Part shown: piece after piece, positions 1 through 64,000 of the stretch
Layout: each line of letters starts with the position of its first letter
Position numbering within the stretch: position 1 is the first letter of the stretch
Virus record (IMG/VR): IMGVR_UViG_2706795742_000001
Coordinates: 11,168 to 75,167 of that record
Source of the DNA: a virus
Taxonomy: Duplodnaviria > Caudoviricetes
Direction: 5' to 3' (one strand)
Length of the DNA stretch: 64,000 bases
Position numbers and translations under genes: made by a program
The notes under the pieces: generated by a model
The model's input: only the letters and a program-made list of their open reading frames with translations
Database searches by the model: none
Told to the model about the DNA's origin: nothing

Positions 1-111
1 AAGGACAGTTTTGTGCGGAACTTCTACGGCTTCGGCGGCGCAGAATATGCGCCCGGAATGGCCGTCGATCCGCCTATTAATACGCCAGCTCCGCCGGAGG
101 TTATTCCGTGA
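1..111 (+). CDS. 3' end of a virion head-tail region protein (partial)
   Basis: Frame 1 open from window start (KDSFVRNFYGFGGAEYAPG...PEVIP*); its TGA overlaps the GTG start of the next gene. Confidence 0.5.
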   Translation, partial: KDSFVRNFYGFGGAEYAPGMAVDPPINTPAPPEVIP

Positions 112-596
112 CTGCTGCTGGTGTGAAAATTACAAAGAATAATGTCGATGACGTTATTCTTAAGCTGAACGCTCGACTGAGCGAAGGTTTCCTTTACGGT
201 ATGCTTGCAACTTCGCACGCATACCTTAAAGGTCGCTCTGTCAATATGTTCAAGACAGAAACCGGACCAGACGGCTCTAAATGGGCACCGCTGGCGGAAT
301 CAACAGTAAGTTGGCGCGAGTCACTGGGTTATGGTGGCGAGCACCCGATTAACCGCAGAAGCGGTTTTATGGAGGCCAGCGTTACCCGCGCGAAGCCCGA
401 TATTTTCGGCACATCGGATCACATGGAAATGTATTTTCCGAGCGCCACCGCCCCACAAGGGCAACTAGCCATTGAATACGCGCAAGCCGCAGGGCAGTTA
501 AAGGGTCCGGCCCGTCCTTTTGTGGGAATGACACAAAAGGACGTGGCCTGGATTCTTACCCTCATGGAAACGTCTATTTTTAGGAAGCTAAAGTGA
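108..596 (+). CDS. virion morphogenesis / tail-completion protein (Mu gpG-like)
   Basis: Motif F-x-x-ETGPDGSKWAPLAESTV...HPINRRSG typical of this family; position upstream of the major tail gene. Confidence 0.7.
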   Translation: MTAAGVKITKNNVDDVILKLNARLSEGFLYGMLATSHAYLKGRSVNMFKTETGPDGSKWAPLAESTVSWRESLGYGGEHPINRRSGFMEASVTRAKPDIFGTSDHMEMYFPSATAPQGQLAIEYAQAAGQLKGPARPFVGMTQKDVAWILTLMETSIFRKLK

Positions 597-1096
597 TTGA
601 TCCCGATACGCTTTGCTTCCCGAATAATGTGGTTGATTTCCTAGGAACTGCGCTAATGGGAATTGACGCCGACACCAGGGTTCGCAAGCGTCCAATTAAG
701 GACACTGACGAATCTCAGAGTATTAGCGTTTTTCCCGTTGACTGGAATCCCGTTCCAAATTCAATGGAAATGGTTGGCCGTCGGCACGAGCCAACCTTGC
801 AGCGATATTCAATCATGGTTCAGGGATTCATCGCTGATATGGACGAAGAACGCGGTATCCGCAAGCATTCGCTTCTGTCGGCGCAGATTCGCAGTACGCT
901 TTACCGGAGCCATGCCGTCGCTGTAGCCTTGCCTCAGTTGGTTGTGAGCTTTTCGGGGTCGTCGGGAGCGACCACCGAGCGCGTCTCCAGGTGGGGAGTA
1001 GTCGGACAGCAATATCTGAACAATCAACTTCCCAACAATGGAAAATTCCTGTTTCTATCAACTACAGAAGTATTTGTAGAAACCGAGTTTGAGTAG
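593..1096 (+). CDS. probable tail terminator
   Basis: 167 aa, GTGA overlap with previous gene, synteny just before major tail protein. Confidence 0.55.
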   Translation: MIDPDTLCFPNNVVDFLGTALMGIDADTRVRKRPIKDTDESQSISVFPVDWNPVPNSMEMVGRRHEPTLQRYSIMVQGFIADMDEERGIRKHSLLSAQIRSTLYRSHAVAVALPQLVVSFSGSSGATTERVSRWGVVGQQYLNNQLPNNGKFLFLSTTEVFVETEFE

Positions 1097-1111
1097 GAAA
1101 GGAACGAGCAA

Positions 1112-1417
1112 ATGGCTCTGACTGACGATCAGGTTGACGAGCTTAAGGCCCGCAACGCTAAGAATCGAGAGACGATCGAGGACCTTAAGCGACAGTACGC
1201 TGAGGCCGAGGCCGCAACGAATAACGATATTCGTGCTGCTGCACTTGATAAGGAAGCTGCCGCGCAGGAAGCCGAGATTGCTCGACTCCAAGCTGCTGTT
1301 TCCAGCATTAATGGCGGCGCTGACGTTCCGACTCAGCGACCGGAGAATAATCAGTTCTCGCCCACCAACTTTAGCTCGCCCGCTCATAACGTCGCTGGCG
1401 ACGCTGACGAGAACTAA
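1112..1417 (+). CDS. small coiled-coil hypothetical protein
   Basis: GAAAGGA RBS, Ala/Glu-rich heptad-like sequence. Confidence 0.7.
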   Translation: MALTDDQVDELKARNAKNRETIEDLKRQYAEAEAATNNDIRAAALDKEAAAQEAEIARLQAAVSSINGGADVPTQRPENNQFSPTNFSSPAHNVAGDADEN

Positions 1418-1428
1418 GGAGTAATAAA

Positions 1429-2454
1429 ATGGGTTACGGTTCGCAGAGCGGTCAGGTAATTCTTGGCCTCCAGTCTGCACCTGGTGTCGCTAATCCCAAC
1501 CTCGCCACTAAGGGCACTTCGGTTAAGCTGACTTCCGGCTCGCTTGCCGGTAATCGTGAGCTGCTTATTCCGGACCCGGAAATTGGCGGCAGTCGTGCGG
1601 CGTCGGACGCAAATCTCGGTCCGGTTAGCTTCTCGGGCGACTATGAAATGTACGTCCGATTCCGGTCGGTCGCGCTTTTCCTGTATGGCGCTCTCGGTAC
1701 CAAGGCCAGCGCTGCTCATAGCACCGCGCCCGCCGATACCGCGTTTGTCCATACCATTACCGCGACTTCGGCTTCGCAGCTTCCGTTCTTCACCGTTTAC
1801 GAGGAAATCTCGAACGATCTTGAGCGGTATCTCTACACCGACGCCGTTGTCAATACCTTCCATATGGAGGCTGACGCTGGCGGTTACCTGACGGCAACTG
1901 CTGGTATGATCGCGCGTCTTATGACCGCGAATGCCACCAATATCGACGGTACCACTCTGGTTGATAATACCAGCATGGTTGTCGGTACCAATATCACCGT
2001 TAAGTATGACGGTGTTCAGGTTCCGGCTAAGTCTTTTGCTTTGGATATTGCGAACAACGTCGAGGATGATGATTTCCGACTGGGTTCGTTCTTCCTCGGT
2101 GATATGACTGCAAAGTCGCTGGAAGTCACCGGCTCCATGACTCTGCGCCATGATTCCAACGCAAAAATGCGCCAGGCGCTTTTTGGTTCGGCTTCTGCAA
2201 CGCAGATCGGTGGTCTTACCACCAAGGAAGACCTGGAAATCAACATGGAGTCTTATGTTGATATTCCGGGTGCAACCGGCGTTAAGTTTGGCATTAAGGT
2301 CACTTGCCCTTACACCATTCTGAATCCGTTTGCATTCGAGCCGAGTGGTGACGACGTTCTGGAAAATGACGTCGAACTGACGATGGTTCAGAATGACCCG
2401 TCGCAGAGCATTATCACCGTCGAGGTTACCAATGACCTGGAAGAGATTGAGTAA
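1429..2454 (+). CDS. major tail protein
   Basis: 341 aa, AAGGAG RBS, beta-rich tail-tube-like sequence, followed by chaperone and tape measure. Confidence 0.85.
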   Translation: MGYGSQSGQVILGLQSAPGVANPNLATKGTSVKLTSGSLAGNRELLIPDPEIGGSRAASDANLGPVSFSGDYEMYVRFRSVALFLYGALGTKASAAHSTAPADTAFVHTITATSASQLPFFTVYEEISNDLERYLYTDAVVNTFHMEADAGGYLTATAGMIARLMTANATNIDGTTLVDNTSMVVGTNITVKYDGVQVPAKSFALDIANNVEDDDFRLGSFFLGDMTAKSLEVTGSMTLRHDSNAKMRQALFGSASATQIGGLTTKEDLEINMESYVDIPGATGVKFGIKVTCPYTILNPFAFEPSGDDVLENDVELTMVQNDPSQSIITVEVTNDLEEIE

Positions 2455-2508
2455 TCTTTTCCAATAAGTCTCTCGTTTACTCGTCACATGGGTGGCCGAG
2501 AGCAGTCA

Positions 2509-2555
2509 GTCTGGGGATACCGAATTAAACTCTTCTTAATTCGGTATCCCCAGAC
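2509..2555. terminator. perfect 20-bp hairpin after major tail gene (terminator/processing site)
   Basis: gtctggggataccgaattaa / loop actcttc / ttaattcggtatccccagac. Confidence 0.7.
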
Positions 2556-2600
2556 CTGTCAGAATAATAAAAACTCATCAAGCCTAGAAAGGGCAATAAG

Positions 2601-3206
2601 ATGACTCTGGACAACACCATCCAGGACCCCACTTCTTTTGACTACGGCAAGTCGCAGGAAGAGCTGGCCGCAGACCGTAATGCTGAGGCACAGGGAATCC
2701 CGACCGTTAAGCATGTTTTCCAGGATTACTGGGGCAAGGACGTTACCGAGAAGTTCGTCTTCCCCGGCCAGGAAGATTTGCCGGTTGATTTTCAGCAGTA
2801 CATCGAGTTTAAGCCGATGAACGAGGGCGCTCGCGCCCGTTTCCAGAAGAAGACCAACCGTGGCGTCGTTATTGAGTCTCGCACTCAGAACGCGCGAATG
2901 GGTATGGACCCCGCAGGTGACCGTAAGGCGCTTTTTGAGGAGTCCATCGTTGACTGGCGTATGGCTCAGAATGGTGAGCTTGTTCAGTTCTCCATGCACC
3001 GTTTCCTGTCGTGGTACGACAAGGCCGATCCCTACCTTATTGACGAGCTTGAGCGCGCAATCCGTAAGGAAAATAAGTGGATGATGAACGAGCTTTCGTC
3101 TGAGGGCATCCGCGAGGAAATCAACAACCTTGAGGATCAGTACCGAGAGGCGGTTAAGCGCGAAGAGGCCGAAGCAAATTTCGGCGACAAGCCCAGCAAT
3201 TCGTAG
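2601..3206 (+). CDS. tail assembly chaperone (G-like)
   Basis: 201 aa between major tail and tape measure; slippery site near the 3' end. Confidence 0.85.
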   Translation: MTLDNTIQDPTSFDYGKSQEELAADRNAEAQGIPTVKHVFQDYWGKDVTEKFVFPGQEDLPVDFQQYIEFKPMNEGARARFQKKTNRGVVIESRTQNARMGMDPAGDRKALFEESIVDWRMAQNGELVQFSMHRFLSWYDKADPYLIDELERAIRKENKWMMNELSSEGIREEINNLEDQYREAVKREEAEANFGDKPSNS

Positions 3207-3466
3207 AGGGTAAGCCGGTAACTGATCCACATAATGCAATTCGCATGTTTATGATGTGCGAGGCAATGAAGTGGAATCATTTACCTATGGCTGGTGGAAT
3301 TTACAACCAGGACCCAGAATTGATGGACAAGTTCTTCCATCTGTTTTCGGTTCGCTCTGAACACCAGGCAAAAGAAGCCAAAAAGCAAGAGCGAGAAGCG
3401 AAAGCAAAAAAGAACAGAGCAGGTGGCGCACGGTCGTCCCGTCCGGCTACGAGAAAGCGCAGGTAA
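2601..3466 (+). CDS. tail assembly chaperone GT fusion via programmed -1 frameshift
   Basis: A AAT TTC heptamer at 3176-3182 in correct phase; -1 frame open 3158-3466 with WNHLPMAGGIYNQD motif. Confidence 0.85.
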
Positions 3467-3572
3467 CGCGCTGAAACGTAGCGGCGGGGCGACCGTCGTC
3501 GTATGATGGTTAATTGTTACGGGAATTATGGGCACAGTGGAGGCCCACAACCTTCAAGGATATTGAGTCCAT

Positions 3573-6500
3573 ATGACTCCCGCAGAGCTTAGAATTCTTG
3601 TCAGCGTTCGTGCAGCAGACGCCAAGAAAATGCTTGGTCAGCTTACTGCTGCAATGAATGCGATTAAGGCAAAAACTGCCGAGGCTAGCGCTAGTATTCG
3701 TGGATTTAACGGAACTCTCGCAAGCTCCAACGGCACAATTTCAAATACCTCCAAGAACGCTGCCGACCTGGCGGCGAATTTGTCGCGCGTGGGTAAGTCC
3801 GCGTCGGGGGTAACCAAGGTTTCCGCTTCGGCCAAGAGTGCGAATGCAGCACTGGCCGGACTGGAAAAGAACTCCATGAAGGCCGCGCAGAATCTCGCGG
3901 CAATTGATAAGGCTGCAACTCGCGCCGCCGCCGGTATTTCCCGGATTTCCAAGTCTGCACCCGAGATTAAGGCTCTTGGTGCAGCATTTAAGGGTACGGC
4001 TGCCGACATTGCAGCCTTTAATGCTGCCCTAAATAAGGCCGCAACCGCAGGAACGCGCGCAGAAAAGACCGTAGGTGCCGCAGGTGCCGCAGCAAAAGCC
4101 TCTGGTACTGCTGCCGCCGGGGCCGCAAAAGGCTGGGAAAGTATGGCGGCGGCTCAGGCCGCTTCCGCTACCAGTGCGCGCGCCGCCGCTACTGCAAATA
4201 AGGCTGCCGCTGCCGCCACTTCCACTAATGCCGCTTCCACCGCTGCCGCTTCCGCTGCACAGCTTACTTTGGCTGAGCGCGTTGCGAAGTCTAGCGAGGA
4301 AATGCGTAAGGCCGGCTCGCGCGCACAGTGGGCGGGTCGTCAGATTTCGCTCATGTTCACCGCGCCCACCGCGCTTCTTATTGGTGCTGGCACTAAGTGG
4401 ATTCTTGATCTTCAAAAGCAGCAGACTCAGCTTGCCAAGGTTTATGGTGATACGCATGATTCCGCAGCGGAACTGGAAAAGCAGCTCAATAGCTTGCAGG
4501 GGCAGTTCCGTGAAATGTCTGACGCATATGGTTTCTCTCAGGAAGAAATCACCGGAATTGGTGCCGCATGGGCACAGGCCGGAAAGAGCGGACAGGCACT
4601 AGCTGAATATACTCGGCTTTCCACCGAGGCAATGATTATCGGTGATATTACGGCCAAGCAGGCCCAGGAGTCTATGGTTGGCCTTAATTTGCAGTGGGGA
4701 CTTGCGGCAAAGCAGTCTAAAATCACTGCAACCGAAATGATGAGTATGCAGGACGCAATTGCTGCAATTAACACTGCGTCCAATCAAACTCAGGTTTCGT
4801 ACGCCGACCTTCTGACTGTTATGTCTCAGGCCGGTTCTGTTGCCAAGAATGCTGGCGTTTCCTTCAAGGAAACTCTGGCTATGGCTACTTCTATTACTCG
4901 CATTACCGGCTCGGCAAATAAGGCCGGTAACGCGCTTAAGTCGATCTTCACTAATGCCATGTTCCCGACTCGCGGGCGTGGTACCGATTTCCTTAAGCAG
5001 CTCGGTGTTGATCTTGAAAATACCGAGGATCGAGCGCTTACCGCTTCTCAGCGTATTGAGCGCGTTGCTCTGAATATGGCACGCCTGGATGAGCAGGGGC
5101 GTATTACCGCCGCCGCAGGCATCTTTACCAAGTGGCAGGTTAACGCATTCGCTCAGCTTGGCAACGATATTGACAAGGCGCGCGTTCAGCTCAATCTTTG
5201 GACCCGTGAAATTACCGGCACCGAGGTTGCTGGTAAGAATCTGTACGAAAGCCTCTCCCGGCTGGACAGTATTAAGCCTGGCTCCAACGCGGAAAAGGCA
5301 ATGCGTGCTCTTAAAATTGAGATTGACGACGCTGGTTACAAAACCATGAACGTCAATGCGAAGTTCATTCGCTTTGCGGATTCGCTTCGTGGACTTAATG
5401 ACGAGCAGCGTCGTAGCAGAATCGGTGATATTTTCGGAGAGACTCGCGTTTCTCAGATTGACGAGCTTGTAAAGAAGACCAACGAAAACACCGAGGCTCT
5501 TGGTAACTATAACCGAGAGCTTGCAACGCTTGGCGATAAGCGCAAGAACTTCGATAGCTACAAGAAGGAACTTAATACGTTCCTTGAGTCGAACCCGCAA
5601 AAGTTTAAGATTGCGGGCCAGATGATTAAGAACAGTATTATGGACGTTGTTATTGTCCTGCTGCCTTACATCATCGCCACCGCTCAGGCTATTGCGCAAA
5701 TGGCTCGCGCGTTCTCGGAAATGAATCCGACCTTGCAGAAGGTTGTCATTGGATTCATGATTTTCCTGGCCCTTGTCGGTCCTCTGGCTATTCTTATTTC
5801 TAGCTTCAAGGTTCTGTTCGGCGTTATCGGCGGCGGAATGGCTAAGCTGCTGGGATTCTTTATTGTCACCAGCAAGGGGGCTGACGGCGCAAGCAAGTCG
5901 TATTTCCGGTTCTCTGCTGCCGGTAAGAAGGCTGCCGCAGAAAACCGCGCAAGCATGACTAGCATGACCGGAATTATCCGTAGTGGATTTGCTAGCATTA
6001 TTCGTAGTGCTTTCAATTCCGCTGCCAGTTATGTTCGTGCCGCATTCCGTGGAGCCAAGGGTTCTACTCAGGCATATGCTCAGGGTGCAACTGCCACCGC
6101 TCGCGCCGTTTGGGTTAGCTCTGTTCAGGTTGTCAATAACGAAGCTGCCACCGGCGCACGTCGCGCTCAGATCGCGCTTAATACTGGTCGCACTCTTCTT
6201 CAAATTGAAAATAACACCGGAATGCTGCGACGCAATGCAGCAGGTGCAGTTAACTTCGCAATCGTTGAGGGCGAGGTTATTTCTGGTGCTCAGCGCACGG
6301 CCAATCAGTCTAAAACCGGCAAACAAATGCTTGCGCTTGAATCTGCTGACGGTCGGGCGCGACGACTCGCCAATCAGCGCGTAAACTTCGAGATTGTTTC
6401 GACCGAGCAGGTTGCTAATGCAAAGCGCGTAGCAAACCAGACTCGCAATAACGGTCAAATGCTCGCGCTGGAATCGGCTTCTGGTCGTCAGCGCCGAATG

Positions 6501-9500
6501 GCTCAGACTGCATATGCCGCTGGCGTGCTCCGCGAGGACAGCGTTACCGCTGCACGGCGTCTCGCTATCATCAATGCGAATAACCCGCGTCTTGCTGCCG
6601 CTCAGGCCGCAGGAATGCAGGCTCAGGCGCGCGCCGTCGCTGCCGGTGGCGCAAGCGTGGTTGCCGCTCAGGCCGCAGTCTCGCGGAAACAGGCTCTCGT
6701 TGCCACCACGGGCGGCGTTACTGCCGGTGCCGGTGCTGCCAATGGCGCTAAAAAGGGATTCAAGGGCAAGGCTGGCGGTCTTTTGACCACCATGCTCTCT
6801 GTTTTCTCGTTCCTGCCTATTGGGTGGATGAAGGCAATTGGTCGCGGATTCTCTGCAATTCCGAAGGCTATTTCCAGCGGCGTTAAGTCAATTGGTCCGA
6901 AGATTGGTGGACTTTTCTCCAAGCTCGGCATTAACTCTGGCAAGACTTTCGGCCAGGGTGTTATGCGAGTCCTCGGAGGAAAGGGAGGCTGGATCGGCGC
7001 TGCAATTGGCGCGATTGTCGCGGGTGTTGCATTTGCCTGGGACGATATTGTCAAGAGCTTCAATCGAATCTTCAAGAGCGACAATAACATTCCGATCTTT
7101 GCTCGTCCGTTTGTTTTCTCGGCTGAGCTAATTATCAATGTTATCAAGAAACTGCCCGACGTTGTCGTGGCAGTATTCAAGGCTGTCGTAAGCACGATCG
7201 TTGCCGCCGGTAAGGCCGTCTACAAGGCATTCAGCTACCTTAACCCGTTCCAGCGTCACTCGCCGTCGCTGGTTGAAAATGTCACTAATGGCATGGCTGT
7301 TGTTACCAGCGTTTTCGCTGATAGCTCCAAGCAAATTCAGGGAGATATTCACGACGCATACCGCGCAATCCTCAAGTTTGGCACCGCCACAGCCGGACTG
7401 AGTGGCAAGGCTGCCGGAATCAAGCGTGACGAGGATTTGGGTGAGCTGAATAAGGCTGATCCTTCCGGCGCTGCCGCTAATGCATATAAGGGCATGGAGG
7501 CGCAGACCAAGAAGCTCGAAGCAAATAGCGTTAAGCTGAATGCTGCAATGGTTCGTCAGCAGAAAATTGTTGACGGCCTTAAGCAGAAGCTCGACGCCGC
7601 CGATAAGGCAATTGCCAAGGTCCAGCGAAGCATGGATCAGGCGCAAAAGGTTGCCGACGCATTTGGCAAGGCGCTTGAATTTGCGCAGAGCCGACTTGAT
7701 TTCTACGCGAATGCTCCGATTAAGGGTATGCGCGCAATGTCTGACGCCATTTTTGAGAATGAAATGGCTCAGAAGCGCTTGCAGCTTCAAATGATGCAGC
7801 TCGAAGAGGCTGGCGGTAGTATCGACGATATTACCGACAAGTACGCGCGTCTACAGGGCCAGATTGAAACCCTGTCGGGCGAGCGCGCCGAGTTGCAGCA
7901 AAAGGGTGCCGGTAGCGACATTCTTGCCACTTATGACAAGATGATTGCCGACCTGAAAAAGCAGCAGGGAGAAGCGCTTACTGGTCCGGCTGCCGAGGTC
8001 GAGGCGCTTAATAAGTCGCTGGATGAACTTAAGCGCAAGGGCGAAATGCTTGATTTGCAGAACTCTCTGCAATTTGACCCGCTTACTCGTCAGATTCAGC
8101 AGCTTGTCAGCAATGAGCAGGAGCTTGATTTCGGCACGATTGTTGCCGGTGTCCAGACGTATAAGGCTCAGGTTGACGGCCTTACTGTTGCGCACCAGAC
8201 TGCAAATGACGTTGTCGCGGCTCACGCTAGCGTTCTTTCGGTTATGAGCGACCAGCGTGAGGCGCTGGCTGCAACTTATGACGCCGAGCAGGAAAAGCTC
8301 GACGGAATTAAGACCACCTATGACCAGAATCGCGCTGCAATTGACGCGCTCGAATCTGCCATGAACGAACTGGTTTCCAATGCTTCTACTGTCAATCAGT
8401 ATATGGATGAGCAGAAGCGGAAGATGGAGGAAGCCGCTGAAAAGCTCAAGAATGCTAAGGACGGCGTAGACGACCTTAAGAACAGCCTTGGCGAACTTGG
8501 TGACCTTGATATTGATCCGGACTCTCTTGTTCCGGAAGATATTGGTCCTAAGCTCGAAGAGAAGTTCGGAGATATGTTCAAGGGACTTGGCGACAAGTTC
8601 AAGAACTTCTTTAAGGAGCTTGGTCCGAAGATTCTCGGATGGGTTACCGGACTTGGCAAGTGGCTTCTCGACGGTCTTAAGAAGCTGCCTGGCGAAATCG
8701 CTAAGGGTCTGTCGTTTATCCTCGGTTACCTGATCGGTGCTCTTGCTAAAATTGCTAGCAAGATTGGCGAGGGTTTCGAGAAGGGCCTTGTTTGGATTTT
8801 CACAGAAATGCCCGGCAAGATTTGGGAATGGATCACCAATATTGATTGGTCCCAAGTCTGGCAGGCAATTTCCGACGTGTTCATGGGAATCTTTACCAAT
8901 AAGGATGATTTCTGGGGCAAGATCGGAAGCTGGATTATTGATGGTCTTCTTGGTGGTATCTGGAACGCAATCCAGAATATCGGCCAGTGGATCATGGATA
9001 ATATCATCACGCCGTTTATGAACGGCATTAAGGAAGGTTGGGGCATTGCCTCACCCTCTACTGTCATGGCCGAAATCGGCATGTGGCTTATTGAGGGGTT
9101 CCTTGGTGGTCTTGTCAACAACTTCTTTAAGCTGGTCACCTGGTTCACCGAACTGCCCGGAAAGCTCATTGCTGCAATGGGCGATCTTGGAAAGTGGATC
9201 GGCGATAAGTTTTCGCAGGCTCTCGCTTGGATCAGGGATAAGCTGCCCGAGTGGGCGCAGGGCGTGTTCGATTTCTTTAAGAACTTGCCTAGCAATATCA
9301 TCGAGAAGCTGGGCGACCTTAAGAAGTGGATTGGTGATAAGTTCCACGAGGCGCTTGACTGGCTTCGCGATAAGCTGCCCAGTTGGGCTGATCCCATTCT
9401 CAATTTCTTTGAGAATCTGCCGAACCTTATTGGCAAGGCGCTGGACACCATTAAGGAGAAGGCAAAGACTCCGATTAACTTTGTTATTGGTACTGTTTAC

Positions 9501-12500
9501 AACAACGGCATTCGTCGTATTTGGAACAACACCGCTGGCAAGGTTGGTCTGCCTGAAATGGCAGAGGTCCAGCAACTCGCAAAGGGCGGTAACGTCGCAG
9601 GCCGCGTAGTCGGACCGGGAACTGGCACTAGCGATTCCATTTTCACTAGCGCTGCACCCGGCACGGAAATCTTTACGGCGCGTGAGGTTGCAAATGCCGG
9701 TGGATTCTCCGGTTTGGAGCGACTTCTTTCTCAGCGAGGCGTGCGCGGATTTGCCGCACCTTCTGGCACTGGCGCTCCCGTTGCATTGAGTAATGGCGAA
9801 TTTGCCGCGACTCCTGCAATGGTTGCGCAGCTTGGCGGAACGAATGCTGTTAAGGCTATTCGCGCCCAGCTTGCCGGTGGCGGAATTCCTCAGCATGGTC
9901 TTGGTGATATGGTTAGCGCAGTTACTTCGCTGCCAGGAAAGGCCGTGGATAAGGTTGTCGATACCGGGCGCAGTGTTGCCGGTGAAGGCGTTGACGCTCT
10001 TATGTCCGCGCTTGAAAAGACTATTCCTGATGTTCTTACGCCTCCCGGTGGAGATATTGGCAAGCTGCCAAAGGGATTCTTTAATGCTGTTCGCGTAAAG
10101 GTCGTGGACACCATTAAGGGTCACGCGGGCGGCGGCACGGTCGCGCGCTTTGCCGGTGGCGGCACGACGTCGAGCGCGTCGCCCGCTGCCGGTGGCGCGG
10201 CGACCGGCGCGAGCGCCGGGGCCGCTGGTGCTGGCTCAGGCGGCGTCGATCTGGGAACTGGTACCGGACTCGCACAGGCTGTAGCGGGGAGCACCGACGC
10301 GGCGGCGCAAATCTGGGAAGCCTACTACCAGGAAATTGAAACCGCTCAGGTTGCCAGCAATACCGTTATGCAGACTCAGCAGCTTATGGCCGACACCGTT
10401 ATGTTGGCTCAGCAGGCTGCAAGCATTACCGGCATGACTGTTAATGCTGACACTTATCGGGCAACGGAAGGAACGAATAGTCTTCTATTCCAGCAGACTC
10501 AGGCCACCAATGACCTTGCTCATAAGGCTGTTCTCAACTCTCAGTTGAGCACCTTTACTAGCGCGCAGGGCAGTACCTGGGGAAGTTTCCGTAGTAATCT
10601 GGACAAGATCACTACGGATATGCAGGCAGACGTTACGACCAATTTCAACGAACTCGGTGCTAATATCGAGGAAGTTGTTATGCGTCAGATTACGCCTACA
10701 ATTGAAACCTTTGACCCGTTGCTCAATACTGCAATCGGCTGGTTCGGTTCCGCCTCTGATGATATTGGTCAGATGTGGGCGCAGACTTTGCCGAAGGTTC
10801 AGGACCCGACTCGCAGCATTATTAACGACGTTTACAATAACGGCGTTCGTGTTGCGTGGAGCAAGGTTCATACTTGGCTCGATTTGCCAGAACTTGAGCA
10901 GTTCACCGCAGGTTTTGCCGAGGGTGGTGCTCCCGGCTTCGGCGGCAATATGGTTCCGCTTAGCTCTCTGAGCAACCCGAATAACCCGCGTTCGATTAAG
11001 AATGGCGGACCGCTTAAGGCCGCCTCGGGTTCTCGGGACTCCACTCTTTTTGCTGGTATGCGTGGCGAATACGTAATGAGCAAAAAGATGGTCGAGGGAG
11101 CCGGTGGTATCGGTAATCTTGAGGCGTGGCGAAAGGCAGTCAATACTGGCGTTCGGCCCGTTGAAACTGGTGGCACGATTAATTTCGACGCTGTTCCAGG
11201 TTTCGCTGCCGGTGGTTTGGTTGCCCGTCCTGAGAACCAGGAAGTTCCTGGTGTTATTCAGCAGGTTCCTGAAATCCTTAAGCCGTACTACAACCGTGTT
11301 TATGATTACGGCGGTGGCGGCGAAGGCGGTCGTGGTTATGACTGCTCGGGCTGGACTGGTGCTGTTCACCAAATCCTGAATGGCGCAAGCCATGTTGGGC
11401 GTATTTGGTCCACTGAGGTTAATTTCAGTAGCTTTGGATATAAGCGCGGTAACGATGGTTACTGGTCGATGGGTGTCCATAACGGCGGCGGCGGAATGAA
11501 TTCGCACACCGCCGGTACACTTGCGGGCGTTAACTACGAATCGGGCGGCGCTCATAATACGTCAACCTGGGGCGGTCCGGCTGCCGGTACGATTAACTCG
11601 CAGTTTGAGAACCAGTATTACCTGCCGAGCCTTGGCGGAAAGTTCATTGGAACGCCGGGCGGAAATGGTATGTCCGTGGCAATTACTCCCATGTTGCTTG
11701 AAATGTGGGATAAGCACATGGACACCATTAAGCCGGGAATTGAGGGGCTTGGGCTTGGCGGAACCATTGGAAAGAATCCAATGGCCGCGTTCGACAAGTT
11801 TAATCTCCTTCGTGGAGTTGTTGAAAAGAAGGGTGAAGAAAAGGACGCAGCAGCAGCTGTTGCAGCGGCGGCTAATTACGGTCAGGGTGCGCCTGGTTCG
11901 TACGGCGGTGGCGTGGAAAGGTGGCGTTCCGTTGTTCAGGAAGCGCTGCAAATGGTGGGCCAGCCCAAGTCTTACGACGAAATTACTCTTCGTAGGATGA
12001 ACCAGGAATCCGGTGGCGATCCGCAGGCTATTAACCTGTGGGATAGCAATGCTGCCGCAGGAACTCCCTCCAAGGGCCTTATGCAGGTTATTGATCCCAC
12101 GTTCCAGGCAAATCGTCATCCGGCGCTGCCTAATAACATCTGGGACCCAATGGCTAATATCGTGGCGTCCATGCGTTATACGCTTGGTCGTTATGGTTCG
12201 CTGCCCGCTGGATACAACCGTGCTGGTGGATATGACAAGGGCGGATGGTTGGAGCCTGGCATTACTCAGGCAATTAACTTGACCGGAAAGCGTGAGGCAG
12301 TTCTCACGAATACGGACTGGAAGGCTGTTTACAAGGCTGCAATGAAGCCCGCTGTTGACGCCAAGATGATTGCCGAGGGCTATATAGCGGCGATGGAGAA
12401 AGTCTACGGAGTCAATATCAGCAAGAAGGTTGGTGACGTTCAGGCTCAGGCGGTGGAATGGGCGCTGGAAGGTCAGAATGCCACCTGGAATCCTCAGATT

Positions 12501-13391
12501 ATCCAGGCGGCGGAAGATACTTCTAATGCGGTCCAGAGCACCACTCAGGCGGTAAATGGCACTACTGGGGCTGTTTACAAGTCCACGGACACGCTTAAGG
12601 GAATGCTTAAGCAGAGCGAGGAACAAACTGCTCAGTTGAAGGCTCTTACCGAGCTTATGACTGCGCTGAGTTCCAGTTCTGCTGGCGGCATTTCGGTGGA
12701 CGAGAACGGCAATGTAAAGGCCAGCTTCGGCGCATTCGCCCCGGCGATGACCGCACTAGCCGGACTGATTACCATGCTGCCCGACGCGGAACCGACTTAT
12801 GTTTCGTGGGCTGGAACCAACGCCGAGGTTTCCGATGAAATGCGTCGAGAGAAGTTGCTCAACGACATTTCCAATTCGAGCAAGGGGCTGTACTACGCAT
12901 TTAAGACCATAGCACCGCCGGTTCTTAAGCACACTGCGATTATCGGTACCGCGCTTGAAAGCCTCATGGCTCAGGATTCCGCTGCATGGAGTTCTGCACT
13001 TGCTGCCATTGCTCAGAATAACCCTGCCGGTTATTTTGTTGCTGTGATTCTGGTGCTTAAGTCCATTCTGGTTATGCTGCCGCTGATTATTAATGCGATC
13101 CTGGACATTGGTCCCGCGATCATTCAGAGCCTCATTGCCTACTTCACTAAGTTTGAACCTGACGCAGTTTATGCGTATGGTTCTTACGAGGCGGCAAACG
13201 ACGCTGTGATTAAGAATCAGACTGCAATCCGTAACGGTGCAACTGGTCCGAATTTTGAGACCACCACCGTTCAGCAGGAGCAGCAGAGCTATAACTTCAA
13301 CTTCTACGGAGACGTTGTGGTTCCGAATGTTACTAATGAGTCCGGTGTTGACAAGTTTGTCAATAACCTTCTTGGACTGGCAGGAGCTTAG
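3573..13391 (+). CDS. tape measure protein with NlpC/P60-like and lytic transglycosylase domains
   Basis: 3272 aa, Ala-rich coiled coil, Trp-periodic repeats; YDCSG...HTAG (~11280-11620) and QESGG...GLMQV...DPMANI (~11920-12240). Confidence 0.97.
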   Translation: MTPAELRILVSVRAADAKKMLGQLTAAMNAIKAKTAEASASIRGFNGTLASSNGTISNTSKNAADLAANLSRVGKSASGVTKVSASAKSANAALAGLEKNSMKAAQNLAAIDKAATRAAAGISRISKSAPEIKALGAAFKGTAADIAAFNAALNKAATAGTRAEKTVGAAGAAAKASGTAAAGAAKGWESMAAAQAASATSARAAATANKAAAAATSTNAASTAAASAAQLTLAERVAKSSEEMRKAGSRAQWAGRQISLMFTAPTALLIGAGTKWILDLQKQQTQLAKVYGDTHDSAAELEKQLNSLQGQFREMSDAYGFSQEEITGIGAAWAQAGKSGQALAEYTRLSTEAMIIGDITAKQAQESMVGLNLQWGLAAKQSKITATEMMSMQDAIAAINTASNQTQVSYADLLTVMSQAGSVAKNAGVSFKETLAMATSITRITGSANKAGNALKSIFTNAMFPTRGRGTDFLKQLGVDLENTEDRALTASQRIERVALNMARLDEQGRITAAAGIFTKWQVNAFAQLGNDIDKARVQLNLWTREITGTEVAGKNLYESLSRLDSIKPGSNAEKAMRALKIEIDDAGYKTMNVNAKFIRFADSLRGLNDEQRRSRIGDIFGETRVSQIDELVKKTNENTEALGNYNRELATLGDKRKNFDSYKKELNTFLESNPQKFKIAGQMIKNSIMDVVIVLLPYIIATAQAIAQMARAFSEMNPTLQKVVIGFMIFLALVGPLAILISSFKVLFGVIGGGMAKLLGFFIVTSKGADGASKSYFRFSAAGKKAAAENRASMTSMTGIIRSGFASIIRSAFNSAASYVRAAFRGAKGSTQAYAQGATATARAVWVSSVQVVNNEAATGARRAQIALNTGRTLLQIENNTGMLRRNAAGAVNFAIVEGEVISGAQRTANQSKTGKQMLALESADGRARRLANQRVNFEIVSTEQVANAKRVANQTRNNGQMLALESASGRQRRMAQTAYAAGVLREDSVTAARRLAIINANNPRLAAAQAAGMQAQARAVAAGGASVVAAQAAVSRKQALVATTGGVTAGAGAANGAKKGFKGKAGGLLTTMLSVFSFLPIGWMKAIGRGFSAIPKAISSGVKSIGPKIGGLFSKLGINSGKTFGQGVMRVLGGKGGWIGAAIGAIVAGVAFAWDDIVKSFNRIFKSDNNIPIFARPFVFSAELIINVIKKLPDVVVAVFKAVVSTIVAAGKAVYKAFSYLNPFQRHSPSLVENVTNGMAVVTSVFADSSKQIQGDIHDAYRAILKFGTATAGLSGKAAGIKRDEDLGELNKADPSGAAANAYKGMEAQTKKLEANSVKLNAAMVRQQKIVDGLKQKLDAADKAIAKVQRSMDQAQKVADAFGKALEFAQSRLDFYANAPIKGMRAMSDAIFENEMAQKRLQLQMMQLEEAGGSIDDITDKYARLQGQIETLSGERAELQQKGAGSDILATYDKMIADLKKQQGEALTGPAAEVEALNKSLDELKRKGEMLDLQNSLQFDPLTRQIQQLVSNEQELDFGTIVAGVQTYKAQVDGLTVAHQTANDVVAAHASVLSVMSDQREALAATYDAEQEKLDGIKTTYDQNRAAIDALESAMNELVSNASTVNQYMDEQKRKMEEAAEKLKNAKDGVDDLKNSLGELGDLDIDPDSLVPEDIGPKLEEKFGDMFKGLGDKFKNFFKELGPKILGWVTGLGKWLLDGLKKLPGEIAKGLSFILGYLIGALAKIASKIGEGFEKGLVWIFTEMPGKIWEWITNIDWSQVWQAISDVFMGIFTNKDDFWGKIGSWIIDGLLGGIWNAIQNIGQWIMDNIITPFMNGIKEGWGIASPSTVMAEIGMWLIEGFLGGLVNNFFKLVTWFTELPGKLIAAMGDLGKWIGDKFSQALAWIRDKLPEWAQGVFDFFKNLPSNIIEKLGDLKKWIGDKFHEALDWLRDKLPSWADPILNFFENLPNLIGKALDTIKEKAKTPINFVIGTVYNNGIRRIWNNTAGKVGLPEMAEVQQLAKGGNVAGRVVGPGTGTSDSIFTSAAPGTEIFTAREVANAGGFSGLERLLSQRGVRGFAAPSGTGAPVALSNGEFAATPAMVAQLGGTNAVKAIRAQLAGGGIPQHGLGDMVSAVTSLPGKAVDKVVDTGRSVAGEGVDALMSALEKTIPDVLTPPGGDIGKLPKGFFNAVRVKVVDTIKGHAGGGTVARFAGGGTTSSASPAAGGAATGASAGAAGAGSGGVDLGTGTGLAQAVAGSTDAAAQIWEAYYQEIETAQVASNTVMQTQQLMADTVMLAQQAASITGMTVNADTYRATEGTNSLLFQQTQATNDLAHKAVLNSQLSTFTSAQGSTWGSFRSNLDKITTDMQADVTTNFNELGANIEEVVMRQITPTIETFDPLLNTAIGWFGSASDDIGQMWAQTLPKVQDPTRSIINDVYNNGVRVAWSKVHTWLDLPELEQFTAGFAEGGAPGFGGNMVPLSSLSNPNNPRSIKNGGPLKAASGSRDSTLFAGMRGEYVMSKKMVEGAGGIGNLEAWRKAVNTGVRPVETGGTINFDAVPGFAAGGLVARPENQEVPGVIQQVPEILKPYYNRVYDYGGGGEGGRGYDCSGWTGAVHQILNGASHVGRIWSTEVNFSSFGYKRGNDGYWSMGVHNGGGGMNSHTAGTLAGVNYESGGAHNTSTWGGPAAGTINSQFENQYYLPSLGGKFIGTPGGNGMSVAITPMLLEMWDKHMDTIKPGIEGLGLGGTIGKNPMAAFDKFNLLRGVVEKKGEEKDAAAAVAAAANYGQGAPGSYGGGVERWRSVVQEALQMVGQPKSYDEITLRRMNQESGGDPQAINLWDSNAAAGTPSKGLMQVIDPTFQANRHPALPNNIWDPMANIVASMRYTLGRYGSLPAGYNRAGGYDKGGWLEPGITQAINLTGKREAVLTNTDWKAVYKAAMKPAVDAKMIAEGYIAAMEKVYGVNISKKVGDVQAQAVEWALEGQNATWNPQIIQAAEDTSNAVQSTTQAVNGTTGAVYKSTDTLKGMLKQSEEQTAQLKALTELMTALSSSSAGGISVDENGNVKASFGAFAPAMTALAGLITMLPDAEPTYVSWAGTNAEVSDEMRREKLLNDISNSSKGLYYAFKTIAPPVLKHTAIIGTALESLMAQDSAAWSSALAAIAQNNPAGYFVAVILVLKSILVMLPLIINAILDIGPAIIQSLIAYFTKFEPDAVYAYGSYEAANDAVIKNQTAIRNGATGPNFETTTVQQEQQSYNFNFYGDVVVPNVTNESGVDKFVNNLLGLAGA

Positions 13392-13393
13392 AA

Positions 13394-15973
13394 ATGGGTA
13401 GATATAACTGGCGACCGAATGTTGCCGCCGCCATTGACTACGGAAACGTAGACACTGACGGTTCAGGCACGGTCCTTGGTGATAATAATGACAGCACTCA
13501 GAAGAAGTATTTTTCTGACGCTGGCTCTATCCTGACATTCGTTTTGCCAGCCCCCAGCGTGATCCCACTCGGCCGCGAGATTATCGCGGTTCGAGTGGGA
13601 CACCGGCAAAAGAATGACCTGCTGTTGTTCAACGGCTGGCCGCGGACTTATTTGCGTTATGAGGGCCGAAAGCAAGCAAATACTGTAGCGTACAAGCAGG
13701 ACGGATATTCCGGCTCTGCTCGTGAGGTTTTGGGTGCAGCGCTATATAATAAGAATCTACAGCCCTGGGGATGGACTGAGATTGAAAATATGGGCGCAGA
13801 GACCGGCGCTGCTGTTGGCGATATTGGCCCCAATCGGAAAAATCGCTGGTGTGTTGTTACAGAGGTTTTCATTCAGCTAGTTTGGAATGATCCGGTTCCA
13901 ATTCCGTCTCAGCCTCATCCTGCAAATAACCAGACAATTGACACTAGCTCCGTTCAATTTAGTGCCGTTCATCCGGCACCGCAGGACGAACAGCCTGTGC
14001 AGACCGTTTTTCAGGTCTCGCGGGTTAATACGTTTGACGACGACGATGTTCGCACATTTATCGGCGGATTGAACGGTAGTGTTGATCCAAATTCGCGTAG
14101 CTACTATGTCAGTGATCCGCTTAGGGATAATGGCAGTTACACGAATCTCGGTCCCGGCACTTGGTACCTTCGTACCAAGGGCCGGGATTTCCGGGGTTAT
14201 GAATCTGACTGGTCGGAAACCACGAGCTTTAATATCGTTCATGGTCCACTTCCTACGCCTTCATTGACCGACCCGACTAGCGGGAGCACAATTAATACGC
14301 CTTACCGTACGCGGAGGGCGCGTATTGACGTGCAACCGTCGGGCGGTCGGCGCGTGGGTGTTACTTGGCAATTCTCTACCGAGTCGGATTTCTCTGACAA
14401 TATCGTTCAGTGGACGAATAGCGAAGGCGGAACATTTGTAGCCAGCGCCGGATTCCCGTTCGACATTTCCTATAATCCGCAGCCTAATCCCTCTATAACC
14501 AGCGGGGGTAAGGGTGGTTCTGTCGGCGTTCTCGATCCCTCGCAGTACCTCGCACAGGGGACGTGGTACGCGCGGGTGCGCTGCACCGACGTATGGGACC
14601 AGTCCGGGGCGTGGTCGGACCCGATCACGTTCGCCGTCGTCCATCCTCCGGTTCCGGTGAATTTGATCCCGAATGGCGGGGCGAGCTTCGACCAGGAAAC
14701 CGCACCTGTTCGTTGGGGATTTACTGATCCGTGGGCAAATGACTATCAGACCAGTTATCGTATGCGTGTTTATGACGCGAGTAGCAATCTGATTCAGGAC
14801 ACCGGAAAAACGCTTAGCGGTGTGAACCGTGGAATTATGAGCGTTAATAAGGTGACCCATCATCGACAAATGCTCACCGTGGCGGTCGATGTTTGGGACG
14901 CCGACGACGTTGGCTCCGCACCCGAAAATCAGCTTGTTGGTACTTGTCGGCTGAGCACTGCTCCTATTATTGTTGTCCTGTTCCCGGATGATATGGAGCA
15001 AATTGCTAGCGGTCAGCCCGTGTTTAGCTGGTCTTGCACTTATGCTGCACCTGGAATTACTCAGAAGAGTTTCCGTATTCGCGTCACAGATATGGCTACC
15101 GGAAAGCTAATGTATGATTCTGGTGAGGTATTCAGTGTTACCGAAGAGCATATGCCGACTCGACCAATTCTTAAGAATCTTGCCGGTTATCAGCTCAGTC
15201 TGACTGTCACTGATTCTGAGGATTTGTCGCGTACAGTTCACCGTAATTTCTCAACGAATTTTGACCGTCCAGAAGTTGTGTTCGCTGACGTTGATTACTC
15301 TGTGTATCAGGAAAATGGCTACTGCGATATTTCGTGGCCGACCGGAAACCCTGATCCGTTCTTTAAGGAGTGGCGAGTTTACCGCAAGCGTTTTGGTGAC
15401 ACCGACGATGAATATGTGTTGGCCGGAACCGTAGAGGATATTAACACCCTTGCATTTAGGGACTGGCTTATCGCCGGCAATGACAAGTTCGTTTATTCGG
15501 TGGTCCAGGTTGCATATCGCTACGGCTCTCCCGTTGAATCTGAGCATAATCCGACGTTGCCGTTCTTCATTTTTTCGGACAGCTACTGGTTGATTATTCC
15601 GGACAATGACCAGCTTAATATCAAAGTCAACAACGTCACTGGTGATCGGTTTACTGATAACCGTGAAATGGCTGATATTAACATTATCGGTGGCGGGCGT
15701 CGTAGAATCTATGGCACCCGTTACGGCAAGTCTGGCAACCTTTCTATCCAGGTTCGCCATAGTCAAAAGATGAGCGCCACAAAGTTCATTGAAAAGCTGT
15801 GGAATGTTTGTGACGAGAACATTGCAGTTTATATGCGCGATCCATTTGGAAACGTGACGCTTATTGCAATTGGCGAGCCGAGCTTGGACAGAATGGCTGG
15901 CGTCGGCGAATCCGAATTCGGTGACGTTGACTTGCCATACATGGCTGTTGGTAGTATCGAAGACAGCATTTAA
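13394..15973 (+). CDS. minor tail protein with FN3/Ig-like repeats
   Basis: 859 aa directly after TMP; repeated W-Y-x-R-x-K/R...SxWS FN3-like strands. Confidence 0.85.
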   Translation: MGRYNWRPNVAAAIDYGNVDTDGSGTVLGDNNDSTQKKYFSDAGSILTFVLPAPSVIPLGREIIAVRVGHRQKNDLLLFNGWPRTYLRYEGRKQANTVAYKQDGYSGSAREVLGAALYNKNLQPWGWTEIENMGAETGAAVGDIGPNRKNRWCVVTEVFIQLVWNDPVPIPSQPHPANNQTIDTSSVQFSAVHPAPQDEQPVQTVFQVSRVNTFDDDDVRTFIGGLNGSVDPNSRSYYVSDPLRDNGSYTNLGPGTWYLRTKGRDFRGYESDWSETTSFNIVHGPLPTPSLTDPTSGSTINTPYRTRRARIDVQPSGGRRVGVTWQFSTESDFSDNIVQWTNSEGGTFVASAGFPFDISYNPQPNPSITSGGKGGSVGVLDPSQYLAQGTWYARVRCTDVWDQSGAWSDPITFAVVHPPVPVNLIPNGGASFDQETAPVRWGFTDPWANDYQTSYRMRVYDASSNLIQDTGKTLSGVNRGIMSVNKVTHHRQMLTVAVDVWDADDVGSAPENQLVGTCRLSTAPIIVVLFPDDMEQIASGQPVFSWSCTYAAPGITQKSFRIRVTDMATGKLMYDSGEVFSVTEEHMPTRPILKNLAGYQLSLTVTDSEDLSRTVHRNFSTNFDRPEVVFADVDYSVYQENGYCDISWPTGNPDPFFKEWRVYRKRFGDTDDEYVLAGTVEDINTLAFRDWLIAGNDKFVYSVVQVAYRYGSPVESEHNPTLPFFIFSDSYWLIIPDNDQLNIKVNNVTGDRFTDNREMADINIIGGGRRRIYGTRYGKSGNLSIQVRHSQKMSATKFIEKLWNVCDENIAVYMRDPFGNVTLIAIGEPSLDRMAGVGESEFGDVDLPYMAVGSIEDSI

Positions 15974-15992
15974 GTAGAGAAAGAGAAGGGCA

Positions 15993-17726
15993 ATGCCGCA
16001 CCCGCCTAACCGCCTTATTGAAGAGGCATTTCTCGCTCCGACGGTTGAGCTTATCCGTCGAATCGAGATTTACGAGCAGGATGGAAAAACACCTTGGGAG
16101 CCGGAGGCATGGAAGCATATTCTCGTTGGCGGGAGCGTGAACATTGATTACAGCAATGATTCTCGACGCTCGCTTGACGTGGAGCTTTTCAATTACAAGG
16201 ACAAGCTGACACCGGGGCCAGAGAAGTTTTGGTACGACAAGGTAATCAAGGCTTATGTTGGAATTGTTACTCACAAAGAAGACGAGGCGGTTTCGCCTAA
16301 GATTCTCATTGTTGAGGAAAATTCTGCAACGAATCAGGCTCTCATTTTGAAGAACCTGCTTCATGCCGCAGGTTGCCAATTTGTTGACTACGATCCGCTA
16401 ACCGAGAATATATCTGAGATTCAGGACTACGACATTATCGTGTCAATTTCTGGAACTCATAGCCTGAAACTCGAACTGATTACCTTGGCATATCAGACTG
16501 GCAAATCGGTTCTTAGTTTTGGTCTGGATAGCACGTCGGCCCAGTTGCCAATGATTATTGGCTCAACTGGGCCGGTCCAGGCCGATCACGATATTCGTCA
16601 TTTCGAGAATGATGAGCTTGACGATCCCATTAGCACTGGCTGGGATGAATGGAATATCATTGATCCGCGTCCGTATCGTCCCATTGTTTCAACTCCTGGA
16701 AAGGTTGTCGCTGTAGAGAATGCCAATACTTTTGGCTACGGTTCCATTATGATTCAGGGCCAGGAAACTGGTGTATGGATTCATACTCAAATGGCCGACT
16801 TCGACAAATTTGAAACTAATGACGATCGGGATGGGTTTATTTCTTATTTGGCTAGTGTTGTCTATCGCGCGGATACTTATGACGTTGAGGCAACATGGGA
16901 GACGCAAGTAGGCGAGTTTATACCGGAGAACATTTCTGACTCTGGTGATGTAATCACCGAGTCCATTAATGTCACGGCCCTGGATTACTCAAAGCGTTGC
17001 AAGCAAAGTAAGTTCTCAAAAGCCACTATGTTCACCGAGGATCAGCGTATTGTTGATGTGATTAGGATTCTTGCTGCAAATGCTGGAATCTTTAAGCACA
17101 AGCTGCCTGAAACTTTGCCGACCGTTCTGGGTAAAGATACAACCTGGGAGCGCGACGCCGAGCGGTGGGCGGTAATGAGCGACATTGCTACAGCGAATAA
17201 TTATGACCTGTGGTTTGACGCGGAAGGCTTTCTCCGACTCACGCCCCAGTCGGACCCGCTTCTCACTCCGTCAACCTTGTCACTTAATACCGGACCTCGT
17301 GGAAATCTGGTGAGTAGAGGAAGAAAGACTTCTGACGCAAGTCTGTTTAATCATATTACCGTTGTTGGCGAGTCGAGCGATAAGAACCTGCCGCTGGTAT
17401 TCGGTGAGGCAATTAACAATGATCCTGCGTCGCCCAGTTCGATTCAGAATATTGGTGATCGCGTCAAGAATATCAACAACAATCTGATTACCAGCACTCA
17501 ACAGGCTCAGGAAATCGCTGATGTGATGTTGAGTATTGCCGCGCTTGAAGAGTTTGAACTGGACTTCACCAGCCTTTTGCTTCCGTGGATCGAGGCTGGT
17601 GAGGTTCTGGAAATGAAAGAATCCGACGCCGGGTGGGCACCCGCTCGGTATTTGATTACCAGTCTAAGCATTCCATTGGATTTGTCCCCGATGAGCGGAA
17701 ACGGAAAGCGAGTTACTAAGCTATGA
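15993..17726 (+). CDS. minor tail protein (baseplate hub/Tal-like)
   Basis: 577 aa; ALDYSK...WFDAEG...FNHITVVG hub-like motifs. Confidence 0.8.
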   Translation: MPHPPNRLIEEAFLAPTVELIRRIEIYEQDGKTPWEPEAWKHILVGGSVNIDYSNDSRRSLDVELFNYKDKLTPGPEKFWYDKVIKAYVGIVTHKEDEAVSPKILIVEENSATNQALILKNLLHAAGCQFVDYDPLTENISEIQDYDIIVSISGTHSLKLELITLAYQTGKSVLSFGLDSTSAQLPMIIGSTGPVQADHDIRHFENDELDDPISTGWDEWNIIDPRPYRPIVSTPGKVVAVENANTFGYGSIMIQGQETGVWIHTQMADFDKFETNDDRDGFISYLASVVYRADTYDVEATWETQVGEFIPENISDSGDVITESINVTALDYSKRCKQSKFSKATMFTEDQRIVDVIRILAANAGIFKHKLPETLPTVLGKDTTWERDAERWAVMSDIATANNYDLWFDAEGFLRLTPQSDPLLTPSTLSLNTGPRGNLVSRGRKTSDASLFNHITVVGESSDKNLPLVFGEAINNDPASPSSIQNIGDRVKNINNNLITSTQQAQEIADVMLSIAALEEFELDFTSLLLPWIEAGEVLEMKESDAGWAPARYLITSLSIPLDLSPMSGNGKRVTKL

Positions 17727-19570
17727 GCGCACTTTCTGATCTTGCAACCGCACAGGGGATTGATCGGTACGTTGAGAAAAAGGTCAGCACTGAGCTTATT
17801 CGTCAGCGACCCGCTCCGCGATACGCAACTGTTGTCGGTATTGATACCGATAGCAAAATTGCAGAAGTTTCATTCGTTGGGGAAGACTCTGTAGTCAAGG
17901 TTCCATATACCAATATCGCGCCTAGTGAGATTGGTCAGGAGGTACGAATTGAGGGGATTCCTGGTGACAGGTATATTACCGCAATTCGTGGACTGTCTGC
18001 CGATGAGAATAAGATTCTCGATCTTGGTGAAAATCTTGAACTGACAAAGAATGACATTGCCGCAGCGCTTCAAGGCGATTATGCTGGTGATGATCCAATT
18101 CTGGGTCAAATCAAGGATTGGGCAGAGGGGATTCTTGGCGGTGGAGTTGGTGAATTTATTGGTTCAATTTTCACTGGCGGCGGACTGTTTAATCTCGGTC
18201 AGCTTACCAACAAGCCGATTAACCTGATTAGCTACACTGGTGAATTTGATCTTTCAAATACCGTCAAGACTGGCGAAGGTTGGTCTTGGGACGAAAATGA
18301 AGGTCACACAAATCCGGGCTCAGCTAAATTCACCGCGTCAGAAGCAGTTGGCGGCGTTCTTACTCCGCCGCGACCTGCTCGTGTTGAGCCAGGCAAAACT
18401 TATCCGGTAGAGGCTTTCTTGAAGTGGCAAGATATTGTAGCCACTGGTGAGGCATTCTCTATTGATATTACCTGGTACCGTCGTGACAGAACTCAAATTA
18501 GCACCACGGTTGCCGCAAGCATTTCTGATCCGGCTAGCTCGGCTGATTGGTATAAGCTAACTGGCAATGTGATTGCACCGGAAGACGCATTTTGGGCCGC
18601 GGTATTCTTTCGGGTTGGCCCGTTAGTTACTGCTGGTTATGTCTGGTTTGACGACGTTGGTATTTTTGCCAATCAGGCCAGCTTGCCTCAGATTCTTATT
18701 GCTAACCTTCCGGAAGATTTGCAGAATCTTTTTGGCTGGCTAGAGGCTCTGGTTAACCAGCTACTAGGCGCTTTGAGTATTCCCGCACTTGGCACGCTGT
18801 TTGATAAAATAGCCGACTTGTCGGATGAGATTGAATCATGGTTCGGTAATACTGAATCACTTGCTGGCGATTTCTTTGACCTGGTTAATAATCTCATCAG
18901 TAACCCGGTTGCAGTTCTTGGTGCAATTCCGCAGACTCTGGTTACCGGGCTTCCCTCGGCGCTGACTGATTTTCTTTCGATGTTCGGCCAGTTCTCTGAT
19001 ATTTCTCAGGGAATTCCCACAATTCCAATTAACAGCCTTGTTCAGGGCTTCAAGGATGGATGGGGAAACCGCGACTCTGAGATTGCTGATCTGCAAGATA
19101 AAACGCAGGCGCTCGAAGGCGTTAAGGGTTACCGGGCGACATATATGCCCATCGGCTCCGGAACTACCCCAGTTGGAAACTGGAAATGGCTAGGCTTCAC
19201 CGCGACAGTAGGACCGTCTGTGGGTACTACTGTCACCTCAGAGGGAATGATCGTACTTCACTCGAAAGGTCTCTGGCGTGCTGATACGCAGGTCTACTTT
19301 TCCTGGGAAGCCGTGCTTGATGTTATCGAGGTTGAAATCGTTGTGTTTGACGAATTCGGCGTGGCATTTGGAAAGCGCTCCCTTAAGCTAAAGACTGGTA
19401 CTGGTACTAATTCTCAATACACAGCGACTTGTAATTATACATTTGTCGTGCCACGTCCAGGATTTGGTGTGCGAGTTCAAGCTAGAACTGACGCGCTTGG
19501 TCGAGAAATTCTTACCGGATTGCAGTACACTTCGTTTACTGTAAACAAGTGGTCTAGCGAAACGGAATGA
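17723..19570 (+). CDS. minor tail protein with carbohydrate-binding-like domain
   Basis: 615 aa; CBM4/9-like segment (GEFD...W...WYKLTG...WFDDV); ATGA overlap. Confidence 0.8.
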   Translation: MSALSDLATAQGIDRYVEKKVSTELIRQRPAPRYATVVGIDTDSKIAEVSFVGEDSVVKVPYTNIAPSEIGQEVRIEGIPGDRYITAIRGLSADENKILDLGENLELTKNDIAAALQGDYAGDDPILGQIKDWAEGILGGGVGEFIGSIFTGGGLFNLGQLTNKPINLISYTGEFDLSNTVKTGEGWSWDENEGHTNPGSAKFTASEAVGGVLTPPRPARVEPGKTYPVEAFLKWQDIVATGEAFSIDITWYRRDRTQISTTVAASISDPASSADWYKLTGNVIAPEDAFWAAVFFRVGPLVTAGYVWFDDVGIFANQASLPQILIANLPEDLQNLFGWLEALVNQLLGALSIPALGTLFDKIADLSDEIESWFGNTESLAGDFFDLVNNLISNPVAVLGAIPQTLVTGLPSALTDFLSMFGQFSDISQGIPTIPINSLVQGFKDGWGNRDSEIADLQDKTQALEGVKGYRATYMPIGSGTTPVGNWKWLGFTATVGPSVGTTVTSEGMIVLHSKGLWRADTQVYFSWEAVLDVIEVEIVVFDEFGVAFGKRSLKLKTGTGTNSQYTATCNYTFVVPRPGFGVRVQARTDALGREILTGLQYTSFTVNKWSSETE

Positions 19571-19573
19571 GTC

Positions 19574-20611
19574 ATGGCATTTTGGGACGAAGTATCTGAG
19601 GGGGAATGGGGTCCTAATCCCATATTTCCAAAGAGTCAGGGAACATGGATTCCTGCAAGTCTATTTACTATGGCTCAAAATCTGAATATCGACCCTGTAG
19701 TTACGCTGACAATGATTGCCAATATTGCAAATGATCTAGATATTGAAGTGACTCCGCAAACGGATATTATTTCAATTCTAATGATCGGCGCAGAAAGGCA
19801 GGCAAGCCTTGTAGCTGATTCCAGCATTAATGTGATACTGGGGCTGCATGTTCATGCAGAATGGCTTATTGAGTCCGCTGTAGATATTTCCAGGCGCGAC
19901 AATCTCACTGTGGAGCTTATGGCTAGTATTTCCGGAAATACTGATATCGCATTACTTCAAAAGCTCGCTGTAGAGCAGGGGCTATTGCAGATCACTGAGA
20001 CTGGAATTAATTACGTCGGTCCGCAGACAATGGGAACCGAGACAAGCGTAAATGCTGTTACTGGAATGATTTCCATATCAGCACTGGCACCGAGCTTGGC
20101 GGCTACAATTGATCCGGTATCGGCATTTCAGTATATTGGTTCATTGCAGCTTGCATTAAATGCTACAGCTGCAATGAACACGGAACTTGAAATGATTCCT
20201 GGTCAGCCGGTTTATGGAATCATTAAGACAAATACTACTACTGGTTCTGGAACTTCATATAACACGCTGACTGGAATGGTTGCGGATTCAAACTATCCGT
20301 TTACTCAGATTTCCGCTGGTGCTGCATTGGAAATTCCGTCTGGTGTTTCACCTTATGTTGCATATGTCAGAGCAGAGGTTCCGCATACGGGCGGCACGGC
20401 ACCGCGATATGGTCAGACTCGAATTATGAGAAATGGATCAGAAGCGGCTACCGGATCGCAGCAAACAGCCAGCCCCGGAACGTCTAGTGCCGAATGGATT
20501 GGAACAGTTTCCGCAGGAGACTACTTCGTTATTCATTGGCGCGGAGAGGGAAACTTCTTCAATAGACCAGTTGCACAGCCTGGTGCATTTCTCAGAGTTC
20601 ATCCGTACTAG
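19574..20611 (+). CDS. minor tail protein
   Basis: 345 aa within tail module. Confidence 0.7.
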   Translation: MAFWDEVSEGEWGPNPIFPKSQGTWIPASLFTMAQNLNIDPVVTLTMIANIANDLDIEVTPQTDIISILMIGAERQASLVADSSINVILGLHVHAEWLIESAVDISRRDNLTVELMASISGNTDIALLQKLAVEQGLLQITETGINYVGPQTMGTETSVNAVTGMISISALAPSLAATIDPVSAFQYIGSLQLALNATAAMNTELEMIPGQPVYGIIKTNTTTGSGTSYNTLTGMVADSNYPFTQISAGAALEIPSGVSPYVAYVRAEVPHTGGTAPRYGQTRIMRNGSEAATGSQQTASPGTSSAEWIGTVSAGDYFVIHWRGEGNFFNRPVAQPGAFLRVHPY

Positions 20612-20632
20612 ATTTAATCAAGGAGAAATAAA

Positions 20633-21016
20633 ATGCCTGTCGGTATTTCCAATTACCTGTCCAATAAGATTCTCGATCATGTGTGCCGCAATACCGCATA
20701 CACCCCACCGGCCACCGTTTACGCGCGAATTCATACCGGGCAACCGGGCGCGGCGGGCACGTCAAATGGCAGTTCGATTACTACACGAATTGCAACCACG
20801 TTCGCCGCCGCTGCTGCTGGTCAAATTGCCATGAGCAATACGCCTGAATTCACGCTTTCCGGTAATGAAACAATTACTCATGTTTCATTCTGGGACGCTG
20901 CTACAGGCGGTAACTTTCTCTGGTCCAGCCAGGCGACTACAGCCAAGAGCGGCGGAAATGGCGACATTATCCGAATCTCTACGAATACGCTGAGTCTCGG
21001 ACCAATCGCTTCGTAG
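20633..21016 (+). CDS. small minor tail protein
   Basis: 127 aa; LSNKILDH...YARIHTGQPG...FWDAATGGNFL motif common in actinophage tail modules; AAGGAG RBS. Confidence 0.75.
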   Translation: MPVGISNYLSNKILDHVCRNTAYTPPATVYARIHTGQPGAAGTSNGSSITTRIATTFAAAAAGQIAMSNTPEFTLSGNETITHVSFWDAATGGNFLWSSQATTAKSGGNGDIIRISTNTLSLGPIAS

Positions 21017-21027
21017 AGCCGAATATA

Positions 21028-21066
21028 GACTTAGCACCCCTTTACCTCGTGAAGGGGTGCTAAGTC
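21028..21066. terminator. 15-bp hairpin between tail and lysis modules
   Basis: gacttagcacccctt ... aaggggtgctaagtc. Confidence 0.7.
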
Positions 21067-21092
21067 GCATGAACTAACGATAGGATGAGCGC

Positions 21093-21794
21093 ATGAGCAC
21101 CGTACTCGACTCGGGGAGCTTTGTGTCTCCCGCAGCAATTAAACAGGCTGGTCACGCTGGCAGTTTCGGTTATCTGAGCACTTCTCGGCCCGGCACCAAT
21201 TTCTCTGGTAAGCCGATCAAGAAGTCTTGGGTTGACGAAATGAATAAACTCGGCCTGACTGTTATTTCGTGCTGGCAGTTTGGAAAGAATGCAACTGCTG
21301 ATTGGCGCAAGGGATTCATGGGCGGTGTTGCCGACGCAAATGCAGCTCTCACCAAGCATAAAGAATTGGGCGGCGATCCCTCCGCTCCTATTTTCTTTGC
21401 CATTGATGACGATGTGACGCTTGCCACCTTCAATGGTCCAGTTTCCGAATATCTCAAGGGTGCGGCTAGTATTCTTGGTGTAGATCGTGTCGGCGTTTAT
21501 GGCAGCATTCGCGTTGTCGAATGGGCGGTCGAAGACGAGCTTATCGGAAAGACTCACGACGGGTCAGGACGTTATTACGGCTGGCAGACTAAGGCGTGGT
21601 CTCAGGGAATTTCTAAGCACGCTTGCGTATATCAGCGGATCGTGGATACCGCGTCGAATCCCGGCCCAATCGTTGGCGGTAGCCGGGTCGATGTTAACGA
21701 CGTGCTCACTGACGATTATGGGCAGTGGGGATATTCTCGTGACGGAGTTGACTGGGACGCTGTAATGCACCAATTTATGGGAACTCTCGATTAA
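21093..21794 (+). CDS. lysin A, DUF1906/Rv2525c-like glycoside hydrolase domain (stand-alone)
   Basis: GYLSTSRPG...WQFGK...PIFFAIDDD...GVYGS...WQT.AWS...DVN pattern of GH25-like DUF1906. Confidence 0.88.
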   Translation: MSTVLDSGSFVSPAAIKQAGHAGSFGYLSTSRPGTNFSGKPIKKSWVDEMNKLGLTVISCWQFGKNATADWRKGFMGGVADANAALTKHKELGGDPSAPIFFAIDDDVTLATFNGPVSEYLKGAASILGVDRVGVYGSIRVVEWAVEDELIGKTHDGSGRYYGWQTKAWSQGISKHACVYQRIVDTASNPGPIVGGSRVDVNDVLTDDYGQWGYSRDGVDWDAVMHQFMGTLD

Positions 21795-21804
21795 GGAGAA
21801 TGCT

Positions 21805-22170
21805 ATGAAATTCATGCAATTCGTACTGGACTCGGATGGTCCAGATAAAATTGCTGAAACCGAAAAGATCGTGCGAGATAATCTTCATGCCAGCCTTGCT
21901 GCTGACGATGATCCCAGTAATGACGATCATCCGATTTCTGTTTCGTACAAGGCGGGGGTAGATTCTCTCGGCCGATCTGGAACTTATGTAATCGGTGAGG
22001 TTGAGGCAGAGCCTGCACCTTATCCAGAAGTTTCCCGTGAGGATTGGGAAATTCCGGGCGCGGAGAAAGATAAGGTCGTTGACTACCCGGCTGTCGCGGC
22101 TGGCACTGATTATGACAGTGTCGACGATCCCGATTACTTGGAGCATATGCTCGGAAAGGTTGTAGGATAA
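21805..22170 (+). CDS. acidic hypothetical protein in lysis cassette
   Basis: AAGGAG RBS, 121 aa, D/E-rich. Confidence 0.75.
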   Translation: MKFMQFVLDSDGPDKIAETEKIVRDNLHASLAADDDPSNDDHPISVSYKAGVDSLGRSGTYVIGEVEAEPAPYPEVSREDWEIPGAEKDKVVDYPAVAAGTDYDSVDDPDYLEHMLGKVVG

Positions 22171-22826
22171 TGGCATTCGTCAATGGCCCTCAGATGATGA
22201 GGGATATTGCAACTATGTGCAATCAGCGCTATGGCATTAATATTGTCTATGCGCCCGGTTGGGAGACTCGTGGAAATGGTCAGTCGTGGCCCGCTGGTGG
22301 TCCTAAAGGTTTTATTGACCATCACACCGCTGGTGGCAATAACATTTACCTTGACCAGAACCTTATTTCCGGGATTCCAGGACTCTCTGGCCCTCTATGT
22401 AACTTCGCGGGGCTTTACGACGGAGACCTAGCAGTGGTTGCCGCATATCCGGCTAATCATGCTGGCGCTTCCGGTGGCTGGGATACCGCACCGCTTCCCA
22501 ACACCAGCATGTTTAATCGTGAGGTTCTGGGTATTGAAATGCAGTACCGAGGCACTGAGCCCATGAGTCCTGCGCAATATCGGACCATGTGTGCAGTTAA
22601 CCGTTGCGCTGCAATTGTTCTTGGCTGGAAGAACATGAACGTCATTAAGACGCACAATGGAACTTCCATTCAGGGCAAATGGGACCCCGGTTACGCGCCC
22701 GGTAAAACCTACGACATTAACAAGATTCGTAGTGACGCAACCGCTCTTGACCCTAATGGCTCAGCTTCGGAAGACCCGAAGATTTTCGACGCAATTATGA
22801 CTCAGCTTATGGGAACGAGGGACTAA
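22170..22826 (+). CDS. lysin A, N-acetylmuramoyl-L-alanine amidase (Amidase_2) domain (stand-alone)
   Basis: HHTAG, ANHAG, LGIEM, H...KWDPG zinc-amidase motifs; TAATG coupling. Confidence 0.9.
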   Translation: MAFVNGPQMMRDIATMCNQRYGINIVYAPGWETRGNGQSWPAGGPKGFIDHHTAGGNNIYLDQNLISGIPGLSGPLCNFAGLYDGDLAVVAAYPANHAGASGGWDTAPLPNTSMFNREVLGIEMQYRGTEPMSPAQYRTMCAVNRCAAIVLGWKNMNVIKTHNGTSIQGKWDPGYAPGKTYDINKIRSDATALDPNGSASEDPKIFDAIMTQLMGTRD

Positions 22827-22828
22827 GG

Positions 22829-23095
22829 GTGTCAGAGACTGGTCAAAGAGCAATTATCCGGGCAACCGGAGACGTTGCTCAGCCGAAACTCGAAGTTGCT
22901 GTATTTGACTTCGACAACAATGAGTATGTAACAGAATGGGTTTCCCTGCCTGCTTTTAAGGCAGAGCTGACTATGGAGTCTGGCTGCATTACTACAGCTA
23001 GTGCTGAAATCTTCGTAGAGAAGCTGGAAAACCTCAGTGCGGTACTTGATACCGTTACTGTGATTACACCAGAAGAAAACACCGAAGGAGAATAA
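22829..23095 (+). CDS. acidic hypothetical protein in lysis cassette
   Basis: GTG start 2 nt after amidase stop, 88 aa, E-rich. Confidence 0.6.
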   Translation: MSETGQRAIIRATGDVAQPKLEVAVFDFDNNEYVTEWVSLPAFKAELTMESGCITTASAEIFVEKLENLSAVLDTVTVITPEENTEGE

Positions 23096-23099
23096 GATC

Positions 23100-23468
23100 A
23101 TGGCAACCGCCAGTGACGTACAGGGGCAGTTTATGGGTACCAACAGCAAGAGCAAGGCTGGCAATTTCGGGTGGGTCGGTCTCGCGCCTCAGCCCGATAA
23201 TGAGGACCGGCGAATCTCGCAGTTCCGCGTGATTCATAAGTCGGCGGGCGGCGCGGACGTTGACCGGCAGAGCGTCGTTGAGGCGCTGGGCACCCTGGTA
23301 TTTGAGCAGACGCTCCGAATCAAGGCTGTTACCAGCTACGACGAGGCCAAGGCGCGCGCCGTAGACGCAAAGCGCGGCGAAACCGTACTTGGACACGCGG
23401 CGATTGCAGCGGGGATGAGTATGGAAAACAACAAGCTGCTGCGTGAAATCGTCAGCAAGATTAAGTGA
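23100..23468 (+). CDS. protein resembling the C-terminal domain of actinophage lysin A
   Basis: DVQGQFMG...GWVGL...RQSVVEALG recalls the QLxG...GWxQL...TLVDALA segment of LysA C-termini (recognition from memory). Confidence 0.55.
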   Translation: MATASDVQGQFMGTNSKSKAGNFGWVGLAPQPDNEDRRISQFRVIHKSAGGADVDRQSVVEALGTLVFEQTLRIKAVTSYDEAKARAVDAKRGETVLGHAAIAAGMSMENNKLLREIVSKIK

Positions 23469-23478
23469 GGAAATGTTT

Positions 23479-23925
23479 ATGACCACGAATACACCCGACA
23501 CTCGGGGTCCGGTTAACATCTTCAATATCCGGTCGTTCAATGACCTGATCGCAATGCTGTATGTCATTATCCCGTTCGCGCAGGCCGCGCTAGTCGGGTA
23601 CGGTGTTGCCGACCAGAATCAGGCGCTGGTTATTGCAGGTTTTGCTGGTGCCCTGTTGCAGCTTGTGCTCACTTTTGCTCGCACACAGGAGTTTGCACGA
23701 AAGGCAATTTACACTATCCTGCTGGGCGTGAACGCCGTTCTGGTTATTTACCGGGTTATTGATCCGGAATTCCTTAACCAGTGGCTTCCGCTTATTAACA
23801 TTCTCCTTATTGGCGCACCCGCCGCGGTCGCTGTTCAGAATGTTAATACCTCCGGTGATGAGATTTATTCTCGCGCCGGTGCCGGTAGCTACCGCTACGA
23901 TCCTGACAAGGGAATCACCGGATAA
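23479..23925 (+). CDS. holin-like multi-pass membrane protein
   Basis: About four hydrophobic segments; GAGG RBS 8 nt upstream of ATG 23479 (ORF track start 23443). Confidence 0.7.
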   Translation: MTTNTPDTRGPVNIFNIRSFNDLIAMLYVIIPFAQAALVGYGVADQNQALVIAGFAGALLQLVLTFARTQEFARKAIYTILLGVNAVLVIYRVIDPEFLNQWLPLINILLIGAPAAVAVQNVNTSGDEIYSRAGAGSYRYDPDKGITG

Positions 23926-24464
23926 TGAGCACTACAGAGTCGTCGTACGGCATTTTGTCCCTTTGCACTGGGGTTGGTGCATTGGACATTGGCGTACGGC
24001 GTTCTCTGCAAAAGCTACAAGTTGAATCTCACCTTGTAGCTTTTGCTGAGAACGATAAGGACTGCTGCCTGGTTCTTGAGCGCCATTACCCCGAAATTCC
24101 AAACATCGGAGACTTGACACAGTTCTCTGATTGGGAGAATTTTAGGGATAGCGTTAAGATCATCACAGCCGGTTTCCCCTGTCAGCCATTTAGTCTGGCT
24201 GGGGCCAGGAAGGGTATAAGTGATGAGCGGTATCTTTGGCCGTTTATTGAACAGGCGATTCGCGCAATTCGACCGCAGTACATTTTCCTGGAAAATGTTG
24301 CGGGCTTCCGGTCGCAGGGGTTTAGCGAAGTCACAGCCTCTCTGGCCTCCAACGGGTATGATTTACGGTGGCACAGCGTACGAGCTTCTGATATTGGCGC
24401 GCCCCACAAGCGAGATAGAGTTTTCATCGTTGCCCGACCTGCTGCCGACTCCGGTAGCGAGTGA
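23925..24464 (+). CDS. DNA (cytosine-5) methyltransferase, N-terminal subunit
   Basis: Motif I LCTGVG, IV AGFPCQPFS, VI FLENVAG, VIII PHKRDRVF. Confidence 0.9.
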   Translation: MSTTESSYGILSLCTGVGALDIGVRRSLQKLQVESHLVAFAENDKDCCLVLERHYPEIPNIGDLTQFSDWENFRDSVKIITAGFPCQPFSLAGARKGISDERYLWPFIEQAIRAIRPQYIFLENVAGFRSQGFSEVTASLASNGYDLRWHSVRASDIGAPHKRDRVFIVARPAADSGSE

Positions 24465-24798
24465 CGGGCGCGGCTCGCGCGGGTGGACGCCTGGTGGCAC
24501 CCTTAATATCTCAAATTTTCCATTCCATTTGCTTCGTAATTGGAATGAGTACCTACCGGCGATAGAACGCTGGGAATCGGTAACGGGCATGAAGGCTCCC
24601 CATCCTCAGTATGAGGATGGAAATGGACACCGCCAAACTTCCCCTGTATTCGTTGAATGGATCATGGGAATGCAGCAAGGTTATGTCACTGAAACTGACG
24701 GAATTTCTGAGCTGGCTAAAACCAGAATACTTGGGAACAGTGTCGTTTCATCCGCAGCTACCGAGGCATATGACCGTTGCCTTGAGGATTGGATTTGA
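24430..24798 (+). CDS. DNA (cytosine-5) methyltransferase, C-terminal subunit (overlapping frame)
   Basis: LLPTP...EWIMG (IX)...ILGNSV (X); frame open from 24220; TTG 24430 is a guessed start. Confidence 0.75.
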   Translation: MPDLLPTPVASDGRGSRGWTPGGTLNISNFPFHLLRNWNEYLPAIERWESVTGMKAPHPQYEDGNGHRQTSPVFVEWIMGMQQGYVTETDGISELAKTRILGNSVVSSAATEAYDRCLEDWI

Positions 24799-24800
24799 AG

Positions 24801-25286
24801 ATGAAATCTGTTCTACAGCGGATCAGATTCTTTCATAAGAGAGGGGACTGGACTCCGCTGATTCCGTATCCATTTCGAGCAATCATCATGCTTGCCTGGT
24901 GCATTCTGCCAATTATTTACGGAGTTGATTATCTGCACGAAACTCCAGCCAGAGCTAATCGGCTCTCCTCTGTTGAGGATTTGATTCCTCTTTATGCGTG
25001 GGGAATGCTTATGATGGTAAATGGCGTCGCCGTAACGGCCTGTATGTTAATGCGCTGGCGACTCCGCGCCGTCATATCCCTGCACATTTTAGGCGCGCTG
25101 TGGGCGACGCTTGGCGTTGGCCTACTTTTGGACTCTATCGAATTTTGGGGCGGTGATGGATTCAGGAGTTCTGCGCTTTTCTTTACCGTAGCAATTAATT
25201 ATTGGGGGGCGGCTGCGGGGTACTACGCGCAAAAGTCATGGGTGTACCAGCCCATGCTTTTTATTAAACAGGAAGAAGGCGAGTAA
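24801..25286 (+). CDS. four-TM membrane protein (second holin-like)
   Basis: Four hydrophobic helices; in lysis cassette. Confidence 0.7.
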   Translation: MKSVLQRIRFFHKRGDWTPLIPYPFRAIIMLAWCILPIIYGVDYLHETPARANRLSSVEDLIPLYAWGMLMMVNGVAVTACMLMRWRLRAVISLHILGALWATLGVGLLLDSIEFWGGDGFRSSALFFTVAINYWGAAAGYYAQKSWVYQPMLFIKQEEGE

Positions 25287-25288
25287 GA

Positions 25289-25687
25289 ATGGTGCCATTC
25301 CCTGCCCTAGACAATCAGTGGCTAATGGTCGGTTTCTTTTTTCTCGTACTACTTCTTCCTTATTTACTCGGGGAGAAGACGGCTAAAATGCCTATCATTG
25401 GATGGGCTGCCAGGAAATTTCAAGCGGCCCTTAGAAAGAATCAGACAACCAGAGGAACTCCGCTGACGGTGGACGATCTTCACAATTTCGTGGGAGAGGC
25501 TGTAGACGAACGAGTCGGAAAGATCAAAGAGGAAGTCGAGGTTCTGGCTGATTATATTGCTTATGACGCAACCTGGCACCGACGATTTGATATTCAGGCT
25601 GGCGAAAAAGGGTGGGTACCCGATCCGCCAAAGCACATGACTCTCACAGAATGGCTGGACCGGGAGGGGCGCTCTCTGCCTATGTAA
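25289..25687 (+). CDS. single-pass membrane protein, lysis-associated
   Basis: N-terminal TM then soluble domain; GGAAGAAGG RBS. Confidence 0.7.
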   Translation: MVPFPALDNQWLMVGFFFLVLLLPYLLGEKTAKMPIIGWAARKFQAALRKNQTTRGTPLTVDDLHNFVGEAVDERVGKIKEEVEVLADYIAYDATWHRRFDIQAGEKGWVPDPPKHMTLTEWLDREGRSLPM

Positions 25688-25729
25688 ACTGCATGTTTTT
25701 ATTACCATCAGCTACTCAGGAGAGAGTAA

Positions 25730-26059
25730 ATGACCTCAGCACTTGCAACAACGACCACAATTAAGAATCTTCCACTAGATGATTCCGTGGGGTTTGTTTA
25801 CAGTATTCCTTGTACCACCGATGATCCTGAAATCGTTTTCATGGCAGTTTATTCTATGCCAGATTTTAGAGGTCACACCAAGAGAACTATTTGGAATTCG
25901 AGATATAATTCCAACAACGATACTTATGAATGGTATATCCAAGATGTTCGTGAATCCGAGGTAGTACACGGGTCCAACTACCGGATATATCGTCAGCCCG
26001 ATCCATTGCATGAAAAGTCTCGCGTTATGGAGCAAGCAGGAAGGTTCATTTTCACATGA
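25730..26059 (+). CDS. hypothetical protein
   Basis: AGGAG RBS, 109 aa. Confidence 0.7.
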   Translation: MTSALATTTTIKNLPLDDSVGFVYSIPCTTDDPEIVFMAVYSMPDFRGHTKRTIWNSRYNSNNDTYEWYIQDVRESEVVHGSNYRIYRQPDPLHEKSRVMEQAGRFIFT

Positions 26060-26841
26060 GTAAGACGCTCGTGGTCCTATGTCGAGGCATTGCCGATCCT
26101 ATGGATACCGGAATGCTTCACAATTTGGATCGGTATTTGCCTCCGGACGAGTTTGAGATTATGGACCTGCCCTGGAAGGCAGAATACGGTCCTGCGCCTA
26201 ATTTGTTTGGTGATCCGTTCGAGAAGAACCTTTCTGACGGCATTTCCCTTTTGAAGCGGCTATGCCTGTATGACCGGGCAGACACAGGGATTGTGGTCGT
26301 CGGCTACAGCGGCGGCGCTCAGCTCGCGGGCGACGTGCTGCGCGACCTCGCGGCGTATAAGGCACGCGGGGCCGGTGCCGCGAACGTGCTGGGCGGCGCT
26401 CTGCTCAGCGATCCGAGCCAACCTAAAGGGATTCCCGGCGCGGGGGATAAGTTCGGCATACGGACAAGCAGGACGGTCGGAAACGCTATCCCTGTGCGGT
26501 GGTACTTCGACACCAAGGACGTTATTTGCTGCTGCACGCCGCCGCCCGACTCTCTGCTGCGGGTTTTTGCCGACGCGAGCGCGGAGTTCTCGCTAGCCGG
26601 ACCAGCTGCCTGGTCCGGGAGTATTCCGCGACTGCTGGTGCGAAAATGGCAGACCTACCTGGTTCCGTGGAATAATCCGCTTAAGCTGCGAGACCAGATC
26701 AATACCGCCATTTATGAGGCAGAGGGTTACCTGTATCGTGGTGACCATACGGCATATCCCGTGCGGTATGATCCTAGCGACGGACTGCCTTACTTCGAGT
26801 CAATGGCTAATTGGATCAAGGAACTGGCTAAAACTAAATAG
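26056..26841 (+). CDS. lysin B (cutinase-like serine hydrolase)
   Basis: LCRGI, GYSGGA nucleophile elbow, SDP, DVICC, H near C-terminus. Confidence 0.85.
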   Translation: MSKTLVVLCRGIADPMDTGMLHNLDRYLPPDEFEIMDLPWKAEYGPAPNLFGDPFEKNLSDGISLLKRLCLYDRADTGIVVVGYSGGAQLAGDVLRDLAAYKARGAGAANVLGGALLSDPSQPKGIPGAGDKFGIRTSRTVGNAIPVRWYFDTKDVICCCTPPPDSLLRVFADASAEFSLAGPAAWSGSIPRLLVRKWQTYLVPWNNPLKLRDQINTAIYEAEGYLYRGDHTAYPVRYDPSDGLPYFESMANWIKELAKTK

Positions 26842-26852
26842 GCCAAGATAGC

Positions 26853-26895
26853 ACAATGCCCCCGTAGGATTATCTGAATCCTACGGGGGCATTGT
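26853..26895. terminator. bidirectional terminator between converging arms
   Basis: 19-bp perfect stem acaatgcccccgtaggatt / aatcctacgggggcattgt at the strand switch. Confidence 0.85.
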
Positions 26896-26943
26896 CTTAG
26901 CTCAGTGATATTAGTGCTCAGGGGCACCAAAGGGGGAAGTTAA

Positions 26944-27297
26944 TCACTGAGTGTCTTGCCGAATACCATTGTTTTTAAGGTACTCAACAAGTTCTTTGGT
27001 GGCGACGCCGTATTCGTCTCTTCCGCGAAGGAATGAGAATCTTACTACGATACCGTGAATTTCCACCATTTGTCTGAGAATCACATCTGGAACTGTCAGT
27101 GTGATTTTTCCGGTCACCGAGAACTTTTCAAGCTCATCAAGATCAACGGTGAGAGTGATTGGCTTTCCGTCGAGGTCCGCTGCCATTTGCTGTTTGGCAA
27201 GATCGAAAGACCACACCCGAATGGTGTTATTTTCGGCGGACTCCTGCTCTTGCTTTCTTTTCCAGATTTCAGCCTCGTGTTCTGGGGAAACATTCAT
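26944..27297 (-). CDS. hypothetical protein
   Basis: AAGGAG RBS upstream, 117 aa. Confidence 0.7.
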   Translation of the reverse strand: MNVSPEHEAEIWKRKQEQESAENNTIRVWSFDLAKQQMAADLDGKPITLTVDLDELEKFSVTGKITLTVPDVILRQMVEIHGIVVRFSFLRGRDEYGVATKELVEYLKNNGIRQDTQ

Positions 27298-27300
27298 TTC

Positions 27301-27456
27301 TCACTCCTTACATGTAAATTCGCCGTTTTCATGGAACCACATAACCTTTAGGCGCTGCTCCTTGCTGGAACCCGGAACCTTTGAGTCAATGATCCTGGGA
27401 ACTAGCTTGGTGTCACAAATATCACAGATTCGTGACTTCTTATCCTTGTAGCTCAT
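27301..27456 (-). CDS. small CxxC protein (51 aa, below ORF-track cutoff)
   Basis: MSYKDKKSRICDICDTK...; fills gap, AAGGA RBS. Confidence 0.55.
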   Translation of the reverse strand: MSYKDKKSRICDICDTKLVPRIIDSKVPGSSKEQRLKVMWFHENGEFTCKE

Positions 27457-27465
27457 TTATGATCC

Positions 27466-27750
27466 TTAGTCCGGGAAATCATCTACAGGAAGTTTTTCTT
27501 GCACTGGCCCCGAACTTTCCTCGTACTGCGGATGAGGAATGACCTGAATGGAACAAATATCATCCAGGCTAAAGTAGGACATAACCGGGAAAGAATTAAC
27601 AAGAATGATGGTAACCGATCCATCCAGCGGGTGACGGCTGCGCTGAACGTCACCACAGGCGACTACCTGCTCGGTACCATTCTTGTAGAGAATTTTCACA
27701 AGGAATTCGTGCTCCTTGCTCCATTCTGCCTTTGAATTGAAATCTGCCAT
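27466..27750 (-). CDS. hypothetical protein
   Basis: Start reassigned to ATG 27750 (MADFNSK) to avoid overlap. Confidence 0.65.
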   Translation of the reverse strand: MADFNSKAEWSKEHEFLVKILYKNGTEQVVACGDVQRSRHPLDGSVTIILVNSFPVMSYFSLDDICSIQVIPHPQYEESSGPVQEKLPVDDFPD

Positions 27751-27751
27751 T

Positions 27752-28258
27752 TCAGAACTTTCGTCCGTGCTTATAGGGACGGGTGGCATTAAAGCGGTTC
27801 TTGTAATAAATCGCCAGCAACAGCGCAGTAATTCGCTCATCGTCGTCGCCAGCCCAATCGCCGATACGAATAAAGGCGTCTGCAAACTCTGCTGCCTCGC
27901 CTTCGGCCTTAAGCGGCTTTCCATTCTCGTCAAATGGCTCGGTAGACTTGGTTCCGTCCTCGCGCTTGAACCACAAAAGCGGCTCACCGGATCGGTTGCT
28001 TTCCAGTGCCTCCGAAATCTCAGAATGAATCAGTGCGATGATTTCACCGAATCCGCGACCGGAATCATGGAACCCCTTAGACTCAGACATTTTCCAGCTT
28101 GCATGAGAAAGCACAGAAATCGCCTGAGCAATTGCAGCACCGCCGTCAAAAGTAAGCTCGCCGGTCTCGGGATTGAAATAGTCAGGGGAAGTACCCTCGC
28201 GCTGGGAAGCACTGAAAAGGTTCAGGGCAGTGTGGACGGCGTTAGTGGTGTCGGTCAT
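27752..28258 (-). CDS. MazG-like nucleotide pyrophosphohydrolase
   Basis: KGFH...IALIHSEISEALE...EFADAFIRIGD...KNRFNATRPYKHG. Confidence 0.85.
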   Translation of the reverse strand: MTDTTNAVHTALNLFSASQREGTSPDYFNPETGELTFDGGAAIAQAISVLSHASWKMSESKGFHDSGRGFGEIIALIHSEISEALESNRSGEPLLWFKREDGTKSTEPFDENGKPLKAEGEAAEFADAFIRIGDWAGDDDERITALLLAIYYKNRFNATRPYKHGRKF

Positions 28259-28683
28259 TTGTATTTCTTCTTTCGTGGAGTTCCGGGACATTCGCCCCAA
28301 TTAAAGATTCTTTCCGGGGCCGCGGGTAGTTCGTGATAATATCTACCGCAACCTAGCCTGCACTTTGAATTTTCTCGTTCCTCTTGCTTCCTCTTCTCCC
28401 TTAGTTTTGCCGATTCTGAACGATTAGGACGGGGACCAATGAGGCTGTAATTGTAGTGATTGTGACAAAGCCCCTTGGCTTTAATAGGCTTATTACAGCC
28501 CTTCTTAGTGCATTCTTTTGGCCGCTCTACAAGCTCAGTAAATCCAAGTCTCTTGAATCTCTGATAATGCTTAGAGCACATATCCATAGACCATACCGAG
28601 TCTGAGCAACCATCTACACTGCACTCTCTACTTAGCCTGTTCGCCACTTCGAGATTGCTCCGCCAATTCGTGCGCCTCTTCAA
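28255..28683 (-). CDS. tandem zinc-finger protein (two CxxxxC...CxxHY motifs)
   Basis: CSVDGC...MCSKHY and CTKKGC...LCHNHY; no HNH core visible. Confidence 0.6.
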   Translation of the reverse strand: MKRRTNWRSNLEVANRLSRECSVDGCSDSVWSMDMCSKHYQRFKRLGFTELVERPKECTKKGCNKPIKAKGLCHNHYNYSLIGPRPNRSESAKLREKRKQEERENSKCRLGCGRYYHELPAAPERIFNWGECPGTPRKKKYK

Positions 28684-29051
28684 AAATCTTGGCCCGCATA
28701 TAGACCAAAGCGTCCCCTAGTTCGTCAATGGTGTCGCGGATATTATCTCGACCATTGAAGGGCTGTAGAATCGTTCCGTATTTACGGAGTCCGAATTCCG
28801 CGCTTGGCAATTTCACTCGCTGGATTAATGCCCAGAGACTCGCAAAGTGCAACGAATGCCTCGGTAACCTTGAAGTAATTCATGGTTACGGACTTTTCCC
28901 GCGTTCCGTAGTTAACGAATCTCATGCCATTAAGGTCACGGCAAACCAAATCATGCGAACTGGGGTGTTCGTTAATGATCGGGTCCGGCTGCGGCGATAG
29001 CCCGCACTGCGTAGCCAGGAGGTCGCTAGCCGGGTCGGTAATGTCACTCAT
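28628..29051 (-). pseudogene. frameshifted nucleotide pyrophosphohydrolase-like gene (KYG..LQPFNGRD..D..E..D family)
   Basis: ORF 28782-29051 ends EIAKRGIRTP*; the +1 frame continues EFGLRKYGTILQPFNGRDNIRDTIDELGDALVY to 28628. Confidence 0.55.
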
Positions 29052-29226
29052 CTACTTTTGAACCCTTCTTGAATGCCTTCGAGCTAGAAATGGACATAAT
29101 AATAAATCCGCCAATCAGCGCAATGGCCGCCTCTGTTGGATAATCTTTTGTTAGAAACAGGGATAGAAGAACAAGCGCGGGGCCGACGATACATGCGAAA
29201 ATTCTATAGAACCAGACTTCAATCAT
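29044..29226 (-). CDS. small two-TM membrane protein
   Basis: 60 aa, two hydrophobic segments. Confidence 0.6.
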   Translation of the reverse strand: MIEVWFYRIFACIVGPALVLLSLFLTKDYPTEAAIALIGGFIIMSISSSKAFKKGSKVDE

Positions 29227-29585
29227 ACTTTGGCCGCCTTCTTATTTACTCGCTTCCAGGCGCGCTTAAACTGACGCGCTTTTCTGTTATCCCTGTATGA
29301 TCTTTCGTATTTGTTTGCCCAGCGATAATTCTCATCGACCATAAATACTTCGTGGCAAGATTCACACATCCAAAATGTACCGGGACTGAAAGCGGCTTTG
29401 TATGTCCAGCCTGTTTCTACAGTGGGCGGCTGGCATTTGCATGGAATTTTCTTTGATACTGTGCCGATCACTATTCCGGAAGAATTTACCGTAGCGCGAC
29501 CCTTATGCCTGTCCTTGCGAACGGCCTTTTTATCAGGCTGGTTCATTTGAATCACTTGGCATGGGATTAGAGTAAATCTCTCCAC
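29223..29585 (-). CDS. hypothetical protein with CxC...CxxC
   Basis: 120 aa, GTG start, ATGA overlap downstream. Confidence 0.6.
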   Translation of the reverse strand: MERFTLIPCQVIQMNQPDKKAVRKDRHKGRATVNSSGIVIGTVSKKIPCKCQPPTVETGWTYKAAFSPGTFWMCESCHEVFMVDENYRWANKYERSYRDNRKARQFKRAWKRVNKKAAKV

Positions 29586-29604
29586 TCTTCGGGTCCTTGA
29601 AAAA

Positions 29605-30324
29605 CTATAACGGCCCCAGGTCGTAGGAATTTACCCTCTGACAAAACTGCTCGTCCCACTCTTCACGAACCTCTGGTGCGAATACCTCTGGCACCACGCA
29701 CATAAGCTCGCGGTAGATAGCACCGGCAACTTCCTGCATTTCAGCGTCGGCTGCCTCGTGGTCACGCTTGGAAACAAACTCCATCCATGAGCGAAGATTT
29801 CCACTCACGACAATTCGAGTTTCCAGGCTTCCCGGCATTACGGAACGTGCGGCCTCGCGCGCCTTCTTGCCGGTAATCCCTTTCTCTTCCAGCTTCTTGA
29901 GAATTGCTTCATATGCGTCTTCTGCGCGACAATAAACGTCGTCAATGGTGCTAACGATCCAAGGATCATCACGGACCATCGGCGGAACAATATATCCGAG
30001 ACCATTCTTAAGCGGATCGACATATCGACCAGAAAGCTCACTGAAAGAAAAATGTCGGTGGCGGACAAGCTCGTGAGTAAAGTTGCGAGAAATGCCGGTC
30101 AGGTAAAAACTGCACTGAACATGCTCAAGAACAGAGAAATGCTTCTGCTCGATAATGTTCTTGATATAGTCTTCCTGCTTTCGAGTTGCGTCGTTTGGCT
30201 TATTAAAGCTCTGGTAACAGCCGCGACCGGCAAACTCGATAATATTTGTCGACTTATGTGTGCGCTCAACCTCCATGCCATTCTGACTAAATACGTCAGG
30301 ACTAAACGGCAGGGAAATGCTCAT
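29605..30324 (-). CDS. thyX: FAD-dependent thymidylate synthase
   Basis: EFAGRxCY, HFSVLEH, HELVRHRHFSFSELSGRY signature, AREAAR, GNLRSW. Confidence 0.95.
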   Translation of the reverse strand: MSISLPFSPDVFSQNGMEVERTHKSTNIIEFAGRGCYQSFNKPNDATRKQEDYIKNIIEQKHFSVLEHVQCSFYLTGISRNFTHELVRHRHFSFSELSGRYVDPLKNGLGYIVPPMVRDDPWIVSTIDDVYCRAEDAYEAILKKLEEKGITGKKAREAARSVMPGSLETRIVVSGNLRSWMEFVSKRDHEAADAEMQEVAGAIYRELMCVVPEVFAPEVREEWDEQFCQRVNSYDLGPL

Positions 30325-30365
30325 AAGCGAAACTTCGCTAGTAACTGGACGTGTAGGCATAATTA

Positions 30366-31556
30366 TTACTGGCCCTTCTGCTTAAACTTGAGCTTTGGAG
30401 AATATTCCTTGGTGAGCAAATCCTGAATCTGCTGCTTTTGGTTGTCGTCCAATTCCTGACCCTTGAGAAGCTTATCAAGATCGGTGATATTGAACTTTCC
30501 AATTCGTGCGGCAATTCTCGGTCCGACTATCTGTGCGACGGCTGCGGGGTTTTTCAGCTTACGCCGACCCTGAGCGAGAACTTCGACCGAATGCTCATAT
30601 CCAAGTTCATCCTTCGCGGAAAGGCTGGTAATATCTTCCTCTCGCGCGTAGTTCGTAATTACTTTCTCGCAGTGATCGAGCAATCCGGTAAGACCTTCGA
30701 TCTGTCCCTTTAATTGCGCGTGGAGAAGTAGAGCCTGTTCGGGATCGAGAACGGCCAGCACGCCGCCAGCGTCCACGTTCCGGCGCAGAGCGGGGCACGA
30801 CGCCGCGATAGGGCAGAACCGGCACCCGACGCCGAGCCGGTAAGGCGCGTCCTCGCGGTCGGTGCTCAGGATAAGCTCAACGGTGCTCTGTAGCATTTGC
30901 CAGGTTTCAATGCATTCCTCGCGGGTGATAAAAACTCCCACGGTTTCATTAAAACGCAGCAAGTCTGCCATAACCCAAACGCCTGCGGGCTGCAATTCTT
31001 TGTACTGAATCATTGCGCACAGAGCGTAAAGCCTGAACTGCAATTTATTCTGCACTTCGTCGTAGGTCCAGCGCTGGGATACTGACTTGTAATCAACACA
31101 GCGCAATTCGACTTCACCGTCTTCATTTATGATCTTGTCCATGCGGTCAAAGATATAAGTGAAAAGAATGTCGTCTACTTCGGTGGGAATTCGTAGCTTC
31201 TGCTCGGTGCTGAGAACTTCCACGCCAGTAAAATCGGTGCGATCATGCCAGTCTCTGACCAGCTTTCGAGCGTCAATGAAATCTTCGTCAGACATATCTG
31301 TCTTGTGGAAGATTTCAACAAATGCCTCGTAAACAAGGTCGAGTAGGTAGTCTACATCGTCCCATTTATGAGTTTTCTTGAAGAACACTGCCTGAACAAA
31401 AAGTTCTAGTGCCTGGTGAGCGACGGTTCCAACATTTCCCCGCGTTGAGCCCTGTGGCTGTGGAATATAATCCACATACTGAGCCGCCCATTTCTGGGGG
31501 CACTGATCCCAAACGGCTAGCGCGCTAGCAGAAACGGTGCCAGATTTTGGCCTCAC
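30366..31556 (-). CDS. Cas4/RecB-like PD-(D/E)XK exonuclease
   Basis: N-terminal CP, GTVAHxALE, IFDRMD...VDYKS, QxxLY, CRFCP...C four-Cys cluster; GTG start inferred. Confidence 0.88.
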   Translation of the reverse strand: MRPKSGTVSASALAVWDQCPQKWAAQYVDYIPQPQGSTRGNVGTVAHQALELFVQAVFFKKTHKWDDVDYLLDLVYEAFVEIFHKTDMSDEDFIDARKLVRDWHDRTDFTGVEVLSTEQKLRIPTEVDDILFTYIFDRMDKIINEDGEVELRCVDYKSVSQRWTYDEVQNKLQFRLYALCAMIQYKELQPAGVWVMADLLRFNETVGVFITREECIETWQMLQSTVELILSTDREDAPYRLGVGCRFCPIAASCPALRRNVDAGGVLAVLDPEQALLLHAQLKGQIEGLTGLLDHCEKVITNYAREEDITSLSAKDELGYEHSVEVLAQGRRKLKNPAAVAQIVGPRIAARIGKFNITDLDKLLKGQELDDNQKQQIQDLLTKEYSPKLKFKQKGQ

Positions 31557-31587
31557 TTCATTTCCCCTCTCCAAACCAATTGAACAC

Positions 31588-31749
31588 CTAGTCTTCCAGT
31601 CTTTCCAGCGCAGACACTGAACCGTCTAGCACACTCTGGAATTTCTTGATAGCGGCCTCCATGGTTGCCGCCTCAAAATCCAGAGACTTTGAAACGGTGC
31701 TGTCTTTATACGAGATATGAACACTGATATTAGCGTCACTGAATGGCAT
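31588..31749 (-). CDS. small hypothetical protein (53 aa)
   Basis: MPFSDANISVHISYKD...; TAATG coupling. Confidence 0.55.
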   Translation of the reverse strand: MPFSDANISVHISYKDSTVSKSLDFEAATMEAAIKKFQSVLDGSVSALERLED

Positions 31750-31991
31750 TACTGTCCCCTATAATTAACGCCAGGGATTTTGCCACCGTCAAAATCATCA
31801 TCCTCGACAAGCTGCAAATGATCTGCAATCTTCTCTCTGAGCTTTTCTAGTGTCTTGGCGCGCAGTTCGATTTCAAACTTTCCGCCACGTTCGTCAAAAA
31901 TCTTGACTATCGCCTTGTAGTGCTTTACCTCTTCCTGGGCTGCCTTCATCTTGATCTTGTCCTCGTCTCTGTTGTAATTCGGGTAGCTCAT
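31749..31991 (-). CDS. hypothetical protein
   Basis: AGGAG RBS, 80 aa. Confidence 0.7.
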   Translation of the reverse strand: MSYPNYNRDEDKIKMKAAQEEVKHYKAIVKIFDERGGKFEIELRAKTLEKLREKIADHLQLVEDDDFDGGKIPGVNYRGQ

Positions 31992-32001
31992 TGCTTTTCT
32001 C

Positions 32002-32220
32002 CTAGCTAATTCTCGTCTCCCCGGCCCAAATGCCGTGCTTGCTGTCTGTGATTTTTCTGTAATCCCTACACTGATTTATTACCGGACAGGAACCGCATAT
32101 TTCTTTGGCGATCTTCCGCAAGTCGCCCCGACCGCGACCGGGAAAAAACACGTCATCCTCGTCGGCGGTAGCCGGACCCATACCTGAGCACGCGGCTTCG
32201 GATTTCCATTCTTCATCCAT
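32002..32220 (-). CDS. whiB: WhiB-family transcription factor
   Basis: W...AAC...FFP...AKEICGSCPV...C...GIWAG. Confidence 0.92.
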   Translation of the reverse strand: MDEEWKSEAACSGMGPATADEDDVFFPGRGRGDLRKIAKEICGSCPVINQCRDYRKITDSKHGIWAGETRIS

Positions 32221-32285
32221 TTGGAAGAATTTGGGAGAATCACCGTCTGGTAATTCGGAGCCTTCGCCGCAAATGCAAGGACTAT

Positions 32286-32534
32286 TTACTTTTCCGACAG
32301 GGAAGGCGTCAGGGGTGACAGTGACGGTTTCCCAGTGATAGAGTCCGAATGGTCCGTAATGCTTTCGCCTGACTGTGATGGGGTCTTTTCGACAGGAGAG
32401 TCGTTTGCAGACGCCGGTACAGACGAGTCTTTTGGGTCAGCGTCTTCTCCATACTTCGGAGAGAAGTCCATAAAACCAGTGTCGTTCTCTTCGTTGTCGT
32501 CAGTGAAAATTAGCGGATTGACGGCTTCACTCAT
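32286..32534 (-). CDS. acidic low-complexity hypothetical protein
   Basis: 82 aa, AAGGA RBS. Confidence 0.55.
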   Translation of the reverse strand: MSEAVNPLIFTDDNEENDTGFMDFSPKYGEDADPKDSSVPASANDSPVEKTPSQSGESITDHSDSITGKPSLSPLTPSLSEK

Positions 32535-32546
32535 TATCTAAAATCC

Positions 32547-33101
32547 TTACCACTCGTTATTGATCTTGGTTACTGGGTTTTGAATCCGCAACATCATGTT
32601 GCGGTACTTTTCTTCGGTTTCTGTTCTAACGTCAGGTGGTATGGCGGCAAAGAAATTATTGGTGCCAATCCCCCCGTCAATAATTTCTAGTTCACCGCGA
32701 ACAACCAGAACCATTCGGGGGACAGTGGCAATGCTCTGCTCAACCTGAATGGTTCTAATTGCGATATTGTCAACGTCATCGTGAAAACAGGTTCCAGTCA
32801 GTGCGTCTTCAATGAGCTTCTGCATATTAGTACCGTCAACCTTGTTCTTGGTTCTGGTACGATTCGCTTTGTCTTTGTATTGCTCGCGCTTTCGCCAGGT
32901 ATAAATATCCAGTGAATATCCAGGCTCCATCATAAATGCGCCCTGAGATTCAAGACTTTCCTTGACACCGAGCTTAAATGCCACGCCACCTTCATCCTGA
33001 CCGAATTTCACAAAGACCTTGTTACCCTTACGAATTCCTGACGCCGGTGGAACCTTCCACGGCTGAGGATTAAGCGGTACAGCGAAAATCTGAGTAATCA
33101 T
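32547..33101 (-). CDS. rusA: RusA-like Holliday junction resolvase
   Basis: VDGTNMQKLIEDAL...DD active-site pattern. Confidence 0.8.
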   Translation of the reverse strand: MITQIFAVPLNPQPWKVPPASGIRKGNKVFVKFGQDEGGVAFKLGVKESLESQGAFMMEPGYSLDIYTWRKREQYKDKANRTRTKNKVDGTNMQKLIEDALTGTCFHDDVDNIAIRTIQVEQSIATVPRMVLVVRGELEIIDGGIGTNNFFAAIPPDVRTETEEKYRNMMLRIQNPVTKINNEW

Positions 33102-33352
33102 ATTGCACCAATCACTGTAATCAAAATTCCAATAAGACCGAGAACTACTGCCATTACCAGAACCAGAATCCCGAAAGAAACAAGCAGGGCAAAGCAGAGT
33201 CCAATGAACTGACCGAGCTTATATGCGCCTGGGTGCTTTTCCTCGTCAGTTAGCTCTTTTACTGGTCCGGCTGCGGTGGGCGGTATCGGCTCGGTGGGGG
33301 TGTCGTCGAGCAAGAATGGATTTCCATTATCCGGATTCCACTGGTTCATCAT
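33098..33352 (-). CDS. membrane protein
   Basis: Long C-terminal hydrophobic stretch. Confidence 0.65.
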   Translation of the reverse strand: MMNQWNPDNGNPFLLDDTPTEPIPPTAAGPVKELTDEEKHPGAYKLGQFIGLCFALLVSFGILVLVMAVVLGLIGILITVIGAI

Positions 33353-33527
33353 TCACCTTCTTTTCACAAATCTATTCATCGCCCAGTTCGCTTTCTCTTT
33401 GCCCGCCTCTTGGCTTTATCCTTTGCCTTCTTGGCGGCTTGAAGCTCTTGCCTTTTTCCGGTGAGGCCGGAAGCAATTGCAAGATACTTAGCCATTTCTG
33501 AGCTGTGCCTCATATCCTGATTCTTCA

Positions 33528-33833
33528 TTATTCCTTCTCGGCATTTGGTGCATACAGCACGGTAAACGGCGGAAACACCGGATAAATAGAGAACTTGCCG
33601 CTATTCAGGATCGAAAAGCATGTTCCATTGCTGTCTCGAATAAACGCACCCTTTGGCAGTTCTTCGAGGTCATCAACATCATTGATAACTCGCGCCTGGT
33701 CTATCTCATTAAGCATGTGCTCGGAATAGCTCTTTGGACCCATAGAAAGCGGATCAAAGCTCCATCCGCATTCACAAGAAAAGTGATCTATCGGCGGGTG
33801 ATTGTAAACAACCATGCTGGTAATTCCGGACAT
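33528..33833 (-). CDS. hypothetical protein
   Basis: 101 aa, packed with neighbours. Confidence 0.65.
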   Translation of the reverse strand: MSGITSMVVYNHPPIDHFSCECGWSFDPLSMGPKSYSEHMLNEIDQARVINDVDDLEELPKGAFIRDSNGTCFSILNSGKFSIYPVFPPFTVLYAPNAEKE

Positions 33834-33834
33834 T

Positions 33835-34971
33835 TTATGCTCCTTCGATTTCTACCTGCGGTGCAATCCACGCTTCATATCCCGCGCCGCCCTGGATATA
33901 TGTAAACAGCTTCTGCTTTTCAAGTCCCTGCTCAAAATACAGAGTCGCATGACTTCCAATTGAATTAGTCACAGCGTCTCGTGCATATGCACCGTTAAGA
34001 CTTAGCAGAGTGGGAATATCTGGACCGCCGGTTGCTCCGATAATATCAGATACCTTTTCCTCCGTCTCGGAAATAATGGTGAATAGAAGAGAATCCTTGG
34101 CGGCAAGCATTTTAACTCGCGCCTTCTGATTCTTGCGAATGATCGTAAAAATACGGTCACACACTTCCTTGTATTCATCCACATTTACCGTGATAGAACC
34201 ATTGTATGCATTCGCATTCGGCAGCTTAAGCAATCCGCATTTATTCTCCGCAAACCTGGATACCTCAACCTGCGTGTATTCATCTGGTGTAATGCCCAAT
34301 CCCTTTTCGGTTTTAGTGAGCAATACGTCACCCGCATGGTGAATTACGCCAGTGAGATTCTTTACAGGAATGGTCACTGGTCCGTCTGCCAGTGCGGGGA
34401 TCACGATTGGCACGCTCGCGCAGACGTAGCGATTAGTCGCCATTGCGTAGTTACCGTCCAGATATACGCCGCTAAGTTCCGGTGTCGCTTCATCGTCCTT
34501 GCTCGCGGCCCACGCTACGGCCTCTATTTTGCTCGCCAGCCCGTTAATAGCGATGGAACCATCCTCACTAAAGGGGTTCCATTCTGGGAACGCAGAATTG
34601 AGAATGAGCGGCACTGAGCCGGTCGTCTCTCCGCGCCGCTTTTGCTGAGTCATGGCAAGCTGACCGGGAATCTTCGTATCGGTCAGGGTGACCACGGCAC
34701 CGCGCGACTTCGGCAATGAATCGAGGAATTTAGAGGCCACCGGAGCGACCCGCCAATAGCCGGACCCGATTACCTGCAACCCGGAGATTCGGCGTCGAAA
34801 GAATACATTGAGGTCGGTACTCGAAACAAACACGTCGTTAGTATTCTCATCGAATTCAATCAGAATGCCAGCGGTGAAAACCTCGCCACTTCCAAACCCG
34901 CTAGGCGCAACTCGTGCAGCCTTAACCATTGCGTCTGCGATGGTTGCCGTTTCCACTGAAATCTCTGGCAT
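33835..34971 (-). CDS. dnaN: DNA polymerase III sliding clamp (beta)-like
   Basis: 378 aa; STDL, FPEW, LSGVY, ATNRY clamp motifs. Confidence 0.88.
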   Translation of the reverse strand: MPEISVETATIADAMVKAARVAPSGFGSGEVFTAGILIEFDENTNDVFVSSTDLNVFFRRRISGLQVIGSGYWRVAPVASKFLDSLPKSRGAVVTLTDTKIPGQLAMTQQKRRGETTGSVPLILNSAFPEWNPFSEDGSIAINGLASKIEAVAWAASKDDEATPELSGVYLDGNYAMATNRYVCASVPIVIPALADGPVTIPVKNLTGVIHHAGDVLLTKTEKGLGITPDEYTQVEVSRFAENKCGLLKLPNANAYNGSITVNVDEYKEVCDRIFTIIRKNQKARVKMLAAKDSLLFTIISETEEKVSDIIGATGGPDIPTLLSLNGAYARDAVTNSIGSHATLYFEQGLEKQKLFTYIQGGAGYEAWIAPQVEIEGA

Positions 34972-35056
34972 ATCTAATTACTCCAATTCAACTCTTCGTA
35001 CGATTTTCAGGCCAGCTTCGTTAATCGTGTCAATGGCGATCTTTGCCGCAATTTCC

Positions 35057-35647
35057 TCACTCGATAAACAGGTTCTCTGCATAGAAAGCAAGTTCATTTC
35101 GAGTAGCATTGCAATCTGCCAGAGAGCGGTGCGCAGGACTGAAATCCTTATTCCGCTCGGCATATTCTGCGATAAGCTCGGGTCGCCAAACCTTGCAGAA
35201 TTCCTTCATGGAGCTAACGTCCATATTCCGATAATGGAATTGCTTATCAAGCTCGGGCATTTGCTTCGCAATGAACTTGCGGTCAAACAGAATGCTAGAG
35301 CCACACATGGGAAGCATAATATGGTTCTCGCCGAGGCCGTGATCCTTCATAAAGGAAACTGCCTGAACTTCAATGTCCCGGTGATCCAGAATATTGCCAT
35401 TGGCATGGAGCAAGCCGATTTCGTTGGTGAGATTATTCTCCTGGTGCATATTCCAGACGTACTTGTCATCTTGATTCTTTAGCCATTCAAGATGATCCAT
35501 AACCAGCGGACTCACAATACAGCGAGACCATTCTGCAATCAGTTCAAGTCGGGCAGTGTAAATCTGGATTGCAATTTCCAGCATGATATTAGTATCGGGA
35601 TCGAGTCCAGTTGTCTCGGTGTCCACGATTACAAACTTGGGCTGCAT
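35057..35647 (-). CDS. orn: oligoribonuclease (DEDDh 3'-5' exonuclease)
   Basis: DTETTGL...WNMH..NNL...CGSSILFDRKF...FHYRNMDVSS.KE...HRSLAD. Confidence 0.88.
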   Translation of the reverse strand: MQPKFVIVDTETTGLDPDTNIMLEIAIQIYTARLELIAEWSRCIVSPLVMDHLEWLKNQDDKYVWNMHQENNLTNEIGLLHANGNILDHRDIEVQAVSFMKDHGLGENHIMLPMCGSSILFDRKFIAKQMPELDKQFHYRNMDVSSMKEFCKVWRPELIAEYAERNKDFSPAHRSLADCNATRNELAFYAENLFIE

Positions 35648-35649
35648 GA

Positions 35650-35907
35650 TTAATCCTCTTCTCCGGTTTCTTCTGTATTTCCATACATCTTAATTGCCAG
35701 GTCAATAATGTCAGTCTTGGGGATTCGCCAATCTCGGCCAATTTTCATTGATCCAGGAAGACTGCCATTCTTTAGCCATTCACCGACGGTAGTTCGGCTA
35801 ACTCGAAAAAATTCCATGACCTCGGAAGCGGTCAGCATATCTGGAAGATTTTCTACAAGCCGCTCAGCCCGCTTCCGCTTTTCCGCGGTACTGTGCTGCA
35901 TGGTCAT
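35650..35907 (-). CDS. excisionase-like HTH (HTH_17) DNA-binding protein
   Basis: LTASEVMEFFRVSRTTV.EWLKNG.LPG.KIGRDWRIP. Confidence 0.85.
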   Translation of the reverse strand: MTMQHSTAEKRKRAERLVENLPDMLTASEVMEFFRVSRTTVGEWLKNGSLPGSMKIGRDWRIPKTDIIDLAIKMYGNTEETGEED

Positions 35908-37445
35908 TTCTTATTCCTCTTTTCTTTTTCCTCCAACATAGCTTGGGTAATTGCCTTCTTGAGCAGTGGATCAGTTTCAACGATTGAATCTGCAATCTTC
36001 TGTTTGACTTCTAGAATTTCGTTAACACGATCTTCCACTGAGTCCTTGACTAGATAATCAAGAACCTGAACTGGCTGAGACTTATCAGCTCCAATTCGGT
36101 GAAGCCGGTCAATTGCCTGCTGGTTGAGTGGAGGATTAAACAGCTTGTCTAGCCGCTGGCAATACCGCGCCGCGGTCATATTCAATCCGGTACCAGCGAC
36201 CGAGTAGATACAAACAATAACACCCGGCTCTTCGTGGTCAGCCCATTCATTAACCACCTTAACTCGATCTTCTGCGGGAACGTCACCATTAAGGACGAAC
36301 ACCGGGAATGTAGCCATTTTATTGTGAATGGGAGCAAATTTACCACTGCCCATTGGCCTATTTGAGCCCTTGTTAAATGCTGCCGTGAGTCGATTAACAA
36401 ACGCTTCCTGAACACCGCGATACTGAGTGAATACCACCACTCGCTCGCCCTGTTTTACCAGGTCCACTGCGTCAAATAGTGCAGCGTCGAGCTTGTCGGA
36501 ATAGTCTTCCTTATTTTCCAGGACAGTAGCGGTTGTTCCGCAAATCTGCTTAAGTCGCAAGAATTTCGTGAGCACATTGTCGATTTCATCCGGCTCATCG
36601 TTTTCGGACCGGGTGATCTGCAAATCCTCTAGAACCTGGTCATACAGCTTCTGCTGTTTGGTATGCAGTCCGACTAGGCGCGGCGTGATCTGGACTTCCG
36701 GCAAATCAAGAACGTCTTTCTTGAGACGTCGGATCATAATTTGAGCGAGCTTGGCATTCAAGTCTTGCTCATTTTTGACTGCCACGATTTCGCGGTTTTC
36801 ATACCCGCCATAAACAGCGTAGGTATTCAGGAATCCGTAGTAGCTTCCAAATGCCGCAGGATCGACCATGCTTGCCAGCGACCAAATATCATTCACATGA
36901 TTCAGGATCGGAGAGCCGGTCAGAAAGAATCGGCGTGTGCAGGTTTCCGCAAGCGCTCGTGCCGCTTTTGTTCGCTGCGCCGAGGGATTCTTCAACATAT
37001 GAGCTTCGTCAAACAGCACAATGTCGAACTGCATACTAATAAGCTGTTCCAGGTGCGGCTTAACCTGCTCGTAGTTCATAATCAAAACTCTCGGCACGTC
37101 AAGCTGAGAGAATTGATCCAAATGCTTCTGTCGAGCGGGCGCGGGCTTATTCGGAAGAACGCTGTAAATCACGTCTCCCATGAACTTGTCGATTTCGTTT
37201 GCCCAGTTGAGTTTGAGCGTAGTCGGACAGATAACAATCATCGAGTTGCATCGGCCCATAAAAAGGTCGATACCGAATACGGTAAGGGACTGAATTGACT
37301 TTCCAAGTCCCATTTCGTCGGCGAGAATAAAACTCTGCATAGTTGCAGCCCGCCGAATTCCCTCGACCTGGTGCTCGTAATACTTAATATCGTCCTTAAT
37401 GTAAGGCTCTAGGCTCTTACGATTAGCGAGTCCAGGTGCGGTCAT
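35904..37445 (-). CDS. SNF2-family helicase
   Basis: LADEMGLGKS, DEAH, LTGSPILN, GLNMT, QAIDRLHRIG. Confidence 0.95.
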   Translation of the reverse strand: MTAPGLANRKSLEPYIKDDIKYYEHQVEGIRRAATMQSFILADEMGLGKSIQSLTVFGIDLFMGRCNSMIVICPTTLKLNWANEIDKFMGDVIYSVLPNKPAPARQKHLDQFSQLDVPRVLIMNYEQVKPHLEQLISMQFDIVLFDEAHMLKNPSAQRTKAARALAETCTRRFFLTGSPILNHVNDIWSLASMVDPAAFGSYYGFLNTYAVYGGYENREIVAVKNEQDLNAKLAQIMIRRLKKDVLDLPEVQITPRLVGLHTKQQKLYDQVLEDLQITRSENDEPDEIDNVLTKFLRLKQICGTTATVLENKEDYSDKLDAALFDAVDLVKQGERVVVFTQYRGVQEAFVNRLTAAFNKGSNRPMGSGKFAPIHNKMATFPVFVLNGDVPAEDRVKVVNEWADHEEPGVIVCIYSVAGTGLNMTAARYCQRLDKLFNPPLNQQAIDRLHRIGADKSQPVQVLDYLVKDSVEDRVNEILEVKQKIADSIVETDPLLKKAITQAMLEEKEKRNKK

Positions 37446-37463
37446 ATTAACCGTGCTCCTTTC

Positions 37464-37835
37464 TTATTCAAATCCGAGCAGAAACTTAATCAGATAATCA
37501 GGATCGACATTCATTCCTGCGTCGTGCATTCTCTGTTCAAGTCGACCCTGATACTTGCTCGCCATGAAGGTAATTGTCTTCTTGTCGTTTGCATATGGGT
37601 TCAGCATACACAACATCAAGAAAAGGTTTGCCATATCCCTTGGTGGCAATTCCTGCAACCAGTTATCAATCACACTGTTTAGTGCTTGATTTCGCATGTT
37701 CTCAAGCTCTTGCTTGTTGTGATTAATGCGAGCGGCCTCGTTCATCTTATTGAAGAACTCCGGGTCGCTGGGATCAATGAAAAACTGGTAATTGGGATCG
37801 TTCGGGTCACTCGGCATATTATTACCGTCGGTCAT
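37464..37835 (-). CDS. hypothetical protein
   Basis: 123 aa ORF. Confidence 0.7.
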   Translation of the reverse strand: MTDGNNMPSDPNDPNYQFFIDPSDPEFFNKMNEAARINHNKQELENMRNQALNSVIDNWLQELPPRDMANLFLMLCMLNPYANDKKTITFMASKYQGRLEQRMHDAGMNVDPDYLIKFLLGFE

Positions 37836-38055
37836 ATTCGTGAACCTCCACTACTCGATAAACCTTGCAAGGATTGGTTGGCTGTGCAATTCCGGCGCAG
37901 GCCGAAACAATCAAGCTATTTTCCTCTTGGACCGCGGCCTTAGCTCGGCTAATATCTACATAAGCGAGTCCTCCGATAACATCAATATCAGGCTCATGCC
38001 CAGTATCAGTATCAAGTCCGGTGACATAAGCTGCAATATAAAATTCTTCTGGCAT
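37822..38055 (-). CDS. hypothetical protein
   Basis: 77 aa ORF. Confidence 0.6.
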   Translation of the reverse strand: MPEEFYIAAYVTGLDTDTGHEPDIDVIGGLAYVDISRAKAAVQEENSLIVSACAGIAQPTNPCKVYRVVEVHEYDRR

Positions 38056-38056
38056 T

Positions 38057-38512
38057 TTAGATCAGGTCCTCATGCTTGGGGCAGTAGATGACAATTGCGG
38101 CACCGAGAAAGGTGCTTGCAGTTTCCGTGGTAAAAAGCGGTCCGTCTACGAGCACGCCCATAACCTCTTCAAGCGACGCATTTCGATCAAGTGCGCTACA
38201 GGCGTCCCGTGCGAGCGAAATGTAGTCAGTCCAGGTAACGCCTGGCTCTGTAGTAATTCCACCGTCTTCGAGAACGCTTCGGAATACCTGAGCCTTTTGG
38301 TCCGCATTCAGCATTCCGTACTGGTCGCGGACTTTCTTGGTCGTGGTGGCCGTGGTGGTTTCGACCGGCAAGACGTTGGTCTCGGGGGTTTCAGTAACCG
38401 TAACCTGACTGCTAGCGGTAGAACTATTTTCCAGAGCACTGCAAGCTGTGCCGGAGAAGATAACTGCTGCGGCAGAAATCACCGCTAGCGAAATTCGTGC
38501 TGTCTTACGCAT
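38057..38512 (-). CDS. lipoprotein with DUF732-like domain
   Basis: Signal peptide with lipobox GTAC, Thr-rich linker, F..vL...G...C..L...GAA...YCP pattern; start 38512 has GACAGG motif. Confidence 0.75.
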   Translation of the reverse strand: MRKTARISLAVISAAAVIFSGTACSALENSSTASSQVTVTETPETNVLPVETTTATTTKKVRDQYGMLNADQKAQVFRSVLEDGGITTEPGVTWTDYISLARDACSALDRNASLEEVMGVLVDGPLFTTETASTFLGAAIVIYCPKHEDLI

Positions 38513-38584
38513 TTTCTTGATCCTGTCTTGAGGAATTACTGAATTACTGTGAGCTAGTGCTGTTTTGAGAAAAAAATATAAGGG

Positions 38585-38682
38585 CAATTTAATAAAGGTC
38601 GCTCGAATAATGATCCATTCTACTGCCAATGCCCAGCAAGGATTATTCGAGCCGTTACCGCATGGCGACCTTTATTAAATTG
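38585..38682. other. long nested hairpin upstream of lipoprotein gene
   Basis: 18-bp perfect outer arms 38585-38602/38665-38682 plus inner gctcgaataat/attattcgagc; T-tract follows on - strand. Confidence 0.65.
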
Positions 38683-38686
38683 ATCC

Positions 38687-38834
38687 AAGTAATGCGTGGG
38701 TTAGAACTGCACTCCTGGAATGCACCAGGATCGTGTACCAGCCTTTAAGATACAGCTCTCATTACCGGGAATTTGCGCCCTCGCACCGGGGAGAATGCTA
38801 ATGCGTAAATCTGGGACGACCCACATTATTACTT
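38687..38834 (-). ncRNA. candidate structured RNA element, copy A
   Basis: Shares ordered blocks and stem positions with 43314-43411. Confidence 0.5.
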
Positions 38835-39498
38835 AGAACGGCAGTCCGCTACTTGCCGGTGCCGCATTATCTGCGGCGGGCGGCGCGGGCGGGCTTGCCG
38901 GTGCGCTGGCTCCCGGCGACGGCGGCGCGGGGGGCGCATTACCGGCGGGCGGGGTCGGCGGTGCGGAAGCGGGCGGCGGCGTCGGTGCAGCGGAAGACTG
39001 CCCCATTGCCGAAATACCCGAATCATCCGACTTGGCGGAATTCGTCTGACCGGAACGAACCTGCTCAGCGGTAGGAATATCGCGCTTACGTCGAGTGTCG
39101 TCAAACAGATTGGGCTGAGCGTCAACCCACTGCTGCGCGACGGCAATTTCCTCGTCAGTAAGTGCCTCCACCGTGATATACGAATTCGTCTTCGTCTTGT
39201 TTTCCTTCATGCGAAGACGAATCGGCAGGGTCTCTCCGACGTGACCATTCAGGTTGTCCCAAATGATCTCATTCATCCACATCACATGGATAAACACTTC
39301 CTGAGTAGTCAGGTCGAGAATATCCAGGTAAAGCGCCTTACCGTCACCAGCGGGAGAATACTGCGTTCGCATGTTCTCGCGCTTGTCAACGATATTCACC
39401 AGCAGAGGGTGGGCCGCTTCTGCGACATTTGCCGCCTTAAGACGATCACCCTCGATTTGCGAAGTCGGCTCAAAGTTGCCGAGCTTTCCCATTCCCAT
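38833..39498 (-). CDS. ssDNA-binding-like protein
   Basis: Beta-rich N-terminal domain, Pro/Ala-rich tail ending in LPF; AAGGAG RBS at 39498. Confidence 0.55.
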   Translation of the reverse strand: MGMGKLGNFEPTSQIEGDRLKAANVAEAAHPLLVNIVDKRENMRTQYSPAGDGKALYLDILDLTTQEVFIHVMWMNEIIWDNLNGHVGETLPIRLRMKENKTKTNSYITVEALTDEEIAVAQQWVDAQPNLFDDTRRKRDIPTAEQVRSGQTNSAKSDDSGISAMGQSSAAPTPPPASAPPTPPAGNAPPAPPSPGASAPASPPAPPAADNAAPASSGLPF

Positions 39499-39653
39499 TT
39501 TGTTTTCTCCTTGTTTCGATTTTCGTTGCCCTGTTGCAGCGGTTGGGGAACCGCTACCGCGTGGCACTGCTAACGCTACCGCGTGCTGCCTACGTTCGCA
39601 AGCGGGACTTGCCAGAACTTACGCGGGTTATCGGCGGTGCTGTGTGAGTGTAT

Positions 39654-39977
39654 TTATACGGAAGTCTTCGAGATTACATCGTTTTTAATTAACCTGACGA
39701 CCACCTCCCTGATTTGCAACAGAATACGCAGTTGTGAGTTAAGTGAGCGCATTGACTCGAAATATCCAGTCTCTAGACTGTTGAGTCTTTCCAGATCAGA
39801 AACTGTTTCATATTTCTTGTCCATGTTTTCTCTTGCGTAATTCATGGTATTTACCACCGCAGCAATTTCGGTGTCAAGCACGTCAAGAAGAATGTACAAT
39901 CTCCGAGTCTCACGCCAGCTTGCAATCTTTTTGAGGAATTTCACTCTAGACTCCGCCACTGGGTTTAAGTGCAACAA
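39654..39977 (-). CDS. coiled-coil hypothetical protein
   Basis: 107 aa ORF. Confidence 0.6.
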   Translation of the reverse strand: MLHLNPVAESRVKFLKKIASWRETRRLYILLDVLDTEIAAVVNTMNYARENMDKKYETVSDLERLNSLETGYFESMRSLNSQLRILLQIREVVVRLIKNDVISKTSV

Positions 39978-40812
39978 ATCCGGAAGACTTGCTGCCTGAC
40001 ATATTTGGAATGTTCTTCTCGTCCTTGAACTCGCTAGAAATTTTACGGGACCAATAGGTCATGTAAATCTTTCGACGGTCAAGATCGCCGTTGAATTTCG
40101 CATTCCTAGAGGAAGAAAACTCTGGCCTGGAAAATCTGGTATCGTTTTTCTGAACCATTCCCAACTTAATAGCCATAGGCCGGTAAAACAGCACTCGCTG
40201 CTTGGCATTATGTGAAAAGAACTTCTTGAACGAGGTAATGCCACTTTGGGTTAAATCCAAAATAGCTGGCACTTCATCCATGTTGTAGTCTTTTTCAACA
40301 TAGTCAAGCGGAATGATAGGAATATACCAGTGAGGCTGACACAAAGGTCCGTGCTTTCCGTCCTGAGACCACTTAGTAAATGGACAGGTTTCGCACAGTG
40401 CTTTACTTTTGTCGTTCTCTAGGTATTTTCCAAGACCAACGTCAAACTGGGTATGAGGAAAGTCATTCAGAGGATGACCAATGTCACCGTCCAAAGAAAT
40501 GCACTGCTTGCCTTTCATGGCAATTTTACCGCAGTCGGCAGCAAACGCAGAGTCGTTAAACTTGGGCCACATTTGTCGAGTCCGAATTACCGTGAGTCCA
40601 TAGACGTGAAGCTCTCGCATGGCAGTTTTTCCGGCGACTTTCAGGAATTGCGATTCCGGTCCCGACGACGAAACAAAACGACCGTGCTTATGGTCAATGT
40701 AAATCCGTTCGTACCCATAGAGGGACCGGCCATAATTTCCGCTAGTCTTCGGCTTGAATGCTGCGTTGAATTGGGGGAAAGTTTGGCTCGACAATTGGGA
40801 TGTATTCACCAT
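39946..40812 (-). CDS. Cys-containing replication/recombination-module protein (CxSxDG...CxxCP...W...G..C)
   Basis: CISLDG, CETCPFTKW...GPLC; GGAGG RBS before ATG 40812. Confidence 0.5.
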   Translation of the reverse strand: MVNTSQLSSQTFPQFNAAFKPKTSGNYGRSLYGYERIYIDHKHGRFVSSSGPESQFLKVAGKTAMRELHVYGLTVIRTRQMWPKFNDSAFAADCGKIAMKGKQCISLDGDIGHPLNDFPHTQFDVGLGKYLENDKSKALCETCPFTKWSQDGKHGPLCQPHWYIPIIPLDYVEKDYNMDEVPAILDLTQSGITSFKKFFSHNAKQRVLFYRPMAIKLGMVQKNDTRFSRPEFSSSRNAKFNGDLDRRKIYMTYWSRKISSEFKDEKNIPNMSGSKSSGFVALKPSGGV

Positions 40813-41254
40813 CAGTTCCTCCAAATCTTCCGAACTTCTTTTCATTGACTCTTTTCCTCTTCTCTCGCCTGTAAAGCTCTGGCAATCCCATAGAGAATGC
40901 TCCCGGCAAAAAGTGAGAGAATCGCTTTGGCTTTATCTCACTCTTGGCAAATCCAATTCGCTCCCATCTATCTAAAATTCCCCATACCGCACCAGAACTA
41001 CACGACTTACTATCAATTCTAGTTACTTGCTTGGCAATATTCTCCGCCGTAGGAGTCCAGTCCTTCATATGGTTTACAAACCAGTCCTTAACCACATGCT
41101 CGACAATAAGTTCGAGTTCACCGCGAGCGCGCCTATCAGAACCAGTATCTTGCAATTCTGGAATCTCTGGAACAAACAAACCATTCCAAGGCTCAGCAAG
41201 CGTCGGCATGTTGTTCTTATCGTACTTGTATTGTGGATCGGGCTTTCTAGCCAT
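40742..41254 (-). CDS. probable winged-HTH DNA-binding protein
   Basis: TAENIAKQV...SSGAVWGILDRWERIGF helix pattern. Confidence 0.45.
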   Translation of the reverse strand: MARKPDPQYKYDKNNMPTLAEPWNGLFVPEIPELQDTGSDRRARGELELIVEHVVKDWFVNHMKDWTPTAENIAKQVTRIDSKSCSSGAVWGILDRWERIGFAKSEIKPKRFSHFLPGAFSMGLPELYRREKRKRVNEKKFGRFGGTDGEYIPIVEPNFPPIQRSIQAED

Positions 41255-41573
41255 TTTTCTCACCATTCCAAAATACTAGACGACGGATATAGTTCATGGT
41301 TTCTGGATCGTTCTTGCTTTCGAGTGCTTCAAGAACTGAGTTCACATGCATATCGCATAAACCCATATACAGTGGCGCGCTAAATGCCCTGTTCTGATTC
41401 AGGTAAACGAACTTCTTCGGATTCTTGCAGTACAGCCCCTTTATTGTCTTATGGTCGCATTTTCCGTGAACAATAATCGACTTGTTCACAGCCATAATCT
41501 GAGGATGACTAGCAATCACTTGGCTATGATTTCTAAACTTTAGACCTTTGATAGCCCTAGCAAATACTCTCAC
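41247..41573 (-). CDS. hypothetical protein (C...C...CxxH)
   Basis: 108 aa ORF. Confidence 0.6.
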   Translation of the reverse strand: MRVFARAIKGLKFRNHSQVIASHPQIMAVNKSIIVHGKCDHKTIKGLYCKNPKKFVYLNQNRAFSAPLYMGLCDMHVNSVLEALESKNDPETMNYIRRLVFWNGEKNG

Positions 41574-41854
41574 TTTAGCTCCTTGCCGAATAGTTGATAA
41601 CTGAAATCTGGACCGAATTCAACTCGTCCGAGATAAATTTCTGCAATGTAAATCCTGTCACCGGGGTTCAGCTTAAGCCTCTTGTGCTTAACTTCCTCTA
41701 GCTGATTCTGAAATGCCTGTTCACAGAATTCTTCGTCTCCGAACGCAAGAATCTTTGATTCGCCAGTGATTACATTCTCTGCAATTACTCGGTGAGTATT
41801 CCGTCCGATTCTGTTTATTCCCTGTTCTGCAAGTTTTGGTGCAACCTTCGGCAT
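41570..41854 (-). CDS. hypothetical protein
   Basis: 94 aa ORF. Confidence 0.65.
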   Translation of the reverse strand: MPKVAPKLAEQGINRIGRNTHRVIAENVITGESKILAFGDEEFCEQAFQNQLEEVKHKRLKLNPGDRIYIAEIYLGRVEFGPDFSYQLFGKELK

Positions 41855-42151
41855 TTAATTCACCACCGGAATTACCTGAGTGACTGTATTGGTTATCTCG
41901 TCCGGCTGTCGCGGGCATGGCGGCATACCGAATGTGTAATACGGTTTACCGGCCAGCTTTGCGGTGAACTTCATAAGTTCCTCCATGCGCTCCTGGAACT
42001 TGGACTTGATATTCTTCGCCAGTCCACAGCGAACGCAAGCAAGAATTCCGTGGTCAGTGTCGAGCAGAATTGCTGTAGTGAAATCACAGCAATTACGGCA
42101 GTAGCTGTGGCCCACTTTTGCCGAATGAATTTCGTTCCAGTGCTTAGCCAT
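41855..42151 (-). CDS. zinc-ribbon-like hypothetical protein
   Basis: CRNC...CVRC; start reassigned to ATG 42151 overlapping upstream stop. Confidence 0.6.
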   Translation of the reverse strand: MAKHWNEIHSAKVGHSYCRNCCDFTTAILLDTDHGILACVRCGLAKNIKSKFQERMEELMKFTAKLAGKPYYTFGMPPCPRQPDEITNTVTQVIPVVN

Positions 42152-42485
42152 TAATTTCCTGCTCTTCCTGAATGATGTTCTCTGGATTGTCTTCGAGTCT
42201 GCCCGACCACAAGTGATGATCCATATTCTTCTTTGCCCTACTGAGAACTCGGTCATTAAGGTCTAGCTCTCGCTCTAGGTGTCGTGAGCACCAATAGAAT
42301 TGCTTGCCGCTTTCAGTGACATACCGAAATGCTGATCGGTTTCCACACTGGTCAATTCCACCGGCATTTGTCCTGTACTCGCATTGCGGAAGTCTCGGAC
42401 CCCTAACCTTGCTTACCCACGGATGGGAGCTTAGGTATTCGTCCCTTGACGAGATATTCAGGCTCTTGTTGAATTTGTCAGCCAT
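42144..42485 (-). CDS. hypothetical protein (C...C...CxxH)
   Basis: 113 aa directly after recombinase stop. Confidence 0.65.
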   Translation of the reverse strand: MADKFNKSLNISSRDEYLSSHPWVSKVRGPRLPQCEYRTNAGGIDQCGNRSAFRYVTESGKQFYWCSRHLERELDLNDRVLSRAKKNMDHHLWSGRLEDNPENIIQEEQEING

Positions 42486-43283
42486 TTAGAAATTCACCGC
42501 CTCGTGCGCCGCAGCGGTATTAACGCCAATGTATTCCTGAGTCTGACTCGGAGAAGCATGGCCGAGGGTTCGCTGAACCAAGATAATATCCTTGGTCTTT
42601 TCGTAAAGCTCGGTGGCGAATGTTGCGCGCAGATCGTGCGAGGCAATGTTTTTGCCGTCGGGATGGTACACGTTGCAAAGATTGAATTGTCCGGTAATCA
42701 GATTCCGGGCCTGACGATCGGAAATATGAACGAACTTGGCTCGATCATTCGTCGGCATGTTTTCGATAAGCACGGCGGCAAGCTCTGCACTCACCGGGAT
42801 ATTGCGCGTCTTTCCGCCCTTGCCGGTGATAACAAGCTCATTTGTGCGCCGGTCCCAATCGCACGGCGCGACGCTCAGGGACTCGCTCACCCGCGTACCG
42901 GCCAGCGCGCCGAGCGCGATCAGTACCCGCGTGCGCGGGTCCGCAGTGCCCGCCAGAACGCCGCGTACCGTGCGAATTCCTCCCGGTACGGGGTGAGGTC
43001 GGGGAGCGCCGACGCGCGGCAGACGGTAGCCGTCCAGCGCCGTCGCGGCGTCGTGGTCGGCGCGGTAGCCGGACCAGCTTTTGAGAGCGGCGGCACGGGA
43101 TTTCATTACCGACGGGCTTGCGCCAGACTTCTTGGAATCCATGATGTATTCCAGCGGGTCGGTGAAATTGGAATTCAGGAACGCGCGAATATTCCGCGAG
43201 TAAACCTTAATCGTATTCGTGCTCTTTCCCTGCCGTGCAAGATGATTCTCGAACTGATCCAGAATGGCTACCGTGTTCTGCAT
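42486..43283 (-). CDS. XerC/D-like tyrosine recombinase
   Basis: GTRVSE (R), GKGGKTR (K), HDLRATFAT (HxxR), LGH, Y; SAM-like N-terminal domain, no arm-binding domain. Confidence 0.92.
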   Translation of the reverse strand: MQNTVAILDQFENHLARQGKSTNTIKVYSRNIRAFLNSNFTDPLEYIMDSKKSGASPSVMKSRAAALKSWSGYRADHDAATALDGYRLPRVGAPRPHPVPGGIRTVRGVLAGTADPRTRVLIALGALAGTRVSESLSVAPCDWDRRTNELVITGKGGKTRNIPVSAELAAVLIENMPTNDRAKFVHISDRQARNLITGQFNLCNVYHPDGKNIASHDLRATFATELYEKTKDIILVQRTLGHASPSQTQEYIGVNTAAAHEAVNF

Positions 43284-43313
43284 TTCTTTTCCTGTCTGTG
43301 AGTTAGTGCTGTA

Positions 43314-43411
43314 CTTAAGGTGGGTTGGGATTATGCTCTAGCCATTCCTGACTAGCGTTCACTCTGCCTTTACGCTCATCCCCATTACCGGCAGGACGAC
43401 CCATTCTTAAG
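43314..43411 (-). ncRNA. candidate structured RNA element, copy B
   Basis: Shares ordered blocks and stem positions with 38687-38834; GGAA tetraloop hairpin on - strand. Confidence 0.5.
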
Positions 43412-43419
43412 ATTTTGTT

Positions 43420-43800
43420 TTACTTCTCGAACTCCACCCGAACGGGTGTATGGTCATCGGGAATATCGTCCGGGTTTTCGTCCCCCATGACCAGGATTAC
43501 CGGCTTATCCTCCGGTAGCGCGTCCATCATCGAACGGATACCTTCTGCCTTTTTCTCGTCCGTGAAGTTCTGTGGACCGATTTCCCAGTCTTCCTTTTCT
43601 CGGTCCATCATTTCGCTCATGATTTCCATGAACTCCGGTGTGCTCTTTTCCTTGAGAGCATTTGCCATGCTCTCTTGGCCGAATTCGTGAGTCCAGATTG
43701 GACGCTCCATGATTTCCTCCGCGTACCTGTGGAATACGTCGAAGTCACAGAGCATGTATCCGGTAAACGCGGAAAGTACCGCGCCTTCGCGTCGTTTCAC
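43420..43800 (-). CDS. acidic hypothetical protein
   Basis: 126 aa, GTG start with GACAGGAG upstream. Confidence 0.65.
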   Translation of the reverse strand: MKRREGAVLSAFTGYMLCDFDVFHRYAEEIMERPIWTHEFGQESMANALKEKSTPEFMEIMSEMMDREKEDWEIGPQNFTDEKKAEGIRSMMDALPEDKPVILVMGDENPDDIPDDHTPVRVEFEK

Positions 43801-44126
43801 TTTTCGTTCTCCTGTCGGTATTTTGCGAGTTCCCGGCGATCCTTTTCCATTCGCCTGGAAATGTCCCGCATGTGAGTAAGCCGTTCGTTTTCTCGGGGCG
43901 TGAGTTCTCCCAGCTCGTTGTACTGAACCAAATCCTTGTCGCCGATGTAGAACATGCCGGGATTTTCGGCGTCATCCAAGTGATCGAGGTAATCGTTCAA
44001 TGCGGCGTGCAGGAACTTTCGATCTTCACGGGAAACCTTGTGATTCTTGAGGTTCACGCAAATGTCGCTGTGAGCCTGCTCGTACTGGATTTCCGCGCAA
44101 ACGTGAGTGTTCTTGTCGTCGCTCAT
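43797..44126 (-). CDS. hypothetical protein
   Basis: 109 aa, GACAGG upstream. Confidence 0.7.
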   Translation of the reverse strand: MSDDKNTHVCAEIQYEQAHSDICVNLKNHKVSREDRKFLHAALNDYLDHLDDAENPGMFYIGDKDLVQYNELGELTPRENERLTHMRDISRRMEKDRRELAKYRQENEK

Positions 44127-44255
44127 TGATAAATCCCTGTCTCTTGATTTTGCTCAGTCTTGCCTGTCTGGCCGTCCTCCATGCCAGTCCCTAAAGGCTA
44201 GCATGATTCCCCTTTAACTCGCAACAGTCCCCGCGAACTCGCGCGTTCGTGCAGG

Positions 44256-45122
44256 TCAGCGCCCGTTCCAGCCAAGCTCCACGGCGTCGGCGGGGCCGAG
44301 CGCCGCGTGAGCGAGCACGTCCGGCGTCAGGCCGTGGGAGAGGTAGGCAGAGGCTAGGCGACGTAAAAGGGAATTCTCGTCAGTGTTATTTGCACCGGGA
44401 TTAAACGTGTCTTCCATATCCAGAGTAGAATCAGTGATGGTCTTTTTAATTTCACCAAAATCAATCTTCTCTGACTTGAACCAGTTAATCCAGCACAACC
44501 TAATCTGATTAAGGGTCATGGGATATTGCACGGTACTTGCTGCAATTTCATGGACTGCATTCAGATTGTCTGTGTACGAATACTGAACAGTGTCAAAACT
44601 GCCGTGCTCAGTGACATTAATGTTAATTGGCACAAAGATTCCAATGGTAGGAAATACGGGCAACATGAAATGGCCTTCTATTGTCATTTTTGCAAACTCC
44701 CGAGAGTTCATAAGCACGGGCCAGATTTTATTGTCCCATACCACATTTTCGTTGGGGCTACAAGGAAGTAAGTCCGGCCTATTCCTGATCCAATCGGAAA
44801 ATTGGAACATTCCAAAGTCTCCGGTAACGGGACACAACTTATCGGTGTCACTTACGTCATCGTGATCTGTTGAAAGAATTACATTGCACAAGCCAACCGG
44901 GCCGTAGCGTACATGAATATAGAAGTCCTCCTTGATTATTCTCATGTTTGATTCTTCTAGCTCAGACTCGAAATTGCATGAGAAAAAACTACCGGGCATA
45001 AAAGTCGGCGAAGCACCAGGATAAACATGGTCCACGATCACGTCCGGAAAAACCGGAGACAGGTCACCCTGCTCCACTCCTGAAAATAGAACCTCTTCCA
45101 CTTCGTTGATTATATCGTCCAT
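44256..45122 (-). CDS. hypothetical protein
   Basis: 288 aa, GGAG RBS. Confidence 0.75.
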   Translation of the reverse strand: MDDIINEVEEVLFSGVEQGDLSPVFPDVIVDHVYPGASPTFMPGSFFSCNFESELEESNMRIIKEDFYIHVRYGPVGLCNVILSTDHDDVSDTDKLCPVTGDFGMFQFSDWIRNRPDLLPCSPNENVVWDNKIWPVLMNSREFAKMTIEGHFMLPVFPTIGIFVPININVTEHGSFDTVQYSYTDNLNAVHEIAASTVQYPMTLNQIRLCWINWFKSEKIDFGEIKKTITDSTLDMEDTFNPGANNTDENSLLRRLASAYLSHGLTPDVLAHAALGPADAVELGWNGR

Positions 45123-45124
45123 TT

Positions 45125-45508
45125 TTACTCCGTTTCTATCATATCTAGCAACTTGAACATATCAATGACGCGAGCCAGTCTTCCCGCGTCATTATCTAAT
45201 GGCGGCTCCTTTGGAATACCCACCAAAAAATGGGCTGGTTTTACTTGAACAGGCTTGTCATTATTGTCTTCCTGCTCAGAACCCCCAAATTCCGCACTAT
45301 TTACTTGAACAGGCTCAGACTTACTGGTCTCAGTGACAAAAGACCTGTCACCGAAACGGGACTGGCCTTTCGCCGGCGCGGGAGCGTCTGTTTTCTTTTT
45401 GCGTGAAGACTTCGGCGTGCCTGGTTTCCTTTTCTCTGATACAGACTCTTCCAGTGCTCCGCCGAAAAGATCACTCACAGTACGCTCCGTGACATGAATT
45501 GCACTCAT
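45125..45508 (-). CDS. low-complexity hypothetical protein
   Basis: 127 aa with duplicated PVQV. Confidence 0.65.
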   Translation of the reverse strand: MSAIHVTERTVSDLFGGALEESVSEKRKPGTPKSSRKKKTDAPAPAKGQSRFGDRSFVTETSKSEPVQVNSAEFGGSEQEDNNDKPVQVKPAHFLVGIPKEPPLDNDAGRLARVIDMFKLLDMIETE

Positions 45509-45641
45509 ATCCCGACCACTTAATCATAATAAACTCATGCGCACAATCGGGATCACCGCCCCAAATTGGAGTAGTTCGAGGATTCTTGCGACGCTCTACT
45601 ATATATCCCGGAATCTTTGGTTCTGGGATAGAACTAGCCAT
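45471..45641 (-). CDS. small Cys-rich protein (56 aa)
   Basis: MASSIPEP...CAH...CNSCH..C; start overlaps upstream gene end. Confidence 0.5.
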   Translation of the reverse strand: MASSIPEPKIPGYIVERRKNPRTTPIWGGDPDCAHEFIMIKWSGYECNSCHGAYCE

Positions 45642-46344
45642 TTGCAAGAACCTCCCGAGCCTCCTCCTCGGTCACGCCGAAAGTGCTAACGATCTGCTTA
45701 ATGTCGAATCCACCGGAATGCGCAGCACGAATAGCGATTGCCGTTCCCTCGTTAACACCAGATGAGACAGGAGCGCTCTTTTTCGAGGGCGCGAGGGTCG
45801 AAGTTTTCGGTGCCACAGGGTTTTTCGGCTGGGCAGTATTCTTCTGGGTTACTGGTCGGCCAGGGACAGTTCCTGTGGCGGCAATATGCAATGCCTCCCC
45901 GCTGACCTGCCCCATAAAACCCGGCGTGTCCGGTGCCGCCTCTCCGAGCTTTTTTGCCTGGTATCGCTTGACGCCGAGCGCGACAACCTGATCCGAATTC
46001 TCGAAAAATGGTGCGCAAGCAATCTTAATTGCCTCTGCCAGCCCACGACCAATTGCGGTCTTTTCGGTTCGCTGCAACTTGTCGTCAAGCCATTCAATTC
46101 GAGTCTGGTCAACCAGGTCGCCCTCTTCGTTATTGCTTGCACCCTGCCAGGTCATGGCCAGCTCGATATACTTATCGAGTTCAAGCCACATCTGCTGAAT
46201 AATGGTCGGCGCGCTCATATTTCGTCTCCTGTCGTGGAAAAAGTCTATGTGATCTTTGAACATACTGCATTGATAACTGGGACTGGTGTCCCAGTCTGCA
46301 CGCCATTTGCAGACTGGGCACTCAATCTGAACCGGAACGGCCAT
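45634..46344 (-). CDS. hypothetical protein with N-terminal CxxC and C-terminal HTH-like end; second in-frame start at 46218
   Basis: TAATG coupling at 46344; GACAGGAG before ATG 46218. Confidence 0.65.
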   Translation of the reverse strand: MAVPVQIECPVCKWRADWDTSPSYQCSMFKDHIDFFHDRRRNMSAPTIIQQMWLELDKYIELAMTWQGASNNEEGDLVDQTRIEWLDDKLQRTEKTAIGRGLAEAIKIACAPFFENSDQVVALGVKRYQAKKLGEAAPDTPGFMGQVSGEALHIAATGTVPGRPVTQKNTAQPKNPVAPKTSTLAPSKKSAPVSSGVNEGTAIAIRAAHSGGFDIKQIVSTFGVTEEEAREVLANG

Positions 46345-46586
46345 TATCGTTCCAGAACATTTCTCTGATCCAACACCGCCAGGCATTCGTCATCTACATG
46401 AATGCCGTACTCGATAATTGGATCATTGTCGAGAATGTACCGTCTCGCCGAGAGAATATCGTCAAACTCCGGCGACTTTGAATTGGGTTCAACCAATTCC
46501 TCGTTGCTTGCGAATCCCTGAGAAATGGCGAATTTCTCAGGATTGTTCGGGTGCTTACTGATCCTGTAGTAATTGTCAGCACTCAC
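46344..46586 (-). CDS. hypothetical protein
   Basis: 80 aa ORF. Confidence 0.65.
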   Translation of the reverse strand: MSADNYYRISKHPNNPEKFAISQGFASNEELVEPNSKSPEFDDILSARRYILDNDPIIEYGIHVDDECLAVLDQRNVLER

Positions 46587-46750
46587 TGCTTTCTCCCTAC
46601 TTTCCTCGGTCCGACTACGGCGTTCGCTAGCCGGACTGCTCTCATTTTCTCCGGTCCAATTCCCATTGGATCATACGAAAAACAACCAGGCTCCCCACAC
46701 ACGCATGACTCGAAATTACGGTGATCGTGCTCGGTTCGCTTTTTTCTCAT
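46583..46750 (-). CDS. small hypothetical protein (55 aa)
   Basis: MRKKRTEHDH...CVCGEPGC; ATGA/GTGA overlaps at both ends. Confidence 0.5.
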   Translation of the reverse strand: MRKKRTEHDHRNFESCVCGEPGCFSYDPMGIGPEKMRAVRLANAVVGPRKVGRKQ

Positions 46751-46965
46751 AGGGTGTACCTGTTCCTGTGCTTTTCAATGACGCGGTGCGCCAAACACTG
46801 ACCGATGTATTGGAGCGTGTAATTCGGATATGCGTCCGGGTCATTTACTTTTTCCTGAAACATGGTAGCCAATTGGTGCGGCTCAAGAAGTCCGTACTTT
46901 CCCCAGATTTCAAATCTCTGGACTGTTTTTACTGACTCTTCTGGCTTGTTTTCTTGCTCAGGCAT
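46747..46965 (-). CDS. hypothetical protein
   Basis: Start at MPEQ with GGAG RBS. Confidence 0.6.
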   Translation of the reverse strand: MPEQENKPEESVKTVQRFEIWGKYGLLEPHQLATMFQEKVNDPDAYPNYTLQYIGQCLAHRVIEKHRNRYTL

Positions 46966-47375
46966 TTGCAATCTCCAATTCCGCATGGTCCGTCATGATT
47001 TTTTCCAACTGCTATTACTTGAATCCCTGCCACGGCTGCTCGCTTAAGGCAATCCATAGTGCCCTTACTATTTGGCATAATGAAAGCCAGGCAAATATCG
47101 GCACCATAATCAACCATTTGCTGATTACGTTTCGGGCCAGCGGACTTTCCGTGCTTGCCCCAGTCTGCCGGGAATTCGGTTACCGTCATATCGAAGTAAC
47201 CAGAACAGAATCGCGCGGCCATTTCATCGGCACCGGGAGCGCCGCCATGAATAAGTTCGCATTCTTTGCTGTACCACTCGAAATCACTCAGAACGTCACA
47301 AATCAAGTCCTGAACCATTTGATAGTCATCCCAATAACGCGATCCGGTTACTAGAATCTTGTGCTTTAGTGCCAT
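46929..47375 (-). CDS. SLOG-superfamily (DUF2493/YspA-like) nucleotide-binding protein
   Basis: ILVTGSR...LIHGGAPGAD...ADW..HGKSAGPKRNQQM...SKGT. Confidence 0.85.
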   Translation of the reverse strand: MALKHKILVTGSRYWDDYQMVQDLICDVLSDFEWYSKECELIHGGAPGADEMAARFCSGYFDMTVTEFPADWGKHGKSAGPKRNQQMVDYGADICLAFIMPNSKGTMDCLKRAAVAGIQVIAVGKNHDGPCGIGDCKCLSKKTSQKSQ

Positions 47376-47377
47376 GA

Positions 47378-47593
47378 TTATTTCTTTCTTTTGTCAACCA
47401 CTAGGCTTGGAATTCCCAGCGCCGCCAATCCGTCTCGTGTTGCTTTTCTTGTTGCTCGCTCTAGTGCAACTTCGGGAACCAAATGATTTGCGCGGATAGC
47501 CTCTCCGTACTTATCCATCCATTCCTTCTCCGAAACTTCGACCTCCATGCACACCGTTACGCGCATGGTGCCCTTTTTCTTGTCGTAAGTCAT
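47378..47593 (-). CDS. hypothetical protein
   Basis: 71 aa ORF. Confidence 0.65.
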   Translation of the reverse strand: MTYDKKKGTMRVTVCMEVEVSEKEWMDKYGEAIRANHLVPEVALERATRKATRDGLAALGIPSLVVDKRKK

Positions 47594-47598
47594 TTTCC

Positions 47599-48051
47599 CT
47601 ACTTGACGTATCGCTCGAAGATTTCTTCCACGTTAGGATTGTCAGAAACAAGCTCCTTGCAGAAATTGACAAGGTTTTCGACACCCATGTTCTCATGGAA
47701 TAGGGTGCCGCTAATGATTTCCTTCGCCCATTCCTCGTCAGTGAACGTCTTGGTGACCACACTCATCATTTTAGAGCGCGTGGTGAGGTATTCTCGCGCA
47801 GAGATAACATTGATCGCACCTTCCAGCACATCCATGAGAATCATATCTGCGACAGCCGCAAACGAGAACAGGATTACCTGAGCGCCGTTCTCGTAGAACG
47901 GTCGGCAGGACATATCCAGCATTTCTTCTACGGTGACCATATGCTCTTCGCCATTCGGCAAAATGATCTGAATAATCGGCTTCTCAGTGTCGCTAGGAAG
48001 AATGCGCAAGTCGTCGGTGCTTTCGGTATTTTCAGTGCTGTTATCGGTCAT
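47599..48051 (-). CDS. hypothetical protein
   Basis: Start reassigned to ATG 48051. Confidence 0.65.
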   Translation of the reverse strand: MTDNSTENTESTDDLRILPSDTEKPIIQIILPNGEEHMVTVEEMLDMSCRPFYENGAQVILFSFAAVADMILMDVLEGAINVISAREYLTTRSKMMSVVTKTFTDEEWAKEIISGTLFHENMGVENLVNFCKELVSDNPNVEEIFERYVK

Positions 48052-48052
48052 T

Positions 48053-48805
48053 TTACTTACCATCTTTCTTGGTTGAGTTGGTGCCACTGGAAACTACAGA
48101 GTCGAGTACATTTGAATTTGCATTCATAACCTTTGCGAACTCATTGAGCATAATCATGTAAAGCGCAGGATCATGGAGCTGCTTTTCTCCCCAGCATTCC
48201 TGATAATGCTCAACACAGGAACTGTATAGGTCCTTGATTTCGGCAAACTCGGTGAGATTATCCTCGTCAATAGTGGGCCAAATGTCATGCCATGCGGCGT
48301 CATGTTGCTGAATTCCGCCACCCGCCACCCATGCGTCTGCTCGAATGAACTCGATTTCGATTCCAGCATTGAAGCACATTTCCGTATAGTGCTGAGAAAG
48401 CAAATTAAGAACATCTACATTCTTCTCGACTACCGTAATCCGCTCCGTAGCAGGCGCTAGCCGGACCAGGCCATGAATAACCATTCCCAGTCCCAAGCCA
48501 GTAACAATTACTGACTTGTACTCACTGGAAATGCACTTACGAATAAACCACAGGTGATCCATTCGCTCAGAAAAAGTGTCACTCACACAAAGCGAGTCAT
48601 ACATATACAGCGCAGTATATTCTCCCGGTGGAGTATATGCACGCGGCCCGTTACTGCCAGACATTGAGCGAATTACTTCATCCTGTGTGACCTGAATCTT
48701 CTTGACGGAGATATTCTTTCGCTCACCTACGGGAACATTCACCTTCATGGTGGAAAGCTGTTCGGCAACTTCATTGATTAACATTTCTGCCTTTGTGAGT
48801 TTCAC
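48053..48805 (-). CDS. class I SAM-dependent methyltransferase (spermidine-synthase-like fold)
   Basis: VIVTGLGLG, ITVVEK, IRADAW, DAAWHDIW. Confidence 0.75.
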   Translation of the reverse strand: MKLTKAEMLINEVAEQLSTMKVNVPVGERKNISVKKIQVTQDEVIRSMSGSNGPRAYTPPGEYTALYMYDSLCVSDTFSERMDHLWFIRKCISSEYKSVIVTGLGLGMVIHGLVRLAPATERITVVEKNVDVLNLLSQHYTEMCFNAGIEIEFIRADAWVAGGGIQQHDAAWHDIWPTIDEDNLTEFAEIKDLYSSCVEHYQECWGEKQLHDPALYMIMLNEFAKVMNANSNVLDSVVSSGTNSTKKDGK

Positions 48806-49413
48806 TTGGCACGCTCCTTCGGCATTTTGTCAGCGAATACATTGCAGCGATCCAAAAGCTGCTCGGGTTCCATGTAGTCTCGATACGAACCATCATTCAT
48901 GGCAAACAGAATTGCATTTCGCAACTGTGCCTTACTCCATTTCGTGTGACCTTTGAATGCATTATGCTTTGAAAGTGAACTGTCCTTGATTTCTTTCAGC
49001 ATTTTCTTGTGAGTCATCCGGTCAATCGTTCCACTGTGATTTGCTGCCCACAGATCATTGATTGCCTTATTCAGCCAGCGCGGCACGGTCTCACCAGAGT
49101 AATAAGTGCGCACTTCCTCGAAACCATTCGAGCGAGTATTGAATCCTGCAATATAGTTGCGCTTGTAAACTACAGCCTTATGGAAGAATGATCCAAAGGT
49201 ATAGATTTTGATATGATCCGGAACGAACTTTTTGGCATGAATCCATACCGTCTTACCGCCGATTTCTCCGCATACCGACCTGGTATCTGGCAGCACCGGC
49301 GCAGCATTATGAACAATGCCATGAGTTACGGCGTAAATCTTTGTCTCAGAGTACGGATAAAGTTCTGCGTGAGCCTGAGTTTTCTTGCTTGTCTTGCTTG
49401 TCTTGCCTGTCAT
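48802..49413 (-). CDS. hypothetical protein
   Basis: 203 aa, GGCAGG RBS variant. Confidence 0.7.
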   Translation of the reverse strand: MTGKTSKTSKKTQAHAELYPYSETKIYAVTHGIVHNAAPVLPDTRSVCGEIGGKTVWIHAKKFVPDHIKIYTFGSFFHKAVVYKRNYIAGFNTRSNGFEEVRTYYSGETVPRWLNKAINDLWAANHSGTIDRMTHKKMLKEIKDSSLSKHNAFKGHTKWSKAQLRNAILFAMNDGSYRDYMEPEQLLDRCNVFADKMPKERAK

Positions 49414-49549
49414 TTTTTGTTTCCTGCCTGAAAAAACTCTGTGCTGTGTTTGTTAAACATTTCCCCCAAATATTCGGGGTAAATACTTGAGAAAAAATCC
49501 CCCAAATATTCCCCCAAATACTTGAAGCTAATACTTGAAGCCTATCCGG

Positions 49550-49741
49550 CTAGCGCGGCTGCTCTGCGATGATTTCCTTTCCGCCGTCGCGGTACCACTT
49601 GACGAATTTGACGGCCTCTTCGTAGAAACCGCTCGCGGGATTGAGGTCCCGCGTTCCCTTAATGAGAATTTCGCTCAGCGGAACCGTCTTTGAAATAAGG
49701 TTCGCTTCTTCGGTTGTTACTGTGATCTTTTCGGTTGCCAC
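49550..49741 (-). CDS. small hypothetical protein
   Basis: 63 aa, GTG start, AGAAAG RBS. Confidence 0.55.
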   Translation of the reverse strand: MATEKITVTTEEANLISKTVPLSEILIKGTRDLNPASGFYEEAVKFVKWYRDGGKEIIAEQPR

Positions 49742-50299
49742 GGTGAAATCTTTCTATGCGTTGATTAACGGGGTCTGGCATATAGCCGGCGAGCTAGGCT
49801 GTGATATTCGTGAACCTGGAAAATTCCCCCTAAGTCTCTGTTATTGCTTTCTGTCTCTGCTGAGCGTGTCCCTACGCGGCCCGCTGAGCGCTCCCCTGTA
49901 CGTTGCCGGTACTCGGTGACCAGCGACCGGAAAACGTCGCCTAGCGGGCCGCTCAGCGGGTAATCCTGAGCGCGTCGGCGCGGGCCGCTGAGCGGGTCGC
50001 CGGGTGACCAGCGCCGACGCTCAGCGGGTACCGGCCACCGGCGCGCGCTGAGCCGGTACGTCGGCACGCTGAGCGGGTAACGCGCTGCCCAGCGTGCCGA
50101 CGTACCGGCGCATTACGTCACTGTGACGAATGGAATCTGACCGGCTGAAAGTGCAGACGTACCGACTTATTAAACTCGGCGCGTTCTCTAGCTCGGTATA
50201 TTTTTGTCGACACGGCAGTTTCGTAAATCCGCCCGATATGCTCGGTTCGGTTAAGAACCGAGCCAAGCATATTCGCCGGGCCGGTGTGAATTGCACTCA

Positions 50300-52891
50300 T
50301 CACAAAATCCTCTTTTCAATCTCAGAAAGCAGGAACTTCATATCGGCACTGTCTTTCATAAGCACAGTGTCGAAGCCGAATTTCTTCGGTGAGTCAGTCA
50401 TCATGCCGACGCACAGAACCGAAATTCCAAGACGCTTGCAATTCTCGATTTCTCGAAGAATAAGCGCCTCTTCTTCGTCGGTATTCTGCTCCGGGATTTT
50501 ACCGTCGGTGAAGTATATAATCATCTTCTTATTGGCGCGCGAACGCTCCAACTTCTTCCGGTAGAATTCCAGATTGTGACCGTCAAGACTTCCGCCGGAA
50601 TCTCGCAAATCCTTGAGCATTTGCTGAGCCTTGTCGTCCCACGGCTTATTGAGCGCCTTGCACTCAATCATCTGCTGCAAATATCCGTCATCATGCTGAT
50701 CGTAGTTGAACGTATGAGCATACATTCCGAAATTCACGCCAGTCTTATGGAAAAGGCTGGCAATGTAGAATCCGGCGGACTTAATATCAGAAAGCAGAGT
50801 CTTTCCATAGTTGCTCTGAGACATTGAGCTAGTGCTACCGGAAACGTCCAAACCGACGATAATGTCGAAATCGACACCCTCTGCAATATGGCGCTTCTGG
50901 AACAGGCGATCGTCACCATATGCAAACCGGGAAAGCGAACGGCTAGAAACACGGCCCGTCTTAAGGTTACGCTCGTATCGGTCCTTTTTGCTGTCGCCGA
51001 ATACGCGCTTAGCCTTAAGCAGAGCGCCAGCCATGACGCTAGTCACGTTATCCTCGTTGATTGCATGACGAGGATTGTCACGGTCGAAAATGTAACTAGA
51101 ACCGTAACCGGACTGATCGGAATAAGTCTTGACTCCGTTCACGTCAACGGAAATGGAATCGAAATCCTCAGACTGTCGGGCGATCCGGTCCATATCCTTC
51201 GGGTCAATAGCGTCCATATCGAATTCCTGATCGGAATTCTCGTCATGGTTACTGTCGTCCTTTTCGGCGTGAGCGTGACCGAGCGCCTGCTGTAGAGCCT
51301 TTTCCAGGTCCTCACGAGAAACCTCGACGGTTTCGGAATCATCGTCGGAATCTTGCTCAGAATTAACAGCGTCCTGACCGGCATTCTTTGAGTTTTCGTT
51401 TCCAGCGTTCATTCCGGAATTGTCACCCTGAGAAGCCGACTCGGCATTATCCTGCTCAGAATCAGAGTCAGAGTCAGAATCTTCTTCACCGTGATTTCCG
51501 TCGCCAGATTCGGAAATATCTCCCGTGCCATGCTCTGCTGAGTTATCAGCATTATCGGAATCGTCGGCGTCGGAATCGTCGGCGTCGGAATCCTGGTCAG
51601 AGTCTCCGGAATCGGTGTCGCCGGAATCCTGCTCAGAATCCCCCAAATCCTGCTCAGAATTACTCGACTCTGAATCTCCGGAATCACCGTCATCCTGAGA
51701 ATCCTGGTCAGAGTCACCGGAATTGCCGTCCTGTGCGGAATCACTCTCATCCTGAGAATCCTGGTCAGAGTCAGAGCTATCGGCGTTATCGGCGCTCTCA
51801 TCCTGAGAATCCTGCTCAGAATCTACGGAATCGGTGTCGCCGGAATCCTGCTCAGCGCTTTCACCGGATTCTGAGCTATCAGCCTGGTCTGCCTGGTCAG
51901 AATTATCTGCCTGGTCTGCCTGAGAATCCTGCTTTTCGTCAGAATCATCGGTAGTTTCAGGCTTCGGCGGCGTGTAATCGTCATGTGGGAAGAATTCACC
52001 CTGAGACATTTCACAGATAACAGCGGAAAGAATCACGGCGCGCATAGCGGTTTCTTCCAGCGATTCGGGAACGTAAAGCATTCCCATTTCGTCCAGTGCG
52101 TTAACGATTTCGACGGCGCGGCGATTAAGGCGACCATCAATTTCGTGTCCCTGAGTCTTGAAAAGAATGCCCACCTGAATCTGAGCGGCAACCGGCATAT
52201 TCTTCCAAAGAACTTTGGTTCCGTCGGTCAAGCTAATTCCGTCATTCAGAACATTCTCGCCCTGGAAATAACGCTGCTCAGTGAGCCCCGGTCGGGCGAC
52301 GCTGGCAATGTAATCAATGCGCGTATCTTCCACAACCAAAACCATAGGAACGGCTGCTTTGTAAACAGCTTCCACGAATTCCTGAGCACCGGCATAGCTG
52401 TAGCTGTTATTTCGCATGGCACCCAAAAACCGAATGCTCAGGCCGGAAATGAAATCGTCTGAGACACCGGCGGCCTTAAGCTCGGACTCGAACTTATTCT
52501 TGGTGTCAGTGAGCGACTTAAAGGCGAGCTTGTCAAAGCTGCCATTAACGCAGTGAGAGATTTCATGGTAAAGACCAGAGTAAATCTCTTCCCACTTTTC
52601 GCAAGCCTCACAAATCATGAGGCCGGTTTTCTCATCACGAATTTCGCAAATCGTGTAATCGTGCTGAGTATTACGAGCCAGGCTAACCGGCGGGCGAACA
52701 TAAATCTTTTTGCCGTCCGTCGCGGTATTCTTGCCAGCGACAACCTGGAAATTCGGACGCTTGACACCGGCTGCTTTTGCGGCTGCATTCGCAAACCGGG
52801 TCAGGTCAGTGGAAATCCGGCGGAATTCCTTTATAGCCTTTTCAGCGTTAAGCTGAGACTTGGTAACATACTGACCATTAACGTACGGCAT
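50300..52891 (-). CDS. VWA-domain protein (CobT-like) with HExxH N-domain and acidic linker
   Basis: YHEISH...VEDTRID; ~220-aa D/S/Q/E linker; MIDAS DVSGS...G...TDG. Confidence 0.9.
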   Translation of the reverse strand: MPYVNGQYVTKSQLNAEKAIKEFRRISTDLTRFANAAAKAAGVKRPNFQVVAGKNTATDGKKIYVRPPVSLARNTQHDYTICEIRDEKTGLMICEACEKWEEIYSGLYHEISHCVNGSFDKLAFKSLTDTKNKFESELKAAGVSDDFISGLSIRFLGAMRNNSYSYAGAQEFVEAVYKAAVPMVLVVEDTRIDYIASVARPGLTEQRYFQGENVLNDGISLTDGTKVLWKNMPVAAQIQVGILFKTQGHEIDGRLNRRAVEIVNALDEMGMLYVPESLEETAMRAVILSAVICEMSQGEFFPHDDYTPPKPETTDDSDEKQDSQADQADNSDQADQADSSESGESAEQDSGDTDSVDSEQDSQDESADNADSSDSDQDSQDESDSAQDGNSGDSDQDSQDDGDSGDSESSNSEQDLGDSEQDSGDTDSGDSDQDSDADDSDADDSDNADNSAEHGTGDISESGDGNHGEEDSDSDSDSEQDNAESASQGDNSGMNAGNENSKNAGQDAVNSEQDSDDDSETVEVSREDLEKALQQALGHAHAEKDDSNHDENSDQEFDMDAIDPKDMDRIARQSEDFDSISVDVNGVKTYSDQSGYGSSYIFDRDNPRHAINEDNVTSVMAGALLKAKRVFGDSKKDRYERNLKTGRVSSRSLSRFAYGDDRLFQKRHIAEGVDFDIIVGLDVSGSTSSMSQSNYGKTLLSDIKSAGFYIASLFHKTGVNFGMYAHTFNYDQHDDGYLQQMIECKALNKPWDDKAQQMLKDLRDSGGSLDGHNLEFYRKKLERSRANKKMIIYFTDGKIPEQNTDEEEALILREIENCKRLGISVLCVGMMTDSPKKFGFDTVLMKDSADMKFLLSEIEKRIL

Positions 52892-52958
52892 GAGATTTCC
52901 TGTCTAGTGTTGATTAAAAACTGTGAGTGTAGGTGCTGTGACGCTGTGAGTATATCCC

Positions 52959-52994
52959 GGTCCGGCTAGCGGTATGAATGCCGCTAGCCGGACC
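52959..52994. terminator. 14-bp hairpin between AAA and VWA genes
   Basis: ggtccggctagcgg / ccgctagccggacc. Confidence 0.6.
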
Positions 52995-53012
52995 AGAATA
53001 AGCCGACAGTGC

Positions 53013-54839
53013 CTAGTAACGCGGCTTATTTCGACTGCCCGGCGGGCGCCCGCGTCGGCGTCCGGTTTGCGCTTGACCGTCGTGAGCGCGGACAATCTGG
53101 AAAATCTGCTCTGCCTGGTCCGGGTCCAGGAAATCCGCGATTGCCATACGGTAAGCGTCGCGCAGATTCAAGAAACTCAGAACCCGCGAAACCTTGATTT
53201 GCTCGCGCACTCCCCAATGCAGCGGAAAATCATTCTCGCTCAGTTCACGAATATCGGTTGCGATATTCATAACCTTTTCGAGCTTGTCGTCTGGGATCTG
53301 AAATCCCACGTTCTTGCACGCCTTCTGAATGATTTTGCGCTCAAGCGTGGCATTCGGTGGGGTCACCTGAATATGCATGAGACGCGAAACGTCAGCGGCT
53401 GAGATTTCGTGAGTACCGACGTTGCGCATATCCCACGCGGGATTAAACGCCATACCCAAGAAATTGTGTTCGTGCTTTTGGATTCGCTCGCCCTCGTTTG
53501 TGTCCAAAACGAGTTGCTTGGAATTATCCGTGAGCGGCCGCAAAAACTGCCAAACCTCATCCGGGCCGGTATTCGGTTCGTCCACCAGCATTACGCACGG
53601 TTTCGACCATTGCGAAGTCAAACGGCCATACTTGAAATATGTGCCCTTATCCGGCGAGACGTGCATTTTACCGGCAAGGTCGTCTTTCTCTGTCCGGTTG
53701 TCAATGCTCAACCGAACAAAAGGCAGTTGCATAACCCAAGCGGCATACCGGAAAAACTCAGTCTTTCCGGTTCCCGGAATTCCGTTTACCGCCGGGGTCA
53801 TTCCCATATTCCAGAGACCGGCAACCTTATACAGCAGGTTTTGGTGATCCTGGTAATCTTCCGGGTGCTCATCGTCTCCGGACATGGGAATCATTGCGCG
53901 CTGATCGTCCGCAAAAAACTGCGGATCGAAAATCGGAAGATGCAGGCTCATGGAATTGTCGTCGGCGCTGGTAATCTTTCGCCAGCCGCGAATTCCCATC
54001 TGCTTATCTTCCATGCTCGCGTCCTTATCAGGCGCGGTAGCCGGGTCAATTGCGCGCTTGCGGCCACGTCCGGAAACAGAACCGGAAACACCAGCGTCAG
54101 AATCAACCGTGCTATTTCCGACCTGTAGCGGCGCGGTACCGACGTGAGTGTCAATAACGTAAGTGCTGAGCATGGTTCCAGCCTCACGATTACCGACATT
54201 CGCGCCGACGTTGCAATCTTTAGCAACTTCGGCGGTGTCATTGTCACGAATGACAATGTTTCGGCGAGAGCACGACTTAACCGGGAGTCCGGCCTTTTCG
54301 ATGGTTTCGGATTCAGAATTGAAGAAAATGCAATTCTGGCAGTTGTTTACAGCGTCCGAAACGTAACCCTGGTCACCGCTTGCCGCATTCAGCAGGAGCT
54401 GATTAAACGAAACAACCGAATTACGCGCACCGTCTATAACGGCATTTCGCACAGCCTGCCCGCTGGTCTCGTTGAATTCCGAGCAACGATCCGCCATAGT
54501 GCGCAAAAGGTCTACACTGTCTTCGGTGGTGTATATATTCGTGAGAAAGATTCCACGCTTTGCGCAAACAGAACCGCCGGAAACCTTGCCGAGAACTTCG
54601 ATTTGCCTATTGACGTCATTTGCGCCAATAAAGAAAATGCAATTCTCGCAAGACTTAACGGCGCTTGCATTCTGTTGCACGGTGGGCACGGTCGGCATAA
54701 CCGGAGTAACCGGAGCTTTCGGGGCTGCTGGCATAACCGGAGCGGGTGATGCAGTCTGAGCATTTCCCGGCACAGCGGGAATATTCGGACGCGAATTAGC
54801 GGCCAAATTTCCCGGTAGTGGAGGCGTCGGAATAGTCAT
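53013..54839 (-). CDS. MoxR/CobS-type AAA+ ATPase with two Cys4 repeats and C-terminal AT-hook
   Basis: Walker A GIPGTGKT, Walker B LVDEPN, AFNP; adjacent VWA partner. Confidence 0.9.
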   Translation of the reverse strand: MTIPTPPLPGNLAANSRPNIPAVPGNAQTASPAPVMPAAPKAPVTPVMPTVPTVQQNASAVKSCENCIFFIGANDVNRQIEVLGKVSGGSVCAKRGIFLTNIYTTEDSVDLLRTMADRCSEFNETSGQAVRNAVIDGARNSVVSFNQLLLNAASGDQGYVSDAVNNCQNCIFFNSESETIEKAGLPVKSCSRRNIVIRDNDTAEVAKDCNVGANVGNREAGTMLSTYVIDTHVGTAPLQVGNSTVDSDAGVSGSVSGRGRKRAIDPATAPDKDASMEDKQMGIRGWRKITSADDNSMSLHLPIFDPQFFADDQRAMIPMSGDDEHPEDYQDHQNLLYKVAGLWNMGMTPAVNGIPGTGKTEFFRYAAWVMQLPFVRLSIDNRTEKDDLAGKMHVSPDKGTYFKYGRLTSQWSKPCVMLVDEPNTGPDEVWQFLRPLTDNSKQLVLDTNEGERIQKHEHNFLGMAFNPAWDMRNVGTHEISAADVSRLMHIQVTPPNATLERKIIQKACKNVGFQIPDDKLEKVMNIATDIRELSENDFPLHWGVREQIKVSRVLSFLNLRDAYRMAIADFLDPDQAEQIFQIVRAHDGQAQTGRRRGRPPGSRNKPRY

Positions 54840-55155
54840 TTTCTCAGAATCCCCTTTACAGTGAGTGAAAGCGTAGGCACGGCTACGCGCTACGCGGTAG
54901 CGCGTGCGTACAGAGTAACACGCGCGCTAGCGTAAGCGCAAACAAGTAACGTAAGCGCTGGTCAGCGGCACGCGGTAGCCGGTGCTAGCTGTAGCTAGCA
55001 CTAGGTCTAGGTAGGCGCTGATAGGTTCTAATAAGTGCTGAGAAATGAGAGTGATAAGAAATTTTTGAAGCTGGTGTGAAAATAAAATCTCAAAATAATT
55101 CTCCCAAAAAATCCACCAAAAATACTTGAGCAATTACTTGAATGAAAATTTTTCT

Positions 55156-55198
55156 CCCAAAAAATCCCCCCCAAAAAATCCCCCCAAAAAAATCCCCC
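55156..55198 (-). repeat. G-tract/T-tract tandem repeat (G-quadruplex-compatible)
   Basis: - strand G5-A-T7-G6-A-T6-G7-A-T6-G3. Confidence 0.7.
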
Positions 55199-55638
55199 AA
55201 ATACTTGAATCTATTACTTGACGTGCGCGAAAAGCTCACACAGTTTTTCTATTACGGGACTGGCATATTGCCGGCGATTCAGCCTGTCCGGAATGAATCA
55301 GGGACCGGCATTCCGCCGGCTGTTAGCGCTGATATTCATTTAGGGTGACCTAACCAGTATTGCCCGGATATTCTGAGACAGAAAAATTCCGCTCAGCTAA
55401 TAACTCTGAGCGGGCACAAAAACCAGGCCAGCGCCGAATATCGCGGCACGCGCTGAGAAACTTTTCAGTGAGCTAATAGCCGGGCGCGCTGAGAAATTTT
55501 CAGCCGAAACCAGCCGAAAACCTAGCGCTTGCAACTGTTTAAGAAAGTGCTTGCAATAGTTAGCACCACTGCCGGCGAGTTGCCAGTCCCAAAATATGAG
55601 ACAGGATTCTCAGCGCGTGAGAACGCTCAAAAAGGCGT

Positions 55639-56063
55639 CTAGCGCGCTCTGTGCTGGCCTTAACGCGCTACCGGCTACCGGGTGACCGGCAAGCGCTGAA
55701 ACACGCTCAGCGGGCCGCGCTGAGCCGAATAAGCGCGTAGCGCGTGCTCAGCGACGGGGGAGCGCGTTAAGGCCAGTAGCGGCCCGCTGGTCTGCCGAAG
55801 TCTCAGCGCGGGCCGCTAGCTTGCTCTGTGCTGGCCTTAGCGCGCTCCCGGCTACCGGGTGACCCGGTGACGCTGAAAGTCGCTCAGCGTGCCAGATAGC
55901 GCGCAAAAACAGCGCGCGGCAAGTCTCAGCGTCCCGCGCGGTAATGCCGTACCGGGTCCGACCACCGCGCGGTATGGCTGTAATGGTCCCTAGCTTGCTC
56001 TGTGCTGGCCTTAAAGCGCTACCGGCTACCGGGTGACCCGGTGACGCTGAAAGTCGCTCAGCG
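55639..56063. repeat. three 74-bp direct repeats with ~100-bp spacers
   Basis: Copies at 55639-55712, 55816-55889, 55990-56063. Confidence 0.9.
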
Positions 56064-56078
56064 TGGCGCACAGAGCGC

Positions 56079-56211
56079 AATAATCCCCCGTGCCTGGTCA
56101 ATCTGGCACGGGGGATTATTCGGCACGCTACGGGGGAGCGCTGGCAAGTATGGAATTAGTACAGATAACAGAATCCCCCGTGACTGGTTTTCAGTCACGG
56201 GGGATTCTGTT
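56079..56211. terminator. tandem strong hairpins downstream of the 297-aa gene
   Basis: 16-bp stem 56079-56120 and 20-bp stem 56167-56211, both with aatcccccgtg. Confidence 0.8.
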
Positions 56212-56226
56212 TACCGCTGTGCCGGA

Positions 56227-57120
56227 TTACTCGGCGTCGGCGCTCTCGGCGTCGGCGTCGTCGTCGCTCTCCGGGTCGCTGGCCTTAGCTGCGGCGACCT
56301 TTTCCGCTTCTGCTGCCTTTTCCGGGTCAATCGTGGAAAAGGTGCCGGGGCCGGTCGGCGCGACGTAACCGGGAACCGAGCGCACGCTACCCTTGGGCGG
56401 CTTACCCTGTCCGCCGGTGCTACGCCCGAGCGAAACACGCGCGGCTTGCTTAGCAAGCTCAGTAGCGTAAGGCTCAGGTGCGGACTCGCCACCCTCCAGC
56501 CATTCGGCGTAAGCCAGCGCCTCAGCGGCGACGTTTTCGGCGCTGGTCAGTTTCTCCACGTCTGCCAGAATCTCGGCGGTGTCGAACTTGCCAGCGCTGA
56601 GCATGGTTGCATAACCGAGCGAAACAGCGGCGACCATGCCGACGAAGTCGGCGCGCGGGTCGATGGTCTTACGCGGCGCGCCGCCGGTCTTTCCGTCGCT
56701 GAGAGCGCGCGTCACGTAGACGTTTTTCTCAGCATTGACCAGCGCCGCGAGAGTCTGACCGATCTCACCGGCGCGAGCGGTAGCGCCCGCCGGGTCGCCG
56801 ACGAAGTCGAGTTCGGTAAGCTCACCCTTAAGCGTGCTCTCGAAGTCACGGCGGAAAGTACGCGCCTGTCGCTTTTCGTCCTTGTCAAGCTCATTGAACT
56901 GAGAAACCAGCACGGCGACGATGTCGCTGTTCTTGTTTCCCAGGTCGGCGGCGCTGGCCTTAACGTCGTCACCGTCGGCGTCGCGGTAGGTACCGGCGAT
57001 AACGGCCTTAACGTCGTGATCGAACTTAATGGCCTTTTCGCTGTAGGTGTTCACGGTCGCGTCGGTTTCGGTCGCGTCGCTCTCGACGTTTTCGGTGGCC
57101 TGGTCAGCGGTAACAGTCAT
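56227..57120 (-). CDS. Ala-rich acidic hypothetical protein (297 aa)
   Basis: High GC3, CACAGACAGG motif before ATG 57120, own terminators. Confidence 0.85.
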   Translation of the reverse strand: MTVTADQATENVESDATETDATVNTYSEKAIKFDHDVKAVIAGTYRDADGDDVKASAADLGNKNSDIVAVLVSQFNELDKDEKRQARTFRRDFESTLKGELTELDFVGDPAGATARAGEIGQTLAALVNAEKNVYVTRALSDGKTGGAPRKTIDPRADFVGMVAAVSLGYATMLSAGKFDTAEILADVEKLTSAENVAAEALAYAEWLEGGESAPEPYATELAKQAARVSLGRSTGGQGKPPKGSVRSVPGYVAPTGPGTFSTIDPEKAAEAEKVAAAKASDPESDDDADAESADAE

Positions 57121-57433
57121 TTTCTCTGCCCTGTCTGTGGATTCTCCCCCGCCGGGGGGAGTAGCGCGGTGAGCTATCTTCGCTCTGTCTGCCGTGCTGA
57201 GAACCATTATGCACACCTAGCCGGGGGAGCGCAACTACCTTTAGGGACTGGCAGACCGCTAGCGCTCTGACCAGGCATTACGGGGGAAAATTCGCCGCAC
57301 CTAGTCGGACCGGATACCGGGTTACCGTGCCGCTGACCAGCGCTCAGCGGCACGGTAACCGGCGACGGGGGAGCGCGGCCCGGTCGCCGTGCTGGTCCCT
57401 CCCCCGTACGCGCGCGCGTAGGCGACGCTCTGC

Positions 57434-57506
57434 GGCCCGCTGAGCGGCAAAAACAGAGCGACCCGCTACCGGGTAGGTAGCGGGTCGCTCAGCGGCTCAG
57501 CGGGCC
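57434..57506. terminator. nested GC-rich hairpin after the 57509-58510 gene group
   Basis: gagcgacccgctacc/ggtagcgggtcgctc inside ggcccgctgagc/gctcagcgggcc. Confidence 0.65.
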
Positions 57507-57508
57507 GT

Positions 57509-57700
57509 CTAGCGGGTCCGGTCGCTGGTATCTGCGGATAACGCGCGTACGCGCGCCATAGCTTGCCGGTGGAAATTACGCGCGGCGCTGACCAGTGCCA
57601 GCACTGTAATAACCAGCACAGCTAGCGCGGTAATGCTGAGCACTACTGAAACCGTGAACCATATCGCGTTAAAGAAATTCAGCATGGAATCTCTGAGCAT
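57509..57700 (-). CDS. small single-pass membrane protein
   Basis: 63 aa, long hydrophobic segment, GGAG RBS. Confidence 0.65.
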   Translation of the reverse strand: MLRDSMLNFFNAIWFTVSVVLSITALAVLVITVLALVSAARNFHRQAMARVRALSADTSDRTR

Positions 57701-57704
57701 GGTT

Positions 57705-58211
57705 TTATGCTCCGTTCTTTTTGCTGGTCGCGCGCATAGCGCGTAACCATCCGCGCAATTCTGACAGGTCGCTAAATGCTAGCGACCGAGTGTTATTGCT
57801 CAGATGAATATGGGGGAGAATCGCGCTAGCCTGGTCACCTTTATAAATTCCGTAGTAGAATTGCGTGCCGCCTATTTCCACGATTCCCCTGTCTGGAATA
57901 ACGCGCTCGGCGTAGCGGGTGAGAGTTTCGACCAGTTCGGAAAAGTCCGGTAGCGCAGAGTCACAGTAAGGGGAAACCGGAAAACGTGCCAGCGCGCCGG
58001 AAATGTACGCGGCGCATTCTTTCAGTGAACTGGAATACAGGTTATGAATGCCGCCATATTCGTTAGCCGTCTGACAGAGCATGTAATGATTATCCTGTGC
58101 CCTGAGAGTTACAGCGCCGGTAATGCTTGCCATGTTTCCGGATTCATAGCCATTTCGGCTATTGAGTAGCATTACCTTATTTTCCACGTCTTTTCTGTTA
58201 ATGCGTGCCAT
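57705..58211 (-). CDS. hypothetical protein
   Basis: 168 aa, CACAGACAGG motif. Confidence 0.75.
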   Translation of the reverse strand: MARINRKDVENKVMLLNSRNGYESGNMASITGAVTLRAQDNHYMLCQTANEYGGIHNLYSSSLKECAAYISGALARFPVSPYCDSALPDFSELVETLTRYAERVIPDRGIVEIGGTQFYYGIYKGDQASAILPHIHLSNNTRSLAFSDLSELRGWLRAMRATSKKNGA

Positions 58212-58327
58212 TTTTCTAGTCCTGTCTGTGAGTGTTTTTATTGTTGCTGTGAATTAATCAGTGAACACTAGCCGAATTTCGCTGTAAATATACAGCGCCA
58301 TGAATGCGGCTAGAGCTGCCCATAACA

Positions 58328-58510
58328 TTAGGTGTCCAAACATTCGGCCGGGTCAATGGTGCCGTTATTATTCTGGTCACCGTAAACCGTGCCGTCCTGA
58401 GCGACGTAAACCGGGATACCGTCGCCACAGGGATAAATGGGGAGCGTCACGTCACCGTGCGGCGTGAGATTAAGCGCGGCGACCATGAGAGCGGTAACGA
58501 GAGTGAGCAT
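58328..58510 (-). CDS. small secreted/membrane peptide with EF-hand-type loop
   Basis: Hydrophobic N-terminus, two Cys, DQNNNGTIDPAE; CACAGACAGG motif. Confidence 0.65.
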   Translation of the reverse strand: MLTLVTALMVAALNLTPHGDVTLPIYPCGDGIPVYVAQDGTVYGDQNNNGTIDPAECLDT

Positions 58511-59749
58511 GATTAATCCTGTCCTGTCTGTGCTGATTGAAACCTAGTGCGAGTCTACAGGACTAGCTCAGCTAATGCCAGTCCCTAAACACTCTAGGTC
58601 AGGTTGAGGCAAGTCGAGCCTAAGTCTCAACCTGAACTCTAGACTTATGCCAGTCCCTTAATGGTGCCTGTATGCCTCACAGAGCGACTAACAGCGCTTT
58701 CGGGTACCCGCGTACGGAATCGCGCTAAAAGTCGCTCAGCGTTTAAACGTGCTGGTCAGAGCGGGTAAATTTGTACCTGTTCGCGCGGGCGCGGAACCTA
58801 CCTATTGACTGTCACCCGGCACTGTGCTAGCGGCCTGGTTTTGACATATTGCTAGCGCTGTGCTAGCGGCGCCGCTCTGTATCTGGTCCGGCTAGCGCGG
58901 GCTGTATTCGGGGGAGTAATGACGCTCGGTTAATGCTCACTAACTGAGCGGTATTACTGCCTGTATATACATGCAGGTATATATACCTACCTGTATGTAT
59001 GGCACTCACCTATTAAGGGACTGTCATAAGGTAGTGGCACTCGGTGCCACGTTAATAATCGACGGTCTGATATGGCGGGTTCTAGTGCAGTGAATAACGG
59101 GACTGGCAGATATAAAAACGCATGACGATGAATATCGGGAGAGTGAACGGCGAATTTTTTTAATATTGCTCAGAGTTAAAGGGGAGTACTAAAAAATATG
59201 CCGGGATAAAAAGGTCGACCCGCTTAATAACGGTGTGGTGCTAGGTTTTGGTCTGCCTGAAAAGATATGACAGAGTTTCTTGGGTGTTTGGGGATATTGA
59301 CCCGCCGAAAAGATGGGATGGGGCAATTTCGGCATATTACTTCTCTCGTTTGGGCGAAAATATAGCCCTACAGCACTTCTCAGCGCTTACTTTTTCGCTC
59401 TGAGAGCACGTCTAGCCGCGTGCTAGCGTGTCCGCCCTGTCTCCGGTCCGACTGTCCCGGTATGCCTCACGCGCGCTAGCGCGGTGTGTAATTAACCCTA
59501 TGGCACTAGCCGATAACCTACGCGGATATTGCCGATAACAGACGTTATCGGCTAAAAGAATATCCCCCGGTTATCGGCAATTTTCCAGCATATAGAATTA
59601 CCCGGCTCAGCGGCCGGCGAAATGACAGTCTCTAATAATACCGTGGGCCGGCAAAGTTGCCAGTCTCTAATAATTGGGACCAATTTTTTCCGAACAGGTA
59701 TAAGGTGAGAATTTGCTCTATCCCCCTCACACATTTATGGAAAAAATCA

Positions 59750-60200
59750 AAGGCAAAAGGGACTGGCATTTAACTTACCACAAAAGCACATAAGGGACTG
59801 GCATAGATATACCATCCCCAACCCATCTGTAATACCAGGTGCAGAATCCCCTTTAACTCGTGATCGCTACTCCGTTACTAGACTTCATTCCCGGCTCCGG
59901 GGTAAAGCGAAAATCGAGAGTCTGTGCAGGTCAGAGTAGGTAGTAGTAGGTATATATATATATATATTTATTCCTTTATTCTTTTATTCACTCTTTTCTT
60001 CGTCTCCACATTCCAGTCCCCCCTCACTCGTCCCCCCTCTCCCCCTCTCGGACCGGGTTAACGAGAGAAAGTGGAATAAGGGTCTGGCATACGGTACCTG
60101 ACCTGCGGATATGGTGAAGAATAACCTATATTCCCGGCCCTCAGTCTTACCCCATTCCCAAGTATTTACCTACCCAAAACGGACATGCCAGTCCCCAGCC
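59750..60200. promoter_or_regulatory. candidate replication origin
   Basis: (TA)8 run at 59951-59966 and AT/pyrimidine tract flanked by TGCCAGTCCC-type repeats, next to primase-helicase. Confidence 0.4.
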
Positions 60201-60259
60201 TCCCGCTCGCGCACGTCTTTTAATGCCGTCCAGCCCGTCAGACAGCCGGACCAGAGACA

Positions 60260-60299
60260 GAAAAACCCCACTGCCTAGCTAGTTGCAGTGGGGTTTTTC
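60260..60299 (-). terminator. intrinsic terminator after primase-helicase
   Basis: gaaaaaccccactgc / gcagtggggtttttc. Confidence 0.8.
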
Positions 60300-60325
60300 T
60301 TGGCCCTGTTTCAAGCCATATGAAA

Positions 60326-62344
60326 TTATTCAGTGTGCATTCGGAATGTGTCGCCGTCAATAAGACGTTTCTTGCGGGAGCCCTCGGGCTGGAACATAAC
60401 AACAAGATCGTCATTAATCATGCTGTTTTTAATGTACTCATAATCCCGTGCCACAAATACTCCCTTCATCCCCTTTTGAACGCGCTGCTTAAGAACGGAG
60501 GGCGGCAAACCTTCAATCCCGGCTTTCTGCAAAAACTGAGTGATCCTTCCCTGGTATTTATCGTCTGTGTGAATGTCGAGCTTGTCGATTTCCTGAGAAC
60601 CATTGACCTTGATAATCCAGTGGATCAAACTCTCAGCCAAATCCAGCGACCGATCCGTGATATGATCTTCGTGATAAAGCGCGCACGAAAGAAGCGTGAG
60701 TTTCTTATACAGCAAGTGCAACCGCTGCAAGCCATTAATATGGTCGTGCTTAAATATCACCGTGTCACAGAAATTCACAAAGCGGGTAGACTGTGCAGAA
60801 TATGCAAAGTCCAGCTTGCCGCCACTGTTTTTCATATCACTGGCCCAGTCGCGGATTTCCACCAGCCACGGCACCACCGGATCAAGGTCAATAGTCTTTC
60901 CCAACGCGGAACGCTTCTTGTGATTACCCGGAATAAACAGCCAACGATTCAGGAAGCCGGAAGCTGAATCGTCAGTTCCAGAGAACATCGTATTCAGGAT
61001 TTCCGGCTGCACCGAACTGAGCACACAGCCAAATGCGCCGAATGCTTCGTAGCTGCCGTGAGCAAGTGAAGTGCCGCCAACACTCGGCCCGCAGTCGTAG
61101 ATTTCGATCAGACTGGTTTTGATCGTGCTGCCACGGTTATCGGACTTCGCCACGAGGCTAGCCAGCTCTTCAAATTCAATCAGCCCGCGAACCGGATGGG
61201 AAACCTTCGGCACCGCCTGACGCGACCTTTTCTGTGGCGCACCACCCGGAGTAAGCGGCGCAATACCAGGATTCTGCGCCGCAGGGTCCGGTGATTCATG
61301 AATAAAAGATTTAGTCATGGACTCGCCGGAACCCGGCTGTTTGATCCGCTTAATGCCGTCGGAATATGCGTCGTCTTCATCGAATTTCAGCTCGTCCCGT
61401 GACACGAGATTCTTGATATGACTCATACTCCGCGACTTCCCCGCGCTAGTCGGACCGGAAAGGCAAACGAACAGATTGCCGTACACCAGCGGCGAATCAG
61501 CCATTGCGGCGTCGCGGCCAATAAGAAGCCCGAGCAGCAGCATGAAATTCCAGAAGTGATATTCCTCTGCAATATCATCCTGCGACACAAGCTCCATATA
61601 CACCCTGAGCGCGGTATCGTTTTCGATCAGGTTTCGCCAGTCCAGCGGCTCAACCTTTCCGTCTTCGTCCAGATCATCCGGCAGGTTAATACCAGGATCA
61701 GCATTCAGCGGAGTGTTGTCCGGCTTATTCAGCACATGCCCGGTAGGCAAGTTCAGCACTTTTGCTAGCTGAGCTTTCTGGTGAGCCTGAGTGCGGTAAT
61801 AATTTCCATCCGTGGCTTGGTGGAATTCCCAGCCCAAACTGAGAAGATTATTAGCGTCAAACACAGCCTTGTGAACCATGTTTTCCGGACACCGGCCAGT
61901 GCTCGCGGATTCATAACCCATACGGTGCGCAATCATGTCGATCACGTCGCCCTGAATTTCGCAACCGAAGCACTTGTAGACATTCAGGCTAGTGTTAATG
62001 CTCATGCTGGGATTGCGGTCACCATTTGCATGGCCGTGCTTATTGAAGCAACTAACCTGAGTTTCCGTGCCGCGCGTGCTGGCTACTTCTTTTCCGGGGA
62101 AAAGCCTGCGGTAGACTTTTACCAGATCAATGCTTTTCAGCTCTTCCTTGGCGCCGTCCTTGGTATTTTGAGAACCAGTCCCTTTAAGTTGAGACAGGTT
62201 CGTGCCGCCGGTTCCCGCTGCCTTCGTCACAGGGGCCGCCTGTGCGGTGCCCCGTGGCCGCAGAGCTACCAGATTTGGACGTGCAGGGTCGGCGGTGGTT
62301 CCACCCGCACCGTTATTGCCGTGAGGCGTGTCAGCTTGCGTCAC
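60326..62344 (-). CDS. primase zinc-finger (CHC2) / helicase-like (DUF3987-type) protein
   Basis: CF...H...DRNPSMSI...YKCFGC...GDVID; P-loop GPTSAGKS; FEELASL. Confidence 0.85.
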   Translation of the reverse strand: MTQADTPHGNNGAGGTTADPARPNLVALRPRGTAQAAPVTKAAGTGGTNLSQLKGTGSQNTKDGAKEELKSIDLVKVYRRLFPGKEVASTRGTETQVSCFNKHGHANGDRNPSMSINTSLNVYKCFGCEIQGDVIDMIAHRMGYESASTGRCPENMVHKAVFDANNLLSLGWEFHQATDGNYYRTQAHQKAQLAKVLNLPTGHVLNKPDNTPLNADPGINLPDDLDEDGKVEPLDWRNLIENDTALRVYMELVSQDDIAEEYHFWNFMLLLGLLIGRDAAMADSPLVYGNLFVCLSGPTSAGKSRSMSHIKNLVSRDELKFDEDDAYSDGIKRIKQPGSGESMTKSFIHESPDPAAQNPGIAPLTPGGAPQKRSRQAVPKVSHPVRGLIEFEELASLVAKSDNRGSTIKTSLIEIYDCGPSVGGTSLAHGSYEAFGAFGCVLSSVQPEILNTMFSGTDDSASGFLNRWLFIPGNHKKRSALGKTIDLDPVVPWLVEIRDWASDMKNSGGKLDFAYSAQSTRFVNFCDTVIFKHDHINGLQRLHLLYKKLTLLSCALYHEDHITDRSLDLAESLIHWIIKVNGSQEIDKLDIHTDDKYQGRITQFLQKAGIEGLPPSVLKQRVQKGMKGVFVARDYEYIKNSMINDDLVVMFQPEGSRKKRLIDGDTFRMHTE

Positions 62345-62347
62345 CGA

Positions 62348-62839
62348 TTATCCCTGCCGTTCTGTGAGTGTGCTTGTCGGTTCAAATACCTGCCCCTTGT
62401 GACCGCACTTCGTGCAGATATTCCTGTCACCGGGAAATGGTTCGTTCCAAAAGTGTCCGCCTGCTGCTCGGCACTTTTCTGCTGCCAGCTTTTGAGCCTC
62501 GGCCTTGCGCTTGTTTTGGTAATCCTGCCAATCCTTCTTGCGGCATTCTTTACATGCGGTGCGTAGACCATCTACCTTGCTTTTGTCCGCAGAGAAGTAC
62601 GCTCGGTCCTTCTTTTTGCGGCACTTGGAGCAAATCTTGGTCTTTCCAGTCAACTCCGTCTTATCGACGTGGCCGCGCCCCTTAAAACCCTGCTTGTAGG
62701 CGGGGTAGCTGGACAGGCACGTCTTGCAAATATTGCGGTATCCGTCTTTTCGGGTCGGATCAGGGTAAAAATACTCAATAGGCAGGGTATCTTCACACTT
62801 TGTGCATGTTTTTTGTGTAATCTTCACAGTTTCATTCAT
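62348..62839 (-). CDS. tandem CxxC...CxxC zinc-finger protein
   Basis: KTCTKC...YF...KDG...CKTC and KICSKC...YF...VDG...CKEC; no nuclease core visible. Confidence 0.7.
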   Translation of the reverse strand: MNETVKITQKTCTKCEDTLPIEYFYPDPTRKDGYRNICKTCLSSYPAYKQGFKGRGHVDKTELTGKTKICSKCRKKKDRAYFSADKSKVDGLRTACKECRKKDWQDYQNKRKAEAQKLAAEKCRAAGGHFWNEPFPGDRNICTKCGHKGQVFEPTSTLTERQG

Positions 62840-62867
62840 GTTTTATGTCCTTTCTCGCTAGTTTTTT

Positions 62868-63626
62868 CTAGTTTTCAAGCAGCTTTTCAAGCAAAATCAC
62901 AGGATCAGAAACCCTGCTGAGCGTGTAATCTTGGTCTTCCAGGTCAACAAAAAAGCCTGGCTTGCCAGACTTTTTGTTAATTCCCATCTCCATGCGCACT
63001 AGATTGCCGTAATTTTCGGCTCGATCCTGCTTCGGAAACAGCTCGAAATCGAACAACATGAACGTCTGGTCCCACGGATCGCCTGTATAATTCACGCCAT
63101 TGGCGTTGTCAGCCTGAATGAGATAGCCGAAATCATCAATTACGGCGTGACCCAGTGCTCTCAAATCGGCTGCATTGACTTGCTCGCCCGGCGAAGGGAA
63201 GCCGTAAACATGTATTCCCTTGCTCCCGGAAAAGCTAACCAGGGTTTTGATCCCCATTTTGCTAATTCGGTATTCCAGCAGTCTTGCGACAGTCTTAAGC
63301 TGCCATTCCAGCCAGTGCCGCTCAGGTGAATCTGCTCCGCTTTCCTGCCAGAGCTTGCGAGGGTATTTAAGCTTGGTGTTTTCGCTGAGACGTGAGATTT
63401 CTTTGCGGAAATCAACATCGAAGCAAAAGAATTTCGCCTTGTCGCCGTTCAGAACATAGTGACCATATGTTCTGTGACCCTCTAAGTGAGCCCTGATAAT
63501 TTTCCTGTCCCAAACCATTCCGTCCTGTGGCGAATAAGCGCCGTTGCCGTGCTGTTCTGCTACGGCGTCGGGCCGCGCGATCAGCAACCGCGCGAGCGCG
63601 TTTTCCAGACGTTCGGGGTAGCTCAT
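62868..63626 (-). CDS. archaeo-eukaryotic primase (AEP/primpol) domain protein
   Basis: GHY...FFCFDVD, SGSKGIHVY, FPKQD...YGNLVR. Confidence 0.85.
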   Translation of the reverse strand: MSYPERLENALARLLIARPDAVAEQHGNGAYSPQDGMVWDRKIIRAHLEGHRTYGHYVLNGDKAKFFCFDVDFRKEISRLSENTKLKYPRKLWQESGADSPERHWLEWQLKTVARLLEYRISKMGIKTLVSFSGSKGIHVYGFPSPGEQVNAADLRALGHAVIDDFGYLIQADNANGVNYTGDPWDQTFMLFDFELFPKQDRAENYGNLVRMEMGINKKSGKPGFFVDLEDQDYTLSRVSDPVILLEKLLEN

Positions 63627-63724
63627 ACCTATATCTCCTGTCTGCGCCGGGTGAGTGTCCGGCTTGCCGATCAGACTCTACCCTAGTCAACCGGGTAATG
63701 CCAGTCCTTATTCAAAGACGCTGG

Positions 63725-64000
63725 TCACCGTGCTACACTGAGGTCGGTTGCAGGGGTCGCGCGTCCGCCGGGGCGCACGCGGTAGTGCTGTATCGTGAGA
63801 CCAGCGAGCAGAGGGTTATCGGTAATCGCACCCAGAGTTCTGGTAGTAATTATCCATCGTAGTGAGTGCGGTGGTTGATTATAATAATCCAGAACAGCAG
63901 GTGCTTTTACTAGCTCGTTAATATAGTTGTAGCTGCACCTTCTTGTTATGCAGAAAATCCAGAACCTGTGTGAATAATTTGATACTGTTTGATTTGTAGA
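63725..64000 (-). CDS. possible 3' end of an upstream gene (partial)
   Basis: One - strand frame is open from the window end to TGA at 63725; no homology evidence. Confidence 0.3.
   Translation of the reverse strand, partial: STNQTVSNYSHRFWIFCITRRCSYNYINELVKAPAVLDYYNQPPHSLRWIITTRTLGAITDNPLLAGLTIQHYRVRPGGRATPATDLSVAR

Follow-up and report, generated by a model that had tools for sequence, protein, structure and literature searches.

The lysis region of the phage DNA analysed here, a stretch of 64,000 nucleotides referred to as the window and 99.8% identical to the Gordonia phage GordTnk2, raises the question why two unrelated hydrolases, neither of which possesses a binding domain, end in a peptide that closely resembles the beginning of a third, separately encoded protein. 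A first-pass annotation of the sequence had proposed that the three proteins are the parts of a multi-subunit lysin. The answer favoured here, to which we assign a probability of roughly 0.55, is that the lysin would indeed be made in parts, with tagged glycosidase and amidase subunits docking on the stand-alone C-terminal domain protein (CTD) or on an oligomer of it.

A lysin cassette in separate parts

The lysin block is encoded on the plus strand and begins with a stand-alone DUF1906/Rv2525c_GlyHyd-like glycosidase lysin of 233 aa without binding domain (21093..21794, +), recognized by PF08924 over residues 15-192 with 120.5 bits against a gathering cut-off of 27.2, assigned to phrog_13480 (endolysin) and annotated as endolysin (gp22) in GordTnk2. 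An acidic protein of 121 aa follows (21805..22170, +; phrog_18568, pI 4.1, net charge -18), for which neither a Pfam match nor an Atlas lead was obtained and the reading frame of which overlaps at its end (ATGA) with the start of a stand-alone Amidase_2 N-acetylmuramoyl-L-alanine amidase of 218 aa, equally without binding domain (22170..22826, +; PF01510, 36.4 bits, gathering cut-off 26; phrog_880 endolysin; LysA, gp24, in GordTnk2). Downstream of a further small ORF, to which we return at the end, lie the CTD of 122 aa (23100..23468, +), which with a pI of 9.4 is the sole basic protein of the cassette, and the holin that closes the block (23479..23925, +; Pfam Phage_holin_9, E 3.6e-9; phrog_565; gp27 in GordTnk2). 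That the two catalytic domains are unrelated, as initially noted, agrees with their Pfam assignments (DUF1906, E 1.3e-34, versus Amidase_2, E 7.8e-9).

With DUF1906, Amidase_2, CTD and holin on separate ORFs between 21093 and 23925, the window holds a split LysA cassette, a type in which the peptidoglycan-hydrolase domains that mycobacteriophage LysA unites are distributed over adjacent genes beside a holin, and the same layout is found in GordTnk2, GordDuk1, Jumbo, Camerico and GMA3. A fusion of the products by read-through or frameshift in the window was considered and rejected, as the frame leading from the amidase to the CTD contains five stops and the one from the glycosidase to the amidase many.

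A conserved peptide at the enzyme C-termini

The ORF translations reproduce the three termini as first described, with the glycosidase ending in WDAVMHQFMGTLD (21753..21791, +) and the amidase in FDAIMTQLMGTRD (22785..22823, +), each directly followed by the stop, and the CTD starting with MATASDVQGQFMGTNS. Both enzymes thus close with Q(F/L)MGTxD, and QFMGT recurs in the CTD start, the head of which (MATASDVQGQFMGT; 23100..23141, +) is predicted to be helical at residues 4-12. The enzyme tag is an 11-residue amphipathic, acidic, predicted helix of the form W-D-x-phi-phi-x-Q-phi-M-G, which is preceded by a flexible linker and contains zero basic residues; its conserved hydrophobic face occupies positions -6, -2, +1 and +2 relative to the Q, in addition to acidic residues, and the stop is always located one to four residues past the Gly. 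Tags and CTD heads have the Q-phi-phi-G core in common, with Q10 conserved in at least 90% of the heads and G13 invariant. The tag is no mere duplicate of the CTD start: relative to the Q, tags carry W (-6) and L (-2), and CTD heads carry V (-3).

Among 403 stop-to-stop ORFs of at least 60 aa in the window, four show Q[FLMIV]xG within their last eight residues where about 1.5 are expected, and just the two lysins among these four display the upstream W/F..phi pattern. The two other Q-phi-x-G ends fit chance, and neither LysB nor any other protein of the lysis region or the window carries the tag. The initial view that the common helix is not a chance match is borne out by its conservation in relatives. 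The tag is also present at the DUF1906 C-terminus of Jumbo, Camerico, GMA3, Perlina, P69, L011, L012, L019, L020, L022 and L027. Stand-alone, short homologues of the amidase possess the strict tag, Q[FLMIVW]xG within the last 10 residues, in 34 of 42 cases, the remaining eight having mostly a degenerate W/F..phi..G form; 78 longer homologues carry other C-terminal domains, and the tag is missing from most of them. The tag is kept at 33-60% overall identity, while the adjoining linkers are not conserved. A description of the tag was not found in a literature search.

The C-terminal domain and the distribution of the tag

With tblastn, the CTD was located in 105 phage records, at a single place in each, and it matches residues 171-274 of the 278-aa endolysin phrog_6985. 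Homologues form the C-terminal domain of fused lysins of the M23, GH19 and Amidase_2 types, and a partial copy follows DUF4185 in L021; a word-index search for longer proteins returned none of these fused forms, which were found by exhaustive profile search. The AF2 model of the CTD (pLDDT 80) has five predicted helices. Relatives were retrieved neither by Pfam nor by PDB sequence and profile searches, and fold searches against the PDB with Foldseek and VIA-align gave generic helical-hairpin matches alone (Z 5.5 or less), in which residues 78-122, the C-terminal helical hairpin, align weakly to chains of helical-hairpin or coiled-coil type, histidine-kinase dimerisation domains among them; this is the one hint at an association of CTDs with each other. 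The position of the domain in the fused homologues and its basic charge point to the CTD as the putative cell wall-binding subunit.

The distribution of tag and CTD was compared in 21 cassettes, the window and 20 relatives from Gordonia, Rhodococcus, Nocardia and Tsukamurella phages and from metagenomes. In all 21, which are kin to each other and not phylogenetically independent, every enzyme without CTD is tagged, and the tag is found on three unrelated folds, DUF1906, Amidase_2 and M15 (Peptidase_M15_4). Each of the 21 cassettes has one CTD, which stands alone or is fused to one enzyme. It is alone in the window, Jumbo, Camerico, GMA3, L010, L011, L012, L018 and L022, fused to M23 in Woes, Monty, TIN2, L019 and L020, to GH19 in JonJames, to Amidase_2 in Perlina, P69 and L027 and to an unnamed domain in L029, and L021 has the partial copy. 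In L021, the CTD-less enzymes show the tag in degenerate form, and the otherwise conserved Q is gone from the CTD head and both tags together. No tag is carried by lysins in which every domain is joined to the CTD (ReqiDocB7, Braxoaddie) or by cassettes that lack this CTD (Bibwit, Kampe, Archimedes, Shagrat, P19). Conservation in homologues, proposed by the first-pass annotation as a test of its idea, is thus seen across unrelated folds and always together with this CTD family.

All 12 fused X-CTD genes have an in-frame ATG or GTG exactly at the start of the stand-alone CTD, preceded in 10 of the 12 by a Shine-Dalgarno core of 5-6 nt located 4-8 nt upstream, compared with a background of 3.2% of internal ATG/GTG codons with such a core. 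Known heteromeric endolysins are characterized by an internal start that precedes the binding domain (PMC9430671, PMC4777826, PMC7098653). The fused relatives of the CTD have such a start, as in the CTP1L/Lys170 type, while the window CTD has its own gene instead; free CTD is therefore probably made in every cassette, from its own gene or from the internal start.

Proposed docking on the CTD and alternative readings

Within a genome, the tags of glycosidase and amidase share 5.7 of 11 residues compared with 3.7 of 11 between genomes, where even orthologous tags share 3.6-3.9 of 11, and a similarity as high as that observed within genomes did not arise once when the genome pairing was shuffled 100,000 times. 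At the shared tag residues, codon identity is 0.48 within and 0.44 between genomes, that is, without excess. The within-genome similarity is therefore selected at the protein level, as for a common partner, and gene conversion between the tags was rejected, as identical codons are not in excess within genomes.

Taken with the distribution of the tag, the joint loss of the Q in L021, the acidic and hydrophobic residues kept by the tags and the basic charge of the CTD, this suggests that several enzymes plug into one shared CTD module. The window would encode the lysin as two catalytic subunits without binding domain and one small basic CTD, and the tag helix would serve as docking tag for the CTD or a CTD oligomer. 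Binding of the tag would occupy or imitate the site of the CTD's own first helix; if so, unrelated hydrolases would share one targeting or assembly module. The physical contact of tag and CTD, the oligomerisation of the CTD and its attachment to the wall are proposed here from sequence features. The original proposal of a multi-subunit lysin thus gains from the conservation of the tag, the within-genome co-variation and the probable presence of free CTD, and loses in that the tag does not simply copy the CTD start. Two further points were counted against docking: since every CTD brings a head helix of its own, docking presupposes a free binding site, and a tag is no more similar to the CTD head of its own genome (3.5 of 11) than to foreign heads (3.4 of 11). 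When linker and tag, 92 read-through residues (stops as Gly) and the CTD were modelled by AF2 as one chain, the mean pLDDT was 52, the pTM 0.29 and the tag helix scored about 56, while the CTD itself lost confidence. In the MAFFT alignment of amidase, read-through linker and CTD, the tags of homologues were placed onto the CTD head, which reflects the likeness of tag and head and makes the alignment unfit for folding.

A more general form of the docking model, in which any peptidoglycan hydrolase of mycolata phages that ends in the W-D-x-phi-phi-x-Q-phi-M-G helix docks on an always-free basic CTD hub, is tentative, with the odds slightly against it. If true, it would amount to a mix-and-match multi-enzyme lysin with tags and hub co-evolving within each phage, a cohesin-dockerin-like principle as yet undescribed for endolysins.

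On the other hand, tag and CTD head could be the same short signal for a third partner, which might be the holin, some other membrane protein encoded in the cassette, the conserved acidic protein of 121 aa or a host factor by which lysis enzymes are retained or set free; each lysis polypeptide would then carry one copy, and the enzymes would not need to bind the CTD. The observations can also be put as a rule of exactly one Q-phi-phi-G helix on each lysin polypeptide, which fits this reading equally well; moreover, the tags co-vary with each other and not with their own CTD head, the holin is always located downstream of the CTD, and the acidic protein upstream of the amidase (C-terminus YLEHMLGKVVG) ends in a related phi-x-x-H-phi-x-x-K helix. 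In all cassettes with the amidase family of the window, the stand-alone amidase is preceded by this acidic protein, either immediately or across a single small ORF. Nevertheless, a third partner is considered unlikely, as the motif was never found in cassettes without this CTD family although holins are present there, as it is missing from LysB and from the remaining proteins of the window's lysis region, as Perlina, P69 and JonJames are tagged but lack the acidic protein, and as an acidic tag without basic residues is a poor fit to anionic membranes.

Even if the tag binds the CTD, it could do so as a regulator, which would compete with the CTD head helix and thereby govern how the CTD oligomerises or hold the enzymes in an inactive state up to lysis. 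This reading, modelled on CTP1L, where the free C-terminal product regulates the enzyme, draws on the same evidence for a shared partner as the docking model. The larger hydrophobic face of the tag compared to the head (W at -6, L at -2) is as needed by a competitor, and the probable internal starts in the fused relatives parallel CTP1L and CD27L, the extra product of which regulates activity (PMC4777826, PMC4110038). We regard regulation as rather improbable, and the present data do not separate it from recruitment.

The first-pass annotation had alternatively explained the repeats as sites of deletion that would fuse either catalytic domain to the CTD. The DNA pattern it reported, CA[A/G][T/C]TTATGGG[A/T]AC, is correct, and the three copies are in the same genome frame (0,0,0) in the window; this is not kept in Jumbo, Camerico, GMA3, L011 and L012, so that the shared frame, absent in five of five other cassettes checked, is incidental and was rejected as a sign of fusion. 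An origin of the tags as remnants of gene fission, or as short DNA repeats for in-frame deletion or module exchange with a peptide devoid of a role, is very improbable: these phages are known for split LysA genes and domain shuffling (PMC5559632, PMC3314691), foreign ORFs such as an HNH endonuclease in GMA3 enter the slot between amidase and CTD, and the longest exact DNA run between two copies in the window amounts to 8-10 nt, but amino acids and not bases are conserved, with synonymous sites differing and codon identity not raised within the genome, the tag persists beside non-conserved linkers with features missing from the CTD heads and a fixed distance range to the stop, the junction of the natural fused amidase form (P0065/L027) consists of linker and head-type motif and is not a tag/head chimera, and short conserved sequences between LysA domains were not seen by Payne and Hatfull (PMC3314691).

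Relation to known multimeric endolysins

In PlyC of the streptococcal phage C1, the catalytic chain PlyCA and the binding octamer PlyCB are encoded by genes separated by the lil ORF. As in PlyC, catalytic chains and CTD are located on different genes of one cassette, with the binding function of the CTD being putative here; an unrelated ORF, in GMA3 of the homing-endonuclease type, can stand between the genes, and assembly is proposed to proceed through a helix of the catalytic chain that serves for docking. Unlike PlyC, to which neither sequence nor fold is related, the present system has one short C-terminal tag on three or more unrelated enzymes of a single domain each, with two or three of these enzymes per cassette, and the CTD module also exists in enzyme-fused form; a complex is here a proposal derived from sequence.

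The likeness to cohesin-dockerin cellulosomes, where diverse hydrolases with a short C-terminal docking module are assembled on a common non-catalytic targeting scaffold, would be one in logic only. The dockerin is a calcium-binding module of approximately 70 residues, while the tag comprises 11 residues, repeated receptor modules are absent and Pfam gave no sequence relation.

Two-polypeptide endolysins that arise by an internal start include CTP1L, CD27L, Lys170, LysIME-EF1 and LysP7951 (PMC9430671, PMC4777826, PMC7098653). As in this group, the fused CTD relatives have a Shine-Dalgarno sequence and in-frame start exactly before the CTD, and the internal start therefore leads us to expect a full-length enzyme together with a free binding domain; in contrast, the CTD of the window is on its own gene. 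While the subunits of the CTP1L group associate through their cell wall-binding domains (CBD to CBD), the extra subunits of the window are without CBD and have just the 11-residue helix. The split cassette is probably a variant of the heteromeric endolysin.

Split lysin A genes of Gordonia phages, noted for years, are described by Pope et al. 2017 (PMC5559632) and Pollenz et al. 2022 (PMC9671378), and the cassette of the window is one of these, its LysA functions being divided among several genes. The phage set of the former includes GordTnk2, Jumbo, GMA3, Woes and Monty. In the passages searched, both papers call the significance of the split unknown, and neither a shared terminal peptide nor a stand-alone CTD as common partner was found there.

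With respect to significance, a docking tag, if true, would account for the stability of the split and for the delivery of enzymes devoid of a binding domain to the wall, and would represent a third route to multimeric endolysins beside PlyC and internal-start isoforms. It would also provide a natural 11-residue handle to join chosen hydrolases to a targeting module, which might aid the design of enzymes that attack mycolic-acid bacteria such as those causing foam in wastewater plants.

The small ORF between amidase and CTD (22829..23095, +; phrog_22476) encodes an acidic product of 88 aa and is probably outside the core system. Its slot is variable, being occupied by the HNH endonuclease in GMA3 and by unrelated small ORFs in Jumbo and L012, and empty in Camerico and L011.

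Results

Hydrolases that lack the C-terminal domain (CTD) of this lysis region end in an 11-residue helix, here termed the tag, with the core Q-phi-phi-G (phi, hydrophobic), and this shared terminus is a genuine, highly conserved feature with a very probable function. The first-pass annotation, which proposed a split endolysin whose parts carry one common peptide, gave the termini of the glycosidase, the amidase and the 122-aa protein exactly as they are, and the DNA pattern that it described is correct. Q-phi-x-G ends only 4 of the 403 long ORFs of the window, and of these just the two lysins have the upstream aromatic residue as well; LysB of the window carries no tag. That all copies lie in frame holds for the window but not as a general trait, the common genome frame being special to its lineage.

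Positions 21000-24000 of the window match Gordonia phage GordTnk2 at 99.8% identity and GordDuk1 at 96%, and the annotated order in these phages is endolysin, hypothetical, endolysin (LysA), hypothetical, 'peptidase, similar to lysin A' and holin. The window holds a DUF1906/Rv2525c-like glycosidase (21093-21794), an acidic 121-aa ORF of pI 4.1 (21805-22170), an Amidase_2 enzyme (22170-22826), an 88-aa acidic ORF (22829-23095), the 122-aa CTD (23100-23468) and a holin (23479-23925). In public records the stand-alone CTD (GordTnk2 gp26, Jumbo gp32, GMA3 Orf26) appears as 'peptidase' or 'lysin A, peptidase domain', a name transferred from M23-CTD fusions; a peptidase identity of the 122-aa protein is rejected, as no peptidase domain is present.

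By tblastn the CTD occurs in 105 phage records (Gordonia, Rhodococcus, Tsukamurella and Nocardia) as a single copy per genome, in most of them forming the last third of a protein annotated as 'lysin A, protease M23 domain', while an exhaustive profile search recovers it alone (108-126 aa) or behind an Amidase_2, GH19, M23 or unnamed domain, and metagenomic contig L021 has a partial copy behind a DUF4185 enzyme. It has no relatives in PDB or Pfam. Its first residues read (S/A)-x-(D/E)-V-x-x-Q-phi-x-G, then G-W-x-x-L-A-P-Q-P-D, with Q10 in at least 90% of the sequences and G13 invariant, and AF2 predicts five helices (mean pLDDT 80), of which the first (residues 4-12) is here called the head. 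At pI 9.4 the CTD is the sole basic protein of the cassette, and this charge, together with its position, suggests binding to the cell wall.

The co-occurrence of tag and CTD was assessed over 21 cassettes that contain the CTD family. The CTD is alone in the window, Jumbo, Camerico, GMA3 and the metagenomic contigs L010, L011, L012, L018 and L022; it is fused to M23 in Woes, Monty, TIN2, L019 and L020, to GH19 in JonJames, to an amidase in Perlina, Nocardia phage P69 and L027, and to an unnamed domain in L029, and in L021 it is the partial copy behind DUF4185. Throughout these cassettes all CTD-less hydrolases, namely DUF1906 and Amidase_2 enzymes and two Peptidase_M15_4 proteins (JonJames gp49, L029), terminate in W/F-x-x-phi-x-x-Q-phi-phi-G plus one to four residues and the stop, so that the tag is kept in the relatives; it is degenerate in L021, where the Q is lost jointly from the CTD head and both tags. 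The tag is absent from lysins with everything fused to the CTD (ReqiDocB7, Braxoaddie) and from cassettes with other binding domains (Bibwit, Kampe, Archimedes, Shagrat, P19). Of 120 amidase homologues from databases, 42 are short and stand alone; 34 of these end in the strict tag and most of the remaining eight in a degenerate one. The 78 long forms have C-terminal domains of other kinds, mostly without tag.

All 12 fused enzyme-CTD genes of the related loci (L003:3494-4327, L013:3003-3848, L014:3027-3827, L019:5621-6457, L020:5633-6433, L007:3693-4712, L008:3699-4628, L015:2958-3830, L016:2928-3917, L017:2484-3827, L027:2410-3348 and L029:5001-5990) have an in-frame ATG/GTG exactly where the stand-alone CTD starts. 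Ten of these genes have a Shine-Dalgarno core of 5-6 nt (GGAGG/AGGAGG/AAGGAG) 4-8 nt upstream of this codon, inside the Gly-rich linker; among the internal in-frame ATG/GTG codons of the same loci, no more than 3.2% have a comparable site. As other members have the CTD as a gene of its own, each phage of the group probably produces the CTD in free form. An internal start ahead of the binding domain marks the known heteromeric endolysins (PMC9430671, PMC4777826, PMC7098653) and is predicted likewise here.

Within a genome, glycosidase tag and amidase tag are alike at 5.7 of 11 residues, a value reached in none of 100,000 pairing shuffles, compared with 3.7 between genomes; orthologous tags have just 3.6-3.9 residues in common. 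Codon identity at the residues common to two tags is 0.48 within and 0.44 between genomes, and gene conversion is therefore rejected as the cause. Greater likeness of paralogous than of orthologous tags, without homogenization of the DNA, is expected from co-adaptation to one partner of the same phage.

Discussion

The reading favoured here, with a probability of roughly 0.55, is that each CTD-less enzyme would dock by its tag onto the CTD, whether single or oligomeric, where the head sits or next to it; several enzymes would thereby use one common module. The in-frame read-through 22740-23465, folded as a single chain with both tag and CTD, gave an unusable model. The tags do not simply repeat the head: relative to the Q, they have W at -6 (80%; hydrophobic without exception), L at -2 and further hydrophobic residues at +1/+2, which together form a single helix face, and positions -7 and -4 are often Asp; in the heads, -6 is Ala and -3 is Val. 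Tags also resemble the head of their own genome no more than foreign heads. The main rival, a third partner that reads both tag and head, is a considerably less probable account, and competition of the tag with the head, a regulatory variant, appears less probable still. That the termini are a scar or recombination repeat, as in the fusion by DNA repeats that the first-pass annotation offered as an alternative, is very unlikely, since synonymous sites vary between copies and the longest run that these have in common is just 8-10 nt.

Multimeric endolysins as such are already known, as are split LysA genes of Gordonia phages (PMC5559632, PMC9671378). No mention of the tag was found in the literature searched, and according to Payne and Hatfull LysA domains have no short conserved sequences between them (PMC3314691). 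The tag/CTD system is best classed as a variant heteromeric endolysin with putative docking as its key step.

The acidic 121-aa protein lies 5' of the stand-alone amidase in all cassettes with the same amidase family, adjoining it or with one small ORF in between (in the window its ORF overlaps the amidase start, ATGA), and is missing from cassettes with an amidase of another family. Its C-terminus is a conserved phi-x-x-H-phi-x-x-K helix with faint likeness to the tag, and a role of the protein as chaperone or inhibitor of the amidase is conceivable. The gap between amidase tag and CTD is a variable slot, reminiscent of the lil ORF between the two genes of PlyC, and holds the 88-aa acidic ORF in the window (22829-23095), an HNH endonuclease in GMA3 (L009:5204-5686) and unrelated small ORFs in Jumbo (L004:3765-4001) and L012 (4811-5017); in Camerico and L011 it is empty.

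In L021 the lysis cassette encodes a 474-aa DUF4185 enzyme (5639-7063) in which a Pro-rich linker precedes the partial CTD. As DUF4185 proteins are D-arabinan-degrading enzymes of mycobacteria, this protein may cut arabinogalactan during lysis. Downstream of the holin of the window, a DNA methyltransferase (23925-24798) occupies two frames that overlap (23925-24464, 24220-24798) and for which GordTnk2 has two annotated genes.

Follow-up and report, generated by a model that had tools for sequence, protein, structure and literature searches.

A pseudoknotted element with two subtypes in Gordonia phages as a probable new structured RNA family

We found that a 64,000-nt stretch of DNA from a GordTnk2-like Gordonia phage (the window, meaning the whole stretch analysed) carries a ~100-nt element, E1, twice and a second element, E2, once, all on the minus (gene) strand. 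Comparison of homologous sequences indicates that the three are very probably folded domains of a real, new family of structured RNAs. As for their role, we tentatively favour a cis-acting RNA that would engage a host-specific factor, by analogy with the antitermination RNAs put and EAR. Few phage RNAs are known whose function depends on their fold, very few in fact, and for actinobacteriophages the knowledge of control at the RNA level is close to nil. The family is directly testable, since it is small, strongly conserved and pseudoknotted, with two subtypes that are often in tandem, and is carried by cultured, genetically tractable Gordonia phages of at least nine genera.

Structure of E1 and E2

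An earlier note on this DNA had described two minus-strand stretches with a common layout, and re-reading of both sequences bore this out. The two copies have a conserved core in common, whereas the sequences of P1, P2 and P3 differ and yet still pair (Table 1). GGGTCGTCC has exactly two matches in the window, with zero mismatches (38814-38822 and 43394-43402); each is followed by CCGGTAATG (38760-38768 and 43383-43391) and then TAAAGGC, and AACCCA closes both copies. The differing P2 and outer stems pair in each copy as claimed, as does the GGAA-loop hairpin of copy B (CUAGUCA-GGAA-UGGCUAG). Both copies also begin at or just after an upstream stop codon, with TAA 1 nt ahead of the outer stem in copy A and 8 nt ahead of it in copy B. 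Some details needed correction: the variable insert, given as 43 versus 2 nt, measures 45 nt in copy A and 2 nt in copy B, and the "ACG" and "GCA" presented as fixed parts are not kept in every homologue (GMA2 differs). The E1 model, R2, matches copy A at 38702-38768 with 20.8 bits.

The second structured element, E2, was overlooked in that note; it lies directly 3' of E1 copy A and is followed by a U-rich tract. The 17-nt leader word ACAGCACTA(G/A)CTCACAG has exactly two matches in the window, as compared to 0.09 expected by chance. It had been said to follow both E1 copies alike; it does adjoin copy B, but past copy A it comes only after 124 nt, beyond E2.

Table 1. Elements, helices, leader words and flanking genes in the window
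Feature	Position	Strand	Details
E1 copy A	38687..38834	-	148 nt
E1-A outer P1	38834-38828 with 38693-38687	-	AAGUAAU/AUUACUU
E1-A P1 core	38822-38819 with 38701-38698	-	GGGU with ACCC
E1-A pseudoknot, 5' strand	38813-38811 and 38770-38769	-	CAG and UC, interrupted by inserted hairpin domain 38810-38771
E1-A pseudoknot, 3' strand	38743-38739	-	GGCUG
E1-A GGUAAUG	38766-38760	-	
E1-A P2	38759-38753 with 38709-38703	-	AGAGCUG/CAGUUCU
E1-A P3	38730-38725 with 38718-38713	-	
E1 copy B	43314..43411	-	98 nt
E1-B outer P1	43411-43406 with 43319-43314	-	CUUAAG/CUUAAG
E1-B P1 core	43403-43399 with 43325-43321	-	UGGGU with ACCCA
E1-B pseudoknot	43394-43390 with 43368-43364	-	CUGCC with GGCAG
E1-B GGUAAUG	43389-43383	-	
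E1-B P2	43382-43378 with 43331-43327	-	GGGAU/AUCCC
E1-B P3	43355-43349 with 43344-43338	-	loop GGAA
E2	38586..38681	-	model R1: 64.9 bits, E 1e-17, at 38588-38679
E2 P1	38681-38666 with 38601-38586	-	
E2 GGUCG	38670-38666	-	
E2 pseudoknot	5' strand 38665-38660 with 3' strand 38632-38626	-	
E2 GGUAACG	38659-38653	-	
E2 P2	38651-38642 with 38611-38602	-	
E2 P3a	38638-38634 with 38625-38621	-	
Leader word ACAGCACTAGCTCACAG	38547..38563	-	upstream of DUF732 gene ribosome-binding site
Leader word ACAGCACTAACTCACAG	43296..43312	-	directly 3' of copy B, before integrase gene ribosome-binding site
DUF732 protein gene	38057..38512	-	151 aa; downstream of copy A; Pfam PF05305, E 2e-14
Pro/Ala-rich protein gene	38833..39567	-	244 aa; upstream of copy A; no Pfam family
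Tyrosine recombinase/integrase gene	42486..43283	-	265 aa; downstream of copy B; Pfam PF00589, E 3e-17
DUF7736 protein gene	43420..43800	-	126 aa; upstream of copy B

The covariation that the earlier note had called for among homologues was found in both elements. For E2, 13 sequences from ~10 lineages were aligned: 89% of the paired cells can pair, as compared to 29-46% after sliding the partners, and in 14 pairs both partners are altered. Covariation scores 0.439 versus 0.211 in shuffles, and none of 500 shuffles reaches the observed value. RNAalifold independently recovered P1, P2 and P3a, with compensatory changes at 13 of 23 pairs. For E1, the three helices and the pseudoknot pair in four lineages despite sequence differences. 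Between lineages, the sole variable position of the 5-bp pseudoknot switches from U-A to A-U in a compensatory manner (CUGCC/GGCAG versus CAGUC/GGCUG). In GordDuk1 the P3 hairpin is exchanged for a longer one with pairing kept, and metagenome variants of E1 keep their helix pairs through changes such as G.U to A-U or C-G to U.G. Support for the structure comes from sequence comparison and not from thermodynamics, since the single-sequence folding energies are unremarkable (z -1.3 to -2.1). Because the bias within helices towards G.U over A.C is weak (14 versus 9), the strand assignment rests mainly on the constant co-orientation with genes.

E1 and E2 seem to be the two subtypes of a single family, since each model weakly detects the other: the E2 model, R1, aligns end to end with E1 copy B (43314-43410; 15.5 bits, E ~0.04), and the E1 model matches two E2 copies with 17.2 and 16.7 bits. 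In their common plan, the closing helix P1 leads through GGUCG to a junction strand, which pairs with a UA(A)(A)GGC.. / UAGGCGAG loop to form a pseudoknot of 5-6 bp; an invariant (C)GGUAA(Y/A)G, the long helix P2 and variable peripheral hairpins follow. In both subtypes, the 3' strand of the pseudoknot is preceded by an invariant UA. Family members span 90-150 nt and have ~25 invariant junction and loop nucleotides.

Comparison with catalogued RNAs gave no relative. No model of Rfam 15 (4227 models) reached its gathering score anywhere in the window, which agrees with the earlier statement that the core is not that of a hammerhead, twister, pistol, HDV or common riboswitch; the hatchet and twister-sister models were silent as well. 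Relaxed searches of 38400-43700 (E<=10) and of nine homologous loci (E<=1) also gave no match, ARAGORN found no tRNA or tmRNA gene in the window, and no description of the element was found in the literature searched. We also considered an rRNA mimic or antisense RNA and rejected it, as nine elements, aligned locally with either strand of an actinobacterial 16S rRNA, scored in the same range as shuffled sequences.

Distribution and genomic context

Homologues of E1 were found in Orchid-group phages and GMA2, while E2 is present in ~50 records of Gordonia phages that represent at least nine genera. When the elements were compared by BLAST with 50,697 phage records, 54 of the 55 matching records were Gordonia phages, and no homologues were seen in Mycobacterium or Rhodococcus phages in these phage-record searches. 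In IMG/VR, JGI metagenomes and 185,579 genomes, scans by sequence pattern returned only cultured Gordonia phages, plus chance matches. The element was absent from 151 sampled genomes of the order of an Actinoplanes genome, which we take to be Mycobacteriales and, in GTDB, to include Gordonia as well. The family thus appears, from these searches, to be limited to the phages of a single host genus and to extend across many unrelated phage lineages. Each genome has one to three copies, and head-to-tail tandems of the two different subtypes occur.

At every annotated locus the element is oriented with the genes. It lies in intergenic gaps of the replication-gene region, usually 0-20 nt from the upstream stop codon. 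The elements are presumably transcribed within the messages of their neighbour genes, which we assume to be early and polycistronic. The downstream genes are unrelated and encode a DUF732 protein, a tyrosine integrase, a DNA methylase, a protein of 545 aa or small hypothetical proteins. The gene downstream of copy B is an annotated integrase in GordTnk2 and GordDuk1. The Orchid element is 4.5 kb away from the integrase gene. In Apricot, gp57 is an over-extended open reading frame at the element site.

For most copies, no promoter or terminator belonging to the element itself could be recognised. Long hairpins or U-tracts stand 3' of it at the Jumbo, L192, Orchid and copy A loci. The E2 copies of L192 and Jumbo lie between a stop codon and such a long hairpin, and these hairpins are below the criteria of a strict terminator scan. 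L202 has a near-consensus promoter between E2 and the next gene, and in GMA2 promoter-like sequences lie upstream of both elements. The gap between element and ribosome-binding site is 10-40 nt in GMA2 E2, Woes, Chidiebere, Stormageddon and copy B.

Possible modes of action

Our favoured, tentative reading is that the RNA shape acts on a host-specific macromolecule, most plausibly the transcribing Gordonia RNA polymerase. Such a target is suggested by the restriction to one host genus across many phage lineages without a fixed gene partner, as well as by the absence of a visible expression platform and the hairpins or U-tracts that follow some copies. By binding it in cis, the RNA would allow transcription to run on along the operon past downstream stop signals, as HK022 put and Bacillus EAR do; the element would be a general operon-level device and not a sensor devoted to the lipoprotein or integrase gene. 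Of the features expected of a put- or EAR-like RNA, the sense orientation and intra-operon position were found at all loci, but the long hairpins or U-tracts that follow some copies were not called by the strict terminator scan.

Like put (putL and putR of coliphage HK022), the elements are phage-encoded, have no dedicated gene partner and, in this phage, come as related copies; put, a cis-acting RNA, has two copies per genome, both in early transcription units. Put reportedly is specific to the host RNA polymerase. It consists of two simple stem-loops in ~70 nt, has no pseudoknot and is located just after promoters, whereas E1 and E2 have three to four helices with a pseudoknot, are mostly intergenic after stop codons and have no sequence in common with put. 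Rfam, which includes a model for EAR, gave no match to E1 or E2. EAR (eps-associated RNA) of Bacillales is a processive antiterminator located between the genes of an operon, and its targets are distal terminators (PMC7858274). E1 and E2 resemble it as structured sense-strand RNAs in an intergenic gap within an operon; EAR, however, is found on chromosomes in association with polysaccharide operons, while our elements are phage-only and have no fixed neighbours.

Several observations weigh against antitermination. The predicted pseudoknot and three helices are unlike the two stem-loops of put, the elements match no Rfam family, and the L192 and Jumbo hairpins fail the terminator scan. Antitermination would be pointless in L202 unless read-through is wanted, since the promoter after E2 puts the element at the end of a transcription unit. 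The host restriction could also reflect mere gene exchange among phages with common hosts.

A less probable candidate is a new class of small self-cleaving ribozymes, with two subtypes, that would cut polycistronic phage messages between genes. The size, the pseudoknot, the conserved junction and loop nucleotides and the variable peripheral stems suit small ribozymes, and the invariant UA before the pseudoknot 3' strand fits as well. As in phage intergenic ribozymes, there are multiple copies per genome, tandems (here of two subtypes, head to tail) and no gene association, a genomic signature that is said to have led to twister-sister, pistol and hatchet. However, no Rfam ribozyme model matches, and, unlike in HDV and pistol, the junction after P1 pairs with an inner hairpin loop. 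Known small ribozymes span many hosts, and a self-contained catalyst leaves the narrow range within Gordonia phages unexplained. Taken together, we would give somewhat less than an even chance to a new functional RNA class that is either such a ribozyme or a put-like RNA directly reprogramming the Gordonia transcription machinery, by which the early messages of many unrelated phages would be processed or pushed through. If so, a short list of such RNAs would grow by one class, and early gene expression in foam-control and teaching-collection phages would become more accessible.

It is rather improbable that the element acts as a stable non-coding RNA, released from the operon transcript or made from its own promoter, that would titrate a Gordonia protein in trans (a decoy or sponge). 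The single host genus and the strongly conserved exposed loops are consistent with this, and the arrangements in L192, Jumbo and GMA2 resemble small-RNA genes, but the lack of recognisable signals around most copies and of any 16S rRNA complementarity or mimicry found argues otherwise. We rate equally low a stability or processing module, in which the knot would block host exoribonucleases (RNase J or PNPase) or be cut by a host endonuclease, so that cistron half-lives differ. Its intercistronic place right behind stop codons, the compact pseudoknot under a long closing P1 and the tandems would fit; viral exonuclease-resistant RNAs are also arranged in tandem. Yet a simple hairpin suffices for 3' protection, which leaves the extensive sequence conservation unexplained, and because RNase J and PNPase are common to all actinobacteria, homologues would be expected in Mycobacterium or Rhodococcus phages, where none were seen in the phage records searched. 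If the family proved to be a stability element only, it would still be a useful annotation for ~50 genomes that now have empty gaps or an over-extended reading frame (Apricot gp57).

The earlier note had proposed a new cis-acting ribozyme, processing signal or riboswitch controlling the lipoprotein and recombinase genes. That this is a conserved, structured element of RNA type, on the strand of the genes and with helices that vary in a compensatory way, is borne out; control specific to these genes is not supported, since the downstream partners vary among phages, a promoter-like site or long hairpin sometimes intervenes and folding of element and leader shows no platform overlapping P1. Among the three proposals the riboswitch is therefore the least favoured, and we regard a small-molecule aptamer controlling the downstream gene as quite unlikely. 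The conserved, covarying pseudoknot core is aptamer-like, several copies are close upstream of a ribosome-binding site, and E1 with leader word and ribosome-binding site resembles a duplicated cassette, tandem aptamers being known. The compact pseudoknot and invariant unpaired nucleotides, sometimes near a ribosome-binding site, also recall preQ1-II, SAM-II and ZTP aptamers. Unlike these, E1 and E2 have no Rfam match, no common downstream function or pathway and no visible expression platform, and were not found in the bacterial genomes searched. At 7 loci, the minimum-energy folds of element plus leader mostly leave the element as it is, with no helix that competes for P1, although such folds cannot exclude one.

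Finally, a DNA-level feature (a recombination or cassette-boundary site, or an integrase target) or chance resemblance is highly improbable: copy B adjoins the integrase gene, the elements border small accessory genes (DUF732, lipoproteins) and the conserved 20-25-nt cores could be crossover points between unrelated phages, but the orientation is always that of the genes, the Orchid element is far from its integrase gene, and chance is excluded by the counts of GGGTCGTCC, CCGGTAATG and the leader word and by the E2 covariation. The helices and the pseudoknot keep pairing through two-sided changes, which argues for selection on a single-stranded fold rather than on a DNA site.

The two E1 copies and their homologues

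The window covers 64 kb of a virus record 75 kb long, and the 5.3 kb around the elements share 97% identity with Gordonia phage GordTnk2 and 95.5% with GordDuk1. All genes surrounding the elements lie on the minus strand. Read on this strand, both copies of E1, an RNA element of roughly 100 nt (copies A and B), carry the words GGGUCGUCC, CCGGUAAUG, UAAAGGC, and AACCCA in the same order, and GGGTCGTCC occurs without mismatch at just two sites in the 64 kb, one in each copy. Every helix that the earlier note had named in the two copies was found to pair, while the variable insert, put there at 43 nt, measures 45 nt. No Rfam family matches the elements at gathering or permissive thresholds, and a tRNA/tmRNA scan found none. 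Single-sequence folding z-scores are weak.

By combining BLAST and pattern scans, E1 was found in GordDuk1, GordTnk2, the Orchid group (Orchid, PatrickStar, Kampe, RobinSparkles, and Gibbles), and GMA2. The core words are retained across four E1 lineages (A, B, Orchid, and GMA2), and the closing helix P1, the long inner helix P2, and the hairpin helix P3 have unrelated sequences among these lineages with their pairing preserved. Copy B of GordDuk1 has a different P3 hairpin, 27 nt longer, which likewise pairs; metagenomic relatives carry a G.U to A-U change in P2 and a C-G to U.G change in the insert hairpin. The E1 helices were verified by a hand-guided script because MAFFT could not align the copies across the 45-nt insert.

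The strand right after GGGUCGUC(C) pairs with GGCWG of the UAAAGGC word, as CUGCC/GGCAG in copy B, CAGUC/GGCUG in GMA2, CA(U)GCC/GGCUG in Orchid, and CAG[insert]UC/GGCUG in copy A. Only one letter of GGCWG varies, and it changes in step with its partner (U-A versus A-U); judged from the sequences of four lineages, this is suggestive of a pseudoknot and not a statistical result. In copy A, a hairpin domain of 40 nt with AUUU/AAAU as its closing pairs splits the 5' strand of the pseudoknot into CAG and UC, whereas this strand is uninterrupted in the other E1 lineages. Two metagenome variants in this insert preserve its inner stem through G.U pairs.

Positions of the elements and neighbouring features (window coordinates unless another record or locus is named)
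Feature	Position	Strand	Remark
E1 copy A	38834..38687	-	
Hairpin domain in copy A	38771-38810	-	
Metagenome variants in copy A insert	38775, 38783		
Small ORF in copy A	38702-38826	-	45 codons
E2	38681..38586	-	
Leader word after copy A and E2	38547-38563	-	
Low-complexity GC-rich stretch	38896-38993		in Pro/Ala-rich gene
E1 copy B	43411..43314	-	
Small ORF in copy B	43324-43405	-	30 codons
Leader word after copy B	43296-43312	-	
Leader word, locus L163	10896-10912		
Region of terminator-like hairpins	36000-46000		
E2 of GMA2	NC_070761 100541-100638; L336 about 1490-1587	-	L336 by + strand numbering
E2 of Apricot	L327 1192-1289; NC_048018 about 36873-36970		83 bits
Promoter, locus L202 (IMGVR_UViG_2602041884_000001)	5401-5429	-	TTGACA-17-TACTAT with TG extension, 10/12

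E2 and its kinship with E1

Immediately behind copy A, the window holds a 96-nt element, E2, and the same kind of element stands directly behind E1 in Orchid. BLAST revealed E2 in 55 phage records, 54 of which are Gordonia phages; carriers include Jumbo, the Woes group, the Chidiebere group, Stormageddon, DumpTruck, GMA6, and Apricot, and a model search added GMA2.

The fold is real. An alignment of 13 E2 sequences has four helices, namely P1, P2, the hairpin helix P3a, and a pseudoknot between CUCGC and GCGAG in the P3a loop. Paired cells amount to 89%, as compared to 29-46% with the partners slid, and both sides have changed in 14 pairs. The covariation score is 0.211 for shuffled alignments and 0.439 for the real one, a value that none of 500 shuffles reached. 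The pseudoknot itself covaries (CUUGC/GCAGG in GMA6, and longer by one C-G pair in Apricot) and reads CCAUGC/GCAU(U)GG in the window copy. RNAalifold independently yields P1, an 11-bp P2, P3a, and an invariant CG-GUAA-CG mini-hairpin. The asymmetry in a G.U versus A.C strand test was weak, and the strand is assigned mainly from gene co-orientation.

E1 and E2 share an order of parts: P1, GGUCG, the pseudoknot strand, GGUAA(Y/A)G, P2, the UA..GGC/GCG.. loop strand, P2', 1-2 nt, and P1'. The E2 model aligned with E1 copy B at exactly 43314-43410 (15.5 bits, E ~0.04) and the E1 model matched the E2 of the window (17.2 bits) and of Chidiebere (16.7 bits). Because these cross-detection scores are weak and the E-values from home-made models are rough, we regard E1 and E2 as probable, not proven, subtypes of one family. 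The motif was not described in the literature searched, and the RNA family appears to be undescribed.

Distribution and genomic context

Pattern scans for E1 in IMG/VR and the JGI metagenomes gave none beyond cultured Gordonia phages, the remaining matches being chance, and searching IMG/VR for E2 loop words added four loci, each also chance. When 185,579 genomes, one per species, were searched for E2 words, all 138 matches inspected were chance; since this holds only among the matches listed, absence of E2 from bacteria is not proven. The taxonomic order to which an Actinoplanes genome belongs was sampled with 151 genomes, and no E2 was found in them, the one weak match lying antisense in a gene read as that of a ribosomal protein; we take this order to be Mycobacteriales in GTDB, the order that also holds Gordonia. 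Model searches of the whole Orchid, GMA2, Jumbo, Woes, and Chidiebere records revealed one new E2, that of GMA2; two weak coding-region matches were discounted. Across IMG/VR, the JGI metagenomes, and the species genomes (among the matches listed), true copies were found solely in cultured Gordonia phages, a restriction defined by sequence-level searches, which very divergent relatives would escape.

The number of elements per phage ranges from one to three, with an E1-E2 tandem and a lone E1 in the GordTnk2 group, the tandem in Orchid, E1 and E2 at a distance of 38 kb in GMA2, and a lone E2 in the remaining phages. In every annotated locus, the element points the same way as the genes on either side, and it starts within about 20 nt of an upstream stop codon in 11 of 14 loci, a closeness that may be meaningless in compact genomes. 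The E2 of Apricot falls inside the 3'-terminal part of an annotated ORF, within the last ~75 codons of the 236-aa 'DNA repair protein' gp57 (241 aa from an upstream ATG by ORF scan); this GC-rich ORF may be over-extended, or E2 may be tolerated in a coding tail. The genes downstream are unrelated to one another, and in about half of the loci a distance of 20-40 nt separates the element from the next start codon. In GMA2, E2 is preceded by promoter-like sequence and followed, after 12 nt, by a ribosome-binding site (AAGGAGG) that belongs to a 115-aa ORF. At locus L202, a near-consensus promoter stands between E2 and the next gene, and the element there ends a transcription unit instead of leading one.

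In the window phage, two different genes are preceded by a cassette made up of E1, a 17-nt leader word, and ribosome-binding regions that resemble each other, which suggests that a 5' regulatory module was duplicated, with E2 gained or lost in one copy. The leader word occurs just twice in the window against 0.09 expected. The earlier note had it following both copies; at copy A it is 124 nt off, with E2 in between. The word is lineage-specific and unstable: it was found in neither Orchid nor GMA2, and at copy A it reads ACAGCCCCCACTCACAG in GordDuk1 and is altered by indels in one metagenome relative.

Candidate functions

The RNA may interact with a host-specific macromolecule, because the phages that carry it are numerous and unrelated yet share one host genus, and because its exposed nucleotides are strictly conserved. 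Our first choice, held tentatively and by analogy, is that the element would act on RNA polymerase in a put/EAR-like manner, as it has a sense position inside the operon and is sometimes followed by hairpins. Such hairpins, of 16-17 bp, stand behind the element in Jumbo and at locus L192; a strict terminator scan did not call them. A- and U-tracts flank P1 in copy A and Orchid.

A new self-cleaving ribozyme is a somewhat weaker candidate and rather doubtful; that the elements are tied to no particular gene, occur in multiple copies, and form tandems of unlike subtypes fits it as well as it fits the put/EAR-like action. Less probable again, and on a par with each other, are a stable RNA released from the transcript and a nuclease-blocking or processing module. 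A riboswitch that senses a metabolite and serves specifically the lipoprotein and integrase genes, one of the options in the earlier note, is unlikely because no shared pathway or expression platform was seen, nor any bacterial copy among the matches listed; in folds of the element with its downstream leader, the element stayed mostly intact and no helix competed with P1.

Two further readings were rejected. GUCG..AAC..GGUAAC and GGCUGGUUCAC resemble the 16S rRNA 3' end, but mimicry or antisense pairing was discarded because the alignment statistics did not exceed those of shuffles. An open frame runs through E1 in both window copies, each with an ATG-initiated small ORF that terminates near the element's 3' end; stop-codon read-through or a small peptide was dismissed, and these ORFs are probably not a gene, because the frames do not agree over the conserved core, no ATG is present in Orchid and GMA2, and GordDuk1 copy B has an internal stop.

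The 10 kb around the elements contain 21 terminator-like hairpins, about twofold the 11.4 ± 3.3 of shuffled sequence, and eight of them are on the gene strand within the operon carrying the elements. Upstream of copy A, in the low-complexity stretch of a Pro/Ala-rich gene, contigs of four metagenomes break or continue into unrelated sequence, with numerous loose contig ends and one strand-switch joint; this stretch has the look of an assembly breakpoint or variable region.
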